DNA of 64,000 nucleotides from a virus: positions 1 through 64,000 of IMG/VR virus record IMGVR_UViG_3300050343_000255; one strand, given 5' to 3'. The notes below the pieces were generated by a model. That model made no database searches and had not been told where the DNA came from. It saw nothing but the letters and a program-made list of their open reading frames with translations. The stretch's first letter is position 1, and every line of letters starts with the position of its first letter. This document shows, in pieces, positions 1 to 64,000 of this stretch. The translations under genes and the position numbers were made by a program.

Positions 1-1050
1 ATCAATGTCATCAACCCCACCAAGAGCAAGGCGAATTTCTGATCGGTACTGTTTGACGTATAAATTCTGGTCACCTGAAACACTATCAGGAGTCATATAT
101 CCAACACGGTCAGTTGGCTCTAGGTTTGCAATTACCCGTGGAACTTTGATTTGTCCATCAAGAGTTCCGGCACCAAACGGTTGACTTACACGTGTACTAG
201 CACGACCTGTGCCACCAATTGGAGCAAATCCTGCTTGTGAGCTAATCGTAGGTCGGAAACTATTGTCATCTCCACTATCAAGGATGTCGTGACGTGGACG
301 ACTTGAAATAAGTGTGGGATTTCCAAAGAACTTCATGTTCTTACGGATGTTTCTCACTAATTCATCGTGATACAGAATCTGGTGAGCCAACCAATCGAAT
401 TCTCCATTACCTGTAGCTTCACCTGTACAGTCCATGTGATTAAACACTTCAACTGCAGGAATAAACCCAAGACTGTTAGTCAATACTTCTGTCTGACCAG
501 GCATCTTGAAGGGCATTGCACCCATCTGATTTGAGAACTCAATCTTCTCGTCTGAGATCGTTTGCTCGATACGATCTTTGTAGACCTTGAGTTGAATCCA
601 CTTCTTTTTACCGTTCGATCCATTTGAACCTGGCAGATTGTCTGCTAGTCCAATGGTTTGCTGAACATTGAAGGAATAAACCAGGACTAATGACTCAAGA
701 TCTCCAGCTTGATCGCGATACGCTCTATAGCTGTCCTTAGGGAAGTAAAGAATCTGATAACTTTCACCTGCAGGACGAAAGTAAAAGAGGCCTTGTCCAT
801 CACATAGGAAGTAATCAACAATACTCTCGAACTTCATCTCTAGCATGTTCTCTTGAGCGAGCTTTGCTAGAAATTCACGTCGTTTGCCAAAGGAATCCTG
901 CTCTGAATAGAACTCAATACCTCTACGCAGCATAAATGTCCTCATCTGTGCAAGATGAGATGACACAATCATTGTGTCTACAGATAAATCCCCACGTCGT
1001 TCTTTTGCTGCAAGTAGTATTTGTTGAAATTCGCTATTGATTGAATTCAT
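1..1050 (-). CDS. Probable portal protein (partial, runs off window start)
   Basis: Long reading frame from ATG at 1050 (MNSINSEFQQILLAAKERRGDLSVDTM...FLCDGQGLFYFRP); position near terL; not in ORF track because truncated. Confidence 0.55.
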   Translation of the reverse strand, partial: MNSINSEFQQILLAAKERRGDLSVDTMIVSSHLAQMRTFMLRRGIEFYSEQDSFGKRREFLAKLAQENMLEMKFESIVDYFLCDGQGLFYFRPAGESYQILYFPKDSYRAYRDQAGDLESLVLVYSFNVQQTIGLADNLPGSNGSNGKKKWIQLKVYKDRIEQTISDEKIEFSNQMGAMPFKMPGQTEVLTNSLGFIPAVEVFNHMDCTGEATGNGEFDWLAHQILYHDELVRNIRKNMKFFGNPTLISSRPRHDILDSGDDNSFRPTISSQAGFAPIGGTGRASTRVSQPFGAGTLDGQIKVPRVIANLEPTDRVGYMTPDSVSGDQNLYVKQYRSEIRLALGGVDDID

Positions 1051-1082
1051 TTCAATATTTCATGCTGTTCATTAGTTTTATA

Positions 1083-1958
1083 CTACTTGATATCTTCCCT
1101 TGCTTGTTTGTAAATTTCTTCAGCATTGGATTTAATAGGATCAGGTGCTTCTGGATTTACATAAGTAAAGTCAAATGGACTTCTCCCACCAAATAAAGCT
1201 TGTTGAGATTTAGTTGCACGATCTCTTGTTTCTTTAATTGATTTATTCAATCCTTTCTCACGTTTTTGTGCACCAAAGCGATCGTTTGCACTGTAATCAT
1301 TATTACCATAGAATTCAAAGTCATTACGCATTGAACGCTGATTTAATTTGTTTGAATCAATGTACATATCCATGAATCGTGCAGCAGCCGCAGGGCTGTC
1401 ATCAGCACCACCATATTTACCGCCACCACCATCAGCACCGTAACTACGATAAGAGTTATCGTTCAAGACCTTACTGTTATCAACAGAGTAATCGTAGTTT
1501 TGCGTTTGCCTGATTGAGTTATCTTGATTTACTTGATTGCTATCACCATCGATACTGATTGGATTGGATTGTGAAATAGGAGAAGCAATAGAGTTATCAC
1601 CAGCGGTTGCATTTCCAGCACTAGATGATCCAGGACCAGGATTTGTTTCTGGAACAGTTTCAGCAGTATCAGGCTCATCTTCTTTTACATATCCACGAAG
1701 TTTATCTAAAGCAGCTTCTGTACCACCACCAGCTTTAGTTGTGTCTTTGATTTTATCGTAATAGCTCAATACGGCTTTTGCACCATCAGACTTAGATACA
1801 CCTTCTCCACGATTATCAAATACATGCCGTACATCTAAACCACTAAATCTAGACACAGGTCCTTTCTTTTTATCTGATCCAGCACCTCGCGCTTCAAGGT
1901 CATAATCAGCTAAGTAATCGTTAAAACCACGAAGAGCTTCCCCTGCTTTACGAGCCAT
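1083..1958 (-). CDS. Putative internal virion protein (N-terminal RKAG motif, N/Q/D-rich module)
   Basis: 291-aa ORF in the structural block; shares AGDNSIASPI..Q.N module with 21897..22511. Confidence 0.55.
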   Translation of the reverse strand: MARKAGEALRGFNDYLADYDLEARGAGSDKKKGPVSRFSGLDVRHVFDNRGEGVSKSDGAKAVLSYYDKIKDTTKAGGGTEAALDKLRGYVKEDEPDTAETVPETNPGPGSSSAGNATAGDNSIASPISQSNPISIDGDSNQVNQDNSIRQTQNYDYSVDNSKVLNDNSYRSYGADGGGGKYGGADDSPAAAARFMDMYIDSNKLNQRSMRNDFEFYGNNDYSANDRFGAQKREKGLNKSIKETRDRATKSQQALFGGRSPFDFTYVNPEAPDPIKSNAEEIYKQAREDIK

Positions 1959-1966
1959 CTTACTAT

Positions 1967-3505
1967 TTATAAATTAAAGCTGTCACTATTGTAGTCCATC
2001 TGCAAACTTCCTCTTCTTAGTAATCCACCCATAGTTAGTACCATTGAGTCTACAGCGTCGTCATGTGGTGAATGACCAAAGTTTAGTAGCTCTTCTTCAA
2101 GTACATCCCATTTACGCCACTTGTTCCAAACAACTTTTTTGTGTTCATATAAGCCAAGGACACCACGAAGCCTTGCAAGTTTGTCTCCTTTAAATCCTTT
2201 GACTGGTGATACAGATAAGTTATACAACGCACGCTGTTCGAGAATTATTCTTTTAAAGTCACCCTCAAATGAGTTTTGATAAGCAACGGCTTCAGGCCAT
2301 ATTATGCACGGCGACATTGTTGGAAAGAATTGACCTTCGTCATTCTCAAGAACAATATTCCAATCAGCAAGCATTTGGCAGAGCAGATCCATCTTATCGA
2401 GATTGCCCATCGTGCGAGCACGCCGTTGATCAATCATGTAAATTTTGCCTTCTTTGATTCCACCGAGAGTCATGACAGTCCAGTCATTCTTCTCTTTTAA
2501 TCCAGCACTAAGGTCAATTCCTACACCCAGACAGTCGTAATCCTCAGGTACTTCTCCTTTAATGATTAGCTCAGGAGAGATGCCTACATCAGTTGACTTG
2601 ACTGCAGTGTTTAGATACTGATATGCAAAGGCAACACGATCTTCCGTCTTACGTTCATTCAGGTATTTCATAGACCAGAACTCTGGCCAATATGATCTTT
2701 GCTTTCCGTCTGCGTCTGTTATGACTGCTCGCTGAACAATCTGTTTCCACTTGTTTTTTGGAACGAATAACGTGGCGTGAATATCGTCATAGTGGAAGCG
2801 GGTTCCCAAACAGATAGCCCGTGCACCTTGGAACATCGTTGGTGCGATAACGTTAGACCACGTCTGCTCCATCTCACGGCGAATGTCTGGGTTGTTGATC
2901 GAAGCGGCAGATTTGATAGGGTCATCAATAAGCACCAACTGCGATCGTTTAGAGGTGATTGCACCTTTGAGACCACCGCACGCAATTGTGAAAGCTTCTT
3001 CACCTGCTGTGTCAATTCCTGCAAACTCATAATCAATAGACCAATACTCATCCGAACGTTTTATTTTTGAGAGCCTTACCATCGGGAAGATCTCTCGATA
3101 TTTATTGCTTGTCAGTATTCCTTTAATCGTTGCTGACTTGGCACGACTGATGTCCACCATGTAAGCGATATATAGGATCCGTAGCATCTGCTTGGCAGCT
3201 GCATGTCGTCCAATCATCCAGGCTGCAAACAAACCAAGGACAGTACTTTTGGCAGAACCACGTGGTGCGAGGATCGAGGTGTTTGGACCTGCGATTCCAA
3301 TTAGGCATTCACTATCTTCTCCAGTACATAGCTCAGCATGCCACTCCAACATATGTTTTGCAGCAGGCTTTCCCATGAACTTACAAAAGTCTTGGAAGTT
3401 ATCTCTTGCTTTTAAAACATCTTCACTTGGTGGTTTGACAGTTACCTTTGTAGCTGTCATCAGTGCTATTCGTCTGTACGCTAATGACGCGCTAGGTATT
3501 GCCAT
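1967..3505 (-). CDS. terL: Terminase large subunit
   Basis: Walker A APRGSAKS, Walker B LVLIDD, GTRFH coupling motif, nuclease GIDLS...HDDAVD. Confidence 0.93.
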   Translation of the reverse strand: MAIPSASLAYRRIALMTATKVTVKPPSEDVLKARDNFQDFCKFMGKPAAKHMLEWHAELCTGEDSECLIGIAGPNTSILAPRGSAKSTVLGLFAAWMIGRHAAAKQMLRILYIAYMVDISRAKSATIKGILTSNKYREIFPMVRLSKIKRSDEYWSIDYEFAGIDTAGEEAFTIACGGLKGAITSKRSQLVLIDDPIKSAASINNPDIRREMEQTWSNVIAPTMFQGARAICLGTRFHYDDIHATLFVPKNKWKQIVQRAVITDADGKQRSYWPEFWSMKYLNERKTEDRVAFAYQYLNTAVKSTDVGISPELIIKGEVPEDYDCLGVGIDLSAGLKEKNDWTVMTLGGIKEGKIYMIDQRRARTMGNLDKMDLLCQMLADWNIVLENDEGQFFPTMSPCIIWPEAVAYQNSFEGDFKRIILEQRALYNLSVSPVKGFKGDKLARLRGVLGLYEHKKVVWNKWRKWDVLEEELLNFGHSPHDDAVDSMVLTMGGLLRRGSLQMDYNSDSFNL

Positions 3506-3536
3506 AAGTTAGCCTTTCCTAAAGTCTAACTAATAA

Positions 3537-3824
3537 TTACCTTCGTGATAAACCGTATGCCTTTGCTTGTCTGTCAGCAGCTCTGTCTTTCATCCTACTA
3601 ATAGCTCTTCCTCTTGCTTCTCTTGCTTTACTTTCACCATACGAAATTCCCATATCACGGAGGAAGATTGCAGCCTCTTCAGCTCTTACACCTGAACCTG
3701 AACTACCATCAGGCATTTTAGGTAATGCTTTTGGTAGTGTCCCTTGTAACCTCAGACCAGAAGTCTGTGTATCTTCAATAGCTGGTAATTCTGCTAGTTC
3801 TGGAACAGGAGGTAAATAGCTCAT
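3537..3824 (-). CDS. Hypothetical protein
   Basis: 95-aa ORF with TAATG coupling to upstream gene. Confidence 0.6.
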   Translation of the reverse strand: MSYLPPVPELAELPAIEDTQTSGLRLQGTLPKALPKMPDGSSGSGVRAEEAAIFLRDMGISYGESKAREARGRAISRMKDRAADRQAKAYGLSRR

Positions 3825-4363
3825 TAATTAAGCTCGCTGTAGATCTTTGCGAATACAGCATTAATCGCATTGTCGATAGGTTCAGCCAGATGTGGATCAT
3901 CTTTAAATATGGAGGCCATCTCACGCATCACACGATCAGCACCAGCAAGGATCAAGCCTCGTTTGTCTGTTGTACGGTTCATTCGATCAGACGTCTCAAT
4001 GTGCGAACGTAGTTCCTTCTCAAGCGAAGCAAGGCGTGCCGCACCATCCGAACCTTTGATCTCTCCCGAGGTAATGGCCATTCGTAGGTCTTGTATATCG
4101 GAGTGGAGAGCAGCAATTTCGCTATTGAGTATTTCACGGCGATTAAGCTTTTTAAATTTCATTTTGACCCAACGGGCCATATCATTAAATGTACCTGGAT
4201 AGCTCAGGATTCCTGCATATACCCAAATTTCAATGATTGATGGAGTGACCTCAGCAAATTCTTTGAACTCTTCTGATTCAGAAGCTGGGATCGTGTCAAG
4301 CCACTGATCTACATAACTGGTGTATACCTTTCCAGCTTTAGCGTTAGATGTACTTGTAGTCAT
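3824..4363 (-). CDS. Possible terminase small subunit
   Basis: 179-aa helical protein upstream of terL; function inferred from position only. Confidence 0.4.
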   Translation of the reverse strand: MTTSTSNAKAGKVYTSYVDQWLDTIPASESEEFKEFAEVTPSIIEIWVYAGILSYPGTFNDMARWVKMKFKKLNRREILNSEIAALHSDIQDLRMAITSGEIKGSDGAARLASLEKELRSHIETSDRMNRTTDKRGLILAGADRVMREMASIFKDDPHLAEPIDNAINAVFAKIYSELN

Positions 4364-4896
4364 CAGAAACTACGGGCAAGACGATTAGAACGACTACGAT
4401 CCCGTTCTTCACCCCGTGCATCGACGGTGTCTTGGAAGTCATAGGTTTCACGAGCTTGGGCACCTGTTTCTTTCAGATCCTTTCTACGCTGTTCGCCTTG
4501 TGCTTGTTCCATTCCAATGTTCCTACCGAACTGACGGTTCTGGAATTCATCTTGCAAGTTGAACTGTTTATCTAAACTCCTCATTCCATACCCAAACTCA
4601 TCTGCACGAGTCTTGGCATCAAAGTCATATTGAAGATCAGCACCAAACTTTGAATTATCTTTGTACAGACCAGATTGGAAGTTAGCCATCTCTTTTGAAA
4701 ATGCGTTATCCATGCTTTTGCCTATTGCATCAGCTGCTAGTCCCAGTTGTAATCCACCCCTGGCAGTGTCATCCTTGCTGGCCTCGCTGAAGAATTCATC
4801 CCTCATTGCACCAAAGTTGCTAACCCCTTTTTTTACTTGCTCTACATCTTGATTGTCATCAACACCATCTTTATCTACATCAACAAATTTACTCAT
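4363..4896 (-). CDS. Putative internal/ejection protein
   Basis: Q/D/R-rich coiled composition in the structural block. Confidence 0.5.
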   Translation of the reverse strand: MSKFVDVDKDGVDDNQDVEQVKKGVSNFGAMRDEFFSEASKDDTARGGLQLGLAADAIGKSMDNAFSKEMANFQSGLYKDNSKFGADLQYDFDAKTRADEFGYGMRSLDKQFNLQDEFQNRQFGRNIGMEQAQGEQRRKDLKETGAQARETYDFQDTVDARGEERDRSRSNRLARSF

Positions 4897-4967
4897 CTTA
4901 CTTCTAAGGTATGTTGTTTTTATATTGTATCTAACTACAATAGATATATATCAGGCGTAGATGTGTC

Positions 4968-5981
4968 ATGCAATTCACTTATAGTAATTCCAATAATTAC
5001 TTGGCAGGTGCAAAAGAAGTAAATGATATTAGCACCAACATCTATAACGTCTCTAGGCAGACTGGTGTTGATACTAATAAACTTATTGAGACAGAGCGTA
5101 AGGCAAGAGCATCTAAGGCTGACGCGAAGAATGCAGCTGAAGGTACAATTGGTCGAACTTCAGTAAATCTTCTTGCTGGAATTAAGAAGGGTGATATAGA
5201 GCGTAAGTCTAAGAAGGATGTTGAGAAGATCATGAAGCCAGCCAAGCGTATGGCTGGTGTACTAGCACTGACTAACACAGGTTTAGCTGTTAAGAAGATG
5301 GGTCAAGACGCTGCTATTGATGCCCAAGAGCGGGCTGAAAGAAAAAGAATTAGAGATGAGAATGCATCTAAATATTCCAAAGAAATGGCTGAACTCAAGA
5401 AACTTCGTGAAGAACAGATTGCGGCATTAACTAAGACCGATGAGCCAGAATCAGCCCAACTAACTCCAGCATCCACAAGCACTTCTACATCTAGCATTCC
5501 TGTTGCAAGTGGCACGGCATTGACAGGATCATCTAAGAAAGTAGCAGATGCTATTGCTGGACCTGAATCAGGCTCCTTTGGATATGAAGCTTTTAATCAA
5601 GGTGGCGCTAAGGGAGGCACTAAAGTACTAGGAAAGTCTGGATCGCATAAAGAGGTATTTGGTACACCACTAACAAGCATGACCTTAGGACAAATATTTG
5701 ACAAACAAAATACTAAGCAACAAGGATTAAGTCTTGATGAGCACTTTAAGACCGGTGGCCTACATGCAGTTGGCAGATATCAATTCATTGGTCCGACATT
5801 ACAGGATGAAGTTAGTCGAATGGGTTTGTCAAAAGATACTAAGTTTACTCCTGAAGTGCAGGATCAAATATTCTTAAGTCATCTCAAACGAGTAGGTAAT
5901 ATTTCACCATGGGTTGGCCCTTCAACTCAATATTCACCTGAGAAAATATCTGAGCTTAATAACTTAATTGCAAGCCTCTAA
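4968..5981 (+). CDS. Putative ejection protein with C-terminal lysozyme-like (muramidase) domain
   Basis: C-terminal IAGPES...AVGRYQF..PTL...FTPEVQD pattern of phage lysozyme-like domains; inverted relative to neighbours. Confidence 0.65.
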   Translation: MQFTYSNSNNYLAGAKEVNDISTNIYNVSRQTGVDTNKLIETERKARASKADAKNAAEGTIGRTSVNLLAGIKKGDIERKSKKDVEKIMKPAKRMAGVLALTNTGLAVKKMGQDAAIDAQERAERKRIRDENASKYSKEMAELKKLREEQIAALTKTDEPESAQLTPASTSTSTSSIPVASGTALTGSSKKVADAIAGPESGSFGYEAFNQGGAKGGTKVLGKSGSHKEVFGTPLTSMTLGQIFDKQNTKQQGLSLDEHFKTGGLHAVGRYQFIGPTLQDEVSRMGLSKDTKFTPEVQDQIFLSHLKRVGNISPWVGPSTQYSPEKISELNNLIASL

Positions 5982-6632
5982 TTATTGAAATCCTTGACCA
6001 AATGCATTTAGACCTTGGATGATCATCATAAGTTGCTTGTCTCTGGCATTACGAGATTCACGTGCATCTTTCATATCTAGAACACGATTATCGTAAGCCT
6101 GTTGTCTTTGATTCTGTGCATCCGTAATATCCATTCGTCGATTCTGTAATGCCAGTTGATTGGCAAGACGTGTGTCAGCTTTGGTTTCTGCCTTTGTTTC
6201 TTTTGCTCTTGCTTTGTCTCCTAAAAGTTGAGACAATGCATTAATATCTTTATCGCCTATTTCAGATCCATACCCAGCTTGTTGTACTTGCTGTACAAGA
6301 TTTTGTCTGCGAGTTGCATCTAGTTGAAGGTCCTTAATTGTTCTTTCAAGAACGCCTTCATCAGTATTTTCTGTAATATTTAAATTTCCGGTATTTGCAA
6401 GATTAGGTAACTCTTTTTTTAAACGTGAAATCGCAATACCATAGTCCCGTTCTAAATTTCTTTTATATGTATCTTTTACGCCTTGGTCGATCTTACTGCC
6501 TTGCCCAGTAAATAGATCGCCTAAAATATCCCCTAGATCTTTTTTACGTGTTCCGTCTATAGGATTATAATTTGCAACTTCTCTGTCAATATTTGCTTGA
6601 GAAGTATCGAAGAGAAAATCTGATAATGACAT
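5982..6632 (-). CDS. Putative internal/ejection protein
   Basis: 216-aa coiled-coil ORF coupled to upstream gene. Confidence 0.5.
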   Translation of the reverse strand: MSLSDFLFDTSQANIDREVANYNPIDGTRKKDLGDILGDLFTGQGSKIDQGVKDTYKRNLERDYGIAISRLKKELPNLANTGNLNITENTDEGVLERTIKDLQLDATRRQNLVQQVQQAGYGSEIGDKDINALSQLLGDKARAKETKAETKADTRLANQLALQNRRMDITDAQNQRQQAYDNRVLDMKDARESRNARDKQLMMIIQGLNAFGQGFQ

Positions 6633-7123
6633 TAAACCAACCCTCGCTGTTGTAACAACTTAACTGCTTCTTCTATCTTACGTTGTTCAGCAGACTTACC
6701 ACCGCCAAGTATGAATTGAGTTCCGTCACTCACCATCTTGCCTAGTCCTGCACCTGCGGCAATTCCCAAAGGACCACCAACAGCACCAAGCGTTCCACCG
6801 ATACCCATAGCTGCCGCATCCATGCCTCTATTAGCAAGACTGTCTTGACCGGCTATTACGTCTGCCACATCAAGTCCTACTAAAGCAGCACTCAGTCCTG
6901 GTACGAATCTAAGTGCCCTTCTTACTGCTGGACTATTAGCAAACCTTCCGACTTTGCCTCCGATTTTTGTAGCGCCACCTGTCTTTCCAATTAATCCCGT
7001 TAGATCATCTTGTGCAGTCTTTGCGAATCCTTGACCACTTAAAAAACGCATGACGTCATCAAGGTTAGTTTTACCTAACTGTGAAAGACCTTGTTGTGCA
7101 TTGTCAATTGAATGTCCGATCAT
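6632..7123 (-). CDS. Gly-zipper putative ejection protein
   Basis: GIGGTLGAVGGPLGIAAGAGLG segment. Confidence 0.55.
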   Translation of the reverse strand: MIGHSIDNAQQGLSQLGKTNLDDVMRFLSGQGFAKTAQDDLTGLIGKTGGATKIGGKVGRFANSPAVRRALRFVPGLSAALVGLDVADVIAGQDSLANRGMDAAAMGIGGTLGAVGGPLGIAAGAGLGKMVSDGTQFILGGGKSAEQRKIEEAVKLLQQRGLV

Positions 7124-7141
7124 GACTTTTTTAAATAATGT

Positions 7142-7573
7142 TTAACCGAGAGCAGTACCAATTGCTTTGCCGCCTTGTGCAGCAGCCAGTCCTACCATTG
7201 GTCCACCCAGCAATGTGCCACCGATGCCTGCAACGGCACCAAGCGCAGATCCAAAGATACCTTTACGTGCAGTTTTGTTAGCTGCATCTCTTGCTTCTTT
7301 GGCTCTTTTTTTGGCTTGGCTTACCACTGCTTGCGCACCTAAGCTTGTTGCGTATGCATTGGCATCTGCCTGCATCGCACTACTTTGTTCTAGTGCACTG
7401 GAAGCTGTATCCTGAGCAATAAAGCTTGAGGGATCAAATGCATTGGCCCTATTTGCTTTATAGATATTTCCTAAGTTCACTGCATTTCCATACGCAGCTG
7501 CGTTTGTCGTTCTACCTGAAGAGGTGAACGGATCTAAAACTAAACTACTTGGAGATGCTGAGAAACTAGCCAT
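7142..7573 (-). CDS. Ala/Gly-rich putative ejection (pilot-like) protein
   Basis: Ala-rich helix plus C-terminal Gly-zipper. Confidence 0.55.
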   Translation of the reverse strand: MASFSASPSSLVLDPFTSSGRTTNAAAYGNAVNLGNIYKANRANAFDPSSFIAQDTASSALEQSSAMQADANAYATSLGAQAVVSQAKKRAKEARDAANKTARKGIFGSALGAVAGIGGTLLGGPMVGLAAAQGGKAIGTALG

Positions 7574-7716
7574 ATCTTTTAATTAGCCTTTATTAAGTGT
7601 ATCAATATTCACTATTATGTTGTAATCCTGGAACTGGAGTGGACCCAGTTACCTGGTGGCATTCCTCCACCTTTATCCACCAAGCTTGCAAATCCACCTA
7701 ATCAAATGCAGATCCA

Positions 7717-7998
7717 TTAAAACCCACCAGCTGCTCCAAATGAGCCAATATTTCCGACAGCATCAAATATGCCACTTATGCCTGCCGCATTCTGAGTTGT
7801 TGCTTGTGCTGCTGCATTAGCCTTTGCCATAATATTTTCAGCTTTGTTTTTCCCATATATTCCGATAGCTGCCCCACCCAAATTAGAATCAGTCAAGAAT
7901 GCTTGAGACTTTAGTTTTGCCCGTTCCCGGTTATTTGTTCCTGCAACCTTATTGACATCAAATGGGTCGCTGAAGTTTGTTGGGTTAAATCCAAACAT
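7717..7998 (-). CDS. Ala/Gly-rich putative ejection protein (C-terminus possibly frameshifted)
   Basis: Composition and position similar to 7142..7573. Confidence 0.5.
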   Translation of the reverse strand: MFGFNPTNFSDPFDVNKVAGTNNRERAKLKSQAFLTDSNLGGAAIGIYGKNKAENIMAKANAAAQATTQNAAGISGIFDAVGNIGSFGAAGGF

Positions 7999-8003
7999 AA
8001 TCT

Positions 8004-9260
8004 TTACTGTAAGTATTGTTCAGCGCTACCGCCTTGCATTTGATTCTCTAAAGAATTCCTGCGACGTCGCTCTCCTTCAATTATATTACCTCCAACTTGT
8101 CCAGTAGCTAATCCAGCCATACCCCCAAGTAGTCCACCGATTGCAGCACGTTTACTCTTAAGTCCATACTTTGCTCCAGCTAGTCCACCAGCCAATGCTG
8201 CGGTGTAAGGAACAATACCTGTGGTTACTGGTAGACCTCTACCCAAGAACTGAACTTCAGGTCCGTGGATACCTTCATCGGTAAACTTCAGAGCTCCTGC
8301 ACCAATGGTTAGATCTCCATCTGTTGGGTTGTAGTCCTCACGCTTGTCATACTTGAAAGCTTGATAGCGTTTGTATTCATCACGGCTTACATCAGGTCTT
8401 ACTTTTTTGAACTCTTCATATGGAAGTAGTTGACCAGTACGACCCATCAAATACTTAAGACCAATCTCTCCTAGGACATTTGCACTTTTAGTTGGATCGT
8501 CTTCTGATGGTAGTGCTGCTTTATATCCCTCAGCCCCACCAAATGGGCTCATAAGACCTAGTCCAGTATTAATTGCAATACCTGTAGGAATTGCTAGGGA
8601 CTGCACCATGCCAGGGCTGTAATTGCGCTTTTGCAGATCACCTGAATCATCAAAGCTATAGCCACGTGCGGCTGTCAATTTATCATCTACATACTTTGCT
8701 TTTTTAGTATCCACCATTTCTTTGATGGAATCCTTATCTTGCATATTCAAATATCTTGGAGCCTTACCATCTGGTGTAGACCTAAATGGAATCTCAGAAC
8801 TCTGTACCCGAGATTTTTTATAAAGCTGGGGAACAACACGAGATAGTGCTTGCTCATTGATTACTTCACCTGTGGCCTGTAGTGCATTCAGGAGCCAATA
8901 AACACTACGGGTAGTGTCTTGGGTTAAGTCGTTAGCAATATCTCCTGTTAGCTGTCCACTCTTTCTTCCAGTACTGCCTTTTAGCTGCATATCAAACTCT
9001 TCAAGAGCTTGACGCTTCTCAGGTCTCAATGTGCCAGTAAGCTCTTGCAACCGAAATGCAGCAGGGTGGGTTCCCATAAGAGAATCTGCTTTGGTTGATT
9101 CTTCTGTTAGACCACTTAGTTTGCGATCACGAAGCATCACATTTCTACGATCCTCACGGCCTATCCCATAACTTTCGCTAAAGCCCTCACCAAAATCTTG
9201 TCCAAAGCCTTTAATGCTACTAAGTATATTCCTTACTTGCTGCATCCGATCTTTAGCCAT
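8004..9260 (-). CDS. Putative internal virion/ejection protein
   Basis: 418-aa ORF with C-terminal Gly-zipper hydrophobic helices. Confidence 0.55.
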   Translation of the reverse strand: MAKDRMQQVRNILSSIKGFGQDFGEGFSESYGIGREDRRNVMLRDRKLSGLTEESTKADSLMGTHPAAFRLQELTGTLRPEKRQALEEFDMQLKGSTGRKSGQLTGDIANDLTQDTTRSVYWLLNALQATGEVINEQALSRVVPQLYKKSRVQSSEIPFRSTPDGKAPRYLNMQDKDSIKEMVDTKKAKYVDDKLTAARGYSFDDSGDLQKRNYSPGMVQSLAIPTGIAINTGLGLMSPFGGAEGYKAALPSEDDPTKSANVLGEIGLKYLMGRTGQLLPYEEFKKVRPDVSRDEYKRYQAFKYDKREDYNPTDGDLTIGAGALKFTDEGIHGPEVQFLGRGLPVTTGIVPYTAALAGGLAGAKYGLKSKRAAIGGLLGGMAGLATGQVGGNIIEGERRRRNSLENQMQGGSAEQYLQ

Positions 9261-9767
9261 TAACCAATACCTTGATTGTCGTATAGATAGCTTTGTGTGG
9301 ATCCCGGTAGTAGTCCTAATTCAGCTAACAGCTTTCCTGTTTGATCCTGTCGGATCATGTTCTCCAGTGCTTCACGATCCTTGTGCACTTAGCTTTTCAT
9401 AAGGTGTCTGACCTTTTCCACCCATAGCAAGGTCTTTTCCTTGTTGTAGTTTTTCAGAAACTACTCGACCACCCATATCTCCACCAATTGATCCAGCCAT
9501 ATCTAGCACCCTTGCTAGATTTACATTTGTACCACCAAGTCGTCCTAAGGCTAATCCACCTAAACCTCCACCCACTACTGTTGAACCACCAGCAATTAAT
9601 TTGTCTCCAATATCTCCAGGTGTCATTGCCATTTCCATGCCACCAAATAACACTTCTGGAAGAAGACGTTCTCCAAGAGCCATATTGCCCATATATTTAC
9701 CTGTAGCTGGATTACTGAATAAACCTTTGACAGCACTACCTGCAAATCTTCCTACTTTACCAATCAT
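9260..9767 (-). CDS. Gly-rich putative virion protein (apparent frameshift near 9375)
   Basis: ORF 9372..9767 continues in another frame to TAA at 9260-9262, overlapping the next ATG. Confidence 0.5.
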
Positions 9768-9809
9768 TATTACTTACACAGATTGACAGTTATCAATATT
9801 ATATCGATT

Positions 9810-10091
9810 CTACTCTTTGCCGAATTTAGGGTTGTTGAAGTACTCCATGAATTCGTCTGTTTGCTTTTTATTGTTTTTATCCTGCATGTATTGTTGAACT
9901 CTAAACTTTGATTCTGTCCTGGGATCAGCAGGTCGATGAAAGTTGTCTGGGTGTTTTACTTGTGATGCACCATCAACAGTTCCAAAAATACTTGGACTAA
10001 ACTTTGCATCTTCTTGGGTTTTATTGCCCTCAGCAATTTCAACTCGGTTGCGGAGATCTACTCGGGCTTTGTTCTTATTGTTAATACTCAT
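9810..10091 (-). CDS. Hypothetical protein
   Basis: 93-aa ORF in operon. Confidence 0.55.
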   Translation of the reverse strand: MSINNKNKARVDLRNRVEIAEGNKTQEDAKFSPSIFGTVDGASQVKHPDNFHRPADPRTESKFRVQQYMQDKNNKKQTDEFMEYFNNPKFGKE

Positions 10092-10093
10092 GA

Positions 10094-12115
10094 TCAGGCT
10101 CCTAAGTTACGACGACGGTTTGCTGGGATGTATCGCATGATTTCTCGCATTGCACCAAGACGTTGTTCTCGGGCTTCATTTGCTCGACGCTCTACAGCTT
10201 GAGCTCCAATAATGTTGGACTCGTTGCGCTTACGGCGAATAGCCGCATCTGCTCTGGATTCATTCTTTTTGGCACGCCCTTCGCTCAGCTGTTCAAGATT
10301 TGATCGAATCGCGGCAGGGTCTGATTCACCAGTCTTGTTATAGACCACTTGCTGACCAAACGAAGACAGTGGGCTTGTTGAGCGCTGCGCGGGCATCCCG
10401 ATATATGGCTTTTGCGCACCTGGTGTTTCTAGCTTGCCAAACCGTTTTGTAATGTCCTCTTCAGCTCCTCTCCCTGAACCTGGTTTACCGCGAGTACCTA
10501 TGGGTCCTCTAGTGCCTTTTTTCTGTTGAGCAATTTGAATACTACCGAATCCCTCTGAGGGTGAATCAAATTCAACGCCACCGCGCTTACGGCGTTCATT
10601 CTCTACTAATGCTTGAGCGGTACTACGACTGACACCTTTATAGCTATCAGGCGTTAATGAGATTTGCGGTTGTTGAACTGGAGTGTTTGTCCGGCCTAAG
10701 TATGTTCCTGTTGGGTTTTGATTAACTGATGAACGACGAGCTGCGTCTAGTTGGAACATTGAGTTAGCTAACCGTTGCTCATCTCCTCCGGTCATGCCTA
10801 TCTTGTTCATCAAACCACTGACAACCTGTGTGCCAGCTGGAATATTTTTGTCAAATTCATCTTTTACATATAACGTTTTACCTTTTGCTTGTAGTCGCTT
10901 TTGTACTTCATTCGCAACTATATCTATTTCATCTAGCAGTCTTACATTAGGTGCAGATTTTAAGCCAAGTCCTTTTAACATTGCATTCAATTTACCTGAA
11001 TACTCTGTTGTTTCCTTAGAGATATTTGCCTGTGGGTAGCGGGGAGGAGTACTTCCTGTGTCCTGAACCATGGCAGGGAGGTTGCTTGCAGTCCACTCAC
11101 GTGCAGTTTGTGGATTCTGTGGAGCATTCATCATCTGAGCAGTGTCAGGTGTATTAGCTCCTTGGGTTGAGAGGCTGATACCCAAAGCAGGGTCCAAAGC
11201 AATAGGAGCCTTGGTTACTGGATCTGCGTATCCAACGATGCGACCAGTGTTATCAACGATCTCTTCTGCATTAGGGAAGGTTCCCTGTGGACCTTGGCGA
11301 ATGACCTGTGTTTGCTCCATCTCTCCAAGGGAGCCTGCGGCTCCGAGGCGGCGAATTTCACCAATACGGCCAATAGCTTCATCAGCCATAGCACCTGGTC
11401 CGTTAACTGTGTAACCCAAACGAGCAATGGTGTCTGCTAGATGCCCAACAGCTTCATCATTCTCAGCTCTCATCCGTGGATTGTAGTTAGATCTATCTTG
11501 AATTAGTAAATCGCTAGTTAAACTGCGCTCAGCTTCAAGATTTGGACGAATATCGTCCTCTAATAGGCCAGCAACTGCTGCAGGTGTGCTTCCTGTGGTG
11601 CGTAATTGCGTAACTCCTCCAGGATATTGGTCATATCCGTAAGCTGAAGGGTTTTGTGCTGCATTAAGAGCGGCTAATGCGTCTACAAGTACCGATTTTG
11701 GAGCATTTGCACCTTCAAAGCCAATTGGCTCTTCAATAATTTCACTTACTGTGAAGCTTTTGCCATCTTTTTTGCGTTGCCTTCGACTAAATGACTCGAA
11801 TTCGCCCATTTCTACTGGCTTTTCATCCGTTAATCTTGCTCTTCGCAGCTCACCTGTCTCTTCATCCTCAATATAGCCACGGTCATCTTTGGAATACTTT
11901 TGCAAGTCATCTTGCATTTGTCCAAAACCTGCAACATTTTCATCATCGTCCAGGAATTTAAGACCATCTAACTCCTGACGTCCCACATTTGTAGTAGTTG
12001 TCTTCTCTGACTGTGCAATCTCACGCAGATACTGTTCTGGATCGAACTGTTGGTCAGCCCTAGCCTGGCGACGTCGCTTCCGAGACACAGCTTCAAGCAT
12101 CTGTTCTTGCGTCAA
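10094..12115 (-). CDS. Large putative internal virion protein
   Basis: 673-aa low-complexity ORF, no recognisable enzyme motif; true start may be slightly upstream. Confidence 0.55.
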   Translation of the reverse strand: MTQEQMLEAVSRKRRRQARADQQFDPEQYLREIAQSEKTTTTNVGRQELDGLKFLDDDENVAGFGQMQDDLQKYSKDDRGYIEDEETGELRRARLTDEKPVEMGEFESFSRRQRKKDGKSFTVSEIIEEPIGFEGANAPKSVLVDALAALNAAQNPSAYGYDQYPGGVTQLRTTGSTPAAVAGLLEDDIRPNLEAERSLTSDLLIQDRSNYNPRMRAENDEAVGHLADTIARLGYTVNGPGAMADEAIGRIGEIRRLGAAGSLGEMEQTQVIRQGPQGTFPNAEEIVDNTGRIVGYADPVTKAPIALDPALGISLSTQGANTPDTAQMMNAPQNPQTAREWTASNLPAMVQDTGSTPPRYPQANISKETTEYSGKLNAMLKGLGLKSAPNVRLLDEIDIVANEVQKRLQAKGKTLYVKDEFDKNIPAGTQVVSGLMNKIGMTGGDEQRLANSMFQLDAARRSSVNQNPTGTYLGRTNTPVQQPQISLTPDSYKGVSRSTAQALVENERRKRGGVEFDSPSEGFGSIQIAQQKKGTRGPIGTRGKPGSGRGAEEDITKRFGKLETPGAQKPYIGMPAQRSTSPLSSFGQQVVYNKTGESDPAAIRSNLEQLSEGRAKKNESRADAAIRRKRNESNIIGAQAVERRANEAREQRLGAMREIMRYIPANRRRNLGA

Positions 12116-12244
12116 CCCAAGGGTTTGACGGGCGGCCTGAAATTGTGCACTTTCTATTAATGCATTGTTAAGGCTTGTTTAGCTTCTAGTGACACTATTT
12201 CTACTGCGTAAACCTACAACTATTGTAGATAATTTAAATAACTA

Positions 12245-13252
12245 TTATTTGCCAAACATTCTGTCAAAGTAATTACTAGTGTCATAACCTTTTGTAGATA
12301 ATCCAAGGTTCTCCGCTAGTTGTCCCATAGCAGCATTTTCCATCATTGTCTTATATTCAGGTGCGTCTGTCTGATTAAAAATTCCTGCATACTTAGACAT
12401 ATCAGGCAGCTCCATTCCTTTCACGATTGGAGTGATATTTTCGTTGTTGAGAGTGTTGATTAAAGCCATCTGAGCATTATCTTTAAATTCTTGTGCTTGG
12501 GGTTTGATACGGACATCCTGTACTCCTGATCCATCTATATCTACTTCTACACTTCCACCTTTGCCACCATAAATTGCATCAAACTCTGCTTTATTTAAAT
12601 CCTCTCCCTTGCTTACGTCTTGATTCATAACTCTATAGTCGCTCATTAGATCGCGTTGATCTTGAGCTTTCTCTTTTGCAACACCCTTCGTATATTCTTT
12701 ATATGCCAAGGCAGGGTTTGCTGCAGCCCACTTTGCTAGATTCTCTCCATTCTTCTGCCCTTTGAAATAATCTTGCATTGCATCTTTGTTTGCTTCACCC
12801 GCTTTAAAGTTAGATGCATATTGCTCAGTAGCATTAGGATCTAAACGTGGTCCTGTTGATGGAGCAGCTGTAGTTTCTGTAGTAGCCGTAGAAGTTGGTT
12901 TTATATCAGTCGTTTTCATCAACGGTGTTTCTGTAGCAGCTCTGTATAAAACATCATCTCCTTGTTTCAATCCGTACAAAGTAGTGCCAGCATATTGAAT
13001 ACTTTTAGGCAGTCCTCCTTTTGACACGCCCCTTCCCATTTGTTGAAAGCCTTTATTTTCTACTCGAATTACTGGAGCGCCATCTAATGTGTCTGTAATT
13101 CCGTCAAATGGTTTATTATTACTACCTACCAAACCAGACAAGGTTGTTCCAGGAGTAAGTAGGTTTGTTGTATTTACTTTTTGTTGAGCTACTCTTTGAG
13201 CCAACTTTTGTTGTGCCCTGGCCTGTGCACCGCTTCTACCTTGATTAGCCAT
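12245..13252 (-). CDS. Putative internal virion protein
   Basis: 335-aa ORF, first gene of the minus-strand block. Confidence 0.55.
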   Translation of the reverse strand: MANQGRSGAQARAQQKLAQRVAQQKVNTTNLLTPGTTLSGLVGSNNKPFDGITDTLDGAPVIRVENKGFQQMGRGVSKGGLPKSIQYAGTTLYGLKQGDDVLYRAATETPLMKTTDIKPTSTATTETTAAPSTGPRLDPNATEQYASNFKAGEANKDAMQDYFKGQKNGENLAKWAAANPALAYKEYTKGVAKEKAQDQRDLMSDYRVMNQDVSKGEDLNKAEFDAIYGGKGGSVEVDIDGSGVQDVRIKPQAQEFKDNAQMALINTLNNENITPIVKGMELPDMSKYAGIFNQTDAPEYKTMMENAAMGQLAENLGLSTKGYDTSNYFDRMFGK

Positions 13253-13291
13253 TATTTAAATTTTTAGTTATCTATTAATTTTATCTCACTT

Positions 13292-13415
13292 AAAAACTAC
13301 CCTTGCTACGCTGTTTCCCTATATTGTTTATTTAAAAAGGTAAGAGTAATAGGTGGCTAGGAATTAACAAGGGATATATACAAAACAAGCGTGGTTTGCG
13401 TAGTTCGTAGCAAGG
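13292..13415 (+). repeat. ~125-bp origin-like element, copy 1
   Basis: AAAAACTAC..CTACGCT..TATAT..TTTAAAAAGG..TTAACAAG..TATATA..CGTGGTTTGCGTAGTTCGTAG; homologous to 22521-22658 and inverted 52761-52884. Confidence 0.75.
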
Positions 13416-13917
13416 ATTCAAACAAAGCAGCGTTGCCTCGATATTCCCACGATTGTCAACGTCCGCTCACACAGCCATATATAGTATGTACCCTAAGTTA
13501 TAGAACATATACCCAAATACAAAAGTAGTGGAGTCGCTTGGATATAACATATGGCACAAAAGGTCGCTCTATAGGACCCTAAATTAGTTAGAAAATTTTC
13601 GACACGTCTAATCCCTTCTGTACCCCGGTAACCGGTGGAACAAAAAAAATATACTCACGTTTCACATGTGATTAACATTTGTTTTGAACACAAGTTTCAA
13701 CAGAAGGATTCAACTCAAGTTAACAACAGTAAAGTTTACACATAATGTTTCACATTTGTTTTACTTATGTTGTAACAGTTGAGTTCTTACACACGTCACG
13801 TTCGCTTTACAGAAGTATCACTTTCGTTTATACATCTGTCGTTGACGTATGTGTATACATTGATGACTCATGTCTCCCCTCGTAGAGATGTCATCATTCC
13901 CCCTCAATTCAATCACT

Positions 13918-13962
13918 GAACACACTTAACTCGCTGACTCGCGAGTCTATTCATTAGTGTTC
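13918..13962 (+). promoter_or_regulatory. Hairpin element copy 1
   Basis: gaacac..ACTCGC-tgactc-GCGAGT..GTGTTC 13 nt after GCG. Confidence 0.8.
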
Positions 13963-13977
13963 TTTTTAATAACAGCC

Positions 13978-14115
13978 ATGTTCACGATTCAATATCGTCG
14001 CCCTTACTCTGGTGAGCTGACGATTCAATCATTCACATCATTCGATGCTGCAATTCGTATGATTAACTTCATCGAGTCCTGCGGTACTCGGGTAACGATG
14101 TTACCTGTTAGTTAA
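13978..14115 (+). CDS. Small early protein (45 aa, MFTIQYRRPYSGELT...CGTRVTMLPVS)
   Basis: Translated by hand; fills the space between hairpin copies 1 and 2. Confidence 0.7.
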   Translation: MFTIQYRRPYSGELTIQSFTSFDAAIRMINFIESCGTRVTMLPVS

Positions 14116-14131
14116 TTCATTCTCATTAACT

Positions 14132-14177
14132 GAACACACATGAGCCCGTCTATCGACGGGTCTATTTCACTGTGTTC
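14132..14177 (+). promoter_or_regulatory. Hairpin element copy 2
   Basis: gaacaca..CCCGT-ctatcg-ACGGG..GTGTTC; near-identical to copy 3. Confidence 0.85.
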
Positions 14178-14191
14178 TTTACATCAAACAG

Positions 14192-14362
14192 ATGTACACA
14201 GTCACTTACTTCGAAGTCAACTGTGAAGATAGGAATCCTGAAGTAACTCAAGAGTTCTTCACTACCTATCACGAAGCAAAGGCTTACGCTAAGTCCTTTG
14301 AAGAGTGGGACGATGTTCGTGTTGATTACCTCCAGGTAAACACTCAACTCGTCTCCTACTGA
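14192..14362 (+). CDS. Small early protein (56 aa, MYTVTYFEVNCEDRNPE...)
   Basis: Translated by hand; TGA stop overlaps hairpin copy 3. Confidence 0.7.
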   Translation: MYTVTYFEVNCEDRNPEVTQEFFTTYHEAKAYAKSFEEWDDVRVDYLQVNTQLVSY

Positions 14363-14405
14363 ACACACATGGCCCGTCTATCGACGGGTCTATTTCACTG
14401 TGTTC
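14361..14405 (+). promoter_or_regulatory. Hairpin element copy 3
   Basis: ~52-bp direct repeat of copy 2 with one indel. Confidence 0.85.
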
Positions 14406-14421
14406 TTTATTAAATCACTAT

Positions 14422-14601
14422 ATGATTAATCCTTATGTAGATCAAATCTGTCAACAGACTGGCGCTACTGAGCGCGAAGTCGTCCGTGACATGATGCCTA
14501 CATTTCGTCCTATGACTTTCCCCTGTGAAATTCATGGACGTCACTTCGAGTCACACGATGACTACATGAATGAGTTACACGAGTTCATAGCTGGTATGTA
14601 A
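14422..14601 (+). CDS. Small early protein (59 aa, MINPYVDQICQQTG...)
   Basis: Translated by hand; TAA stop overlaps hairpin copy 4. Confidence 0.7.
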   Translation: MINPYVDQICQQTGATEREVVRDMMPTFRPMTFPCEIHGRHFESHDDYMNELHEFIAGM

Positions 14602-14640
14602 CACAATGGCGTCAATTGACGCCTCTATTTCATTGTGTTC
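14600..14640 (+). promoter_or_regulatory. Hairpin element copy 4
   Basis: GGCGT-caattg-ACGCC with outer stem AACACAAT/ATTGTGTT and GTGTTC box. Confidence 0.85.
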
Positions 14641-14659
14641 TTTCGATACTAAGTATCTC

Positions 14660-14990
14660 ATGCGTAAACTCGCTACCCTTACCAAGATGACTGCCAAAGG
14701 TCTGTCAACTTGGACATTCGCTCAATGTGATGGCATCTACGTTGCATTCGGTGGTACTACTAACCGATGCAAAGTACTCCGCTCCTATCAACAGCTTCAG
14801 GACTGCATGCTCAACTATGCTCCTATGGCTACAAGTAGAACGTCAACGACCAGCGTCATTGGGACGGAGTACTCCTAAGCCTATTAAGCGTGTACCACCA
14901 TCAATGCAGCAGGAGCTTGCACTACTTGAGACTATGACTCAAGAGACTGCTCCCCGTCCTGCAGAAGATGCCTTGGTGGCACTCTATTGA
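14660..14990 (+). CDS. Early protein (apparent frameshift near 14820-14840)
   Basis: MRKLATLTKMTAK... joins the frame ending ...EDALVALY. Confidence 0.5.
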
Positions 14991-15004
14991 GCAACAAGAG
15001 TCTT

Positions 15005-15037
15005 GGCGTCTATCGACGCCTTTCTCTTTCTATGCCC
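15005..15037 (+). promoter_or_regulatory. Hairpin element copy 5
   Basis: GGCGT-ctatcg-ACGCC, ATGCCC 13 nt after ACG. Confidence 0.8.
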
Positions 15038-15068
15038 TTTTGGGCTTATTCACTTATCCGTTACACGT

Positions 15069-15317
15069 ATGCTCATCAAAGTTCCTGGTCAAGATCTCAA
15101 TCTTCGTTTCTTCGAACGAGTTGAGACTGTTGACGACCAGTACAACATCTACGACATTGGCGTAGAACAACCTGGAGAAGATGGTAAGACCATCATCGAC
15201 AGCATCTGTGTCGGTGGATCTTTCTCCTATGCCAAGTCATTGGTGAAATCCATTGATGACAAAGCTGCGTCTAAGAAGTCTGACGCTGCCGACGCGCCCT
15301 CCGCCGCTGCGGCTTAG
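15069..15317 (+). CDS. Hypothetical early protein
   Basis: MLIKVPGQDLNLRF...; start taken at the ATG after hairpin copy 5. Confidence 0.6.
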   Translation: MLIKVPGQDLNLRFFERVETVDDQYNIYDIGVEQPGEDGKTIIDSICVGGSFSYAKSLVKSIDDKAASKKSDAADAPSAAAA

Positions 15318-15327
15318 CTTGACGCCT

Positions 15328-15353
15328 GTCCCCGCTATTGCGGGGGCTTTTTT
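15328..15353 (+). terminator. Intrinsic terminator
   Basis: GTCCCCGC-tatt-GCGGGGGC followed by T6, between convergent genes. Confidence 0.75.
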
Positions 15354-15909
15354 ACATTCTGAACGGTCTAGTATCTACTTCCGTAATTCTATTCACTGGA
15401 ATACTGGACTCGTCCATCCTTCTACTTACCGAAGGTATAGCAAACGCTGCTCCTGTTAAGGCTGCTAAACCCACTGAACCAGGTGTTATGGACAACTGTC
15501 CAGGCTCCTGTTCATCTGCGGGTCCTCCGAATCCAGCAGCAAAGTCCATAACTCCACGACCTGCTAAGGCTACGCCTGCGGCTGGAATTATGTATTTGGG
15601 CACTGCATTAACTGCTGGCAAACCATACTCAACAAGTTGACGTTGCTTTTGCCCTATATACGTTTCAGGACCATATCTACCAACAGGTCTACCCATTTTA
15701 TCCCTAACTACAGGGTTATCTGTAAATGGTGAAAGCGTTGCCTTACGTAAGCTTGGGAGTCCACCTCCTATGCCTGTACCAAGAGTACGTACAACTGGAT
15801 TAGCATCCTTGTACATATCCCTAATACGTGCGCTGTATTTATCATCAGCGCCTTGAAGGCTCTCAACGATTTGCTTAAGCATATCTCCAGCCTTACGTCT
15901 TACTTCCAT
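15352..15909 (-). CDS. Late-type putative virion protein inserted in the early region
   Basis: N-terminal RRKAGD; TACAAT upstream on the minus strand. Confidence 0.55.
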   Translation of the reverse strand: MEVRRKAGDMLKQIVESLQGADDKYSARIRDMYKDANPVVRTLGTGIGGGLPSLRKATLSPFTDNPVVRDKMGRPVGRYGPETYIGQKQRQLVEYGLPAVNAVPKYIIPAAGVALAGRGVMDFAAGFGGPADEQEPGQLSITPGSVGLAALTGAAFAIPSVSRRMDESSIPVNRITEVDTRPFRM

Positions 15910-16273
15910 AACCTTATCCTGATTTATACCTCATTGTATCTACATGTGGGATAACTAACAGTTACTATTGAATTGAAATTATTAACATAATGGCACCTAT
16001 ACTTATAACTATATTGATGACTACCTTAGTCAACAATGTTTCCCCGCTGATAAGTACTCCAACCCGTCCTTTGAACGTGTGTGAAGAGATCGGTATCGAA
16101 CTACAACTCGCTATCGATGCTTCCGTACTCACTCCCAAAGAAGCTCAAGGAATACTTAATCGCTGTTACGAACTACAAGAGTCACAAGAACCTGATGGTC
16201 TATACGTACGTCATTATCCTAGGTACATGGGGCATAGCCTCAATCGTACTGCTACTACTTAAGCTTCTATAGC

Positions 16274-16296
16274 TTATTGAGAACTATTATCAACTA
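16274..16296 (+). promoter_or_regulatory. Putative cyanobacterial Fur box next to a -10 (TAGAAT 16301-16306)
   Basis: TTATTGAGAACTATTATCAACTA resembles the cyanobacterial FurA palindrome TTATTGAGAATNATTCTCAATAA. Confidence 0.5.
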
Positions 16297-16396
16297 TATA
16301 TAGAATGGGTATTCACTACTCCCATTACCGTATATACCGTTGTCTGTCCTATGAATTACATAGGTAAATTAGGGGAGCGGTATATATAAATAAGCA

Positions 16397-16636
16397 ATGT
16401 CCGTATTTGACCTTATGAGCCCATTCGAACCATGGCTGACTTCACGAAGTCCGTCCGTTTATGTTATATCTGATTCAGAAATGAAGGCATATAAACAGAA
16501 ACAAGCAGTCGCGGAGATCGCTGAACTGCAACGGCTAGTCGATGGTCACAAGAGTTCTATTGAACGCCTTGAGACTCACATCAGCCAACTCGAAACAGAG
16601 CTTCCAAAGCTCACCGAAACATCTAATGCCGCATAA
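16397..16636 (+). CDS. Small coiled-coil protein resembling picocyanobacterial hypotheticals
   Basis: 79-aa ORF, PSVYVISDSE motif then coiled coil. Confidence 0.6.
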   Translation: MSVFDLMSPFEPWLTSRSPSVYVISDSEMKAYKQKQAVAEIAELQRLVDGHKSSIERLETHISQLETELPKLTETSNAA

Positions 16637-16660
16637 CTGCGGCTGTAGATATAAATGTTC
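16628..16660 (+). promoter_or_regulatory. Hairpin element copy 6
   Basis: GCCGC-ataact-GCGGC, ATGTTC 13 nt after GCG. Confidence 0.8.
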
Positions 16661-16796
16661 AATATATAGAAACAAGCAGTGATTGTCTTCGATCAAACTA
16701 CCATCATTCTCGCTGTAATCGGCATGGTTGGGCTCCTCTCCACAGGAGTTGTCCTAACCACAGCATTCAAGCGTAGACCTTTGAGTTAGTAACACT

Positions 16797-16829
16797 GGCG
16801 CTTATCAGCGCCTGTAATTACTTATGTCC
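16797..16829 (+). promoter_or_regulatory. Hairpin element copy 7
   Basis: GGCGC-ttatca-GCGCC, ATGTCC 13 nt after GCG. Confidence 0.8.
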
Positions 16830-16844
16830 TTTGGATATTATTCC

Positions 16845-17042
16845 ATGACTACTATCACCAGCCACAAATCAGCTGAACTTAAATCCTTTCCTCCTATTAC
16901 AGACACCGTTGTCTGGATTAAACAGGTGGATTGGGCAGACGTTCGTCAACGCTGCCGTGGCGGAGTTAACAACGTCGGACTTGTCCTCGCTGTAACTGGT
17001 GAAAAGATCCATGACCTTGGCGCTTGGTTAGCTGAGGTCTGA
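16845..17042 (+). CDS. Hypothetical early protein
   Basis: MTTITSHKSAEL...; follows hairpin copy 7. Confidence 0.55.
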   Translation: MTTITSHKSAELKSFPPITDTVVWIKQVDWADVRQRCRGGVNNVGLVLAVTGEKIHDLGAWLAEV

Positions 17043-17102
17043 TCTATCTGGGGATAACAGTGTGGGAGCTCTGCGTTTCGCATGACGAGGCATGACAACC
17101 CC

Positions 17103-17151
17103 AGAGTGCACAAGATTGCCGCTTAATCGCGCCTTTCTTTTTGTGTACTCT
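17103..17151 (+). promoter_or_regulatory. Hairpin element copy 8
   Basis: CGC-ttaatc-GCG with 13-bp outer stem AGAGTGCACAAGA/TTTTGTGTACTCT including two G-U pairs. Confidence 0.7.
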
Positions 17152-17163
17152 TTGCAAGATTAC

Positions 17164-17682
17164 ATGAACGCTATTGCTTCAACTCACTACGTAGGTATAC
17201 ACCGTACGTCTCCATCTAAACAACGCATCGTGCATGCGTTTGACTTGGACGACACTATTACGATCAAACCTGATCACTTCAACAACATAGGCATGACCAA
17301 AGACGAGTTCTTTGATGCCTCCAGGTCATTCAAACCTGATGACCGTGTTGTTGATTTACTACGGATGATGCATCAGTGGGGCGATTCAATCGCTATCTGC
17401 ACTGCTCGTCCATCCGACAGGCTCACTGAATCCTATAACTGGCTTCGCAAGTGGTCTATTCCATTCGATTGCATACTTGTTTCCACTGGTGTGGACAACA
17501 GCGGTAATACCAAGCAGCACATGCTTCAGTATTTACGCAAGCAATACCGGATGGTTGGCACCCTTATCGATGACAGTCCATACAACATTGAAGGTGCACG
17601 CCTTCAGAGGATCAAGCGTATCCATGTACTCAAGAATTGTGAGTACTGGGCTGCCCATCCTGAGAGCGTGGTCAAGGTTTGA
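17164..17682 (+). CDS. HAD-family phosphatase (PNK 3'-phosphatase-like)
   Basis: FDLDDT motif I, CTAR motif II, K, IDD motif IV. Confidence 0.8.
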   Translation: MNAIASTHYVGIHRTSPSKQRIVHAFDLDDTITIKPDHFNNIGMTKDEFFDASRSFKPDDRVVDLLRMMHQWGDSIAICTARPSDRLTESYNWLRKWSIPFDCILVSTGVDNSGNTKQHMLQYLRKQYRMVGTLIDDSPYNIEGARLQRIKRIHVLKNCEYWAAHPESVVKV

Positions 17683-17802
17683 AGTTAGTTCTCTATTTCC
17701 TTCTAGCCTTCTACTTCAATGCAGAAGCTACATCCATAGGTCTATGCCTACTACCTCCTCTTAGTGGGACGGTTAAGCATGACATTTGTTCCGATGAACA
17801 AT

Positions 17803-17836
17803 AGCCGCTAACTCGCGGCTTTCTTTTCTCGTGTCC
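17803..17836 (+). promoter_or_regulatory. Hairpin element copy 9
   Basis: AGCCGC-taactc-GCGGCT, GTGTCC 13 nt after GCG. Confidence 0.8.
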
Positions 17837-17850
17837 AATGAATTGTCACT

Positions 17851-17973
17851 ATGACTGATGTACAACTACGTGCTGCTGCTCGCCTTAAAGCTGAACTCCT
17901 ACGTCAGACTAAAGAGCGAGTACGTGACGCCTATTACCTGCGTAAAGCAGGGGTCATGACAGCCATCGTGTGA
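17851..17973 (+). CDS. Small early protein (40 aa, MTDVQLRAAARLKAELL...)
   Basis: Translated by hand; TGA overlaps hairpin copy 10. Confidence 0.6.
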   Translation: MTDVQLRAAARLKAELLRQTKERVRDAYYLRKAGVMTAIV

Positions 17974-18016
17974 ACACTTGAGGGTCGCTGACTCGCGACT
18001 CTCTTTTTTAGTGTTC
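17972..18016 (+). promoter_or_regulatory. Hairpin element copy 10
   Basis: GAACACT..GAGGGTCGC-tgactc-GCGACTCTC..AGTGTTC. Confidence 0.85.
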
Positions 18017-18033
18017 TTCAAATCGAATGCTTA

Positions 18034-18243
18034 ATGGCAATCACCTACGACTTCACCATTGTTGCTACCAACATTACTGGTTTGTCTAAGGTGGTTCCTC
18101 AGAACGAAGCTGCGTTCTGCTATCTCGTAGATGAAACCGATTACACCGTCTTTGCTGACGGTTCCACCGCTCTATTCCAAGAGCGTGTCGGTGACTTTAT
18201 CTCCGATGCAGGCCACGCACACATGTGCTGCGATATCGCTTGA
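18034..18243 (+). CDS. Hypothetical early protein
   Basis: 69-aa ORF between hairpin copies 10 and 11. Confidence 0.65.
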   Translation: MAITYDFTIVATNITGLSKVVPQNEAAFCYLVDETDYTVFADGSTALFQERVGDFISDAGHAHMCCDIA

Positions 18244-18256
18244 GTTGACCACCACT

Positions 18257-18289
18257 GGCGCAAATTTGCGCCTTTCTCATTTTTTGTAA
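18257..18289 (+). promoter_or_regulatory. Hairpin element copy 11 (degenerate downstream box)
   Basis: GGCGC-aaattt-GCGCC followed by a T-rich tract. Confidence 0.6.
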
Positions 18290-18303
18290 TTTAAGAGGTT
18301 TAT

Positions 18304-18696
18304 TTGACCCAATCTTTCAACGTCCCTGATGGCATCTCTATGGATGAGCTTACGTCTCATCTTAAGGATGCGCCAAATGAATCAGATATTCACGATGAGT
18401 GCACCTGTGAACATGCAGAAAATACAGAAGAGTTAATGGAGCTTGCTTCAGAGCAGATCGCATTAACTGGACGTATGACAGATGATCCTGTTACATTCCA
18501 CAAAATCATGATGGTCATGATCATTTCTAACATGATCGACTTTCACATGAATGTTGCAACTAACGCAACTGGAATGGATGAAGATACATCTCATGCATGG
18601 ATTCGTGATGCTGGCAAATTACAAGCAGTCATGAACATCCTTACGACTATCTCATGTGGTCCTGATGACCCGTATGTAACTGCAACTTGCAACTGA
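18304..18696 (+). CDS. Hypothetical early protein
   Basis: 130-aa ORF with GAGG RBS. Confidence 0.65.
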   Translation: MTQSFNVPDGISMDELTSHLKDAPNESDIHDECTCEHAENTEELMELASEQIALTGRMTDDPVTFHKIMMVMIISNMIDFHMNVATNATGMDEDTSHAWIRDAGKLQAVMNILTTISCGPDDPYVTATCN

Positions 18697-18706
18697 TTGC
18701 CTCAAT

Positions 18707-18740
18707 AGCCGCTTAACAGCGGCTTTCTTTTTACATGTTC
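18707..18740 (+). promoter_or_regulatory. Hairpin element copy 12
   Basis: AGCCGC-ttaaca-GCGGCT, ATGTTC 13 nt after GCG. Confidence 0.8.
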
Positions 18741-18757
18741 TTTATCAAAGGTTCCCT

Positions 18758-19243
18758 TTGAACAACACTTCACCTCGCTACGCTCAGTTCAACGCTCTCA
18801 CCGTCACCGGTCGCATCTTCAATGCTGAGATCGTGGACAACAAAGGCAACAAGTTCTTGAGTGTATCCGTAATCAGCACTGCCTCCAAGGATGGCGCTGA
18901 CTTGGTCTACACCTTCAACAACTCCAATGGCTTGATGAGCCTCTTTGAGAAGGGTTACTTCTGCAAAGGCCGTCAAGTCACTATCACTGGACACCTTCAC
19001 AACGTCTCTGAGGTTTACACCACACAGACTGGTGAAGTTCGCATGCGTAAGCGCCCTGAGATCCACCTCACAGGCGTAAACGTGCTTGATGGTGGCCTTG
19101 GTCCTATGCCTAACGCAGAAGGACAAGCACAGCGTCTCTCAGCTGGCACTGTCATCACTCAAGTGGGAACACCTGAGGTTGACGAAACTCCATCTATGGA
19201 GCCTGTTGAAGAAGCAGAAGAAGAGCTTGTAGCTCTTTATTGA
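18758..19243 (+). CDS. SSB-like OB-fold protein
   Basis: N..TVTGRI...KGRQVTITGHL...Y pattern and acidic C-terminal tail. Confidence 0.6.
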   Translation: MNNTSPRYAQFNALTVTGRIFNAEIVDNKGNKFLSVSVISTASKDGADLVYTFNNSNGLMSLFEKGYFCKGRQVTITGHLHNVSEVYTTQTGEVRMRKRPEIHLTGVNVLDGGLGPMPNAEGQAQRLSAGTVITQVGTPEVDETPSMEPVEEAEEELVALY

Positions 19244-19251
19244 TAACAACT

Positions 19252-19290
19252 CCCGGCCGTGTATCCCACGGCTGGGTTTTTTCTTTTTTT
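19252..19290 (+). terminator. Intrinsic terminator
   Basis: CCCGGCCGTG-tatcc-CACGGCTGGG followed by a T-run. Confidence 0.75.
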
Positions 19291-19323
19291 AAACTATGGA
19301 CATCGCAATCTATCTAACTATCT

Positions 19324-19572
19324 ATGCCACGTTCGCAATCTACTGCTACGTCCTCACCAAAGTCCAAGAGGACTGATTGGACATACACCCTAAGTAAAAG
19401 CAGGTATGGGTTATACACATCTATTCTTACTGACGGCACCCGAATGGTCACTGGAATGACAGAAGAAGGTGTTCGTGTAGTTACGGACACTATTCACATC
19501 CCTGTCATGAAAGGTGAGTTCGATGGGTACACGTCAATACCACGTAAGGGTGTAGTGGACGGGAAGCTTTAG
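19324..19572 (+). CDS. Hypothetical protein
   Basis: 82-aa ORF ending VVDGKL. Confidence 0.6.
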   Translation: MPRSQSTATSSPKSKRTDWTYTLSKSRYGLYTSILTDGTRMVTGMTEEGVRVVTDTIHIPVMKGEFDGYTSIPRKGVVDGKL

Positions 19573-20507
19573 TGCTTGCCGTTCTTACCGTTCTTGCCGT
19601 TTGAACGGAGCACGCCTTCTTCAATGGTTACATCACCCCCACCACTATCAATGACAAGTGAACGTTCACGGTTTGCACCTGGACTATCTGCACGAGTGCT
19701 TCCGCTTACCGCTTGACGATAAGCATCTAACACTGAACTGTCTGCAAATCGTTTGTCATTAAATCCATAATTCATTGCACGACCTTCCTGTTTGCCAACC
19801 ATATTTTGAAAATCTTTGTACTTTAATAAACGTTGAATATCAACGTCATCTAATACTTCACTATTGTATAACCCAGCAGCATTAATACGACGACGTGCAC
19901 CATCAATTAACTCAAGTCGCTTTGGACCTTCAGAATCTCCAAGCATTTGATTAATCAATGATAGTTCTGGACGCAACCTAGTACCACCTTGACTATTGGA
20001 TTCTAAATGTCCTTGATCTTGTGATCTACCAATGATTGGTGCATCTGTATAAAGATCTCTTCCATATGAGCCTTTGTATAGCAACTCTTTTACAGCATCA
20101 ATCTTTGAATCACGATTGCCTGCAGCTTTGCCATGCAATCCTCGTGTTGCAAGCATTTCAAGAGATTGTCCGTCTAATAAATTAGCCAGTATCTCTGCAC
20201 GTTCATAATCTAAATCATTTGCACTTGGATTTTCTCCTGCAGATAACTCTCTTTTGCCTGTTTTTATAAAGTCTTTTTCAACTCGCTCTGCAGCATCAAG
20301 AGCTTGCATGAGTAATGAAGGTGTATAAGCTTCTGCTTCAACAGCTTCAACTCCTAATGAACCCTCGTTACCAGCCCGAGTTGATGATAAATCAGCAATG
20401 TTTCCTGAATCATCACGTACAAATTTTAAATTAGACGGTGCCAGTAGATCACGTTCAATTGCTTTTAACGAATAATCATTATTACTGTTTAAATTCCTTG
20501 CACGCAC
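19569..20507 (-). CDS. Late-type protein with possible HNH-like domain
   Basis: GRDLYTDAPI..DQGH..S.GG...N segment; TACAAT upstream. Confidence 0.45.
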   Translation of the reverse strand: MRARNLNSNNDYSLKAIERDLLAPSNLKFVRDDSGNIADLSSTRAGNEGSLGVEAVEAEAYTPSLLMQALDAAERVEKDFIKTGKRELSAGENPSANDLDYERAEILANLLDGQSLEMLATRGLHGKAAGNRDSKIDAVKELLYKGSYGRDLYTDAPIIGRSQDQGHLESNSQGGTRLRPELSLINQMLGDSEGPKRLELIDGARRRINAAGLYNSEVLDDVDIQRLLKYKDFQNMVGKQEGRAMNYGFNDKRFADSSVLDAYRQAVSGSTRADSPGANRERSLVIDSGGGDVTIEEGVLRSNGKNGKNGKH

Positions 20508-20600
20508 TCATACACATACCTATGATTATTAATTCACATAGATATCACTTACTTCTTCTTCATTGTATTTAATTTAGATAACTAACTTGGACTGCTAATT

Positions 20601-20633
20601 GACGCTTACCAGCGTCTCTATGTTTTAGTGTCC
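20601..20633 (+). promoter_or_regulatory. Hairpin element copy 13
   Basis: GACGC-ttacca-GCGTC, GTGTCC 13 nt after GCG; upstream GGAC pairs with GTCC. Confidence 0.8.
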
Positions 20634-20649
20634 TTTGACATCTAGATCT

Positions 20650-20871
20650 ATGGAACAACAAATGATCCTGATCTCTAAACCAGAAGTTGAAAGGTTGCTA
20701 GGCAAACTTCAACGAGCAGAAGGCTATTGCCGTAATGCACGTTCGTCTATTCCTTTCAACCCTGAAACGGACATCCACGCAGAACCTGAAGAGTTCTTTG
20801 TCGGATCCTCAGGATTCGCAGGACTTGTCATGCGTGATGCAATCCAATCACTCGAATCACATCTGAACTAA
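20650..20871 (+). CDS. Hypothetical early protein
   Basis: MEQQMILISKPEVE...; TAATG-coupled to next gene. Confidence 0.6.
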   Translation: MEQQMILISKPEVERLLGKLQRAEGYCRNARSSIPFNPETDIHAEPEEFFVGSSGFAGLVMRDAIQSLESHLN

Positions 20872-21257
20872 TGGGAACTCGATCTGCTATTGGCTATCTT
20901 CAACCGTCCGGTAGGGTCCGTGCGGTTTATTGCCATTGGGATGGTTATCCTGAACACCAACTCCCAATACTTAAGTCGAAGTACAACACCTTCGCCAAAG
21001 TAAGAGCTCTGATTAAACCTGGCTCTATGTCATCCTTAGAGTCCAGTCGTACTTGGGATTCAGAATTTTGTGACCCACAGCCTCTGTATCACGCAGAGCG
21101 TGGGCACGGTGATAAACCCAAAACCAGTAGCAAACCATTTGATTACTGGCGTGACATGGACTGTGAGTACTTGTATGTCTTCAATGGCTCTTGGTGGATT
21201 ACATATTCACTAACTGATAAGCCATTTACAGGTATGCATATCCATAATGAAACCTAA
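20871..21257 (+). CDS. Conserved phage protein (MGTRS...YCHWDGYP family)
   Basis: Motif common in cyanophage early genes; function unknown. Confidence 0.7.
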   Translation: MGTRSAIGYLQPSGRVRAVYCHWDGYPEHQLPILKSKYNTFAKVRALIKPGSMSSLESSRTWDSEFCDPQPLYHAERGHGDKPKTSSKPFDYWRDMDCEYLYVFNGSWWITYSLTDKPFTGMHIHNET

Positions 21258-21436
21258 CCCATCTAAGTATATTTTTACCTAGTATGGATTGGTGTTCCCG
21301 TAGAAGAACAGCGGCAGGGACACTCAATTAGGTTTCAGACATTTTTGCTGTTTCTGTCTGAGTAATTAACCGGGTCGCCCCTTTTGGTGGCTCGGTCCCT
21401 TACTCGATCACATATATACACTCAAAAAGATTCACC

Positions 21437-21730
21437 ATGGCTAATTACACAATCGAAGTCACTACTGAAGATGGTGGCAACTTTACTTTCCCTTGTGAAA
21501 GTGACCAGTACATCATTGAAGCTGCTGAAGAAGCAGGCGTTGAACTCAACTATTCATGCCGTGCTGGTGCATGCTCAACCTGTGTAAGCAAGCTTGTGTC
21601 TGGCACTGTTGATCAATCAGATCAAAGCTATTTGGACGATGACCAACAAGCAGAGGGCTTCTTTATGTCCTGTGTTGCTTATCCAACCTCTGACGTAAAA
21701 ATGATCTCTGATGTTGAAGACCAACTCTGA
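21437..21730 (+). CDS. petF: Plant-type 2Fe-2S ferredoxin
   Basis: YSCRAGACSTC...DQSDQSYLDD...SCVAYPTSD. Confidence 0.95.
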   Translation: MANYTIEVTTEDGGNFTFPCESDQYIIEAAEEAGVELNYSCRAGACSTCVSKLVSGTVDQSDQSYLDDDQQAEGFFMSCVAYPTSDVKMISDVEDQL

Positions 21731-21896
21731 CCTAACATTTATGACTGAACAACCTGACAAGTTCCCCTTCGACGATATCGAAGAACTGGAACGTGAAGAA
21801 GATGAGCTGCCTGCTATCCCTGCATGGCCCTCTATCTTTGAATCAAGCACACCTAAGAATTAAGTAAAATATCCATAGCATATAAATTTATTAGCT

Positions 21897-22511
21897 ATGG
21901 GTAAAAAGAAGAAGCCTTTTGAAGTTGATAGATACTTTTCTGGTGGCGGTAGACAAGCAACCGCAGGCAAAGACAGTACTGCAGAATTAAGTATCGACGG
22001 TAAGTCCTTTCATTACCGTGATCCAAGAAATCCCGAATCTAACGAAGCGGTTCAAGCTAATTATCGCGGAGATTCCGGCAGTGCTGAAGATAATATGAGT
22101 AAAAATGCGTATGCATATACGAATCCTCTATATGATTATTCATATGGGCAAGTACGAGATGCTGCAAAAGATTTAGATATTGGCAACGTTAATAGTAAAG
22201 GAGAAGTTAAACAAATACTCAATCGTATTCGAAGTGGCAGTCAATCAAAAGCTGAAGACTTTAAAGATGACTTCATTGAGAAGAAAGTTGCACCAAGAGT
22301 GAACTCTAATACTGAAGTAGAAATCCCCAGCGCTTCTGCTGGTGATAACAGTATTGCATCTCCGATTGATCAAACAAACGGAATTGACATTGCTGGTAGT
22401 CGTAATGATGCTGATCAGAATAATTCTATTGATCAAGAACAAGCAGGGAGCTTTCTTGACAAATACAAACTATCTCTCAAAAGCAACGAAGGTTTGAACC
22501 TAACGCGCTGA
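21897..22511 (+). CDS. Late-type putative virion protein, partial paralog of 1083..1958
   Basis: Shared AGDNSIASPI..Q module. Confidence 0.55.
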   Translation: MGKKKKPFEVDRYFSGGGRQATAGKDSTAELSIDGKSFHYRDPRNPESNEAVQANYRGDSGSAEDNMSKNAYAYTNPLYDYSYGQVRDAAKDLDIGNVNSKGEVKQILNRIRSGSQSKAEDFKDDFIEKKVAPRVNSNTEVEIPSASAGDNSIASPIDQTNGIDIAGSRNDADQNNSIDQEQAGSFLDKYKLSLKSNEGLNLTR

Positions 22512-22520
22512 TTCTTCTGC

Positions 22521-22658
22521 GCAAAAACTACAAAGCTACACTTGCTACGCTACTTTCCTATATGTGCATTTTTAAAAAGATAGTAATAAGAGAGGAGACT
22601 GCGTAATAAAAAAAGATATATATAGGGAACTTGTGCGTTTTGCGTAGTTTACGTAGTT
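22521..22658 (+). repeat. ~125-bp origin-like element, copy 2
   Basis: AAAAACTAC..GCTAC..GCTACGCT..TATAT..TTTAAAAAG..TATATA..TTTGCGTAGTTTACGTAG. Confidence 0.7.
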
Positions 22659-22834
22659 CGCCTAGTACCCCAAAAAAGGCATTTTTAATTGCGGCGCAAG
22701 CACATTCACGCAAAAAAACGCTTTTTAAAAACCGCTACAAAACCTATCTGCGGCTCTTGTTGCGACAGTTACAAATCGTAACCGAGCCCAGAATTGGCAA
22801 CAATGCTCTATTTGGACCGATTTTTCGTTATTTT

Positions 22835-23203
22835 ATGCCCATTCAAGTCGCTTTTATGCAGCGCATCGACGTTCCTTGTGACGAAAAATTCGCTGCTGTT
22901 CTCAAAGAGTACTGCGCCTACTGGGGCATGACTATGGGAGAGCTCATGTACGAAGCAGCGAAGCAGCACATCCACTCATCTGCACAAGTGTGTGATCTTG
23001 CAGATGGCCTTTTGCGTAAGCAGGGGATGATCCCTGATAAACGCTCAGCAAAACACTGTTATGGCTTTTTATGCCGGTGCTGCAAACATCAGCTTGCTTG
23101 CAGAACTGGTCTTTATAAAAACGAATGGGAGATTGCTGAACAACACCAGCATTTGTTAAAAGAACAACCTGAAGCATGTTCATGTGACAGGTGTATTTCA
23201 TGA
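22835..23203 (+). CDS. RHH-like plus Cys/His zinc-binding protein, paralog A
   Basis: Beta-alpha-alpha-like N-terminus, CYGxxCxxCxHxxACxxGxY. Confidence 0.6.
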   Translation: MPIQVAFMQRIDVPCDEKFAAVLKEYCAYWGMTMGELMYEAAKQHIHSSAQVCDLADGLLRKQGMIPDKRSAKHCYGFLCRCCKHQLACRTGLYKNEWEIAEQHQHLLKEQPEACSCDRCIS

Positions 23204-23517
23204 AAAAACTTCAAGTGCAAATGCCTGACCCATGTCATGCGGTATTAAAGGACTATGCCAATGCTTGGGGCATGACAATGTCTGAAGTGATGTATGAAGC
23301 CACTCGTTGCTTTATGCACAAACATTCAGAGAATTGTGGATACATCAATTCATTATTTACATTTAGACGTATCAAAGCTGACAAACGACTTACCAAAGAA
23401 TGTTATGGACATCCTTGTTTTGCCTGTGAGCACCTAGTTGCCTGTAAAACAGGACAATACAAAGGTGGCTGGGAAATGTCTGAAAAAGTATCTGAGTATA
23501 TTAATCTGCAAGCTTAA
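23200..23517 (+). CDS. RHH-like plus Cys/His zinc-binding protein, paralog B
   Basis: Aligns end to end with paralog A; ATGA overlap. Confidence 0.6.
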   Translation: MKKLQVQMPDPCHAVLKDYANAWGMTMSEVMYEATRCFMHKHSENCGYINSLFTFRRIKADKRLTKECYGHPCFACEHLVACKTGQYKGGWEMSEKVSEYINLQA

Positions 23518-23642
23518 TTTTTTTTGCCTGAAAGCTTAACAATAAGTTAGACGATTGATATCTGTATGTCTTGATATATTTAATCCAATAAATGTATCAA
23601 CGCAAACGTTGCTCTTGTGGTGTGAATAATCATACTTTCATT

Positions 23643-23675
23643 GTCGCTTAGCAGCGACTTTCACAACTGGTGTCC
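23643..23675 (+). promoter_or_regulatory. Hairpin element copy 14
   Basis: GTCGC-ttagca-GCGAC, GTGTCC 13 nt after GCG. Confidence 0.8.
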
Positions 23676-23694
23676 AATACATGGCTACAACCAA

Positions 23695-24651
23695 ATGCCC
23701 TCAAATTTCACATCTGGCTGGCTCGGCAATGGAGAACGTGCATGGCACGGGCAAGGGGTTGTCACCCCTGGCACACTCCCAGCGCGAGAAGCGTTTGAAA
23801 CAGCAGACGCACTATTTTCTGTCGAGAAGCGCGAGCTCTTCTTCCCCAACAGCAACGCACTTCCAACCAATGATGAGTCCTTGTGGCTCCCATCAAACTC
23901 CTACGGAGTTGTGCGAACTGACACCCAAGCCTTGCTCGGAGTTGTCACCAAGCAATACGAGATCGTCCAAAACGAATCGCTCCTACGCATGGCGGAGTTC
24001 ATCCGTGAAGAGGCAGACATGGACTGCGTCATCGTTCTATCGGACGGAGCCAAAGTCTGTTTTACCGCCACACTCCGTGGTGCGGAGACGGACATCGTCC
24101 CTGGAGACACCGTCAAACGACGAATTGTTGGTTACTTGGGCCACGACGGTAAAACCGGCTGTGGAGCAAAGTTCACAAACATCCGTGTGGTTTGCCAAAA
24201 CACTTTGACTGCAGCCCTATCTGGGACTGGTGCTTCTTCAAGCATCACTCACAAGGGAACTGCTAACGCTAACTTCGATGCTCTTATCAATAGCATTGAC
24301 GTATCCCGTCAGGATTTTGTAACTGAGTGCGAGCTTATGCGTGAGTTCTCACGTACCGCTATGAGCATGAGTGCTTTCAACGACTATGTCGATGAAGTGT
24401 ATAACGTAAATGAAGGTGACATCCTTCGTAAACGACAGAAGCTTGAGCAAGCATTCCGTGTTGGATACGGTTCTGAATATGCCTCTTTCAGTCTTTGGAA
24501 TGGCTTCAATGCCATCACACAGCTAGAAACAAGCACACGCGGTCAGACTGCTGCTAAGTCTCGTGCACAGTTTGCACGCGGTACTTTCGGTCTGGGTGCA
24601 CAGATAAGCAAGAAAGCTTTCTCTATTGCACAAGAACTAGTTACAGCCTGA
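23695..24651 (+). CDS. DUF932 family phage/plasmid protein
   Basis: AWHGQG, Y.IVQN, HDG, IRVVCQNTL, LWNGFNAIT motifs. Confidence 0.85.
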   Translation: MPSNFTSGWLGNGERAWHGQGVVTPGTLPAREAFETADALFSVEKRELFFPNSNALPTNDESLWLPSNSYGVVRTDTQALLGVVTKQYEIVQNESLLRMAEFIREEADMDCVIVLSDGAKVCFTATLRGAETDIVPGDTVKRRIVGYLGHDGKTGCGAKFTNIRVVCQNTLTAALSGTGASSSITHKGTANANFDALINSIDVSRQDFVTECELMREFSRTAMSMSAFNDYVDEVYNVNEGDILRKRQKLEQAFRVGYGSEYASFSLWNGFNAITQLETSTRGQTAAKSRAQFARGTFGLGAQISKKAFSIAQELVTA

Positions 24652-24728
24652 TCGTTAACATTGAGGGTACGCATGAGTGCCCTCTAATTGTTACTTTATA
24701 TCTTCATGCAAGCTAAGAATAACCTTAT

Positions 24729-25073
24729 ATGTTTATTAAATCAATCAGCACTATTGCTGCTGCTGTCCTCCTCAGTGTCAGCACATCAGCTAGTGCCACA
24801 AACTCAATGTTATCTTCCTGGTACGGTGGATATTTCCACGGCAGGACTACAGCGAACGGTGAAACTTACGATATGTACGGACTTACCGCCGCACATAAAA
24901 CGCTACCTTTCGGTACAAAGCTACGTGTCTGCTATCAAGGATGCGTGGACGTACGTATTAACGATCGTGGTCCTTACATTGGCAGTCGTGAGCTTGATCT
25001 CTCTTTCGGAGCAGCATCAGCAATCGGACTGATCAAACCAGGAGTTGACTATGTTTCTGTCAGCCATATCTGA
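24729..25073 (+). CDS. RlpA-like lytic transglycosylase (DPBB)
   Basis: SWYG..FHGRTTANGE...TAAHKTLPFGT...VRINDRGPY...LDLS. Confidence 0.9.
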   Translation: MFIKSISTIAAAVLLSVSTSASATNSMLSSWYGGYFHGRTTANGETYDMYGLTAAHKTLPFGTKLRVCYQGCVDVRINDRGPYIGSRELDLSFGAASAIGLIKPGVDYVSVSHI

Positions 25074-25415
25074 CACAAATTTGTTGATTTCAATATATAG
25101 TAAATGCAAGCCTACTTACATTTTTGTAGAAGGCTTTATGTCAATAGGAGAATTTATGTCTAGATCTGTCAAGCATGAAAAGACTCAAGGATTTCTTGAT
25201 CAAGTCAGCAAACTTCGAAAGATTCGTAGAGAAGCTAGAGAAGGTAAAGCACAAATGTTGACCGACGTTGAAACTTTGACTGGACTTGCATTTATTCCCG
25301 CTCAAGAATATTGAGCACATATGCCTACGGTATATGTTTGTTTCATAACTTAATATATACTAGTAGGCTTTTTAAAGCTGAGTAATACCCACAAATACAC
25401 CGCACTATTAATCAA

Positions 25416-26495
25416 ATGGCTTCAACTGTTATGCAGCGCTCCGGCGCTAAGAGTAACTGGGAAGAGTTTTGTAAGTGGGTTACGAGTACCAACAACCGTC
25501 TGTATGTCGGTTGGTTTGGCATCCTCATGATCCCTACGCTCCTCGCAGCGACTATTTGTTTTGTTATCGCCTTCGTTGGCGCACCACCTGTAGATATTGA
25601 TGGCATTCGTGAACCAGTTGCTGGATCGCTCCTATATGGAAACAACATTGTATCGGGAGCAGTCGTCCCGTCTAGCAACGCAATCGGACTCCACTTCTAC
25701 CCAATCTGGGAAGCAGCAACCCTCGACGAATGGCTCTACAACGGAGGACCATTCCAACTCGTTGTCTTCCACTTCCTTATCGGTATCTACGCTTACATGG
25801 GACGAGAATGGGAACTTAGCTACCGGCTAGGTATGCGCCCATGGATTTTCGTAGCATATAGCGCACCTGTAGCAGCAGCGTCTGCCGTGTTTCTTGTCTA
25901 TCCCTTTGGACAAGGATCCTTCTCTGACGCAATGCCTTTGGGCATCTCCGGTACATTCAACTATATGTTGGTGTTCCAGGCAGAGCATAATATCCTCATG
26001 CATCCGTTCCACATGCTTGGTGTGGCTGGTGTCTTCGGCGGAAGTTTATTTTCTGCTATGCACGGTTCTCTTGTTACATCATCTCTCGTGCGTGAAACCA
26101 CGGAGCAAGTGTCACAGAACTATGGCTACAAGTTTGGTCAAGAAGAAGAGACCTACAACATCGTGGCAGCACATGGCTACTTCGGTCGCTTGATCTTCCA
26201 ATATGCTTCCTTCAACAATTCCCGTTCACTGCACTTCTTTTTAGCTGCGTGGCCGGTAGTTGGTATTTGGTTCACCGCTCTTGGCGTGTCAACCATGGCC
26301 TTCAACCTCAATGGCTTCAACTTCAACCAGTCAATTGTTCACGGCGGTCACGTCGTTAACACCTGGGCAGACATTCTGAACCGTGCAGGTCTTGGTCTTG
26401 AAGTAATGCATGAAAGGAACGCACACAATTTCCCATTGGATCTTGCGTCCGCTTCTACATCCCAAGTGGCTTTGACCGCTCCAAGTATCGGTTGA
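25416..26495 (+). CDS. psbA: Photosystem II D1 protein
   Basis: Full-length D1, intronless, [13 protein letters not shown] terminus, Gln at the 130-equivalent position. Confidence 0.99.
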
Positions 26496-26838
26496 GGTTA
26501 ATTAACCTTTGACCGTCATCATCTAACAAACCTAGGGCAGTGTTGCACTTATGACACAGTAAACCCCTAGGTTTTTCAGTATCGTGACAGTGGTCAATGC
26601 ATAAGCGTTCTTTAGAACCACAGACTTCACAAGCACCAGGTGCCAGTATTCTGTCAACCTCATCTTGTGTAAGCTTTAGCTTAAGTCTGATGCCACTATG
26701 TGGTCTCCAATTCTTCTTACGAACTTTAGTTGTGCATTTTTTGCACGCAGATTGCAGACCAACATTACCGGTTTTATAAGTTCTCTTATAGAAATTATCA
26801 TCTGATAATGATTGCCTGCATTCACAGCAGGTTTTCAC
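26455..26838 (-). CDS. Endonuclease VII-family (free-standing homing-type) endonuclease
   Basis: N-terminal CxxC..Cxx[25 protein letters not shown]. Confidence 0.85.
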
Positions 26839-26883
26839 TTTAAATTATAGGTATCACTTACTCGCTAACTTTAACTCTTATAA

Positions 26884-27102
26884 ATGGCACATAGTGACTT
26901 TTTAAATCAATTAGCACTGGCTATGGAACAATTAGGTTTTACAAATGATGTTCCATTAGATATTGCTATTGCCGGATCTCAAACTTATGAGATTGAGGGA
27001 GCTGGCACAAAATGGGCTCCAACAAAAGGGACTCGTAAATACAACAAGGATGCATTTATTGTAATCCGCAAAGTAACTCCTGTTATATCATCAAATGCTT
27101 GA
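26884..27102 (+). CDS. Hypothetical protein
   Basis: 72-aa ORF coupled to next gene. Confidence 0.6.
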   Translation: MAHSDFLNQLALAMEQLGFTNDVPLDIAIAGSQTYEIEGAGTKWAPTKGTRKYNKDAFIVIRKVTPVISSNA

Positions 27103-27307
27103 ACTTCTTACCTACTACGTCATTGGCGGCGGACTACTTATTGGTGCCCCTGCTGTATTTTTCCTAATCGCTTTTATGCCTGCACTGCAGAATACAAAAG
27201 GTAGGATGGTTGGATACAAAGATCACAAACAATATGGCGATATCTCTTCCTATGAGAACTCACCATCTGATCAAACGAAGTTTTATCTAGTGTTATCCAA
27301 TGATTAA
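27095..27307 (+). CDS. Small membrane protein resembling picocyanobacterial hypotheticals
   Basis: N-terminal TM helix, MPALQNTKGRMVGYKDH. Confidence 0.6.
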   Translation: MLELLTYYVIGGGLLIGAPAVFFLIAFMPALQNTKGRMVGYKDHKQYGDISSYENSPSDQTKFYLVLSND

Positions 27308-27551
27308 AGCACTCTTCAGTCTTATGTTCTCTGCACTCATGTGGGTGCAAGTCCCACAGTGGAGTGATGACTGGAGTAAATGTGCTGTTGATGTACCTGA
27401 CGTTGCTTGTCATTGGTATATCACTGCACCGGATAGCACTATGGGTGAAGGCTTTAGCTGGGCTAATGCACCCTGGTTCTCTGTAGAAGGAATGAGAGAC
27501 ATTAGTAAATTAACAAGCACCGTTGAATCTCTTCAGCAAACACACTCGTGA
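27300..27551 (+). CDS. Small protein resembling picocyanobacterial hypotheticals
   Basis: WVQVPQWSDDWSKCAVDVPD..CHWY. Confidence 0.6.
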   Translation: MIKALFSLMFSALMWVQVPQWSDDWSKCAVDVPDVACHWYITAPDSTMGEGFSWANAPWFSVEGMRDISKLTSTVESLQQTHS

Positions 27552-27855
27552 TTATCTAATTAATGACAGAAGTTAAATGCCTTGCAATGTCACTAGGCAT
27601 GTGGAAGATGCGACCAATCCGTATGCGTGTTCGCCCATTAACCAAAGATCCATCTGTAATTGCATCAAAGCTTTTGCTAAAGTTGCAACATAAAAATATG
27701 CATCAGCAGGATCTAGATAATGGAATTGTCAGTTGAACAACTGCAAGATGTGATGCATGCAATTAGGTATTATCAATATCATCATGTCAGCATCAATAAT
27801 CCTCGTTATGAGGAATATTCAAATATATTAAAGCTACTAGCAAAAGAAAAACATA

Positions 27856-28530
27856 ATGCGAATCTTTCTTGATACCGCAAACGTTGAAGATGTAGCAAAG
27901 CACTTTCTCACTGGACTAATTGATGGTGTCACTACTAACCCAACACTAATTAGAAAGTCAGGCAAAGAGCCTACTGATGTCTACAAGGAACTATCTCAAA
28001 TAGGTGTTCGTGATATCAGCATGGAAGTGTATGGGAGTGCAAAAGAAATGTATGAGACAGGCAAACAGCTTGCTCATGATTTCAATGGCGTTGCCACAAT
28101 CAAACTACCGATGACTAGATGTGGATTGCTTGCTTGTAAAGAGCTATCAAAAGATCACATCCGAACTAATGTCACGTTAGTATTCACAATTCCTCAAGCA
28201 ATTCTTGCAGCAAAAGCTGGTGCAACTTACGTTTCACCTTTTGTTGGACGACTAGATGATCAACAAGTGTCTGGTCTTGAAGTTGTCAGAGGAATTAAAG
28301 GATTGTATGCAGCAAAACATGTGGACACACAAGTTCTAGCTGCTTCAATTCGTAGTGTGCATAGAGCAGTCAGATCTTTCTATAACGGAGCTGATGTTGT
28401 GACTATGCCCCCTTCAGTGTTTGAGGATATGTATAAGCATATTCTTACTGATGCTGGATTAGAAATCTTTGAACAAGATATCGCACAAATCAAGTGCAAT
28501 AGTGTAAACTTTATTAAGGAATATAAATAA
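27856..28530 (+). CDS. talC: Transaldolase (cyanophage TalC)
   Basis: IFLDTA, GVTTNPTLI, IKLP, NVTLVF, YVSPFVGRLDD, LAASIR. Confidence 0.95.
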   Translation: MRIFLDTANVEDVAKHFLTGLIDGVTTNPTLIRKSGKEPTDVYKELSQIGVRDISMEVYGSAKEMYETGKQLAHDFNGVATIKLPMTRCGLLACKELSKDHIRTNVTLVFTIPQAILAAKAGATYVSPFVGRLDDQQVSGLEVVRGIKGLYAAKHVDTQVLAASIRSVHRAVRSFYNGADVVTMPPSVFEDMYKHILTDAGLEIFEQDIAQIKCNSVNFIKEYK

Positions 28531-28531
28531 A

Positions 28532-28723
28532 ATGACCGTAACTAATGAAGATCAAGGACGCCAAAACGTCTTTGCAAAAGAACCACAAATGCAAGTAATG
28601 GAGGTTACTGTGACTCACAACGAAAAAGCTGAAATGATGAATGGACGATTTGCAATGATTGGTGTCATTGCTGCTCTTGGTGCATACGCATTGACAGGAC
28701 AAATCATTCCTGGCATCTGGTAA
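28532..28723 (+). CDS. hli: High-light inducible protein
   Basis: AEMMNGRFAMIG...TGQIIPGIW. Confidence 0.95.
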   Translation: MTVTNEDQGRQNVFAKEPQMQVMEVTVTHNEKAEMMNGRFAMIGVIAALGAYALTGQIIPGIW

Positions 28724-28943
28724 TTCATATTATTAGATAGCATTTACACAAATAACTTATAGGACAAGATCATGACACTAGGTGACGAAGCAGCTCAACG
28801 AAATACAAGAACTGATCAACGGTCAGTACAACCAGTTACACCTCCTACTGCACCAGCAAAAGTAGAAGAACCGGATTCAGCTCCATCTTCTAAAGAAGAA
28901 TAGATTTACATTGTTAAACTAAATGTAGTATTCAATTTAAATT

Positions 28944-29681
28944 ATGTCTGCTGCAGAGGAAAATACTCGACGAATGCGAATGACCGCCAAAACTGGTACT
29001 CGCAATGTTAATAAGGTTACTATCAGTAACGTAGGTAATTCCTCGTCGTCTTCGACTAGCAACTCTAGTTCTAGTTCTAGTACTAAGCCTGAATCAAAAT
29101 CTAGTCCTAAGACTGAATCAAAAGCTAGTCCTAAGACTGAATCAAAAGCTAGTCCAAAGACTGAATCAAAACCTGAAACTAAATCAGAAGCTAAGTCTGA
29201 TAATAAGTCCCAAGGGAAATCAGATAGCACTAGGCAAAAAAAACTAGCTGAAGAAGCTAAAGCAAGGAAGGATTCTAAAGGTCCTAATAAGCCTGCAGTT
29301 GAGAAACCTTCAGGAATGGCAGTCAAAGAAGGTCGGCCATCATCTAAACGTTCAAGGCGTGTAAAGAAACTTACAAGAAAGCTTTCGATGGCGATGAAAA
29401 AGCGTCGCAAGCGTATTAAACGTAAGCTCAAAAAACTTGGAGCTAAAACATCTACAAGGCAGGCTAAAAAATCTGTCAGACAGAAAAGACGCACTAAGCG
29501 TATGGCTAGACGAGCAGCAATGCGAACACGGCAAATGCGTGCAAAACGTGCTCCAATGAAGTCACGTCCAAGGCGCTCACGTCCTATGAGGTCACGTCCT
29601 ATGAGGTCACGTCCTATGAGGTCACGTCCAATGCGTTCACGTCGTATGTCACGTAGAGGTGGACGTCGGATGAGGCGTTGA
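28944..29681 (+). CDS. Highly basic histone-H1/protamine-like protein
   Basis: K/R/S-rich, KTESKASP and SRPMR repeats. Confidence 0.7.
   Translation: MSAAEENTRRMRMTAKTGTRNVNKVTISNVGNSSSSSTSNSSSSSSTKPESKSSPKTESKASPKTESKASPKTESKPETKSEAKSDNKSQGKSDSTRQKKLAEEAKARKDSKGPNKPAVEKPSGMAVKEGRPSSKRSRRVKKLTRKLSMAMKKRRKRIKRKLKKLGAKTSTRQAKKSVRQKRRTKRMARRAAMRTRQMRAKRAPMKSRPRRSRPMRSRPMRSRPMRSRPMRSRRMSRRGGRRMRR
29083..29172 (+). repeat. 24-bp coding tandem repeat (about 3.5 units)
   Basis: ctaagactgaatcaaaagctagtc units. Confidence 0.8.
29561..29655 (+). repeat. 15-bp coding tandem repeat (SRPMR)
   Basis: gtcacgtcctatgag units. Confidence 0.8.
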
Positions 29682-29720
29682 TTATCTTTAATTAGTTAAG
29701 TAAATCTAATAGAGCAACCA

Positions 29721-29740
29721 TAGCCGCCGATTGGCGGCTA
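29721..29740 (+). promoter_or_regulatory. Hairpin element copy 15 (no downstream box)
   Basis: TAGCCGC-cgattg-GCGGCTA. Confidence 0.55.
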
Positions 29741-29784
29741 TATTTATGGAGTGGAGCAGAGCTCCGTAGTTTATATATCTATCA

Positions 29785-29952
29785 ATGGAAATATCCAGAG
29801 AACTGTCTACAGAGATCAAGGAAGTCATCGAAGATACTGTCCAGTACTTCTGTGACCAAAACACTGTTTCCGGTGAACTCACTTGGATTCTTGTCGAATG
29901 TCTAGCTACAGCAAAGCTTGCTGAGCTAAGAGGTGAGCTCGCCCCTGTTTAA
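29785..29952 (+). CDS. Small cyanophage protein (55 aa)
   Basis: Translated by hand: MEISRELSTEIKEVIEDTVQYFCDQNTVSGEL... Confidence 0.65.
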   Translation: MEISRELSTEIKEVIEDTVQYFCDQNTVSGELTWILVECLATAKLAELRGELAPV

Positions 29953-30123
29953 TGAGCGATACAAAAGAGCTTTCAAGGTTGTTCTTACACTTTCTTGAAC
30001 AGTTGATACTCCAGCATGAAGCTGAGGATCCACAAGCTGTCTATCAAACTTGTGCTGACTTATGTCAACGTAATGCAAATAGACTGACTTCTTTAGATCC
30101 AGAACGAAACAAATAACCATACT

Positions 30124-30156
30124 GCCGCTTATCAGCGGCTGTATTTTCTAATGCCC
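30124..30156 (+). promoter_or_regulatory. Hairpin element copy 16
   Basis: GCCGC-ttatca-GCGGC, then ATGCCCTTTTGGGC as in copy 5. Confidence 0.8.
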
Positions 30157-30188
30157 TTTTGGGCTTTGTCACTTACTAACAAACTCAC

Positions 30189-30830
30189 ATGACCATGCTC
30201 GTAGATAGTTCTGCAATTGTTGCTGACCTCGTATCAGGTGGAGAAGCACCTGAAATCAATATGATGATCGGCATCGGTGTAGTCAAAGAAAGCGAAGCTG
30301 TACTATTTCACTACATCGGCAACGATGAAAAGCCTGCTGCCTTGATGACAAAAGCTGGAAAGCCTTTGACTCGTCTTGGGAGTGTCAGGCTTGTCGATAT
30401 TGATATTGTCACTGGTATTGGCACAGAAAATGCCACCAAACTCAATGTCATTCTTGAATCAAATCATGGCAACAGAATCCTAGTCACTTCAGGTATTCAA
30501 ACCTGGTGGACAACGTGTGTCATTGCAGGGCTTTTTGGACTACTCCAAAACGGTTTGATTGATACACCATTCAACCTTGATTCGTATCGTGGGAATCTTG
30601 GTCGTAAGCCTATCTTTGCTTCGATTCGTTCAGGTCAGGTCTACTCTGATCAAGATCTTTATGCACTCCTCAAGCAAGATCGCACCGGAAAATACTGGGA
30701 TTCATATGAATTAAATGTGTCTGCTGTTGTTAAAACACTGAAGGAGGCATTGAACACAACGGTTGATTCTGACACTTCTGTTGAAGCCGTTGATGTTCAA
30801 GTCGAAGAGACTGTTGGAGCTGACTTCTGA
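30189..30830 (+). CDS. Hypothetical protein with acidic ...GADF tail
   Basis: 213-aa ORF. Confidence 0.65.
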   Translation: MTMLVDSSAIVADLVSGGEAPEINMMIGIGVVKESEAVLFHYIGNDEKPAALMTKAGKPLTRLGSVRLVDIDIVTGIGTENATKLNVILESNHGNRILVTSGIQTWWTTCVIAGLFGLLQNGLIDTPFNLDSYRGNLGRKPIFASIRSGQVYSDQDLYALLKQDRTGKYWDSYELNVSAVVKTLKEALNTTVDSDTSVEAVDVQVEETVGADF

Positions 30831-31336
30831 TGGGAGCTGCATCTGAGCGTCGTGCATTGCTGTTGGAAGCGGATGATTCATATGATCCGTTTCTAACTGT
30901 TGATGTCAACGAATATCTAATTGATGAGTTCAAGACACTGACAGCCAAGCAGAGGCAATCTGTTTGGCACTTGTGTCAGAACGATGAAAACTTCAGCTAC
31001 GATGCCATCCATGATCAAATCGATGATTGGGTGTATGAATATGCTGAATCTAATCCTGATGTTGTATTAGAATCTTCAACTGATGATTCTGAACTAACTG
31101 AAGAAGAAGAAGAGGAGGAAGAAGAAGAATACGATCAAATTATTTACGATCTTATGAGTACACATTTGGAAAACGAATGGCCAGATCTTTCAGAGGAACA
31201 AGTAGATGCTATTAGCAATTCACTTGTTGACAAACAAGATGAGCTAAAAGATTTCTTTGATACTTTTGTCTATGACTATGCAAAAGAATCGGACTCTACT
31301 ATCGATGTTTCTGAAATGGAAGAAACTTCTGAATGA
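30830..31336 (+). CDS. Very acidic protein
   Basis: D/E-rich with a poly-E run. Confidence 0.65.
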   Translation: MGAASERRALLLEADDSYDPFLTVDVNEYLIDEFKTLTAKQRQSVWHLCQNDENFSYDAIHDQIDDWVYEYAESNPDVVLESSTDDSELTEEEEEEEEEEYDQIIYDLMSTHLENEWPDLSEEQVDAISNSLVDKQDELKDFFDTFVYDYAKESDSTIDVSEMEETSE

Positions 31337-31492
31337 CAATGGATTCGATTGCTCACTTACGAGCAACACGTAGGTACATCACTTCAATGATGCTCAACCT
31401 GCCTATTCAACCAACTGAGACAAGCGTTGCAACATTACTTGTAATGCTTGATCATTTTTCTGCTTACCCTGATGAATACTTAGAGCTTCTCA

Positions 31493-31723
31493 ATGACAAC
31501 CAATTCTCAACTAGAAAAAGTTCCTGATTATGACGTCCTCGATGTCGTATTGCTGTGTCACGCAGCATTGGCCCAAGACTCACCAGAGTTTCCTACGGTC
31601 TATCTCAACCAGATACTCAACATCATGTTTGGTTATCTCACTAGCGATCAGCGCAAGGAAGTCGAAGTGTACCTTGCTGAAAAGAAGTATCTGCCACCTT
31701 TGAAATTACATCTACCTAACTGA
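31493..31723 (+). CDS. Hypothetical protein
   Basis: 76-aa ORF in an overlapping operon. Confidence 0.55.
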   Translation: MTTNSQLEKVPDYDVLDVVLLCHAALAQDSPEFPTVYLNQILNIMFGYLTSDQRKEVEVYLAEKKYLPPLKLHLPN

Positions 31724-32502
31724 TGAAAGACTACGACGTAGTTTATATCGATAAAAATGGGAACAAACAAACATTTGTTGTTACCTCAATAGATACAAAT
31801 ACAGCGATTGCAAACACACTAGAACTTTGTTCTGACTGTCGTCGTGTAATTCGTTGTAAGCCGATCACCTATAAAGATAATGAAGCTAACAAAACAGAAT
31901 CTTGATTTCCTTGATGACTTGTTTGACAAGTTACTCAAGAATACTGATAAAGAGATGATTGATCTACATGAGGATGATGCTTGTGTAGATCACATCGAAT
32001 TTGAAAAACTTTCTAACACTGATTCTACTGATGCGACTTCAAACTGAAATGGAAGCAGTGCCTGTAACTCAACCTGAGCTGCGCACTGTTTTCGATCCTG
32101 CAACATCTACTCCTGTTGATCACCTTGCTTATGACGCTGAGATTCAGTACAAACGCAAGCCACCAGCTGTACGGATGATTATGTGCAGTCGTCTCGACAG
32201 AGTGAATGTTGGTGAGCCTGTCATGATTTCCTATCACATGGGCATGCGTTGCTATCAGCACTCTCGACATTTAGTAATATCGAATGAAGAGAATTGTATC
32301 GGTGGGTTTTATTTCACTGATGGTACAGAAGCATGAAAACTTTCATAGAAAGTTTCTTACTTGACTACATAGCAGACAATCCAGAATGTCCATTATCTGC
32401 TGACGACATACCTGTTGTCACTGAATACATGTGGATGAATTTTGATTGTAGTGATATGTACTATCAGTTTGAACGCTTACTTTCTGCTTACTTTGCTAAA
32501 TA

Positions 32503-32850
32503 ATGATGAAACAGTATCACCTCTATGTTTTTACCCAAGACGGGTGTGCTCCTTGCAATCGTCTCAAAGAGCACGTCAAAACTCTCACGAAAGACGAAGC
32601 AGCTGAGCTTGACTTTGTGCCTCTTAAAGCACCCTCAGGCAGCCGTACGGCGCTGGCGGAGGAGTTATCGGTGGAACTGTCACCAACGCTCGTTGTCGTC
32701 CACGAAGAGCTCTCGTGTCAGCTAGATGCTGATGGTGATGAAGACTGTGATTATGTCGAACAATCTGTTGAACGTTTTGTGGGTGCAAACTCAATTATTG
32801 AGCACCTTCAAGCAACACTTGATGCATACACTTACGCACATCCTGAATGA
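32503..32850 (+). CDS. Glutaredoxin/thioredoxin-like protein
   Basis: FTQDGCAPC..LK, SPTL cis-Pro motif. Confidence 0.8.
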   Translation: MMKQYHLYVFTQDGCAPCNRLKEHVKTLTKDEAAELDFVPLKAPSGSRTALAEELSVELSPTLVVVHEELSCQLDADGDEDCDYVEQSVERFVGANSIIEHLQATLDAYTYAHPE

Positions 32851-33194
32851 CACAAGACGAACGAGAAGAGTTTATATTTGATCTAGCCCATCATCACTTG
32901 TCAAAAACATCTGATGCAGGCGTTCATGCTATGGCTGTTGACTATCTTTGTCAGACATTTTCAAAGCAGACGGATGAGCAGTTATATGAGATGGCACCAT
33001 CGAAATTACTAAAGAAAAATAAGTTACAGAAACCTAAGGGGTTTTGATGCCACCAGAATCATATTTACTTTTAATTAGTGAGCTCAATGGATGTTCACAA
33101 CATTTACAAGAGCTAGGTCAGTCTGCTGACCGTGAAATTATTCAGTCAATGATCATTAAGTACAACAAACAATATTTCAAGGTTAAAAAAGCAT

Positions 33195-33422
33195 ATGAGC
33201 AAGAAAGCGAATGTAATCGAAGCTAAAGGCACTATCTTCAAAGAAAGTGGCAATGGTTATTTCAATGTTGAACTAGATGAACCAGAAGATCATAAATGTC
33301 TTTGCCGTGCATCAGGTCGGTTAATCACACGTAAAATTCAATTGCTTGTAGGAGATAGAGTCACCGTTGAGTTGTCACCTTTTGATCTCTCACGTGGACG
33401 TATTACCCTACGAGAAAAGTAG
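33195..33422 (+). CDS. infA: Translation initiation factor IF-1
   Basis: IE..G.I......F.VEL...SGR....I..LVGDRVTVELSPFDLSRGRI. Confidence 0.85.
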   Translation: MSKKANVIEAKGTIFKESGNGYFNVELDEPEDHKCLCRASGRLITRKIQLLVGDRVTVELSPFDLSRGRITLREK

Positions 33423-33461
33423 ATTCACTATCTCAGTACAGTTAATAAACACTAGAATTAC

Positions 33462-33881
33462 ATGACACTAGGCGAACAAGCACGGTTATTCCGTGAAAAG
33501 TTTAATCAAGAATTGCTTGCTAATTTCTCAAGGTTTGGTTTTATTAAAAAACAACTTTGGGATATGCAAGTCGGTTTGATTAAAGAAGAAGCATCTGAAT
33601 TTCTTGTGGCAGCAAATGAATTGTTTGCTTCTCCACAAGAGAATGAACTAAGACAAGAAGTAGTTAAAGAACTATCTGACCTTGTATTTGTTTGTTATCA
33701 ATTTGCAGCTACTTACGATATTGATCTAGATGAAGCTATGGCTCGCGTCTTTGAATCAAATATGAGTAAGTTAGATGATACTGGTAATCCAATCTATCGA
33801 GAAGATGGCAAGGTCTTAAAAGGTCCTAACTACACCCCACCAGATCTTTCAACCTGCTTCCGACACTCCAAATCAAAATAA
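33462..33881 (+). CDS. MazG-like/PRA-PH nucleotide pyrophosphohydrolase
   Basis: LIKEEASE..KELSDLVFV..V.ESNMSKL..REDGKVLKGPNY. Confidence 0.85.
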   Translation: MTLGEQARLFREKFNQELLANFSRFGFIKKQLWDMQVGLIKEEASEFLVAANELFASPQENELRQEVVKELSDLVFVCYQFAATYDIDLDEAMARVFESNMSKLDDTGNPIYREDGKVLKGPNYTPPDLSTCFRHSKSK

Positions 33882-33886
33882 GAATC

Positions 33887-35308
33887 ATGGAAAAAAATCA
33901 AGTCATTGCTCGCACTGGTCGAGTACAAAATTGGATTGACGATCCTACAAGTCGCCTGCCCGTCAGCTGCACAGTTTTTGTGGTGGATGACAGCATGGAG
34001 GGACCTAACGGAATCGAGGCTAGCTGGCGCTACGTGAGTCACGGTTACGTTTTGGAGCAGGGGTTGCTGTACACCTATCCAATCTCCGTCCTGCAGGACA
34101 TGACAATGGCAAAGGACTAGTAAGTTCCGGGCCATGTTCGTTTGGCAAAATTTATAGTTGTCTGAACGAGCAGTTACGTAGAGGTGGTGTATACAAAAAC
34201 GGTGCCGTAGTGCTGCACCTCGATTTAAACCACAAGGATATTCTTGAGTTTGTCAATATGCCTAGGCATGAAATTCCTTGGGCAAAACGTTGCGTCAACT
34301 TGTCCAACGTAATGTGGGATATGGCAATCCCTGCAGTCAAGGATGCAATCATCAAAGGTATTGCTCGTGGTGACATTTGGCTAGCCAAGATTAGGCATGA
34401 TCAACACGGTGAAAGAATTTTCGCGAACGTTTGCCTTGAAGTCTTCCTGCGTAGCAGGGGTACTTGTCTCTTGGAGCACATAAATTTGGGTGCTTGTCGT
34501 GCTGAAGATTTACCTGCTGCATTTATTTGCGGCATGGAAGAACTAATTGATTTACATGGTAAAACTGGTGTTGAGAAAACTGGCGAGTATCTTTCTCAAG
34601 AAGAAGATCGCCAAGTCGGTTTGGGAATGCTTGGTCTCGCCAATTTGCTTGCGCTGGAAGGAGTTACGTATGCTCAATTCGGAGAAGCTTTAAACGAGCA
34701 TCTGTATCCCTTTAGGTGATTACATCGTGACTCCTGAAGCACGTAATATAGTTAAAGCACTTCAATTAGGAATTGATTCCGCTGCTGCTATTGCAAGTCG
34801 AGCCAATATGGATCGTTGCTTTGCTATTGCACCTACGGCGTCTTGTTCCTATCGCTACAAAGACAGAGCAGGCTATACAACTACCCCCGAACTTGCACCG
34901 CCAATCGGGCGTACAGTTGATAGGGACAGCTCTACATTCGGTGTCGAGACATTTGACTACGGTGATGTTGAAACAGCTGAATCTGTTGGGTGGGACACTT
35001 ACTACCGCGTAGTAAATGGCATCATGACAATGCTGTCAAACACTGGCCTCAACCATGGATATAGTTTCAACAGTTGGTCAGATGTAGTTCAATACGACGA
35101 TGCCTTCATTGAATCCTGGCTAAGTTCTCCGCAAACCTCTATGTATTATTCATTGCAGGTTATGCAGAACACTCAAGCAAAAGACGATGCTCTTGCTGCT
35201 TTAGATGGAAACTTCGGTGAGATGTTTGGATTCAATGATGATGATGCCGACGATGACATTTTAGATGTCTTTAACGACCCCGCATCCTGCGTAGGGTGCG
35301 CCGAGTAA
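33887..35308 (+). CDS. nrdA: Ribonucleotide reductase alpha subunit (cyanophage class I), split by apparent frameshifts
   Basis: RLPVSCTVF, NVCLE, VGLGMLG, AIAPTASCS, YY and C-terminal CVGCAE across three ORFs. Confidence 0.85.
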
Positions 35309-35326
35309 ACCTAATTATTTATACAA

Positions 35327-36058
35327 ATGAAAGCAGAAACTCCTTACATTCATCTTCATCAGCGCAAGCGTACCTGGACTCCAGTTCAAGTATCTGCTGG
35401 TCAACTATTGACTGGTGGTGAAGATGTAATTCAACGTGCACTTGCACTCCGTTGTCTTGAGATTCCAGTAGGTGACTTCATTAGCGATGCTATGAAAGGT
35501 GATCTTCCAGACGTCAAAGGCTGTAAGGAGCTACTTGCTTCTAACGTTGTCGATGAAGAAAATCATGATATTGCACTCAATTTCGCAGCTGCTGCGCATG
35601 GAGTCTCCCCTAAGTTTGAGAAAGAAGCTGCGCACATCTGTAAAACTTGGCTTGAATTGGATAGGCACCCTGTCCTTAAAGCCGTTGTATTGGAGAGATC
35701 CGTCTTCTTCGTTCTGCTACCGATCTTCCGATTCCTGGGAGATACAGGATTACGCACCACAAGCGCCGATATCTCACGGGACGAACAGACCCACGTCGCG
35801 GCTAACACACTCGTCTGTGAAGCGCTTGGACTTAAATCTGACAAGACCCTCAACAATCTCCGCCGCGCTACGGTCGCATGGTGCCTTCAGTCCCTCCAAG
35901 GGGAAGCTGATCACAAGCATCTCTCCAGCAACTTCTGGCTTGCGAGTTCAGATTCTCTATACACAAGAGGCAAAGCTGAAGGGTTAGCTGAGACACGAGC
36001 TAGCAGAATGCCAGCTTTCTTCGAGACTGCTAATCAAAACCTGCCTCAATACGCTTGA
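35327..36058 (+). CDS. nrdB: Ribonucleotide reductase beta subunit (ferritin-like)
   Basis: DEENH and DEQTH diiron motifs; adjacent to nrdA. Confidence 0.8.
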   Translation: MKAETPYIHLHQRKRTWTPVQVSAGQLLTGGEDVIQRALALRCLEIPVGDFISDAMKGDLPDVKGCKELLASNVVDEENHDIALNFAAAAHGVSPKFEKEAAHICKTWLELDRHPVLKAVVLERSVFFVLLPIFRFLGDTGLRTTSADISRDEQTHVAANTLVCEALGLKSDKTLNNLRRATVAWCLQSLQGEADHKHLSSNFWLASSDSLYTRGKAEGLAETRASRMPAFFETANQNLPQYA

Positions 36059-36073
36059 TCTTCAAGCAATACT

Positions 36074-36358
36074 ATGGATACACAAATAACTTTTCTACCT
36101 ACAGATAAACTTAAAGTTCAAATACTAGAACAAGAAATTTGTCCAGCTACATTTAATGATAATGAACTTCCTACGGATGTGCATATTGTTACTTACACTG
36201 TTGCCGGAGAAACGTATTACGATGCTGTACGAGCTTATACAAAAGTAGATATCTTTGATGCTTACTACGATAAACTTAAGAGTATTGGAACCATAAAAGA
36301 CATTAAGTCTGGACTTGGTAAAATTAGACCTAACTTATATGGCAAAATCAAAAGCTAA
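36074..36358 (+). CDS. Hypothetical protein
   Basis: 94-aa ORF. Confidence 0.6.
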   Translation: MDTQITFLPTDKLKVQILEQEICPATFNDNELPTDVHIVTYTVAGETYYDAVRAYTKVDIFDAYYDKLKSIGTIKDIKSGLGKIRPNLYGKIKS

Positions 36359-36469
36359 AACTAAAAGTGAACATATTGAAGAGCTGATCGCTCGTATTGA
36401 GGCCAAGGTTAATAAGCTTACTATTAAACAATTAAAACTACTTCACGCAAAACACTTTCCTAATTAAAA

Positions 36470-37102
36470 ATGCATTCAGCAAAACTCGTTTGGATTACAC
36501 CAAATGCAGAAGCTTTAATCGGTAAAATTGCTCGTGTATCTAATCCAAGCAACGAAGAGAACCCTGAGGTTGCCAAACTAATCAAGTACCTCATCAAGCA
36601 CAAACATTGGAGTCCATTTGAAATGGCTTCTATGTGTGTTCAAATTGATACTACAAGGGCTATCTCTCCTCAAATTCTGCGTCATCGGTCATTTACATTC
36701 CAAGAATTTAGTCAACGGTACGCAATTCCTACAGATACTTTTGCAACAGTGTTGCCAGAACTAAGGCGACAAGATTTTGATAATCGTCAAAACTCTATTG
36801 ATGACCTTGAAGGGGAAACACAAGAGTATTACCAGCAACGGATTGATGATCATTTCAGAGAGTCAGTCCGTTTGTATGAATCATTGCTGCATTCTGGTGT
36901 AGCTAAAGAATGTGCTCGCTCTGTACTACCAATCAATACTGTTACCAGGTTATATATGTCAGGCACTATTCGTAGCTGGCTTCATTACGTTGCTCTGCGT
37001 GGTGAAAACGGTACACAAAAAGAGCACATGTCAATTGCTCGCTCAGTTGGTGAAATACTAGATACTGAAGTTCCACAAATATCTCGCGCAATGTGGGGAT
37101 GA
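36470..37102 (+). CDS. thyX: FAD-dependent thymidylate synthase
   Basis: HWSPFE, RHRSFTFQEFSQRY, ECARSVLP. Confidence 0.95.
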   Translation: MHSAKLVWITPNAEALIGKIARVSNPSNEENPEVAKLIKYLIKHKHWSPFEMASMCVQIDTTRAISPQILRHRSFTFQEFSQRYAIPTDTFATVLPELRRQDFDNRQNSIDDLEGETQEYYQQRIDDHFRESVRLYESLLHSGVAKECARSVLPINTVTRLYMSGTIRSWLHYVALRGENGTQKEHMSIARSVGEILDTEVPQISRAMWG

Positions 37103-37138
37103 AGTCTAAGATGAAGACTGGAAAAACATACAGTCATA

Positions 37139-37798
37139 ATGAACTTTATCGCTGCAACGATTGAATTACGATCCTTCATTTCAGATCCAATCAATGCTTA
37201 TGGGCTTGACTATTGCGGGGCTAACGCTGTTGTGCCCGCTGGTAGTGGTGCTTCAGAGGTCCAGCTTCGAATTCTCTGCTACAACCGAGAAGGAGCCAAG
37301 CTATCTCTCTTCAAAGAATGGAAAGAAGGTACACGTGCATTGATCACAGGCAACATTGTCTTCTCAGATGATGTGACCAAACCTCTTGATCTCATCGTCA
37401 CAACGATTGAACCGTCAATCCCAGACAATGTGTATTGCAATCAAGTTGTACTTGGTAATGCATTCTTTGGATCAAATGAAATCAAAGATCGTAAGAACGA
37501 TCAAGTTGCTGTCAAAATTGGTACAACACTAGATAACTCAGAAATTGTTACATGGCTATTTCTTGAAACACATGAATCACGTCGCAAAAAACTTACAGAT
37601 CGAATCCGTAGCGGACGCCCTATCTGCGTTCAAGGCTATCTCCGCGAATATCGCAAAGACGGGAGTGACAGTCCTTATCGAGCTATCGTCGCTTCTGACT
37701 TCACTACTCGTAAGGATAAGGAGCGAACTCAACGGAATCCACAAACGAACGGTTCAGCGGCGGGTTACTCAGAGGTGGATCCGACGCCGGACTATTGA
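37139..37798 (+). CDS. Tandem OB-fold SSB-like protein
   Basis: N...LGN...SGRPICVQGYLREY pattern; acidic tail. Confidence 0.55.
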   Translation: MNFIAATIELRSFISDPINAYGLDYCGANAVVPAGSGASEVQLRILCYNREGAKLSLFKEWKEGTRALITGNIVFSDDVTKPLDLIVTTIEPSIPDNVYCNQVVLGNAFFGSNEIKDRKNDQVAVKIGTTLDNSEIVTWLFLETHESRRKKLTDRIRSGRPICVQGYLREYRKDGSDSPYRAIVASDFTTRKDKERTQRNPQTNGSAAGYSEVDPTPDY

Positions 37799-37859
37799 TC
37801 GAAGCAAGCATCTCAAGTCAGGAAAACTTGGCTGGGATGCACCAGTTTATAAATAGCGT

Positions 37860-38129
37860 TTAGGCGTTTGGAGTGGGTCCACCCATCATTCCAAAATGCC
37901 CGAACGCTTTTTGAGCACCAAAAGCTTTTTCTAGCTCAGGAGACAAACCAAAATTATATGCCATTCCCTGGACTTTTCCTAATGATGGATAGTTATCTCC
38001 CACAACCATACCTGCAATACCACCTGACATATCTTTGCCTAACAAGCCAGGAATAACTCCTTGCGACATGTCTTTGCCAGTAATTGCACCAAGCAATCCA
38101 CCACTTAAAGCATCTGCAAATCGCATCAT
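37860..38129 (-). CDS. Gly-rich late-type protein inserted antisense
   Basis: TACAAT 21 nt upstream; GKDMS repeats. Confidence 0.5.
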   Translation of the reverse strand: MMRFADALSGGLLGAITGKDMSQGVIPGLLGKDMSGGIAGMVVGDNYPSLGKVQGMAYNFGLSPELEKAFGAQKAFGHFGMMGGPTPNA

Positions 38130-38189
38130 TAATTATCTCACATTTAACTATTGTAGTAACTATATTTGAAAGGTCGATATTAACTACAT

Positions 38190-38928
38190 ATGACCCTACA
38201 AGTATTGCCTCCTGAACTTCTAGAGGCACCTAAAGACAGAATTGAAACTAAAGAACCCCAACCATACTGGAAACCTAGCTCACTCAAAGATGGAGAAAGT
38301 GAAGAGTTCCGATTGCTCGGATGCTACGAAACAGGGCACGCCATCATGGGATGGCAATATGCATCCGAAGCACGAGGCAATGACGGTGAACTTAAGTTCA
38401 ACGGTTACGTTGTCACTCGTACTCACCCTGGTAGCCCTGACGACATTGCTCGTGAAACCGACTGGTCTAAGCCCGACCGACCAAAAATTGATGGCTCCTA
38501 CGTCAAGCCACGTCGGTTTTTAGCTTGGGTTGGTACTTCTGCTGCCCGCAGTCGTATGGAAGTTCTGTTCATCGAACAGAAATCCTTGCGTGACCAACTA
38601 ACTGAAATCTTGCAAGAGATTGAAGACTATACCTGGACTGATGAAGGCTTAGCTAATTTCTCAATCAAGATCACTCGCAAAGGTGCAGGTCTTGAAACCT
38701 CTTACAGCATTCTTCCTAAGGTTCGCAAAGTCCCTGAAAAGATTGCAAAAGAATGGGAAACAACACGAGATAGTATCTGGCTACCAAATTTCTTTGAAGG
38801 GAAAGATCCTTTTGAAGGAAAGCAAACTGATGAAAAAGGTATTCCAGCTGGTGGAGTAGATAAACGTGGAAGTACTGTGCTTCCAACAAAAGCAAAAACT
38901 AAAAAACAAGAAGAAATCTGAATTCTAA
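38190..38928 (+). CDS. ssDNA-binding/annealing-like replication protein
   Basis: IKITRKGAGLETSYSILP motif; removing one A in the terminal A-run gives ...EESEF* coupled to the next ATG. Confidence 0.55.
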
Positions 38929-39113
38929 TGATCGAACTTAAAGTAGCTAAAAATGAATTGGGACTGTTTCAAGCTGATGCAGTTCTTACCTTGCCACCAT
39001 TGTGCATCTCATGCCAAAAAGCTGATCGAGATGATTTGGAGTATCAAATCCGAAATGATTTTCGTGAGCTAGTAGAAGAAATTGTACAAAAACAAATCAA
39101 AGACGAATTCTAA
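38928..39113 (+). CDS. Hypothetical protein
   Basis: 61 aa, TAATG-coupled. Confidence 0.55.
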   Translation: MIELKVAKNELGLFQADAVLTLPPLCISCQKADRDDLEYQIRNDFRELVEEIVQKQIKDEF

Positions 39114-39460
39114 TGACAAATTCAAATCTACAAAACCTGCCTCCTGAAATGCAGGCACGGTTAGCCGATATCCTTACACAAGCAAATGCTCTTGCTCCAA
39201 GCACTGCAGATAATACTGCTGTTAATAGTGTCGTACAAGCTAATCAAGTTCCTGCACGGGCTCCTTCCCTAATGGATCACACGATTGCTTTGCGCCAAGA
39301 AGTATCACAGCTGTCCCAACAAGTTTATGCAACTGGTCAAGTTGTAGAAGCAGTGGGTCAAGCTGTAGGAGAGTTATATCAACTCTTTCAAGCACAAACC
39401 GAAACTACAGATTACAGCTCAAATTATCAAACGCAACAAGGTGTAGATGGTGACTTCTGA
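39113..39460 (+). CDS. Hypothetical protein (...DGDF tail)
   Basis: 115 aa, coupled. Confidence 0.6.
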   Translation: MTNSNLQNLPPEMQARLADILTQANALAPSTADNTAVNSVVQANQVPARAPSLMDHTIALRQEVSQLSQQVYATGQVVEAVGQAVGELYQLFQAQTETTDYSSNYQTQQGVDGDF

Positions 39461-40220
39461 TCTTCCATACAGAATACAAACTTCCGCCGGACATAGAAAG
39501 TATCTATGCTCCGGCATTTATATGCCGAGTGTAACTACGGTTCTCTCGGCTACTGAAAGCGAAAAGTCCAAAGCTGGTCTTCGCAACTGGCAAAAGAATA
39601 ATCCGGGTGCGCTAGAGGCAGCATCAACTCGCGGCTCGGCTATTCACTTAGGTTGTGAAAATTATCTCCGTGGTTTAGACCCAGGTGTTCCTGAAGATTA
39701 TCTAGATTTCTGGAATGGTATGTCTTCTTACCTTGATTGGTTTGATACAATTCATTGGTCGGAGCGTCCTTTACGTCCCGATTGGAACCATCTAAGAAGT
39801 GATGATAGAGAAGTCGCATTTGTTTGGAGTACGGAGCATAAATATGCTGGATGTCCTGACCTTATTGGTGAAATCGGTGGAGTACGAGTTATTGCTGACT
39901 TTAAAACTAGCAATGCTCCTTACTGCGCTTCTTTTCCTGATCGTGGAGATCGAATTGGATTCGGTGGTTACCGAAAATATACGAAGTGTGCGCAGCAAAT
40001 GGCTGCATACAGATATGCACTAAACGAAAGAACAGGTTTCCTTTGTGATGTTGCCCTAATTATTGTCTCAACACCTGAGACAACCCAAGGCATCTTCATT
40101 GATGGCGATCAACTTGCGTTGCACGAATCACGTTTCCTGAAACGTTGTCAACAATTCCATGAAATAGATAATGAAACTACGGATTGCAGTACACAAAAGT
40201 TGCAAGAACAAGCAGAGTAA
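39447..40220 (+). CDS. PD-(D/E)XK exonuclease
   Basis: PSVTTVL, RGSAIH, YAGCPD...IADFKTS, Q.AAY. Confidence 0.85.
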   Translation: MVTSDLPYRIQTSAGHRKYLCSGIYMPSVTTVLSATESEKSKAGLRNWQKNNPGALEAASTRGSAIHLGCENYLRGLDPGVPEDYLDFWNGMSSYLDWFDTIHWSERPLRPDWNHLRSDDREVAFVWSTEHKYAGCPDLIGEIGGVRVIADFKTSNAPYCASFPDRGDRIGFGGYRKYTKCAQQMAAYRYALNERTGFLCDVALIIVSTPETTQGIFIDGDQLALHESRFLKRCQQFHEIDNETTDCSTQKLQEQAE

Positions 40221-42417
40221 ACCTGCACGCGATTGGCAAAATATATTAGAAGATATTGATTGGTTACTAGGTTGGGTTCAAAACGGCTATGGATGGTGTG
40301 CCACACACTTCAAAGCTCGTCATCGCAAGGCTGATAACTCAGCTGGCTCCAACATGGTCGTCATTGACTTTGACGGAGACACAACCCTTGCCAGATTTTG
40401 GTCAAGTGATACTGCTCGTCAATGGTGTGTAGCGACTTATACATCAGCTAGTCATACAGAAAGTGAGCACAGGTTTAGAGCCTTGTTCCCGCTTGGCAAA
40501 GAGCTTCTATCTACTGCTGAGCACAAGGGTGCTTATTGGTTAATCGTCAATCGTTTACTTGCAGAGCTAGAGCTCACTGAGCTTGCTGATAACTGTGGGC
40601 AAAAACCTGAACGACTGTGGTTTGGTAATACCAATGCAGATATTCACAAGAATGCTGAGTATGAGCCTGTCCCAGAATTTCTCCTCAATGACATCGCATA
40701 TGACGAGTCTTCTAACTTTGTATCCTCGGATGTAACTGATATAGACATACAGCGTTGCCAATGGTTGCTAGAAAGCTTTCTGACACCGTCTGATGATGGT
40801 CAGTATGAAACTTACTATGTACCAGTCATGGCAGCTTGTGCAGGCATTGGTGAGCCTGTATTTGATGCTTGGGTTAACTGGGTATTAAAAGGCCATCACG
40901 GTGAAAAACCTGAAAATATACAACCATTTAAATGGCGAGGTCTCGGAAACTTTTCAGGTCCAACTACACTATATTCACTTGCTAAAAAGCAAGATGCAGA
41001 CTGGGCACACAAGCTGCCATCACATCTTAGGTTTGGTGCAGTAGGTGCAGCTGCGGGATATACAGAGTTTGATCCAGTACAAGATATTGATCAGATAGTC
41101 CAAGATCATTTACAAACAAGGAGTAGTAGCAAATCAATGAATAATTCAGATGAATCCATTGTTCCAGAACCTTTACCTGATTCAAACCAAGTCAAAAAGC
41201 GTGGTCGTCCCAAAAAGAATGACGATGACTTAGCCAAGCAACGTGAATCAGATGTTCAAAAGGTTAAAGAGATTCTTCTCAACCTACGAAAGAATGAACT
41301 CACAGGAGCGATTGAGTACACACAGCCAGGTGGTGAAGCTGTCTTTCTTCAAGGTCAAGACCTAGACCTTATGACTACCAAGCTTGCTTGTGAAAACGGT
41401 GTATTCATTCCTGAGCAGCGGATCAAGTCTGCAATTCAATATGCAGCAAATCAAAATAGGTATTGCCCGATCCGTACCTACTTAGATAAATGTGCTGATA
41501 CCGCTGAACCTCACCCTGACTGGGACAACATTGGTGAAATTTTCCTAGGCAACAAACACAACATCTCTACTACAGCAATGCAGCGCATGATGATTGGTGC
41601 TGTAGCTAGGGCATATGACCCAGGCTGCACCATGTCTTGGCTGCCAATCCTGGTAGGCCCTCAAGGTGCTGGTAAATCAATGTTCTCCAGAAGCCTTGTA
41701 CCTCCTGCACTGTTTTCTGAGATCACAACACCTTTAGATACGCTCATGCGTGAGCAATATCGATTGCACGTGGCATGGCTGCTAGAGCTACCAGAGATTG
41801 ATAACTACTTCAATACAAGAAACATTGAGAACTTCAAAAACCTTGTTACTACACGAGTAGATGAAGTGCGTTATCCATACGCATCTCTACCTAGCAAACT
41901 ACCTAGGCGCTTCGTATTTATTGGTACTACCAACCGAAATCAATTCTTGGTTGACAGCACAGGTAACCGTAGATTTGTTCCACTCGAACTTGGGGCTGGT
42001 TTCCAAATTCCATGGAAAGAGCTGTGCAATGTACGAGATAGTCTGTGGGCTGCTGCAGTAGCTGCATATCGCAATAATGAAGGCTATGAGTTTACAAGTG
42101 GTGAGATCGCTGCTATATATGAATACATCCAAGAGTTTGGTGATCCAGACCCTTGGTTAGATAAGATCGCATCCTATGTAGCTATCCGAGAGGAAGTAAC
42201 TGCAGCAGATGTTCTTACAAATGCTCTCGAATTAGATCCTCGTAATCAAGGTCGTAGAGAAGGCAGACGTGTAGCTGATGTTCTTCAATCAATGGGTTGG
42301 AGAAGACTAGTAACAAGCAGGAAAGATCCGGCAACGGGTAAGTCCAAGTCTGTACGTGTGTGGCAACGTCCTAAGAATGATCCTCTATTAGAAGATCACA
42401 TTCTTAATGACTTCTAA
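40171..42417 (+). CDS. Primase-polymerase / VirE-type SF3 helicase fusion
   Basis: N-terminal DFD..TSASH..RFR AEP motifs, PriCT-like region, Walker A GPQGAGKS, FIGTTN, STGNRRF. Confidence 0.85.
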   Translation: MKLRIAVHKSCKNKQSKPARDWQNILEDIDWLLGWVQNGYGWCATHFKARHRKADNSAGSNMVVIDFDGDTTLARFWSSDTARQWCVATYTSASHTESEHRFRALFPLGKELLSTAEHKGAYWLIVNRLLAELELTELADNCGQKPERLWFGNTNADIHKNAEYEPVPEFLLNDIAYDESSNFVSSDVTDIDIQRCQWLLESFLTPSDDGQYETYYVPVMAACAGIGEPVFDAWVNWVLKGHHGEKPENIQPFKWRGLGNFSGPTTLYSLAKKQDADWAHKLPSHLRFGAVGAAAGYTEFDPVQDIDQIVQDHLQTRSSSKSMNNSDESIVPEPLPDSNQVKKRGRPKKNDDDLAKQRESDVQKVKEILLNLRKNELTGAIEYTQPGGEAVFLQGQDLDLMTTKLACENGVFIPEQRIKSAIQYAANQNRYCPIRTYLDKCADTAEPHPDWDNIGEIFLGNKHNISTTAMQRMMIGAVARAYDPGCTMSWLPILVGPQGAGKSMFSRSLVPPALFSEITTPLDTLMREQYRLHVAWLLELPEIDNYFNTRNIENFKNLVTTRVDEVRYPYASLPSKLPRRFVFIGTTNRNQFLVDSTGNRRFVPLELGAGFQIPWKELCNVRDSLWAAAVAAYRNNEGYEFTSGEIAAIYEYIQEFGDPDPWLDKIASYVAIREEVTAADVLTNALELDPRNQGRREGRRVADVLQSMGWRRLVTSRKDPATGKSKSVRVWQRPKNDPLLEDHILNDF

Positions 42418-42455
42418 CTACACTTTAATTAAGTAAATACATATTTTTAAGTTAA

Positions 42456-42692
42456 ATGAAATCCACAGATATCAAGATTGGTCAACGAGTATTTGTTGCG
42501 CCACATAATCGAATTGCATTAGTCGTAGGAAAGCCAGAGTATTACACTCCTCGTGCTCGTCTCGTTCGGATCAAGTTTGAAAATAGTACTAGGTTTGAAT
42601 ACAAACTCAACCACCAACTAGACCTACTGCCTACTGAGTACCAATACAAAGCACATGGTGGTAGTCACGTAAAGCCTGCTGGTGATTTTTGA
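42456..42692 (+). CDS. Small KOW/SH3-like protein (...AGDF tail)
   Basis: DIKIGQRVFV start. Confidence 0.5.
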   Translation: MKSTDIKIGQRVFVAPHNRIALVVGKPEYYTPRARLVRIKFENSTRFEYKLNHQLDLLPTEYQYKAHGGSHVKPAGDF

Positions 42693-43492
42693 TGCCTGAA
42701 TCACAGCCCAGTAAAAAAGTAGGTGGGCACACTTACGGTCGAAGAAATTTAAACATGTCTAATACCGCAGAAGAGGGAGCTCTCTGTCTCTATAGCGGTC
42801 ACTCCATAGGCAGGTTTAGCTCTTCTTCTATGCGCTATGACAGTCACCAAGCTTGTGTGCGCTGTGTAGCTGCTGCAAGAGAAGGGCGCATGTCTTTCAA
42901 TATTGATCGGCTTCTCAAAAAAGAACGTAAGCGTGCACTGAAATTCTGGTCAAAAGTTGATATTGGTCAACCTGATGACTGCTGGGAATGGCTTGGCTAT
43001 AGGTGCAAAACAAATGGCATGCCTCAATTTCCATGGAGGCGTCCAGGAATTAGTACCAGTACACAGCACCACCCACAAAGAGTTGCTATGTGGTTTACCT
43101 GGGGAGACCTTGGCTATACCGGAGTCAAGTCAACGTGTGGGAACAAGTACTGCTGTAACCCATTTCATCTTATACCCCAAAAGATTGGGGTTTTTGTTGA
43201 CTGCGATTCCTATCTAGAAAGTTTTGAGTTGGCTTGTGAACTTCACACCTTAAAGCAGCAAATTGCGGAATACAATTTAGAAGAAGCAATGAAAGAACAA
43301 GAGAAACTAATTAGTCAACAAGAACTTGAAGACCGATCAAATCTATTGTTCGAACCTGATTCAAATTTCTCAGACAGGTTCCAAGCTGTTGTGGAAGATA
43401 TGTTGAGTGGGAGACACCCAAGTCAACAAATCAAAATCCTAATAGTCTTTTTCAAGATGACGAGGAAAATACCACAGAAAACTTTTAATTAA
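42689..43492 (+). CDS. HNH (His-Cys-type) nuclease-like protein lacking the catalytic His
   Basis: FWSKVD..DDCWEW..QRVA..VKSTCGN..CCNPFHL. Confidence 0.65.
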   Translation: MMPESQPSKKVGGHTYGRRNLNMSNTAEEGALCLYSGHSIGRFSSSSMRYDSHQACVRCVAAAREGRMSFNIDRLLKKERKRALKFWSKVDIGQPDDCWEWLGYRCKTNGMPQFPWRRPGISTSTQHHPQRVAMWFTWGDLGYTGVKSTCGNKYCCNPFHLIPQKIGVFVDCDSYLESFELACELHTLKQQIAEYNLEEAMKEQEKLISQQELEDRSNLLFEPDSNFSDRFQAVVEDMLSGRHPSQQIKILIVFFKMTRKIPQKTFN

Positions 43493-43520
43493 TCTATCCT
43501 TAGTAAAGAGTCATAAGAAT

Positions 43521-43943
43521 ATGTCAAGACGAAGCGATCTTATTCAACAACTAATTTCATCCAAGAAATTTGGTCCTGAAAAGAAACAAGAGCAGGAGTT
43601 CCTCATGGCTACTGCAGAGTTGATTCTTTCTGACCTGATTAATATTGCACTTACTGGTGTTGAAAAAAGGGGAACTGGCTCATTAGTCATCAACCTTATG
43701 AATGACTCTACGACGTTCATGTGGCCTGAATCAATTGAGTTTGATTTGAAAACAGCTGAGCGAGAAGAAGACGAGGATATCGTTGACTTTCTACGTGATC
43801 TGCTTGAAGAAATCGAAACCAATGACTGGTCAAAAAATGTATTAATAACATTAATTAGCGATGCTGGAACAAGAACATTTGCAGTCGAAGCAGGTCGGTG
43901 CCAAGAGGGCCTTAGAGCGCTCGCAGAAGAATTTATCGGATAA
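43521..43943 (+). CDS. Hypothetical protein
   Basis: 140-aa ORF. Confidence 0.6.
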   Translation: MSRRSDLIQQLISSKKFGPEKKQEQEFLMATAELILSDLINIALTGVEKRGTGSLVINLMNDSTTFMWPESIEFDLKTAEREEDEDIVDFLRDLLEEIETNDWSKNVLITLISDAGTRTFAVEAGRCQEGLRALAEEFIG

Positions 43944-44529
43944 GCTTGCCGCCAAAGGTCTAAAGCTACCGTTATATCCGACACCTCAGATCATTGATCG
44001 AGCTCGTGCTGTCATGGGCAGTATCGACTTTGATCCAACTTCAGATCCTGTTCAACAGGTTCTTGTTGATGCAACATCCGTACCAAGCATTGAAGTCAAT
44101 CCTTTGCAGGAGCATTGGCACGGAAACGTATGGGTAGCACCTAAAGGAGCTGTACGTGATTGCCGGATTTGGCTTAATAAAACACTGAGTGAATATCGCA
44201 ATGGATATATTAATAGTTTTGTTTTATTCAGCAGTGCTTCAGAATTACTACGGGCTGCACCTGTTGTATGGGATTATCCAATCTGTATTCCGTTTAAACG
44301 GGTAAAGCAACTGCGTGCCACAGCTACTGGCTTTGAGCCAGTTTCTCCTTCTACTTGGAACCTAATCATATATGGTCCACCAATTAATCAAGCGCTAACT
44401 GATATTGACAAAGTCTCTCTGTTTTACGACAGCTTTAGAGACCTTGGTCGTGTCATCTATAGTGAATATGCAGGAGATGGTTGGAATAAAGATCTTGAGT
44501 ACTACGAAGAAAACAAAGGTAGTATTTGA
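43861..44529 (+). CDS. Phage N6-adenine methyltransferase-like protein with degenerate catalytic motif
   Basis: IIDRARAVMGSIDFDP...WHGNVWVAPKG (NPPY absent). Confidence 0.65.
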   Translation: MLEQEHLQSKQVGAKRALERSQKNLSDKLAAKGLKLPLYPTPQIIDRARAVMGSIDFDPTSDPVQQVLVDATSVPSIEVNPLQEHWHGNVWVAPKGAVRDCRIWLNKTLSEYRNGYINSFVLFSSASELLRAAPVVWDYPICIPFKRVKQLRATATGFEPVSPSTWNLIIYGPPINQALTDIDKVSLFYDSFRDLGRVIYSEYAGDGWNKDLEYYEENKGSI

Positions 44530-44942
44530 TGTCAAAACATATTGCACCGGACTGTCTGTTAACTCTTCCTTCTAACGATCGGGTTCATCCTTGTCGTTTG
44601 ATTTTAAAAGATGGCACACTAATGTGGAAACATGCACTCTTCTATGAAGATAGTCTTGCATGTATCCCAAAATCCGTTGCACATGAGAGGCACATAATAA
44701 AAACTGCTCAGCGCCTAGAGGAACTGAACAGTTGGATATCACAAGGATTAGAGCCTTGGAACTCTTTAACTATCAAAGGGTGGTATCAGCCTTTCAATCC
44801 TGAACTAAGTGAAGGTATATCTGTATGCTTTACACACAGTTCACATGAGCTTGATTTTACGTTTGAGAATTTATTGCCACACATCCAAGATCATGAGAAG
44901 CTTGAACTAAGAAAAAATTATCTATTCTTTCAACGCTGCTGA
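44526..44942 (+). CDS. Peptidase M15-like protein lacking Zn ligands
   Basis: W...IP...IIKTAQRLEE...I.GWYQP scaffold; H-x6-D motif absent. Confidence 0.45.
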   Translation: MMSKHIAPDCLLTLPSNDRVHPCRLILKDGTLMWKHALFYEDSLACIPKSVAHERHIIKTAQRLEELNSWISQGLEPWNSLTIKGWYQPFNPELSEGISVCFTHSSHELDFTFENLLPHIQDHEKLELRKNYLFFQRC

Positions 44943-44966
44943 CAACAAGGCCGCATATCTGCGGCT

Positions 44967-45284
44967 TTAATAGTTTAACGAATCAATCAACCTAGTAAGA
45001 TACCATTGTGCTTTTTCAGCATCTTCTTTACTGTTTGACTTATGCCACATACGCAATAAATACTTCAAGACTTGCGCTTGCAAAAATCCTTGCTTACAGC
45101 TCGGAGCTTTATCAATTGCATCTTCAATTACTTCAATTGCTTCATGGCGTCCTGCCGTGTAATGAGCAGGGCTATTTACCATGTCAGTTGTAACGGGCTC
45201 TGTATATTCCCAAGTACTGAACTTGCTATTACTAAACCCAGAAACATAATCACCGTTGCTAAAAAAGCTATTCTTTTCGTTCAT
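44967..45284 (-). CDS. DUF3310 protein
   Basis: DMVNSPAHY..EAIEVI..KYL.R..K...ED.EKAQWYL. Confidence 0.85.
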   Translation of the reverse strand: MNEKNSFFSNGDYVSGFSNSKFSTWEYTEPVTTDMVNSPAHYTAGRHEAIEVIEDAIDKAPSCKQGFLQAQVLKYLLRMWHKSNSKEDAEKAQWYLTRLIDSLNY

Positions 45285-45342
45285 GAGTTTGTCTCGCGTA
45301 TTGATTACTCCTTACTTAATATAGGAACTGGAATCATATATT

Positions 45343-45909
45343 GTGGATATGCCGAGCCCTAAAGGTGACCCGACTTACATCAAAAATAAAGAACGATTCT
45401 ACATGAACGTTGCAAAGGCAATTAGCCAAGCATCAACACATCCAAAATGTCCAGGTGGATGTATTATTGTTCGTGATAGAGAGATTATTGGAGATGGTAG
45501 AAGCATACTGACGGATAGCATGGTTGAAATCGATTGCATTTCATATGCAGTCGCAGCTGCAGCCAAGGCAGGAACTCCTGCCATTGGTGGTGTGATCTAT
45601 ACAACAAGATATCCATTTTCAACTTCTGTGTTTCAAGCACACATGATGGGTATCAAAAAGATTGTTCTACTTGCCCATGACTGGGAACCGTATTACAAAG
45701 AAGAGTTCAGACGTTCTGCACGTCTAGCTCGTGAATTGAACATTGCTATTGAGCCAATGTTTGAAGACGAAGACCCAAGATTTACTAAGAATTCAAATGA
45801 CAGAGATATTGACGAAACTCTCTTCCCGGAAGCAAACCCGTTTGCGCCAGATGAATATGATCCAAACAATGCAACACATACCTTCGATGAAAACACAACT
45901 CCTATTTGA
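45343..45909 (+). CDS. dCMP deaminase-like protein lacking HAE and PCxxC
   Basis: YM.VA..S..GCIIVRD..IIG.G...IYTT.YP..GIKKIV scaffold. Confidence 0.7.
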   Translation: MDMPSPKGDPTYIKNKERFYMNVAKAISQASTHPKCPGGCIIVRDREIIGDGRSILTDSMVEIDCISYAVAAAAKAGTPAIGGVIYTTRYPFSTSVFQAHMMGIKKIVLLAHDWEPYYKEEFRRSARLARELNIAIEPMFEDEDPRFTKNSNDRDIDETLFPEANPFAPDEYDPNNATHTFDENTTPI

Positions 45910-46411
45910 CCTTGAATCCACAGGCTTACTTCGACGTGGCTCCACAATTCACTGCATGGTTATGCGTGATGCTGTTGATAGCAGCACTCATGTCTTTGAT
46001 CACAAGCCTGAACGTGCATTGATTCAAGGCATCAAACAACTAGAAGATGCAGATGTAATCATCGGGCACAACATTATTGGATACGATATCCCATTGCTCA
46101 AAGAGCAGTATCCAGACTTTGAACCTAAGGGTCAAGCAATGGATACCCTTGTGCTTAGTCGTTTGTTCTATCCACACATCATGGATAGAGATCACGAACG
46201 TCGTCCACTTGGCATGCCTCAACGTTTGTATGGCAGGCACTCACTGGAAGCGTGGGGTTACAGGTTGAAGTGCTTCAAAGGTGACTTTGGTAAGCATGAT
46301 GGCAACTGGGCTGTCTATACACCTGAAATGCTGGATTACTGCATCCAAGACACCGAGGTCACCCTCAAACTATGGCAACTTATGCAACGGAGAATGAACG
46401 ACTATGCCTGA
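45887..46411 (+). CDS. 3'-5' exonuclease domain of a split PolA
   Basis: FDLESTG, GHNIIGYD, HSLEAWGYRL, YCIQD. Confidence 0.9.
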   Translation: MKTQLLFDLESTGLLRRGSTIHCMVMRDAVDSSTHVFDHKPERALIQGIKQLEDADVIIGHNIIGYDIPLLKEQYPDFEPKGQAMDTLVLSRLFYPHIMDRDHERRPLGMPQRLYGRHSLEAWGYRLKCFKGDFGKHDGNWAVYTPEMLDYCIQDTEVTLKLWQLMQRRMNDYA

Positions 46412-46661
46412 TAAAAATGCACCACTAACTTCTGAAGAAATTACAGAAGCAGCAGATATCTTTTTTCCGCTCTTTAATATTGTCGATGAGCGTATGCCTG
46501 AAACAGCATCTACAGAAGATACGTTGAAAGTTATGGAAAACATTGCTAAGTTGGCACAGAAGGAACGAATTAAAAAACGAGAAGAAGCTGTAAAGCTTAA
46601 GTTCGGATTTAATAAAACTACTGATTCAGATGAGGATACTGTCAAAGATGAAAGTGATTGA
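46404..46661 (+). CDS. Hypothetical protein inserted between the PolA halves
   Basis: 85 aa, overlaps both neighbours. Confidence 0.65.
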   Translation: MPDKNAPLTSEEITEAADIFFPLFNIVDERMPETASTEDTLKVMENIAKLAQKERIKKREEAVKLKFGFNKTTDSDEDTVKDESD

Positions 46662-47955
46662 TTCTGTCAAACTTGAAATGCGTATGGCCAGCATTATGGC
46701 CCAACAGGAAGCAAGCGGATTCCGTTTCGATCTAACCGCAGCTGAGCGAGTTCGTGGTGAGTTTGAACAAGAGATGTCTGATCTACAAGGTCAAATTTCT
46801 AAACGTTTTATTTATGTTCCTGGCAAGGTCTACACACCTAAGCGTTCAAATAAAACCAAGGGTTTTTTCGCTGGTGCTCCGATGACAAAGCTGCTCGACT
46901 TCAATGCAACGAGCCGTCAGCATATTGCGTGGGCTCTACAGAACTTCAGCAAAGCCAGGTTTATCAAGGTTACTGAGACCGGTAAGCCTAAAGTTGATGA
47001 AGCAACTCTGTCTGAGCTGCGAGATACCGCACTGCAGCAAGGGAATACCAAGCTGCATGAGGAGTGTGAGATGTTTATCCGCCTGCTGACTTTGCAGAAG
47101 TGGATGGGACAGTTGTCGGAAGGATCTAACTCATGGTTCAACACCATTGAGGATGACGGATGCATCCACCACAGCTGTTCACTGGCAACGATCAGCGGTA
47201 GAAATGCGCATCGGGGTCCCAACTTGGGGCAGGTCGTAAGTGCACCATGGGCACGTCAGCTATTCATTCCACACCCTGGCATGGTCATGGTGGGGGCTGA
47301 CTTAGAAGGACTCGAACTTCGGGCGCTTGGGCACTACCTAGCCGTCTTCGATGAGGGCGCTTTTGCTGATGTTGTGGTCAACGGTGACATTCATACGCAG
47401 AATGCAGAGCGAGTTGGATGTACCAGATCTGAGGTCAAGTCGCTGGTCTATGGGTTCATTTATGGGGCTGGCGATGTGAAGCTGGGTCATATTTTGCATC
47501 CCGAACTTAGTGACGCTCAGAAGAAATCTCTTGGCACAGAACTACGACGTAAGTTTCTTGATGCGATCCCTGGTCTAGAACCCCTGGTTGATGCAGTCAA
47601 AGCAAAAGTTCGTAGTGCTGGTCAGCTCAAAGCACTAGATGGTCGTCCAATCTTCTGCCGAGCAGAACACAGTTCACTCAACTTCCTGCTTCAGTCATGT
47701 GGTGCGATTTTGAGTAAGCGGTGGTGTGTCATCGGTCAAGACTTACTTGATCAAGCAGGGCTTGCCTATGACAACGACTACACCCGTTGTGCCTACGTCC
47801 ATGATGAAGTTCAACTGTCTGTTGTACCAGCAGAGGTAGACCGTGTCAAAGAGCTCCTAGTGGCTGCTGCTCCTCAAGCAGGGCGTTACTACAACTTCCG
47901 TGTTCCGATTACAGCTGCCGCTGATCACGGAGACAACTGGGCAGCTACCCACTAA
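46630..47955 (+). CDS. polA: Family A DNA polymerase (T7-like), polymerase domain
   Basis: Motif A DLEGLELR, motif B KSLVYGFIYG, motif C VHDE. Confidence 0.95.
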   Translation: MRILSKMKVIDSVKLEMRMASIMAQQEASGFRFDLTAAERVRGEFEQEMSDLQGQISKRFIYVPGKVYTPKRSNKTKGFFAGAPMTKLLDFNATSRQHIAWALQNFSKARFIKVTETGKPKVDEATLSELRDTALQQGNTKLHEECEMFIRLLTLQKWMGQLSEGSNSWFNTIEDDGCIHHSCSLATISGRNAHRGPNLGQVVSAPWARQLFIPHPGMVMVGADLEGLELRALGHYLAVFDEGAFADVVVNGDIHTQNAERVGCTRSEVKSLVYGFIYGAGDVKLGHILHPELSDAQKKSLGTELRRKFLDAIPGLEPLVDAVKAKVRSAGQLKALDGRPIFCRAEHSSLNFLLQSCGAILSKRWCVIGQDLLDQAGLAYDNDYTRCAYVHDEVQLSVVPAEVDRVKELLVAAAPQAGRYYNFRVPITAAADHGDNWAATH

Positions 47956-48376
47956 TAAATACCATGGATATATCTACACAACGTTGTATTGTCGCTCAAA
48001 ACATTTCTAATCTACTGGAATGGACTAAAGGCTCTGTTCGAATTAAACAATTGGTTTATAGCGATGGTAAGTCGCACACTGAACTTATATTTGATATGGA
48101 CTCTGATATGTATGATTTCTTTAAGGATCGAGTTGATGTAATAACATCTTGATTGATACAATAGTCTCTATGGAAGACTTACATATTGCTGTTGAGTTTA
48201 ATGAGCGTACAGTACGTGCGCTTCATTCTGCTGTGTCTATGACACTAGAGAAATGGACAGGGCAAGGAGAAGTAGATCAAGAAGAGCTATTTAAGTTAAA
48301 ACATTTCTTACAAGGAGCTATATTTGAATTTGATCTAGGTCGTTCGTTAAAATAGTAGTATTTCAAAGAGTGTAAT

Positions 48377-49030
48377 ATGGCTGCTCCTTTGCTAAGTATA
48401 TTTCGTCCGGCAGGACAACGTTTATTAGATAATCTTTCTAATAATACTTTTATTGGAGGAACAATATTGGCTGCACAAGAAGCTATTCCTGCAGTCTTTG
48501 GGACCAAACGCACGGATACAAATATTGATCCAAAGATGACAACAGCTATTATTGAAGCTAAAAAATTAGCAGAAAAAAGTGGCAGAAAAAATGTAAAGTA
48601 TGAAGACTACAATAACTCAACTCCCGGAGGATTTGCCGCTGCCAGGACATTTGGTCAAATTGCAGACAATGAATTCAAACGAGACGACAAAGGAAATATT
48701 ACTGGAGTAGTTCAACGCTACGATACAAATAAATCACCTACACAAGCTTTGTCTGAATTTAATATTTCTAATCCAAGTACTTATTACAAACCTGTTGAAG
48801 CATTTCTATCTTCTAATCAAAATAAAGGTGTTACAACCCACGATATCAATTTTTCTTCACCTGTCACGATTGAATCTAATAAGCCACCCAAACCAGTATC
48901 ATACAAAGTTCAACAAGGAGATACACTTACTTCTATTGCAAATAGCATGGGTGTAAACGTAAGTGAGCTTGCTAAAAGAAACAATATTGCTAATGCAAAT
49001 TTAATTAATATTGGTCAAACAATTGTCTAA
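48377..49030 (+). CDS. LysM-domain protein
   Basis: C-terminal YKVQQGDTLTSIA...NNIANANLINIGQ. Confidence 0.85.
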   Translation: MAAPLLSIFRPAGQRLLDNLSNNTFIGGTILAAQEAIPAVFGTKRTDTNIDPKMTTAIIEAKKLAEKSGRKNVKYEDYNNSTPGGFAAARTFGQIADNEFKRDDKGNITGVVQRYDTNKSPTQALSEFNISNPSTYYKPVEAFLSSNQNKGVTTHDINFSSPVTIESNKPPKPVSYKVQQGDTLTSIANSMGVNVSELAKRNNIANANLINIGQTIV

Positions 49031-49065
49031 TACGTTATTGCCAATAAACAGCTAGAATATAAATA

Positions 49066-49121
49066 CGTTCATCCCCTAACATAAGGGGACGCAAGTACCT
49101 CAGGAATGGAGGGAAGGAACG
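49066..49121 (+). ncRNA. Glutamine-II (Downstream-peptide) riboswitch
   Basis: CGTTCATC-stem-GACGCAAGTA-stem-GAAGGAACG upstream of a YRG-motif peptide. Confidence 0.75.
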
Positions 49122-49150
49122 GGAAACTACACCTCACTATGGAGTTTCCA

Positions 49151-49336
49151 ATGACCCAATTACAAGCTCGTGCTATCGAAAATGCACGTCGTGATTTTAA
49201 TCGCGCACGCAATGAACTGCGTACCCATCGTCTTTCTGAGACTGCTTACCGTGGAGTTCCCACTATCACTGAGCGTAAGCAAGCATCTGAAGTCCATGGT
49301 AATTTTGTTTATCGCGGACGAACCTACACTAAATAA
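49151..49336 (+). CDS. DUF4278-like peptide
   Basis: AYRGVP...VYRGRTYTK. Confidence 0.75.
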   Translation: MTQLQARAIENARRDFNRARNELRTHRLSETAYRGVPTITERKQASEVHGNFVYRGRTYTK

Positions 49337-49357
49337 TTACTATCTAATTAAACATTA

Positions 49358-49383
49358 GCCCCCTTAACAGGGGGTCTTTTTTT
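49358..49383 (+). terminator. Intrinsic terminator
   Basis: GCCCCCT-taac-AGGGGGT followed by a T-run. Confidence 0.7.
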
Positions 49384-49428
49384 GTGTTTTTATATTTATA
49401 CAATAGATAAAGACTATGTAATAGATAG

Positions 49429-50097
49429 ATGCGTAAAGCGGGTGATCTAATTAATGAATTTTTGCGTGAAGGTAAGCTAAAAGATAATCGCTCAGATCCT
49501 ATTGGGAGTGGCGCTTATGGTGTTGTATATGAATCCGATACACCTGGTAATGTAATGAAGCAAGGTGTTACTGGTGGATTTGATAATGACTTTGTTCAAG
49601 AAGCTAACCTGCAGTCAATAGCAGCTGATATGGGCTTTGCACCACGTGTTGCAGGCGTTGAGCGCTTTACTGGTGGCATTGGTGATCGAATCGAAATGGA
49701 AGATGTACGTAGGAATTTTGAACCTGTCCAAGCTATCCAAGGCTTGTATCCAGCAGATCCAATGTTTAATGTACGTTCATCACAACAGATAGGTCAACTA
49801 GCACTAAAAGGTGTGCGTTTAGATGATCGCAAAGCAGATAATATGATGCAAAATAAAATGACAGGCAGACCAATGCAACTAGACTTTGGTATTGCTGATC
49901 GTGTAACAGCAGAAGATCAAGTAATGGCCTTAGCGGATGCTACAGAAGATGGCTTCCGTGCAGCAGGTATTGGTGATATAGGTGATATTTTTAGAGATAC
50001 TGTTTATGATTTGATTAATGGTGGTCAAATTGATGAAGCTATGGATATAGCCAAGCAAGGCTTTAGTCGTTTGCAAAAGATCAAGCAAGTAGCTTAA
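49429..50097 (+). CDS. Protein kinase-like protein
   Basis: GSGAYGVVY, MK, E, DRKADN, DFG. Confidence 0.8.
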   Translation: MRKAGDLINEFLREGKLKDNRSDPIGSGAYGVVYESDTPGNVMKQGVTGGFDNDFVQEANLQSIAADMGFAPRVAGVERFTGGIGDRIEMEDVRRNFEPVQAIQGLYPADPMFNVRSSQQIGQLALKGVRLDDRKADNMMQNKMTGRPMQLDFGIADRVTAEDQVMALADATEDGFRAAGIGDIGDIFRDTVYDLINGGQIDEAMDIAKQGFSRLQKIKQVA

Positions 50098-50405
50098 GCC
50101 GTAAATTCTTTGTATAGGTTTTCTTTCACCTGAGTTTCAGGTCGATAAGACTCCGCTCTTGCTTTGTCGTATGACGCCATTTGATTACGCATTTGTTGCG
50201 TAAATAATCCCCCTTTGAAGTCACCAAAACCACCACCAGCAGGTCCTCCATAAGGAACTCCCTGCGTTCCTGGTGTTTGCTCAGTTCTGAATGGCTTACG
50301 ACTTTGATTAAATCTATATGCTGCTGCACGTTGTTTTGCCAATGCAGGTCCACGCCTGCTTGGAGTGTAAGAATCACCTTGGCGTAAACGTCTTCGATCA
50401 ACCAC
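50094..50405 (-). CDS. Hypothetical protein
   Basis: 103-aa ORF. Confidence 0.55.
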   Translation of the reverse strand: MVDRRRLRQGDSYTPSRRGPALAKQRAAAYRFNQSRKPFRTEQTPGTQGVPYGGPAGGGFGDFKGGLFTQQMRNQMASYDKARAESYRPETQVKENLYKEFTA

Positions 50406-50424
50406 TATAGATTCCTACTAATAC

Positions 50425-50607
50425 TTATCTATTATACTTTGGAAACCCTGGCTTACATTCATCTTCAGCTTGAAAGCAAGTAACCCATTCTGCATCTGTA
50501 CTCAATAGATGATCAGGCATTTGATCTTGAAGCATTGATATAGCAGCAAGATGGTGTGGATTCTCTGTAAACGCTTTGAAGTATTGCTGAAGCTTTATCT
50601 TTCTCAC
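50425..50607 (-). CDS. Stand-alone copy of the endolysin N-terminal domain
   Basis: YFKAF...HHLAAI..L...EWV..F resembles the N-terminus of 57335. Confidence 0.5.
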   Translation of the reverse strand: MRKIKLQQYFKAFTENPHHLAAISMLQDQMPDHLLSTDAEWVTCFQAEDECKPGFPKYNR

Positions 50608-50831
50608 TGAATGCCTACTTGTTGGTTCAATACCTTTACAGCTTTTGCTAGAGGAACCATTGTTGCAACAAGCTTTTTAGGAAGTTCAGTCTCACGCTGA
50701 TCCATTGTCTTTTCTACAAGAGCCATTTGCTCTTGCACTGCGGTAACTTTACTTTCAATATTTTTCTGTTTATAGTCAGTAAATTTCATTGCAAGCAGCA
50801 ATGTCAATACTGGTCCAATAATATATTCCAT
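50604..50831 (-). CDS. Small membrane-anchored coiled-coil protein
   Basis: N-terminal hydrophobic helix. Confidence 0.5.
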   Translation of the reverse strand: MEYIIGPVLTLLLAMKFTDYKQKNIESKVTAVQEQMALVEKTMDQRETELPKKLVATMVPLAKAVKVLNQQVGIQ

Positions 50832-50864
50832 TGATATTAATTAACTGAGTAAAGTCTAGCTCAA

Positions 50865-51200
50865 TTAAACAAATTGTAAGCCATCATCTTCTAGATCATC
50901 ATCTTCCCAACCTTCATCCATAATATCTGTTGGCATCTCTTCTGAGTTATCAACTGATAATTCCAACAAATCACAGAAGGTTTCTTCTGAGATGATTTCA
51001 GGTAACCCTGCCTGTTGCTCGTCAATTTTAAAAACAATGCCACTAGCCATTAGTGTTTGTTGAACTCCATTCTTTTGCTCCATCCGTGACTTAAGCAGGC
51101 GCAAGGCCGTTTTTTCCAGAGCAGGTCTGCTCATTCGAGTTACTTCGTATCTTGCTCGTGTGAGAGCAAACCGTTGTTCGATGGTAAGTTGGTTGTTCAT
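50865..51200 (-). CDS. nblA: NblA-like phycobilisome degradation protein with acidic extension
   Basis: LTIEQRF..VTRMSR..L...M.QKN matches the NblA pattern L(S/T)LEQxF..MSREQ..M.K.N. Confidence 0.55.
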   Translation of the reverse strand: MNNQLTIEQRFALTRARYEVTRMSRPALEKTALRLLKSRMEQKNGVQQTLMASGIVFKIDEQQAGLPEIISEETFCDLLELSVDNSEEMPTDIMDEGWEDDDLEDDGLQFV

Positions 51201-51543
51201 CTAGTTCTTCCTCAATAAATCTCTTGTTTGTAATCCATTCTTCAATTAATTCTTGTGCAACTTCGTTATAGAAGGTTTGTCTTTTAAACCATACTAACCA
51301 AGGTTCTGTACCTTTTGAGTGATTACACTCAAGACATGCAGGAAGAAGATTACTGCGTAAACTTGAACCTCCATTGGCTCGTGGTTTGATGTGATCTAAC
51401 GTTGTTGCTCGTTTAGATCTGCAGTAGCCACAAAGGCCACCCCAACCATATTTAATTGATTTTTTAAATCTGCGCTTGGCACTTTGTTTTGATAAACAAG
51501 TGAGGTCAAACAGTAGGTCCGACCAGTCTTCAGCAATACCCAT
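51091..51543 (-). CDS. HNH endonuclease
   Basis: CGYC..TLDHIKPR.NGG...NLLPACLECNHSKG. Confidence 0.9.
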   Translation of the reverse strand: MGIAEDWSDLLFDLTCLSKQSAKRRFKKSIKYGWGGLCGYCRSKRATTLDHIKPRANGGSSLRSNLLPACLECNHSKGTEPWLVWFKRQTFYNEVAQELIEEWITNKRFIEEELDEQPTYHRTTVCSHTSKIRSNSNEQTCSGKNGLAPA

Positions 51544-51608
51544 TCGTTCTTATTTAAGGAACTTACTACGAATGTAACGGAACTGCGTTCTTTATGTGTA
51601 TTTAAGTA

Positions 51609-51866
51609 TCAACGATTGCGTGTTTGAGTTAATACAAGTTCATCTAACTTATCTTCTATGCGAATCATGTGAGCTTCAACTCTTTCCAAAGTAGTAGCAA
51701 AATCAGCTTTTGATATATACGAGCGAGCCATGCACAGCTCAACTTCATCAATACGTTTATCAACGCTATCAATTTTACTATTGATTCTTGAAGTCAAGAT
51801 AAAGCCACCAGTTACAACCGCTAGTCCTGCACTGACAATTGACTCAATCATTTCAAGTATATGCAC
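51609..51866 (-). CDS. Small holin-like membrane/coiled-coil protein
   Basis: TM helix then IDEVEL..YISK.DF...IEDKLD. Confidence 0.5.
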   Translation of the reverse strand: MHILEMIESIVSAGLAVVTGGFILTSRINSKIDSVDKRIDEVELCMARSYISKADFATTLERVEAHMIRIEDKLDELVLTQTRNR

Positions 51867-51938
51867 TTGGCTTTTTATCTATTGTATCTCACAATTGCTT
51901 TTAATAAACTGTAGACTTTTACTAGAATTATTTAAAAT

Positions 51939-52339
51939 ATGAATCTAGAATTATCCGAACTATATCTAAATCCAATATTGTTATAGCTAGTTCCAAGGTC
52001 CATCGCTGGGGCGTTTTTGCTCATAAAGATATTGCCAAGCACGATGTATTGCAAGAGTCTCCCTATTGTACTTTCTCTACAAAAGAGCTTAAGAAAAAAT
52101 CTGATGTAGTTGTTCGCTATACCTATGACTCATATGACAATCCAGGAGCAGATGACGTTGTACTTGGATTTGGGTTTGCAGCTTTGTATAACCACTCATC
52201 CAGTAACAATGCAGCTTATGAGCTAGATACTGTTAATGAGGTCATGCGCCATTACGCAGTAGAAGATATTCCTGCCGGTTCAGAAATCTTCATTGACTAT
52301 GGATATGAAGATGATGATTGTAATTTTGGAGATTACTAA
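51939..52339 (+). CDS. SET-domain lysine methyltransferase (apparent frameshift near 51970)
   Basis: HRWGVFA.KDI...YNHS...DIPAGSEIFIDYG. Confidence 0.8.
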
Positions 52340-52586
52340 TCTTTCTTTGCTTTATGACTGTACGAAATTGTCCAGCCATCTTGGCCAAACTCTCCAACCT
52401 CTTCAAATTTCCAATCCAACTCAGGATCAGGCTCTGGTGTTGAACGCTTGAAATCCTCCACCGCAGTATCTATCTTGTGCGGCAGAGTTGTATAAAATTT
52501 TCTTTCTTGTATCTTCCGTCGGACAGTTTCCAATGGACTGCGACTATTGAATTGATATATCCATTTCCCGTCTGACGGTATGTTGC

Positions 52587-52730
52587 CTAAGCCTTTTTTC
52601 CAGGCTTAATTGCATTGACTGCAGAAAGCACAAGCTGTACAACAGAGTTGGACTTCAGTGGAGTCAGTGCAATAATTTCACTTGCAGCAGCAATAATAAT
52701 CCAAAAAATTGGAGACTCAATGATACCCAT
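52587..52730 (-). CDS. Putative holin (47 aa)
   Basis: MGIIESPIFWIIIAAASEIIALTPLKSNSVVQLVL, translated by hand. Confidence 0.55.
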   Translation of the reverse strand: MGIIESPIFWIIIAAASEIIALTPLKSNSVVQLVLSAVNAIKPGKKA

Positions 52731-52760
52731 GATTATATATGTAAGTTGATTTTATTCTAA

Positions 52761-52884
52761 CTACTTTGCTACGCAAACTACGAGGTTTTCTATATACCTA
52801 TCTTGTTAATCCTGGCTACGTAGCATCTATAGCCTATTTAAAAAAACAGTATATAAGCAGTAGCGTAGTCAGCGTAGTTTTTGC
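52761..52884 (-). repeat. ~125-bp origin-like element, copy 3 (inverted)
   Basis: Reverse complement aligns to copy 1 including TTAACAAG and TTTGCGTAG. Confidence 0.75.
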
Positions 52885-52936
52885 AGCTTTTATCTATTAG
52901 CTCTATGCTGAGTAAGCGTAGATGCATATATAGATT

Positions 52937-53215
52937 ATGGAATTCTCGACAGAGCAGCAATTGTTCCTGGCGATTCGCAGCCTCGACACCAAGCTCGACA
53001 GCGTGCTTCGTCGTCTCAACTCAGAAGAACAAGCAGAGTGGCTCGACACTAAAGACACTTGCTCGATGCTTGGTTGCACCGACCGTCACCTCCGCAACTT
53101 GATGGCAGAGGGCACCATCGCTGGTGACTGCATCCGTAATGTCGGCACCATCAAACGTGCTCGTTACAAGTTTCACCGCAGCAAGGTTATGAGTCAGTAC
53201 CTCAAGCGCGTTTGA
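52937..53215 (+). CDS. Excisionase-like HTH protein
   Basis: WLDTKDTCSMLGCTDRHLRNL; convergent with the integrase. Confidence 0.65.
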   Translation: MEFSTEQQLFLAIRSLDTKLDSVLRRLNSEEQAEWLDTKDTCSMLGCTDRHLRNLMAEGTIAGDCIRNVGTIKRARYKFHRSKVMSQYLKRV

Positions 53216-54307
53216 ACTTGTCGCGCTGCTTTTCCCTCAGTGCACGCATGTTTTTCTTGTTGATCCACAGGTGGTAGTGCTTTCTATGTGTCGTTTCTGA
53301 GTGACCCATCAGCCTTGCAGCAGTGCTGATCTCTATCCCCTGCACTAGCGATCGAATCGCATAGGCGTGACGCAGGTTGTACAGCGGCCTGTGCTTGAGA
53401 TTGTTACGTTCCATGTAATCGGAGTACTGCCTGGCGACGTTCAAGCGGTGGCAGGTGGGCTTGTGTATCTCACACAGGTTCAGCTCCTTGATCCATTCTT
53501 CTGGCAACGCCCAAGCTTCACGCGAGTAAGGCTTGCCCTTGGTTTTGTAAGTCATCAGATTGATTACGTCATCCTCGAACTCGACGCTCAGTAATTCGCT
53601 GGGCCTGGTGCCAAAGGCCATGCTCATGCCATGCACCCATTTCCAGCGTGGATCTTCGATGCTGCTCCAGATCGACAGCAGTTCCTCATCACTAGGAATG
53701 TCCCGCTCAGTGAGCTGAGAAATTGTGTAGCCCTTCTCGCCTCGAACAGTGGCTGCTTATCCCACTTCAGTCCCATGTGATCAAGGGTGACTGAGACGAT
53801 CGAGCCGAAGTTTTCCCGACTGCTCGGTGACTCGATGTCCTTAATCACCTGGCAGATCGCCTCTAGATCAGCAGCTCCATAGAACTTGCTGAACAGGCTG
53901 ATCGTCGGTTTGTACTTAGCGGTGTAGATGCCCGCGCCTGTCTTGGGCTTGTCTGGGTAATAGGCATCGAAGCGTGCCTCGATCGCCTGGCACAGCTCTG
54001 TGAACAGGATCGAATCACGTGGAGCACTGCTTTTCTTTGCAGTGATCTTGTCTTTGCTCCAGTTGCTCCAGCTGAAAGTGCCCATCGAAAGCTCCTCGTC
54101 CAAGCGGAACGCCAGCTCTTTGGCCTTATCAGGTGTACTTAAATCGCTGGCCCTTCAGCCTGTCGGAATTTGCTGCTGCTTACGCTTGCTCGGCTCCGTT
54201 TTGCAGGGCAGTGTGGCGACTAAGTACACAGCCTGTCGATCTGGCAGGGTTTTGATAGCGCAACGGTCCAGCTTCTTATTGAGGAACGTGACCCAATTTC
54301 TGTCCAT
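53202..54307 (-). CDS. int: Tyrosine integrase (one frameshift and one in-frame TGA, likely read errors)
   Basis: YLVATLP..KQQQI N-terminus, GTRPSE, KT, YNLRHAY, MGHS, HY. Confidence 0.85.
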
Positions 54308-54605
54308 CACTGACTTCTCGGCTCCCCCGAGTATGCCCCAAACTCACTGATCCTGTGTACTTAAAAACCGTCTTAAATCCCTGGTTTTGGTGCCGGAACA
54401 GACCGGAACACAGGTGAACCAATAAAAAAGGGACCCTTGCGGATCCCCTGGTATGACTGGTGTTTAAGTCGGTGACTCAATCGGAGCGGCGGGATTTGAA
54501 CCCACGACCCCTACTACCCCAAGGTAGTGACAATTCTTTATAAACCCGCTTCGTAACTGGCTTTTGATTCGTCAATTTTGTAAATGTACTTAATTTTGTA
54601 CTTAA
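54134..54605. repeat. TGTACTTAA direct repeats (putative integrase arm sites) at 54134, 54356, 54585 and 54597
   Basis: Four exact copies flanking the attP core. Confidence 0.65.
54481..54529 (-). other. attP core: 3' half of tRNA-Pro(GGG)
   Basis: Reverse strand reads TTGGGGTAGTAGGGGTCGTGGGTTCAAATCCCGCCGCTCCGA (anticodon loop, T-arm, acceptor 3' side); 5' half absent; next to int. Confidence 0.85.
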
Positions 54606-54613
54606 GTTCAGAA

Positions 54614-54991
54614 TTAGCTGACGGCTGTAATTGCCGCTCCACGCAGGGGTACTCGGTAATCAGTGCCGACTTTCAAGGCAGCATCTGATGTAACGAAAAT
54701 ACGAGTGACGTATTTACGCTTGTCATCTCCGTCAAAGACATAGGCAGAGCCGTTCCACTCCACTTTCAAATGTGGGTTGGAGTCAGAAACTGCGATGTAA
54801 ACAGACTGGCTGTTGTCACTGTTGTCAACACGCACGCAGCCTTCGTAGATCGTGTTATCCCCATTCCACCACCAACGTGGGACATTCCAATAATTGCGAG
54901 GGCGATCAGTAGTCCTTGGACTGACGAAAGTTAAGTCGCCTGATTGGTCCTCAAAGGAATGCAATCCTGTAATAGTAATTGCACCAGCCAT
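54614..54991 (-). CDS. Hypothetical (possibly structural) protein
   Basis: 125-aa beta-rich ORF. Confidence 0.55.
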   Translation of the reverse strand: MAGAITITGLHSFEDQSGDLTFVSPRTTDRPRNYWNVPRWWWNGDNTIYEGCVRVDNSDNSQSVYIAVSDSNPHLKVEWNGSAYVFDGDDKRKYVTRIFVTSDAALKVGTDYRVPLRGAAITAVS

Positions 54992-55139
54992 TAACCTTTG
55001 CCTCGCTGCATTACTTTACGCATTTTCTTATCCTTGAAATCTTGAGCATCAGGTTCTTTAGATGCTTCTTTCATAGGTTCTTGTTTGTCCCCATCTCCAT
55101 CAATATCAAGGAAATCAGGTTTCATGCTTTGTCCTGGCA

Positions 55140-55376
55140 TCAGTCTTTACTAATAATGTTTTTATAGAAGTTAGCCTTCTTCTTCATTTTAGATGATGCA
55201 TCTGAATCATTTAAAACTTCATTAGCAAAAGCCTTACGTCCTTCTGGTGTATCTGGATGTCCAGCTTTTGTTGCTGCAGCAGTGAAGGTTCCTTTAGTTC
55301 CACCTTTCTTGCCATGCGACATTTTCTTGAATGCTTTGGCTAAGCCTTTTGCCTGCTTGCGGGGTTCCTTTGACAT
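55140..55376 (-). CDS. Small basic protein
   Basis: K-rich, GTFTAAA..KKANFY. Confidence 0.6.
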   Translation of the reverse strand: MSKEPRKQAKGLAKAFKKMSHGKKGGTKGTFTAAATKAGHPDTPEGRKAFANEVLNDSDASSKMKKKANFYKNIISKD

Positions 55377-55814
55377 TACGAACGATGCTTAGAAGTTTTC
55401 TTGGCAACATCTTTAGGCTGCTTACTGAACTGCTGACCTTTACGAGCAGCAGCGCGTTTTTTAGCAGTACTTCTTGCATACTCTTCATCAGTCAAAGCTT
55501 CCCTAGCTTTCTTAGGCAGGTAGCGTTCACCAGTTGCTTTCTTGCCTTGAGTACTGTTTTTACCCTGACTTAGTACCCCAATCTTCTTTAGTCCAACTAT
55601 CTAGAGAATTTTGTGATTTTGCTTTAGCCATTAGTCTTTATACCCGCCACCTTTGGCTTTATATTGCTTGGCTAACATCTGTGCTTTACGAGCAGACCAC
55701 TGACCAGGCTTTCCACCTTTACCACTAGCTTTAATTTGAGAGAATAGTTTCTTACGCATACCTGGCATTGTGTAATTGCCAGCTTCGTTGACTTTATGAT
55801 TTCTTGTCAGCCAT
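55376..55814 (-). CDS. Two coupled small basic proteins (DUF5872-like), broken by apparent read errors
   Basis: GGKPGQWSARKAQMLAKQYKAKGGGY and WTKEDW..TGERYLP motifs read by hand. Confidence 0.55.
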
Positions 55815-56571
55815 CAGTCTGCTCCATCATGTATTCATCTGACCCTTCTTGATTATATTCATTTTTTGGCATGCATTCATCGGTAATTGGTCCTCCATGC
55901 ACCCAAGCATCACATGTACGATCGCCTGCACATTTAAATTTAAATAGCTGACAATAACCAATGTTGGCATTCATGATGACCTTACGTGGATCAACGTATG
56001 GCTCTTCATCTGTACCAATGCCTTTGCCAATGCAGCACATGACTTTCCATGTCTGATCGAACGCGGCACAGTTACCACAGCGGGTAGACTTTGCCTCTTC
56101 AACTGATGTATGAAAGATGTCTGCCTTTTGTTCCCAGAACTCATCGTTAGGGAAGGACCATCGAAGGATTGTCCAATTTCATTCTTTGGAACATCTTGAT
56201 AACCTGAAACGTGTCCTAAGTTCGCCTTGCGTCCTTGATAATTAAAATTCGAACATTTAATATTCAATTTAGTATTCAACAATAATAAGGCCGTGAACAT
56301 CAGTACAAACGGCTGAGTTAGCGTAAAGAATTGCATTAATGAAAGAGTTCCCAGCCACGCACTAATGACTTCACTACTTAGATGATATTAGCTGTAACCT
56401 CGTGACGTCTCTGATGAAATAACAACAATTACTTACTTAAGCTTCTGCAATTGCTTCTGCTTCTTCTAGCTGTGAGCTTCGCGCAATGAAGCAGCACCCA
56501 TCATTAGGCAAACCTTGATAATCCTTTGTCCACAATCATTAGTCACCATTTTATGTGACCAGTAACGTGCA

Positions 56572-56847
56572 CTAAAAATGATCTGGCTTACTATCCTGTG
56601 CATTATGCCTAGCGTAGTAAGACTTCTTACGTGCTTTGTCTTTTGCAGACTTAGGATTTTTACCAGCACCTTTTACGCCTTGCTGACCAAAACGGATGAT
56701 CTTTTCTTTACCGTTTTTACAGGCTTTTACAACGTGTGATTTTGTTGCGTGACCTTTAGTACGCATTGGTTTATTGCACTTAAGTTTATCTTTGTCTAAG
56801 TGAGACTTAGCTTTTGATTTAGCTTTAGCGCGAGCAGATGCTGCCAT
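56572..56847 (-). CDS. Small basic protein
   Basis: KSHVVKAC..KIIRFGQQG..YARH. Confidence 0.6.
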   Translation of the reverse strand: MAASARAKAKSKAKSHLDKDKLKCNKPMRTKGHATKSHVVKACKNGKEKIIRFGQQGVKGAGKNPKSAKDKARKKSYYARHNAQDSKPDHF

Positions 56848-57002
56848 GTTATCTACACAATCCTTCTATTATTTTAACGGTTCTAAAGGATCAGATTTAC
56901 CATCTACGATTGCACAAGCACGTTTATAAAAGAAATTATCTGTAGTACCTTTCTCCTCCATAACTTCTTTAATCTTTAGCCAATTAGCTTTTTCTTCGTC
57001 AC

Positions 57003-57275
57003 TCATTGGTTAGCTGCAATGTGATCCATCTCTGCATGCATGAGGTCACTAAGGTTTGACACCTGAGCACAGCAGCTCATAATCAATCCGCGTTGATTAG
57101 GGGTGAGATTGTCTGCATCAATAGCATCTTCTGATAGCACTACTGCTACGTCACCTAGTGCCATGATGATTGCAGGCATTCCCCACTTTTCAACCAATCC
57201 AGACATTACAGATAGAAGTGGATTGTCACCACTTTCTACTGATTGCCAGAATTGTTTGCGTTCTTCCGCAGTCAT
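57003..57275 (-). CDS. Hypothetical protein
   Basis: 90 aa, TACAAT upstream. Confidence 0.55.
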   Translation of the reverse strand: MTAEERKQFWQSVESGDNPLLSVMSGLVEKWGMPAIIMALGDVAVVLSEDAIDADNLTPNQRGLIMSCCAQVSNLSDLMHAEMDHIAANQ

Positions 57276-57334
57276 AATTAGAGCCCTAAGTATTACTATT
57301 GTAGATAGAATACCTGTAGAGATATGTAGACATT

Positions 57335-58083
57335 ATGGCACAGATATCCGTAGAGAGTTTCAAGAACTTTTTTAAATTTTACGAAGGTGAAGCACATCAA
57401 CAACTTGCTGTTGAAAAGCTATATAAGTTAATTCCGTTAGATGCATTAGAAAATAATTGTGAATGGATTCTTCAGTATCGTGATCAACTGAAAGATCAAA
57501 CGGTAGAAACAAAGCAGTGGCCCATCACTAAAGTGCAAATGGGACTAATCATGAACTGTAGTACTGAAAGTCTTCCTGACTCACTGATGGATGACTTTGC
57601 TAGATGCGTAGATCTATATCAAATGGATCGTTTGAGCATTGCATATTTCTTAGGTCAATGCGGTCATGAGTCAGCAGGACTCAGATATCCAGTAGAAATT
57701 GCATCAGGTAAAATTACGAGGGAAGAGATGATTTAAATAATATTTATCGAGGTGATGGCGTCAAGTTTGCTGGAACTGGTTGGATTGCAAGTTACTGGCA
57801 GATATTGGCATCAGCAGTACAGTCAGACTATCTTCAGAAGAGTGAATTTGACGATAAAATTATGGAAGTTGGAAAGACATATACAAGTGAAAAATATCCG
57901 TGGTCAATTAGTGGATACTGGTGGCATGAAATAATATGAATGATTTTTGCAAAATAAAACCACCCGTTGATCAAGTAGGTCAACGAGTGAATGGTAAGTA
58001 TTTACCTAACGGATATGAAGACAGACGTCGTATATTCTAAAAAAGCTTTTGAAGTATTAGGTTTACCATATCCTGGTAATTAG
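57335..58083 (+). CDS. GH19-family endolysin (several apparent frameshifts)
   Basis: FLGQCGHESAG..E, DG.KF.G.G.LQVTGR, RVNG motifs across frames. Confidence 0.7.
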
Positions 58084-58151
58084 TCAAAAGTTACTTCGTC
58101 GCCTCTATCTAAATACCGGCACCACTGCCACAACAATGATTATCTTCAATC

Positions 58152-58624
58152 TCAGGAGTCTTCTGATTTCTCTGGAGCTTCTAGGTGTAACGGTGGCTCC
58201 CACTCTGAATAAGAAGCTGATGTAATATATGCAGCTAATTCTTCAGTCGTTGTTGTTGCACTGATGGCTTCACGTTTGGTGTCACAGTAAGTACGAATCT
58301 CACCACGACGATCAAGAACATCTTGAGGAACTGCTACTTCTGTTTCTTGCTTACGAATGACATACCAATCGCTAGGAGCAAGCAATGTATATGCAGTTTG
58401 ATTGGTGTTATTAATCCAAAGAGTAACTAGATCTTCGTGATCTTTCGGAAGCTCTGGACCCCAGTAGAAGCGTTGGTCATACCAAGGAGCATCAGCAACT
58501 TCTGTAATTCCAATGGCTGTTTTTTCTTCAAGTGAAGCCAATCGTAGCCAATTAGCTGGATACTGAATTCATTATGTGTGAATGCACGATCGTAAGATAG
58601 TGGACGTCCGTCTAAGATAAGCAT
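58152..58624 (-). CDS. Tail fibre assembly chaperone (frameshifted)
   Basis: YPANWLRL..YDQRFYW..LLAPSDWYVIR. Confidence 0.65.
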
Positions 58625-58669
58625 GACAATTTCTCTGATGTTACTATTTTAGCTATTTAAATTGATTAA

Positions 58670-61600
58670 TTAGTTACGTGCACGTGCAGTTTTGAAGGGG
58701 TTAGAAGCAAAAGCGATATATATGTAAGTATTTCCACTGCCATTGTTTCGGCTTGTAGAGCTACGTAACTTAAATCCATTGCTTAAAATATCATACACTA
58801 TTAATTGGTGACACTATCAAACTCAGCGTCACTGGTATGTGGCTGAAGAAGTTTAGAAACACGTTGTCAGGATCACGAATCATTCACTGTCGTGAAGCAT
58901 CCACATCTCAGTCGTATTGGTGCATCTCAAAAGCAAGAATGCAACTTTAAACCCGGTATACACAAACGGACCATCAGTAGGATCCATTTCCAACGTACGA
59001 ACCCATTGCGCTATAGCCTTCGACAGGTGAGAAGCAGTAGGCGATGTTAAATCACCTATGTATCCGTTACTACTTGGAGTCCATGCAGAATCGGTACCAT
59101 TTAACTTAACGTTTGTGGTTGAAGCTAAAGAACTATGTTTAACCATCCATCCTGTGAGTGACACAGCACTTCTGCTTTTTGTAATAACCATTCCAGGTGT
59201 AGCATTCAATCCGTGCGCAACTGTTGCCGTTGTATTTGTACCGGTATAAGTGCAAATACTGAACCCAGCACTTGGGTTGGCACGTACTGTTGATGCGATG
59301 CTTGGGACGTTGGGTACTGATACGCCGGAGTCAACTAAAGTTTTTCCTGCTACTCTAATTCCATAAATTAAAATTCCAGCCGAACCTAAGCCCGCCGAAC
59401 TATCGTGTGAAGATCCACCAAATTGAATTTCATTTATATCAGCAAATGATCCACAATTTATCCAACCACGAGATGATGGTGTATCCGATGCTTTTGTTCC
59501 GTTTACATAAACATCATAAACACCACTAGAACTCCAACAATTTATTTCAAGAGTTCCGGAAAGTGTATAGCTTGTTGTATCCCAGGTGACGTACTGACCA
59601 CCTGCATTATTATTAATATTGTTATCAAAATTGGCATCAAAGCCATAGGATGGAGGTTGAGCCCCGAAGCCGTTTCCAGAAGCAGTCCAGTTATTACTCC
59701 ACGTCTGACTCTGGTCATACAACGAGCTATTTAAACTACCAGCAGCAATCGTTGTGTTGGAAGATCCGGCGTCCCACGCCCATGCTACGTGAGCTTCTCC
59801 AGAAGGATAGTTTGTGCTATTTTGCCCTATATCATCGCCTAATGTAAATCCGTTCGAGTCAAAAGAATTAAATGTACCTGTACCATAACCAGAACCTGAT
59901 GTTGTGTGCTCAGCGTTTGTTCTGTTAGAGGATAGAAATTGATTTGCTCCCCGAACAACATCAAACAATCCGTGCATTTGTGCAGACGACCGATTCTTAA
60001 TCCATACAAACGATGGAGAAAACTTGTAACCTGTTACTGACAAGCTTGATGAGTTACTTGTATATAACTTCGTATCAAAATACTGACTGCCATCCGCAAT
60101 CGTTGGCTCAGGTAAGTTCGCTGTGCAAAGTGACTTGAATCCTGAAATGTTGTTGCTATAGGCAAACGGTCTTTGTCCCCAATTTGAATGTATTTTTTCG
60201 GCGGCCGAAATTCCAACTGCAAAAACGTACGTCCCGGTCAATCCTGTAAAGGCCGCATTGCTTCCCGAATCAGGGTCGCCTGAAGCAAACCATGTTCCAT
60301 TCTTGCCCCACCAGATCTTGCCGTTATCTAAATCAACAGCCATCATTATTTTGTCGTTTAGCGACATCCCAGACCCGTAGCTAGCGTCACTGCTATTCGT
60401 CCGTTTTGCCCCGCTAAAGCAATTTAAAGCATAACTATTAGCAGTCATGCCGACAAAATTATTACTAAAACTTGCAGGATTAAATTGATCGTTGTCTTCC
60501 GGCACCTTTTGGATGCCGATCATCAAACCACCGTTTTGGCTACCAACTGTGTCAAATTCTGCGTACCATTTACCTGAAAACACTGCCATGGTTGATGCAA
60601 TGTTTCTCCAGCCACTTGACCCAGAGCCACTATGAGTGACAGTTAAATTTGCTTGTGAAAAAGTCGGACCTGTAGTTGATAATGGATTCCAAGTGCAGTA
60701 GTTACCAACAACCTCACCGCCCGCTCCAGTGTCTGTCTGCGTGCCATTGGTTGGGGAGTCAACTAGGGAGTCAATTTCTGCGGGATCAGCAACACCATAA
60801 GACGCAATAGTCACTGCGCTTGACATCTGGGTGTATTGAATGAAGCCAAAATAAAGATCACCCGTAGAAGGTAGGGAAAAGGAAGGAGTAGAACTTGTGT
60901 TAGTTGGGTTTCCACCTCCTACCCAAGAGCTTCCATTATGAGTAACCCATGCCTTATGATTCTTTCTATCAATAACCCAGGTAAGGGTGTCAGTTCCTTC
61001 GGGGTTTGTATCACTAAAACCAGTAATACTTCCGCTGCCGTCTGCAACACCATTAGCAGTCGAAAAAGAGCCAATAGTGCCTAAGCTAGCTGTCCCTCCT
61101 CGCTGTCCGATACTATTTGTGCCGCGCCCTTCATTTGGGTGACTACCACTAAGACTAGTGCTGTTGGAGTCGCAAATAAACCAACCACCATTAGTGTCGC
61201 CGCCAGTCCAATATGTCGTAAAGCCATAAACTTTGTTGGTCTGCAGAAGACCACTAAATACGTCGGCATAACCAGCTGCACTCATGGAGGCTGAACCACC
61301 TCCACTGGCTATCGTCCATTCTGAATCGCCTGAAGTCCAAACTGTGCTGCTGTCAGCAATGCCTGCACCAACAGAAAGATTATTAACAGTCCACGTATTG
61401 CTGTTGCCACTTGTGTCCGTACCAAGCGCAGCGTTTGAACTGTTGTCCGCAAAGTCGAGGTGAAAACCGTTTACGCCTGGAGCGAATACAGCTGGTGTGC
61501 CAGTTGGGCTTGCAAACGTACTTCCGTTAGTAGAAAACTGTAAATTTCCGAGAGCCCAACCATCACTCGCAGATACAATCTCAAATGATGTGATATTTGT

Positions 61601-62572
61601 AGAACTGATTGTTTCAGTTCTTACTGCATAACTACTGTTTGTAGTTAAACCAGAATGAGTGACAGTACCATTAACTTTAATATCAAAAACTGCATTTACG
61701 CTATATCCACCACCATTGAACTTTATGTGAGTTACGTTGCTAATAGCCGGTGAAAACTCTACTTTAATTGAACCCGACCCAGTGTTGCTAGTAGAACTAA
61801 ATACGCCAGAGCTACTGTTTATGCCAGCAACAGTTCCGTATACTCCTGTTGAGCTTGTATATACAGCTGGGTATGTAATAGTTGGAGTATAGTTATAGCT
61901 ACCATTAAACTTCTTCGGCTGCCACACACCGTTGTCATCAGTCTCACCAAAATCTGTTGCTGCTAATGCTTGACCATCGATGAAATGTACGTCAGCTAGA
62001 TAAGCATCAAGATATTCAGAATAAGTTGGAATACGCCCAATACTATTTACGACTCCAGACAAATTTACAAGAGTGTCAGTATTTTGTGCTGCTATCGTTG
62101 CACTGCCAGTTCCACCAGCATCGACTTGATTTGTCAATTCACTATTAACATATATCTTGACGCGTTCGGCTGCTGCTGACTTCGTAAAATCTACAGAGAG
62201 TACTAAATGGTACCAAGCTGCGGGATCTCTTATAAATCTTTCGGTGTAAATATCAGTAATTGTACCGCCGTCATACATCTGAAAACAAAGTTTATAGGAT
62301 CTTGATGCTGTGGGATCATCACCCATAAATCTAAATTCTGCATACTTAGACCCATCATCAGCGGAAAAAAGAGCTTGGTCGTTTTTGTCAATATTTGCAA
62401 ATTTTACCCATCCACTCCAAGTCCACGTCTTGCGATTACCTGTAGAACTTGGGGTTCTATTTAAGTACGCAGAATCACCTGAGTTAAACCTAAGACTACG
62501 TTCGATCTCGTAGCCACCTGCGCCTCCTTGTCCAGAGGCACCAGCGAGTATATTGCTTCCTACGAAACTCAT
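58670..62572 (-). CDS. Tail fibre/receptor-binding protein with LamG- and SPRY-like domains (frameshifts near C-terminus)
   Basis: IERSLRFNSGDS, TWTWSGWVK, GFHLDF, SGKWYAEF, C-terminal YIYIAFA. Confidence 0.8.
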
Positions 62573-63288
62573 GAGTAATTAAGGGTAGCGACGGCTTGAA
62601 TAGAGGTAGAGCTACGTACGATGTAATCGATACGATCTACCTGACTAGCTCCGGTTGAAAGTGTGGGTGCAGTTCCGCCTGCCCAATCCCAATAGGAGCC
62701 CCAACTTGCTGTACGACTTCCTGTTCCATCCTGTGTAATAAAGATTGAACCTGATTGTCCAGCTGTGATATTTGTTGGGTTAGCAATCGTCCGATTGCCT
62801 GCCAGAACTACAACGTAGTTATTTGAATCATTTAGATCTGGGGTAATTGTTGCTCCGTCTGTAAGAGTTGTAATCTCTGCACGTTGTCCTGCAGTCCAAG
62901 TATTTGCAACTGATAGGGATACACCACCAGCAGGGCTACTCCAGGAGAGTACGCCACTACCATTAGTAGTTAGGAACTGACTATTAGTACCTGTGTTATT
63001 CGGGAGAGTTAGTGTATAACTTGCCGCCGCACTATGTGGGGGACCTTTAATCTTTACACCGTGTGAGTTGTTTTCACAATTTAGTGTAATTTGACCGGAG
63101 CCATTTGTTGCATCGCCTTTCGCTACAATCTCTCCATCAAAGTTGACGTCTCCAGTAAATGTAGCTCCTGCAAGCAGTGCGTAGTTACTCAAGCTTCCAC
63201 CTGCTGTAATAGCAGATACCGTCAGTTCTACATCACTTCCACTGTTGTCATAAACTAAGGTATCAACTTTAATTTTCCCGTAAGCCAT
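62569..63288 (-). CDS. Tail fibre-related protein
   Basis: LNCENNSHGVKIKGPPHSA..YTLTLP; QDGTGSRT motifs. Confidence 0.75.
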   Translation of the reverse strand: MAYGKIKVDTLVYDNSGSDVELTVSAITAGGSLSNYALLAGATFTGDVNFDGEIVAKGDATNGSGQITLNCENNSHGVKIKGPPHSAAASYTLTLPNNTGTNSQFLTTNGSGVLSWSSPAGGVSLSVANTWTAGQRAEITTLTDGATITPDLNDSNNYVVVLAGNRTIANPTNITAGQSGSIFITQDGTGSRTASWGSYWDWAGGTAPTLSTGASQVDRIDYIVRSSTSIQAVATLNYS

Positions 63289-63356
63289 AATTAAATACTA
63301 GGCATCAATTCTCTAAACCTATTGTAGTAGATATTGGTCCTTACTCTACTTATTAA

Positions 63357-63862
63357 CTAAGAAGGATTAGTAGGCCAAGTAATAGTGTGTGGAAAACCTT
63401 CTGCAGTGGGTACGTCACGTAATGCCTGGCGATATGTAACCCAAGTTGCCTTAACAGAATCAGACAGTGGGCAATCAGCTAATTGTGTCCAATCAGATTC
63501 AGCAATGAGCCTGTCTCGTTGAGCACGTACAGACGTTGCAGCTTCTGCATCAATACGTGCTTTGTATGCAACTTCGTTAGCTGCTGCTGTGGTTACAGCA
63601 CCTTCGTCATCTGTAGTGTCGGTAAAAACTGGACCAGCGATGAACTTGGTAAACCACTTGCCATCAACCTCTTCAATACCGTCACGAATACTGACGCCAT
63701 AAGGGCCGTGACAGTTGCTGCTGGACCGTTTAGTACAGCGTCATAGCCAAAGCTATTTAAGACTTCTATCGTGATCTGTTTCGGAAAGCTGGTAGTGGGG
63801 TGTTCAGACTTGAACTGGCTGACAGTAGTGACAGCGCCTGTGGAGCGGTTGCGGATTTCCAT
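63357..63862 (-). CDS. Tail fibre assembly chaperone (frameshifted)
   Basis: R.QRDRLIAESDWTQ..W.TYRQALRDVP..GFP...WP read by hand. Confidence 0.7.
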
Positions 63863-63868
63863 GATTAA

Positions 63869-64000
63869 TTAAGCGATTGCGAGGAATAAGTAGGTGCCGC
63901 CACTAGCGTTAATGTCGGCAGAATTGCTGTTAGCAATAAAACCTGAGGAAAGTGGATCAATATAATCAGTGTTTGTTACTTGTGATTCAGCATGGTTTAC
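63869..64000 (-). CDS. C-terminus of a tail fibre protein (partial)
   Basis: ...DYIDPLSSGF...INASGGTYLFLAIA*. Confidence 0.65.
   Translation of the reverse strand, partial: VNHAESQVTNTDYIDPLSSGFIANSNSADINASGGTYLFLAIA

Follow-up and report, generated by a model that had tools for sequence, protein, structure and literature searches.

The 64,000-nt window, which is the whole stretch of DNA analyzed here, belongs to a virus record of 106 kb that bears psbA and transaldolase genes, and the virus is therefore assigned as a marine cyanophage. The cassette described here is located just downstream of the MazG, RNR, and ThyX genes. Its upstream boundary is a VapE-like primase-helicase (40171..42417, plus strand), which was identified using Pfam (VapE-like_dom, E 2.2e-49) and PHROG (PHROG 256, E 4.9e-59); a Walker A motif appears in the translation. 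Its downstream boundary is the PolA polymerase subunit (46630..47955, plus strand), with matches to Pfam DNA_pol_A (E 1.1e-27) and PHROG 15971 (E 5.8e-97). Strong family matches were obtained for the neighboring enzymes (MazG, RNR beta, ThyX, PolA, and the helicase). Between the two boundaries are four long open frames, as described in the earlier note.

The cassette opens with a 78-aa ORF of no assigned family (42456..42692, plus strand), which is present in 60 loci. The TGA of this ORF overlaps the ATG of an HNH/His-Me-finger-like protein (42692..43492, plus strand) in a TGATG junction. A 140-aa acidic ORF (43521..43943, plus strand), for which no family match was found in Pfam or PHROG, is present in 77 loci and overlaps the gene for a Dam (PF05869)-like protein (43861..44529, plus strand) by 83 nt. 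The stop codon of the latter overlaps the start codon of the gene for a Peptidase-M15A-fold protein (44529..44942, plus strand) in a second TGATG junction. The gene for a DUF3310 protein (44967..45284; Pfam DUF3310, E 1.7e-14; PHROG 236, E 9.9e-24), labeled 'nucleotide kinase' by PHROG, is on the minus strand in the window and has the opposite (plus) orientation in part of the relatives. It is followed by the gene for a dCMP-deaminase-fold protein (45349..45909, plus strand), and the ATG of the PolA 3'-5' exonuclease subunit (45887..46411, plus strand; PHROG 17, E 1.9e-33) is found 23 nt within this gene. The start codons of the HNH-like (42692), M15-like (44529), and deaminase-like (45349) genes, each an ATG, were corrected using relatives and the junction sequences.

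The HNH-like protein matches PHROG 826 'HNH endonuclease' with an E of 2.5e-11. Annotated HNH endonucleases were also found using tblastn, and the best of these (E 7e-7), the HNH protein of Corynebacterium phage StAB, itself hits Pfam HNH_3 at 1e-14. No match of the HNH-like protein to Pfam PF13392 was detected using hmmscan (E up to 1) or a six-frame search of the genome (E up to 10). When the protein was aligned with Pfam-verified HNH_3 proteins, the C-W-x-W...G...R-x-A...T-C-x-N-x-x-C-C-N-P-x-H-L core of the PF13392 phage homing-type endonucleases aligned residue-for-residue. Unlike these endonucleases, the HNH-like protein has PQR in place of AHR (His to Gln) and V-K-S-T-C-G-N in place of V-x-H-T-C-D-N, and the G-T-x-x-x-N helix segment is missing. 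In HNH_3 the His of H-T-C-D-N is the general base, and the helix Asn of G-T-x-x-x-N binds the metal. The column of the general base is Ser or Thr in 65/65 sequences, and the homologue from S-EIVl has the same residue loss. The zinc-loop residues C98, C150, C155, C156, and H160 are invariant, and the mean identity of the core (residues 124-164) is 96% over the 65 sequences. The nuclease-like core is preceded by an N-terminal Cys/His cluster and followed by an acidic helical C-terminus, both of which are additions relative to HNH_3.

The Dam-like protein was compared with seven phage Dam proteins using hhalign, which provided a probability of 99.6%, an E of 1.7e-23, and 156 collinear columns. 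Six of the seven proteins in this profile were run against Pfam, and 4/6 pass PF05869. The Dam-like protein alone gives no match to Pfam PF05869; phage methyltransferases are matched using tblastn (E 3e-8), and PF05869 is present in 21% of the proteins in its Atlas cluster. It is of the same length class as the small phage Dam proteins of PF05869 (annotations in Vibrio phage 1.185.O and Pseudomonas phage 8P) and has in common with them the T-P...I-D-x-D-P-x-S and W-x-G-x-V contexts, the I-D-x-D-P region being the segment most strongly in common with the canonical members. The Dam-like protein differs from them by an extra N-terminal helix and a C-terminal extension. In motif IV, NPPY aligns to APKG, so that the catalytic pattern (D/N/S)-P-P-(Y/F/W) is absent, while I-D-x-D-P is retained. 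Motif IV is A/S-P-K-G in 80/80 orthologues and S-P-E-G in the distant relative L107, and I-D-F-D-P is invariant among the orthologues. The canonical N-P-P-Y/W is present in bacterial and phage homologues, and a graded series of variants (NHPF, NPPG, NAPG, NPPC, and FPPN) appears in other phage Dam homologues. Relative to PF05869 Dam, the cyanophage homologues from A-1(L), N1, and S-EIVl have intermediate degenerate motifs. The predicted model of the Dam-like protein is poor (pLDDT 45), a quality that precludes inspection of a pocket, and a sequence search for solved structures of the family gave none.

For the M15-like protein a confident model was obtained (AF2 pLDDT 92.2). Comparison of this model with solved structures gave the zinc DD-peptidase 1lbu as a match (VIA Z 10.2, rmsd 7.5, 109 residues aligned), followed by hedgehog N-domains (Z 6.4-7.0) and by VldE, DacB, Ply500, VanXY, VanX, and the T5 endolysin (Z 4-5.9). 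In BFVD the matches are 'Peptidase M15A' proteins (E 5.7e-4 to 1.4e-3, TM 0.63-0.67), including a protein of Microcystis phage LMM01. The match to the M15A/PF08291 LAS fold (1lbu, VanX/VanY, phage L-Ala-D-Glu endolysins) extends over the whole domain, and a long helix and a W-Y-(Q/R)-P turn are common to the M15-like and Peptidase M15A proteins. At the sequence level no family match was detected, including Pfam PF08291, and hhalign of the family against the LMM01 protein gave a partial, weak alignment (probability 7.7%). His and Asp are absent between W86 and H104, where H-x6-D (S-x-H-x-x-G-x-A-x-D) belongs. Anchoring on G97 puts L94 and C/Y101 at the triad positions, and in the last strand F135 takes the place of the third His; this loss of zinc ligands was mapped via sequence, predicted strands, and the fold match rather than by residue-by-residue superposition. 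The conserved residues H53, E54, H56, H104, H119, H123, and E124 could form another site. The M15-like gene sits in the replication module, unlike those of M15A proteins, and not in a lysis module.

The deaminase-like protein scores 23.4 bits against PF00383 over model positions 3-100/102, where the cut-off is 25 bits. Its profile matches RibD (E 6.6e-6) and the dCMP deaminase 2hvv (E 1.5e-3) in the PDB, and its Atlas clusters carry PF00383. In the search of representatives, canonical dCMP deaminases match from about E 2e-10, and the canonical motifs are present in 91 of the best 150 representatives. HAE/PCxxC is absent from all matches that rank higher than the best canonical deaminase (E 2.2e-10), and both motifs are missing from the full-length aligned members of the clade (P0121-P0136). 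The domain match to the dCMP deaminase/ComE clade (PF00383; 2hvv, 1vq2) is nearly full-length; among canonical proteins, dCMP deaminases are the closest to it, and their N-terminal S-T-H-P...G-G-C-I-I-V segment and Y-T-T-x-x-P strand are kept. Unlike these enzymes, the protein has D-C-I at the HAE position and P-F-S-T-S at PCxxC, and thus retains neither the catalytic Glu nor any of the three zinc ligands. The insert located just before HAE in canonical dCMP deaminases is also absent from the alignment of the deaminase-like clade; a zinc-bearing insert before helix 2 has been described for the dCMP deaminase clade (PMC3239186). An acidic C-terminal tail was added, which is variable except for a conserved D-E-Y-D-P motif.

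Each of the four proteins descends from a known enzyme family and is without its catalytic or metal-binding residues. All four scaffolds and substitutions proposed in the earlier note were recovered: the HNH scaffold with PQR and VKSTC by PHROG and the HNH_3 alignment, the N6-adenine methyltransferase scaffold with NPPY changed to APKG by hhalign, the M15-like scaffold without H-x6-D by the structural matches in both libraries, and the dCMP deaminase scaffold with DCI and PFSTS by PF00383 and the canonical deaminases. It is very unlikely that these resemblances are over-read, with another fold for at least one of the four or with misaligned catalytic residues. Such a reading would draw on the 0/4 proteins that reach the Pfam gathering score alone, on the failed Dam-like model, and on the weak hhalign result for canonical M15A. 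It is opposed by the agreement of independent lines for each protein (PHROG, tblastn, profile-profile comparison, and PF00383) and by the confident M15-like model, whose top matches are M15/LAS members. The motif stretches also hold no His, Cys, or Asp able to restore the motifs.

Related viral contigs number about 250 in IMG/VR. In about 90 related contigs the gene order is kept and the replacements hardly vary, and the order is identical across all longer loci. Across 65-81 orthologues the replacement motifs show little or no variation, and the same applies to a set of more distant relatives that includes L107, the primase-helicase of which is only 40% identical; distant homologues retain the canonical motifs. 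In the HNH-like and Dam-like proteins, conservation is highest in the former active-site regions. From pairs with dS of 0.05-0.8, omega values of 0.020, 0.014, 0.081, and 0.068 were obtained for the HNH-like, Dam-like, M15-like, and deaminase-like genes, 0.09, 0.10, and 0.04 for the 78-aa ORF, the 140-aa ORF, and the DUF3310 gene, and 0.025, 0.027, and 0.047 for the primase-helicase, PolA, and exonuclease genes, all of which are approximate because dS is high for many pairs. Purifying selection on all four is as strong as on the polymerase and helicase, with dN/dS well below 1, a check named in the earlier note. No internal stops were found in any orthologue of the four genes. The residue loss is common to every orthologue examined, and together with purifying selection this bears out the earlier view that the genes are neither decaying pseudogenes nor read errors. 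No active paralogues of Dam (PF05869), dCMP deaminase (PF00383), or M15A (PF08291) are encoded in the phage; the search for a nuclease paralogue covered the HNH_3 subfamily (PF13392) and gave no match at E up to 10.

The best explanation is that the four genes are anciently inactivated enzyme homologues (pseudoenzymes), held as a fixed-order cassette in the replication module and serving as non-catalytic accessories of the replisome, a reading to which we assign about an even chance. Judged from their motifs, all four would be catalytically dead. Their probable roles are in binding or as scaffolds, and our best guess places these in replication or nucleotide metabolism, the ancestral binding function having presumably been kept as the chemistry was lost. 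The HNH-like protein, with its structural Cys/His residues, may be a DNA binder that no longer cuts. The Dam-like protein, with I-D-x-D-P, may likewise bind either DNA or a cofactor, with no methylation of adenine. The deaminase-like protein may bind a pyrimidine nucleotide or be a plain subunit, and its acidic tail with the short conserved motif may dock on another protein of replication or nucleotide metabolism. The M15A-fold protein would be a small ligand-binding adaptor. The stop/start overlaps would allow the four to be made together with the replisome; joint action of the four, in one complex or otherwise, is a conjecture that draws on their adjacency.

Inactive enzyme folds that serve as binding or processivity subunits are found in Tad3/ADAT3, in METTL14, an inactive methylase partner, and in the accessory subunit of Pol-gamma, which has an inactive aaRS fold. 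The precedent for an inactive deaminase-fold subunit is Tad3/ADAT3, an inactive deaminase partner (PMC3239186). In these proteins, as would be the case for the cyanophage four from their motifs, the fold is under selection after the loss of catalysis. Unlike the cyanophage four, they have known active partners, and the cyanophage four differ further in being unrelated examples located side by side.

The replacement residues do not vary, which is equally compatible with a binding site and with a new catalytic site, and altered chemistry therefore has to be considered. Some or all of the four may possibly be enzymes with rewired active sites, for example for steps of a route of nucleotide or DNA modification whose genes adjoin those for replication and dNTP supply, though we hold this to be improbable. 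PQR, V-K-S/T-T-C, A/S-P-K/E-G, E-I/V-D-C/P, and Y-P-F-S are conserved like true active sites, the M15-like protein has several invariant His/Glu residues, and the motif IV series of other phage Dam homologues is graded. The cassette also holds the DUF3310 protein, with its PHROG kinase label, close to MazG, RNR, and ThyX. Against this, the deaminase-like protein is without zinc ligands, catalytic Glu, and pre-HAE insert, the HNH-like protein is without general base and metal-binding residue, and the Dam-like protein is without both the motif IV Asn and the aromatic residue. Furthermore, no match to a family of modification enzymes was obtained, and there is no depletion of GATC (O/E 0.93).

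Defense systems often contain HNH, methylase, and deaminase folds, which would suit early-expressed anti-defense decoys that resemble host or defense enzymes, are inert, and sequester a defense component or ligand such as DNA ends, SAM, or a nucleotide signal. The genes are placed in an early/middle module, and contigs covering part of each gene are present in four seawater RNA libraries, although DNA carry-over is possible for these. This alternative is nevertheless unlikely, since the low omega values and fixed order are unlike the usual fast turnover of anti-defense genes and the link with the polymerase genes points to a core function. The exaptation of four unrelated enzymes proposed in the earlier note stands as regards unrelated, constrained scaffolds without canonical residues; its replisome scaffold and decoys are conjecture, and its late-transcription activation complex with host RNA polymerase is unsupported and most improbable: it drew on an impression of -10-only late promoters and nothing else, whereas 23 promoter-like sites appear in the region against 26.0 (sd 5.6) in shuffled sequence, Pfam and PHROG gave no match to a sigma, anti-sigma, or transcription-factor family, and the genes sit inside the replication module, from helicase to polymerase.

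To our knowledge, pseudoenzymes are well documented in eukaryotes and little studied in phages. Here, candidate pseudoenzymes of four unrelated folds adjoin one another in the replication core of an abundant, widespread marine cyanophage lineage. It is conceivable, though rather doubtful, that the cassette provides either subunits of the replisome or of dNTP supply made from four inactivated enzymes, possibly with the two small ORFs, or a new modification chemistry. The latter would be an undescribed route of nucleotide or DNA modification on Dam-, deaminase-, M15-, and HNH-derived scaffolds, and either reading would be new if true. The cultured cyanophage relatives A-1(L), N1, Dfl-JY23, and S-EIVl have degenerate motif IV variants in proteins labeled 'DNA N-6-adenine methyltransferase', 'C-5 cytosine methylase', or hypothetical, so that the methylase labels may be wrong. 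The four proteins are good candidates for factors of the replisome, the nucleotide pool, or host interference in viruses acting on the primary producers of the ocean.

The region begins with the primase-helicase gene (40171-42417), followed in order by a 78-aa ORF, the gene for the HNH-like protein, a 140-aa ORF (43521-43943), the genes for the methylase-like (Dam-like) and M15-like proteins, DUF3310 on the minus strand, and the genes for the deaminase-like protein, the PolA exonuclease, an 85-aa ORF and the PolA polymerase. The earlier note had seen in the HNH-like, Dam-like, M15-like and deaminase-like proteins enzyme scaffolds whose active-site residues are replaced. This observation is correct for all four, including the M15-like protein, in which it had placed the least trust, and each of the fold assignments holds. 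The start codons were corrected from relatives and junction sequences to ATG 42692 (HNH-like), ATG 44529 (M15-like) and ATG 45349 (deaminase-like). TGATG overlaps occur at two junctions, 78-aa ORF/HNH-like and Dam-like/M15-like, and the exonuclease ATG (45887) lies 23 nt within the deaminase-like gene. PolA is split, and the 85-aa ORF (46404-46661) separates its exonuclease half from its polymerase half; this ORF overlaps both neighbours and is kept in many relatives.

The HNH-like protein (42692-43492) has no Pfam match and was identified using PHROG 826, "HNH endonuclease" (E 2.5e-11), and tblastn, in which phage proteins annotated as HNH endonucleases gave E values as low as 7e-7. All three of those compared with Pfam match HNH_3 or zf-His_Me_endon. 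The core of the HNH-like protein is collinear with the Pfam-matched endonucleases in the alignment and shares with the HNH_3 proteins the zinc-loop Cys/His residues and the N-P-x-H-L motif. However, the His of AHR is replaced by Gln, the His and Asp of H-T-C-D-N are replaced by Ser or Thr and by Gly, respectively, and the G-T-x-x-x-N segment is absent. In His-Me fingers, two of the lost positions are the general base and the metal ligand. The N-terminal Cys/His cluster is invariant. The homologue from the cyanophage S-EIVl (a Synechococcus phage) has the same losses; its frame (L088:4950-5546) is annotated only in part, with two short ORFs annotated on the opposite strand over the 5′ part.

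The Dam-like protein (43861-44529) has no match in Pfam or PHROG. A tblastn search returned 231 phage records, and the best matches listed are mostly annotated adenine methyltransferases. Seven phage Dam proteins were aligned; of the six that were searched against Pfam, four passed the Dam family. The profile-profile comparison of the Dam-like family with this alignment gave a probability of 99.6% and an E of 1.7e-23 over 156 columns. The best segment in common is the I-D-x-D-P-x-S region, which is invariant in the Dam-like orthologues, whereas the N-P-P-Y of the phage Dam proteins is A-P-K-G in the Dam-like protein. Bacterial relatives retain W-L-N-P-P-Y/W. The AlphaFold model, built with the protein and 21 close relatives only, was unusable (pLDDT 45), and the canonical Dam alignment found no solved relative in the PDB. 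Profiles of the HNH-like, Dam-like and M15-like families gave only chance-level or coiled-coil matches to PDB sequences (gasdermin, NRC2a, NKG2-D). Depletion among the palindromic tetramers of the whole window is strongest for GGCC (O/E 0.60) and CGCG (0.71); GATC is not depleted (0.93).

No sequence method assigned the M15-like protein (44529-44942) to a family. Its AlphaFold model is confident (pLDDT 92.2), and Foldseek against the PDB gave only weak hedgehog matches (E 0.09). The top match in the VIA all-against-representatives structural search was the Streptomyces zinc DD-peptidase 1lbu (Z 10.2), followed by hedgehog N-domains (Z 6.4-7.0) and then VldE, DacB, Ply500, LysB4, VanXY, MepA, VanY, VanX and the T5 and RB49 L-Ala-D-Glu peptidases. 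The best BFVD matches were "Peptidase M15A, C-terminal" proteins (E 5.7e-4, TM 0.63). One of them, from Microcystis phage LMM01 (TM 0.67), itself matches PF08291 at 1.5e-19; its weak alignment with the M15-like family covers a long helix and the W-Y-(Q/R)-P turn. Downstream of this turn, the canonical S-x-H-x-x-G-x-A-x-D is replaced by P-E-L-S-E-G-I-S-V-C, with no His or Asp between W86 and H104. The expected third zinc ligand in the final strand is a Phe, the ligands being mapped from sequence and predicted strands only. Other His and Glu residues are conserved, and a different site is therefore possible. The gene just 3′ of the polymerase (48377-49030) encodes 217 aa ending in a LysM domain (1.6e-14) and, in contrast to the M15-like gene, may specify the real cell-wall-binding or lysis protein.

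The deaminase-like protein (45349-45909) is the sole match to PF00383 in the genome, at positions 3-100 of 102 and 23.4 bits (cut-off 25). Its family profile retrieved RibD (6.6e-6) and the dCMP deaminases 2hvv and 1vq2 from the PDB. When 1.84 billion representatives were searched exhaustively, members of its own clade ranked highest (E 5e-82 to about 1e-10) and canonical dCMP deaminases came next, the first canonical deaminase appearing at E 2.2e-10. H-A-E and P-C-x-x-C are carried by none of the matches ranked above this protein, and both motifs are missing in all aligned full-length clade members (P0121-P0136), of which P0136 has no relative among the viral contigs. In the deaminase-like protein the two motifs are D-C-I and P-F-S-T-S. 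It also lacks the insert found immediately before H-A-E in canonical dCMP deaminases; an insert at that position is reported to bind zinc (PMC3239186). The C-terminal tail (45750-45909) is acidic and variable except for P-F-x-x-D-E-(Y/F)-D-(P/S), in which D-E-Y-D-P is retained; this conserved motif looks like a docking motif.

The source IMG/VR virus record (106,357 bases) is rated complete. The window contains psbA (25416-26495; Photo_RC, 2.6e-85) and a transaldolase gene (27856-28530; 3e-46), both well-known auxiliary metabolic genes of cyanophages, which identify the host group. These two genes, with MazG, RNR and ThyX genes upstream of the cassette, mark the virus as a marine cyanophage. 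The adjacent ORFs at 34210-34719 and 34727-35308 both match PHROG 367 (RNR large subunit), with matches confined to positions 374-664 of the 701-position profile, and the large-subunit gene looks split or truncated. No close cultured phage was found at the DNA level, and neither blastn nor tblastn found a close relative of the cassette among cultured phages. In a scan of genome contigs the cassette turned up only on short contigs, assigned to marine MAG bins whose taxa are unrelated. Such contigs are probably mis-binned phage DNA and carry no host information.

The viral-contig scan gave 250 relatives; sequences were retrieved for 80 of them, and 13 more divergent loci were added; the protein-homologue search returned close relatives only. 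Gene order is the same in all longer loci, the sole change being the strand of DUF3310 ("nucleotide kinase"; 44967-45284), which is plus in several relatives (L096-L100, L102, L103 and L106). This change is a single-gene inversion within an otherwise fixed cassette. The active-site losses are common to the orthologues, as the earlier note had expected: the replacement motifs vary little or not at all, and no orthologue contains an internal stop. Its expectation of non-neutral evolution was likewise borne out, with omega values (Nei-Gojobori, pairs with dS 0.05-0.8) of 0.014 for the Dam-like, 0.020 for the HNH-like, 0.068 for the deaminase-like and 0.081 for the M15-like gene. The values for primase-helicase, PolA and exonuclease are 0.025, 0.027 and 0.047, respectively. 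In the HNH-like and Dam-like proteins, conservation is highest in the former active-site regions. Each of the four genes is partly covered by contigs from RNA libraries, but DNA carry-over is possible and this coverage does not establish transcription. The one complex prediction, for the coupled Dam-like and M15-like pair (score 0.01), counts neither in favour of binding nor against it. Scanning for promoters and terminators did no better than on shuffled sequence, and no description of this cassette was found in the literature.

The favoured reading, at about even chances, is that the proteins bind partners or act as scaffolds, without catalysis, in connection with replication or dNTP supply. 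Four reasons are given: each protein has lost several indispensable residues, constraint resembles that on the polymerase, translation of the genes is coupled to that of their neighbours, and the tail of the deaminase-like protein is of a docking type. Rewired chemistry in the four proteins is considered rather unlikely, although unchanging replacement residues and the nucleotide-metabolism neighbourhood would suit it. Anti-defence decoys are more doubtful still; the folds fit such a function but the slow evolution does not. Nothing supports a transcription complex formed by the four.

Intermediate forms of motif IV of the Dam-like protein occur in homologues from cultured cyanophages: NPPG in A-1(L) and N1, NAPG in Dfl-JY23 and FPPN in S-EIVl. 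The Dam-family protein of MW202679 has the degenerate motif NPPC. The Dam-family proteins with a degenerate motif IV are encoded at L084:1519-2133, L085:1534-2148, L110:2459-3088, L111:2462-3040 and L083:2689-3279. In cultured cyanophages such proteins bear the label adenine methylase or C-5 cytosine methylase, except in S-EIVl, where the protein is called hypothetical; the annotations may be wrong.
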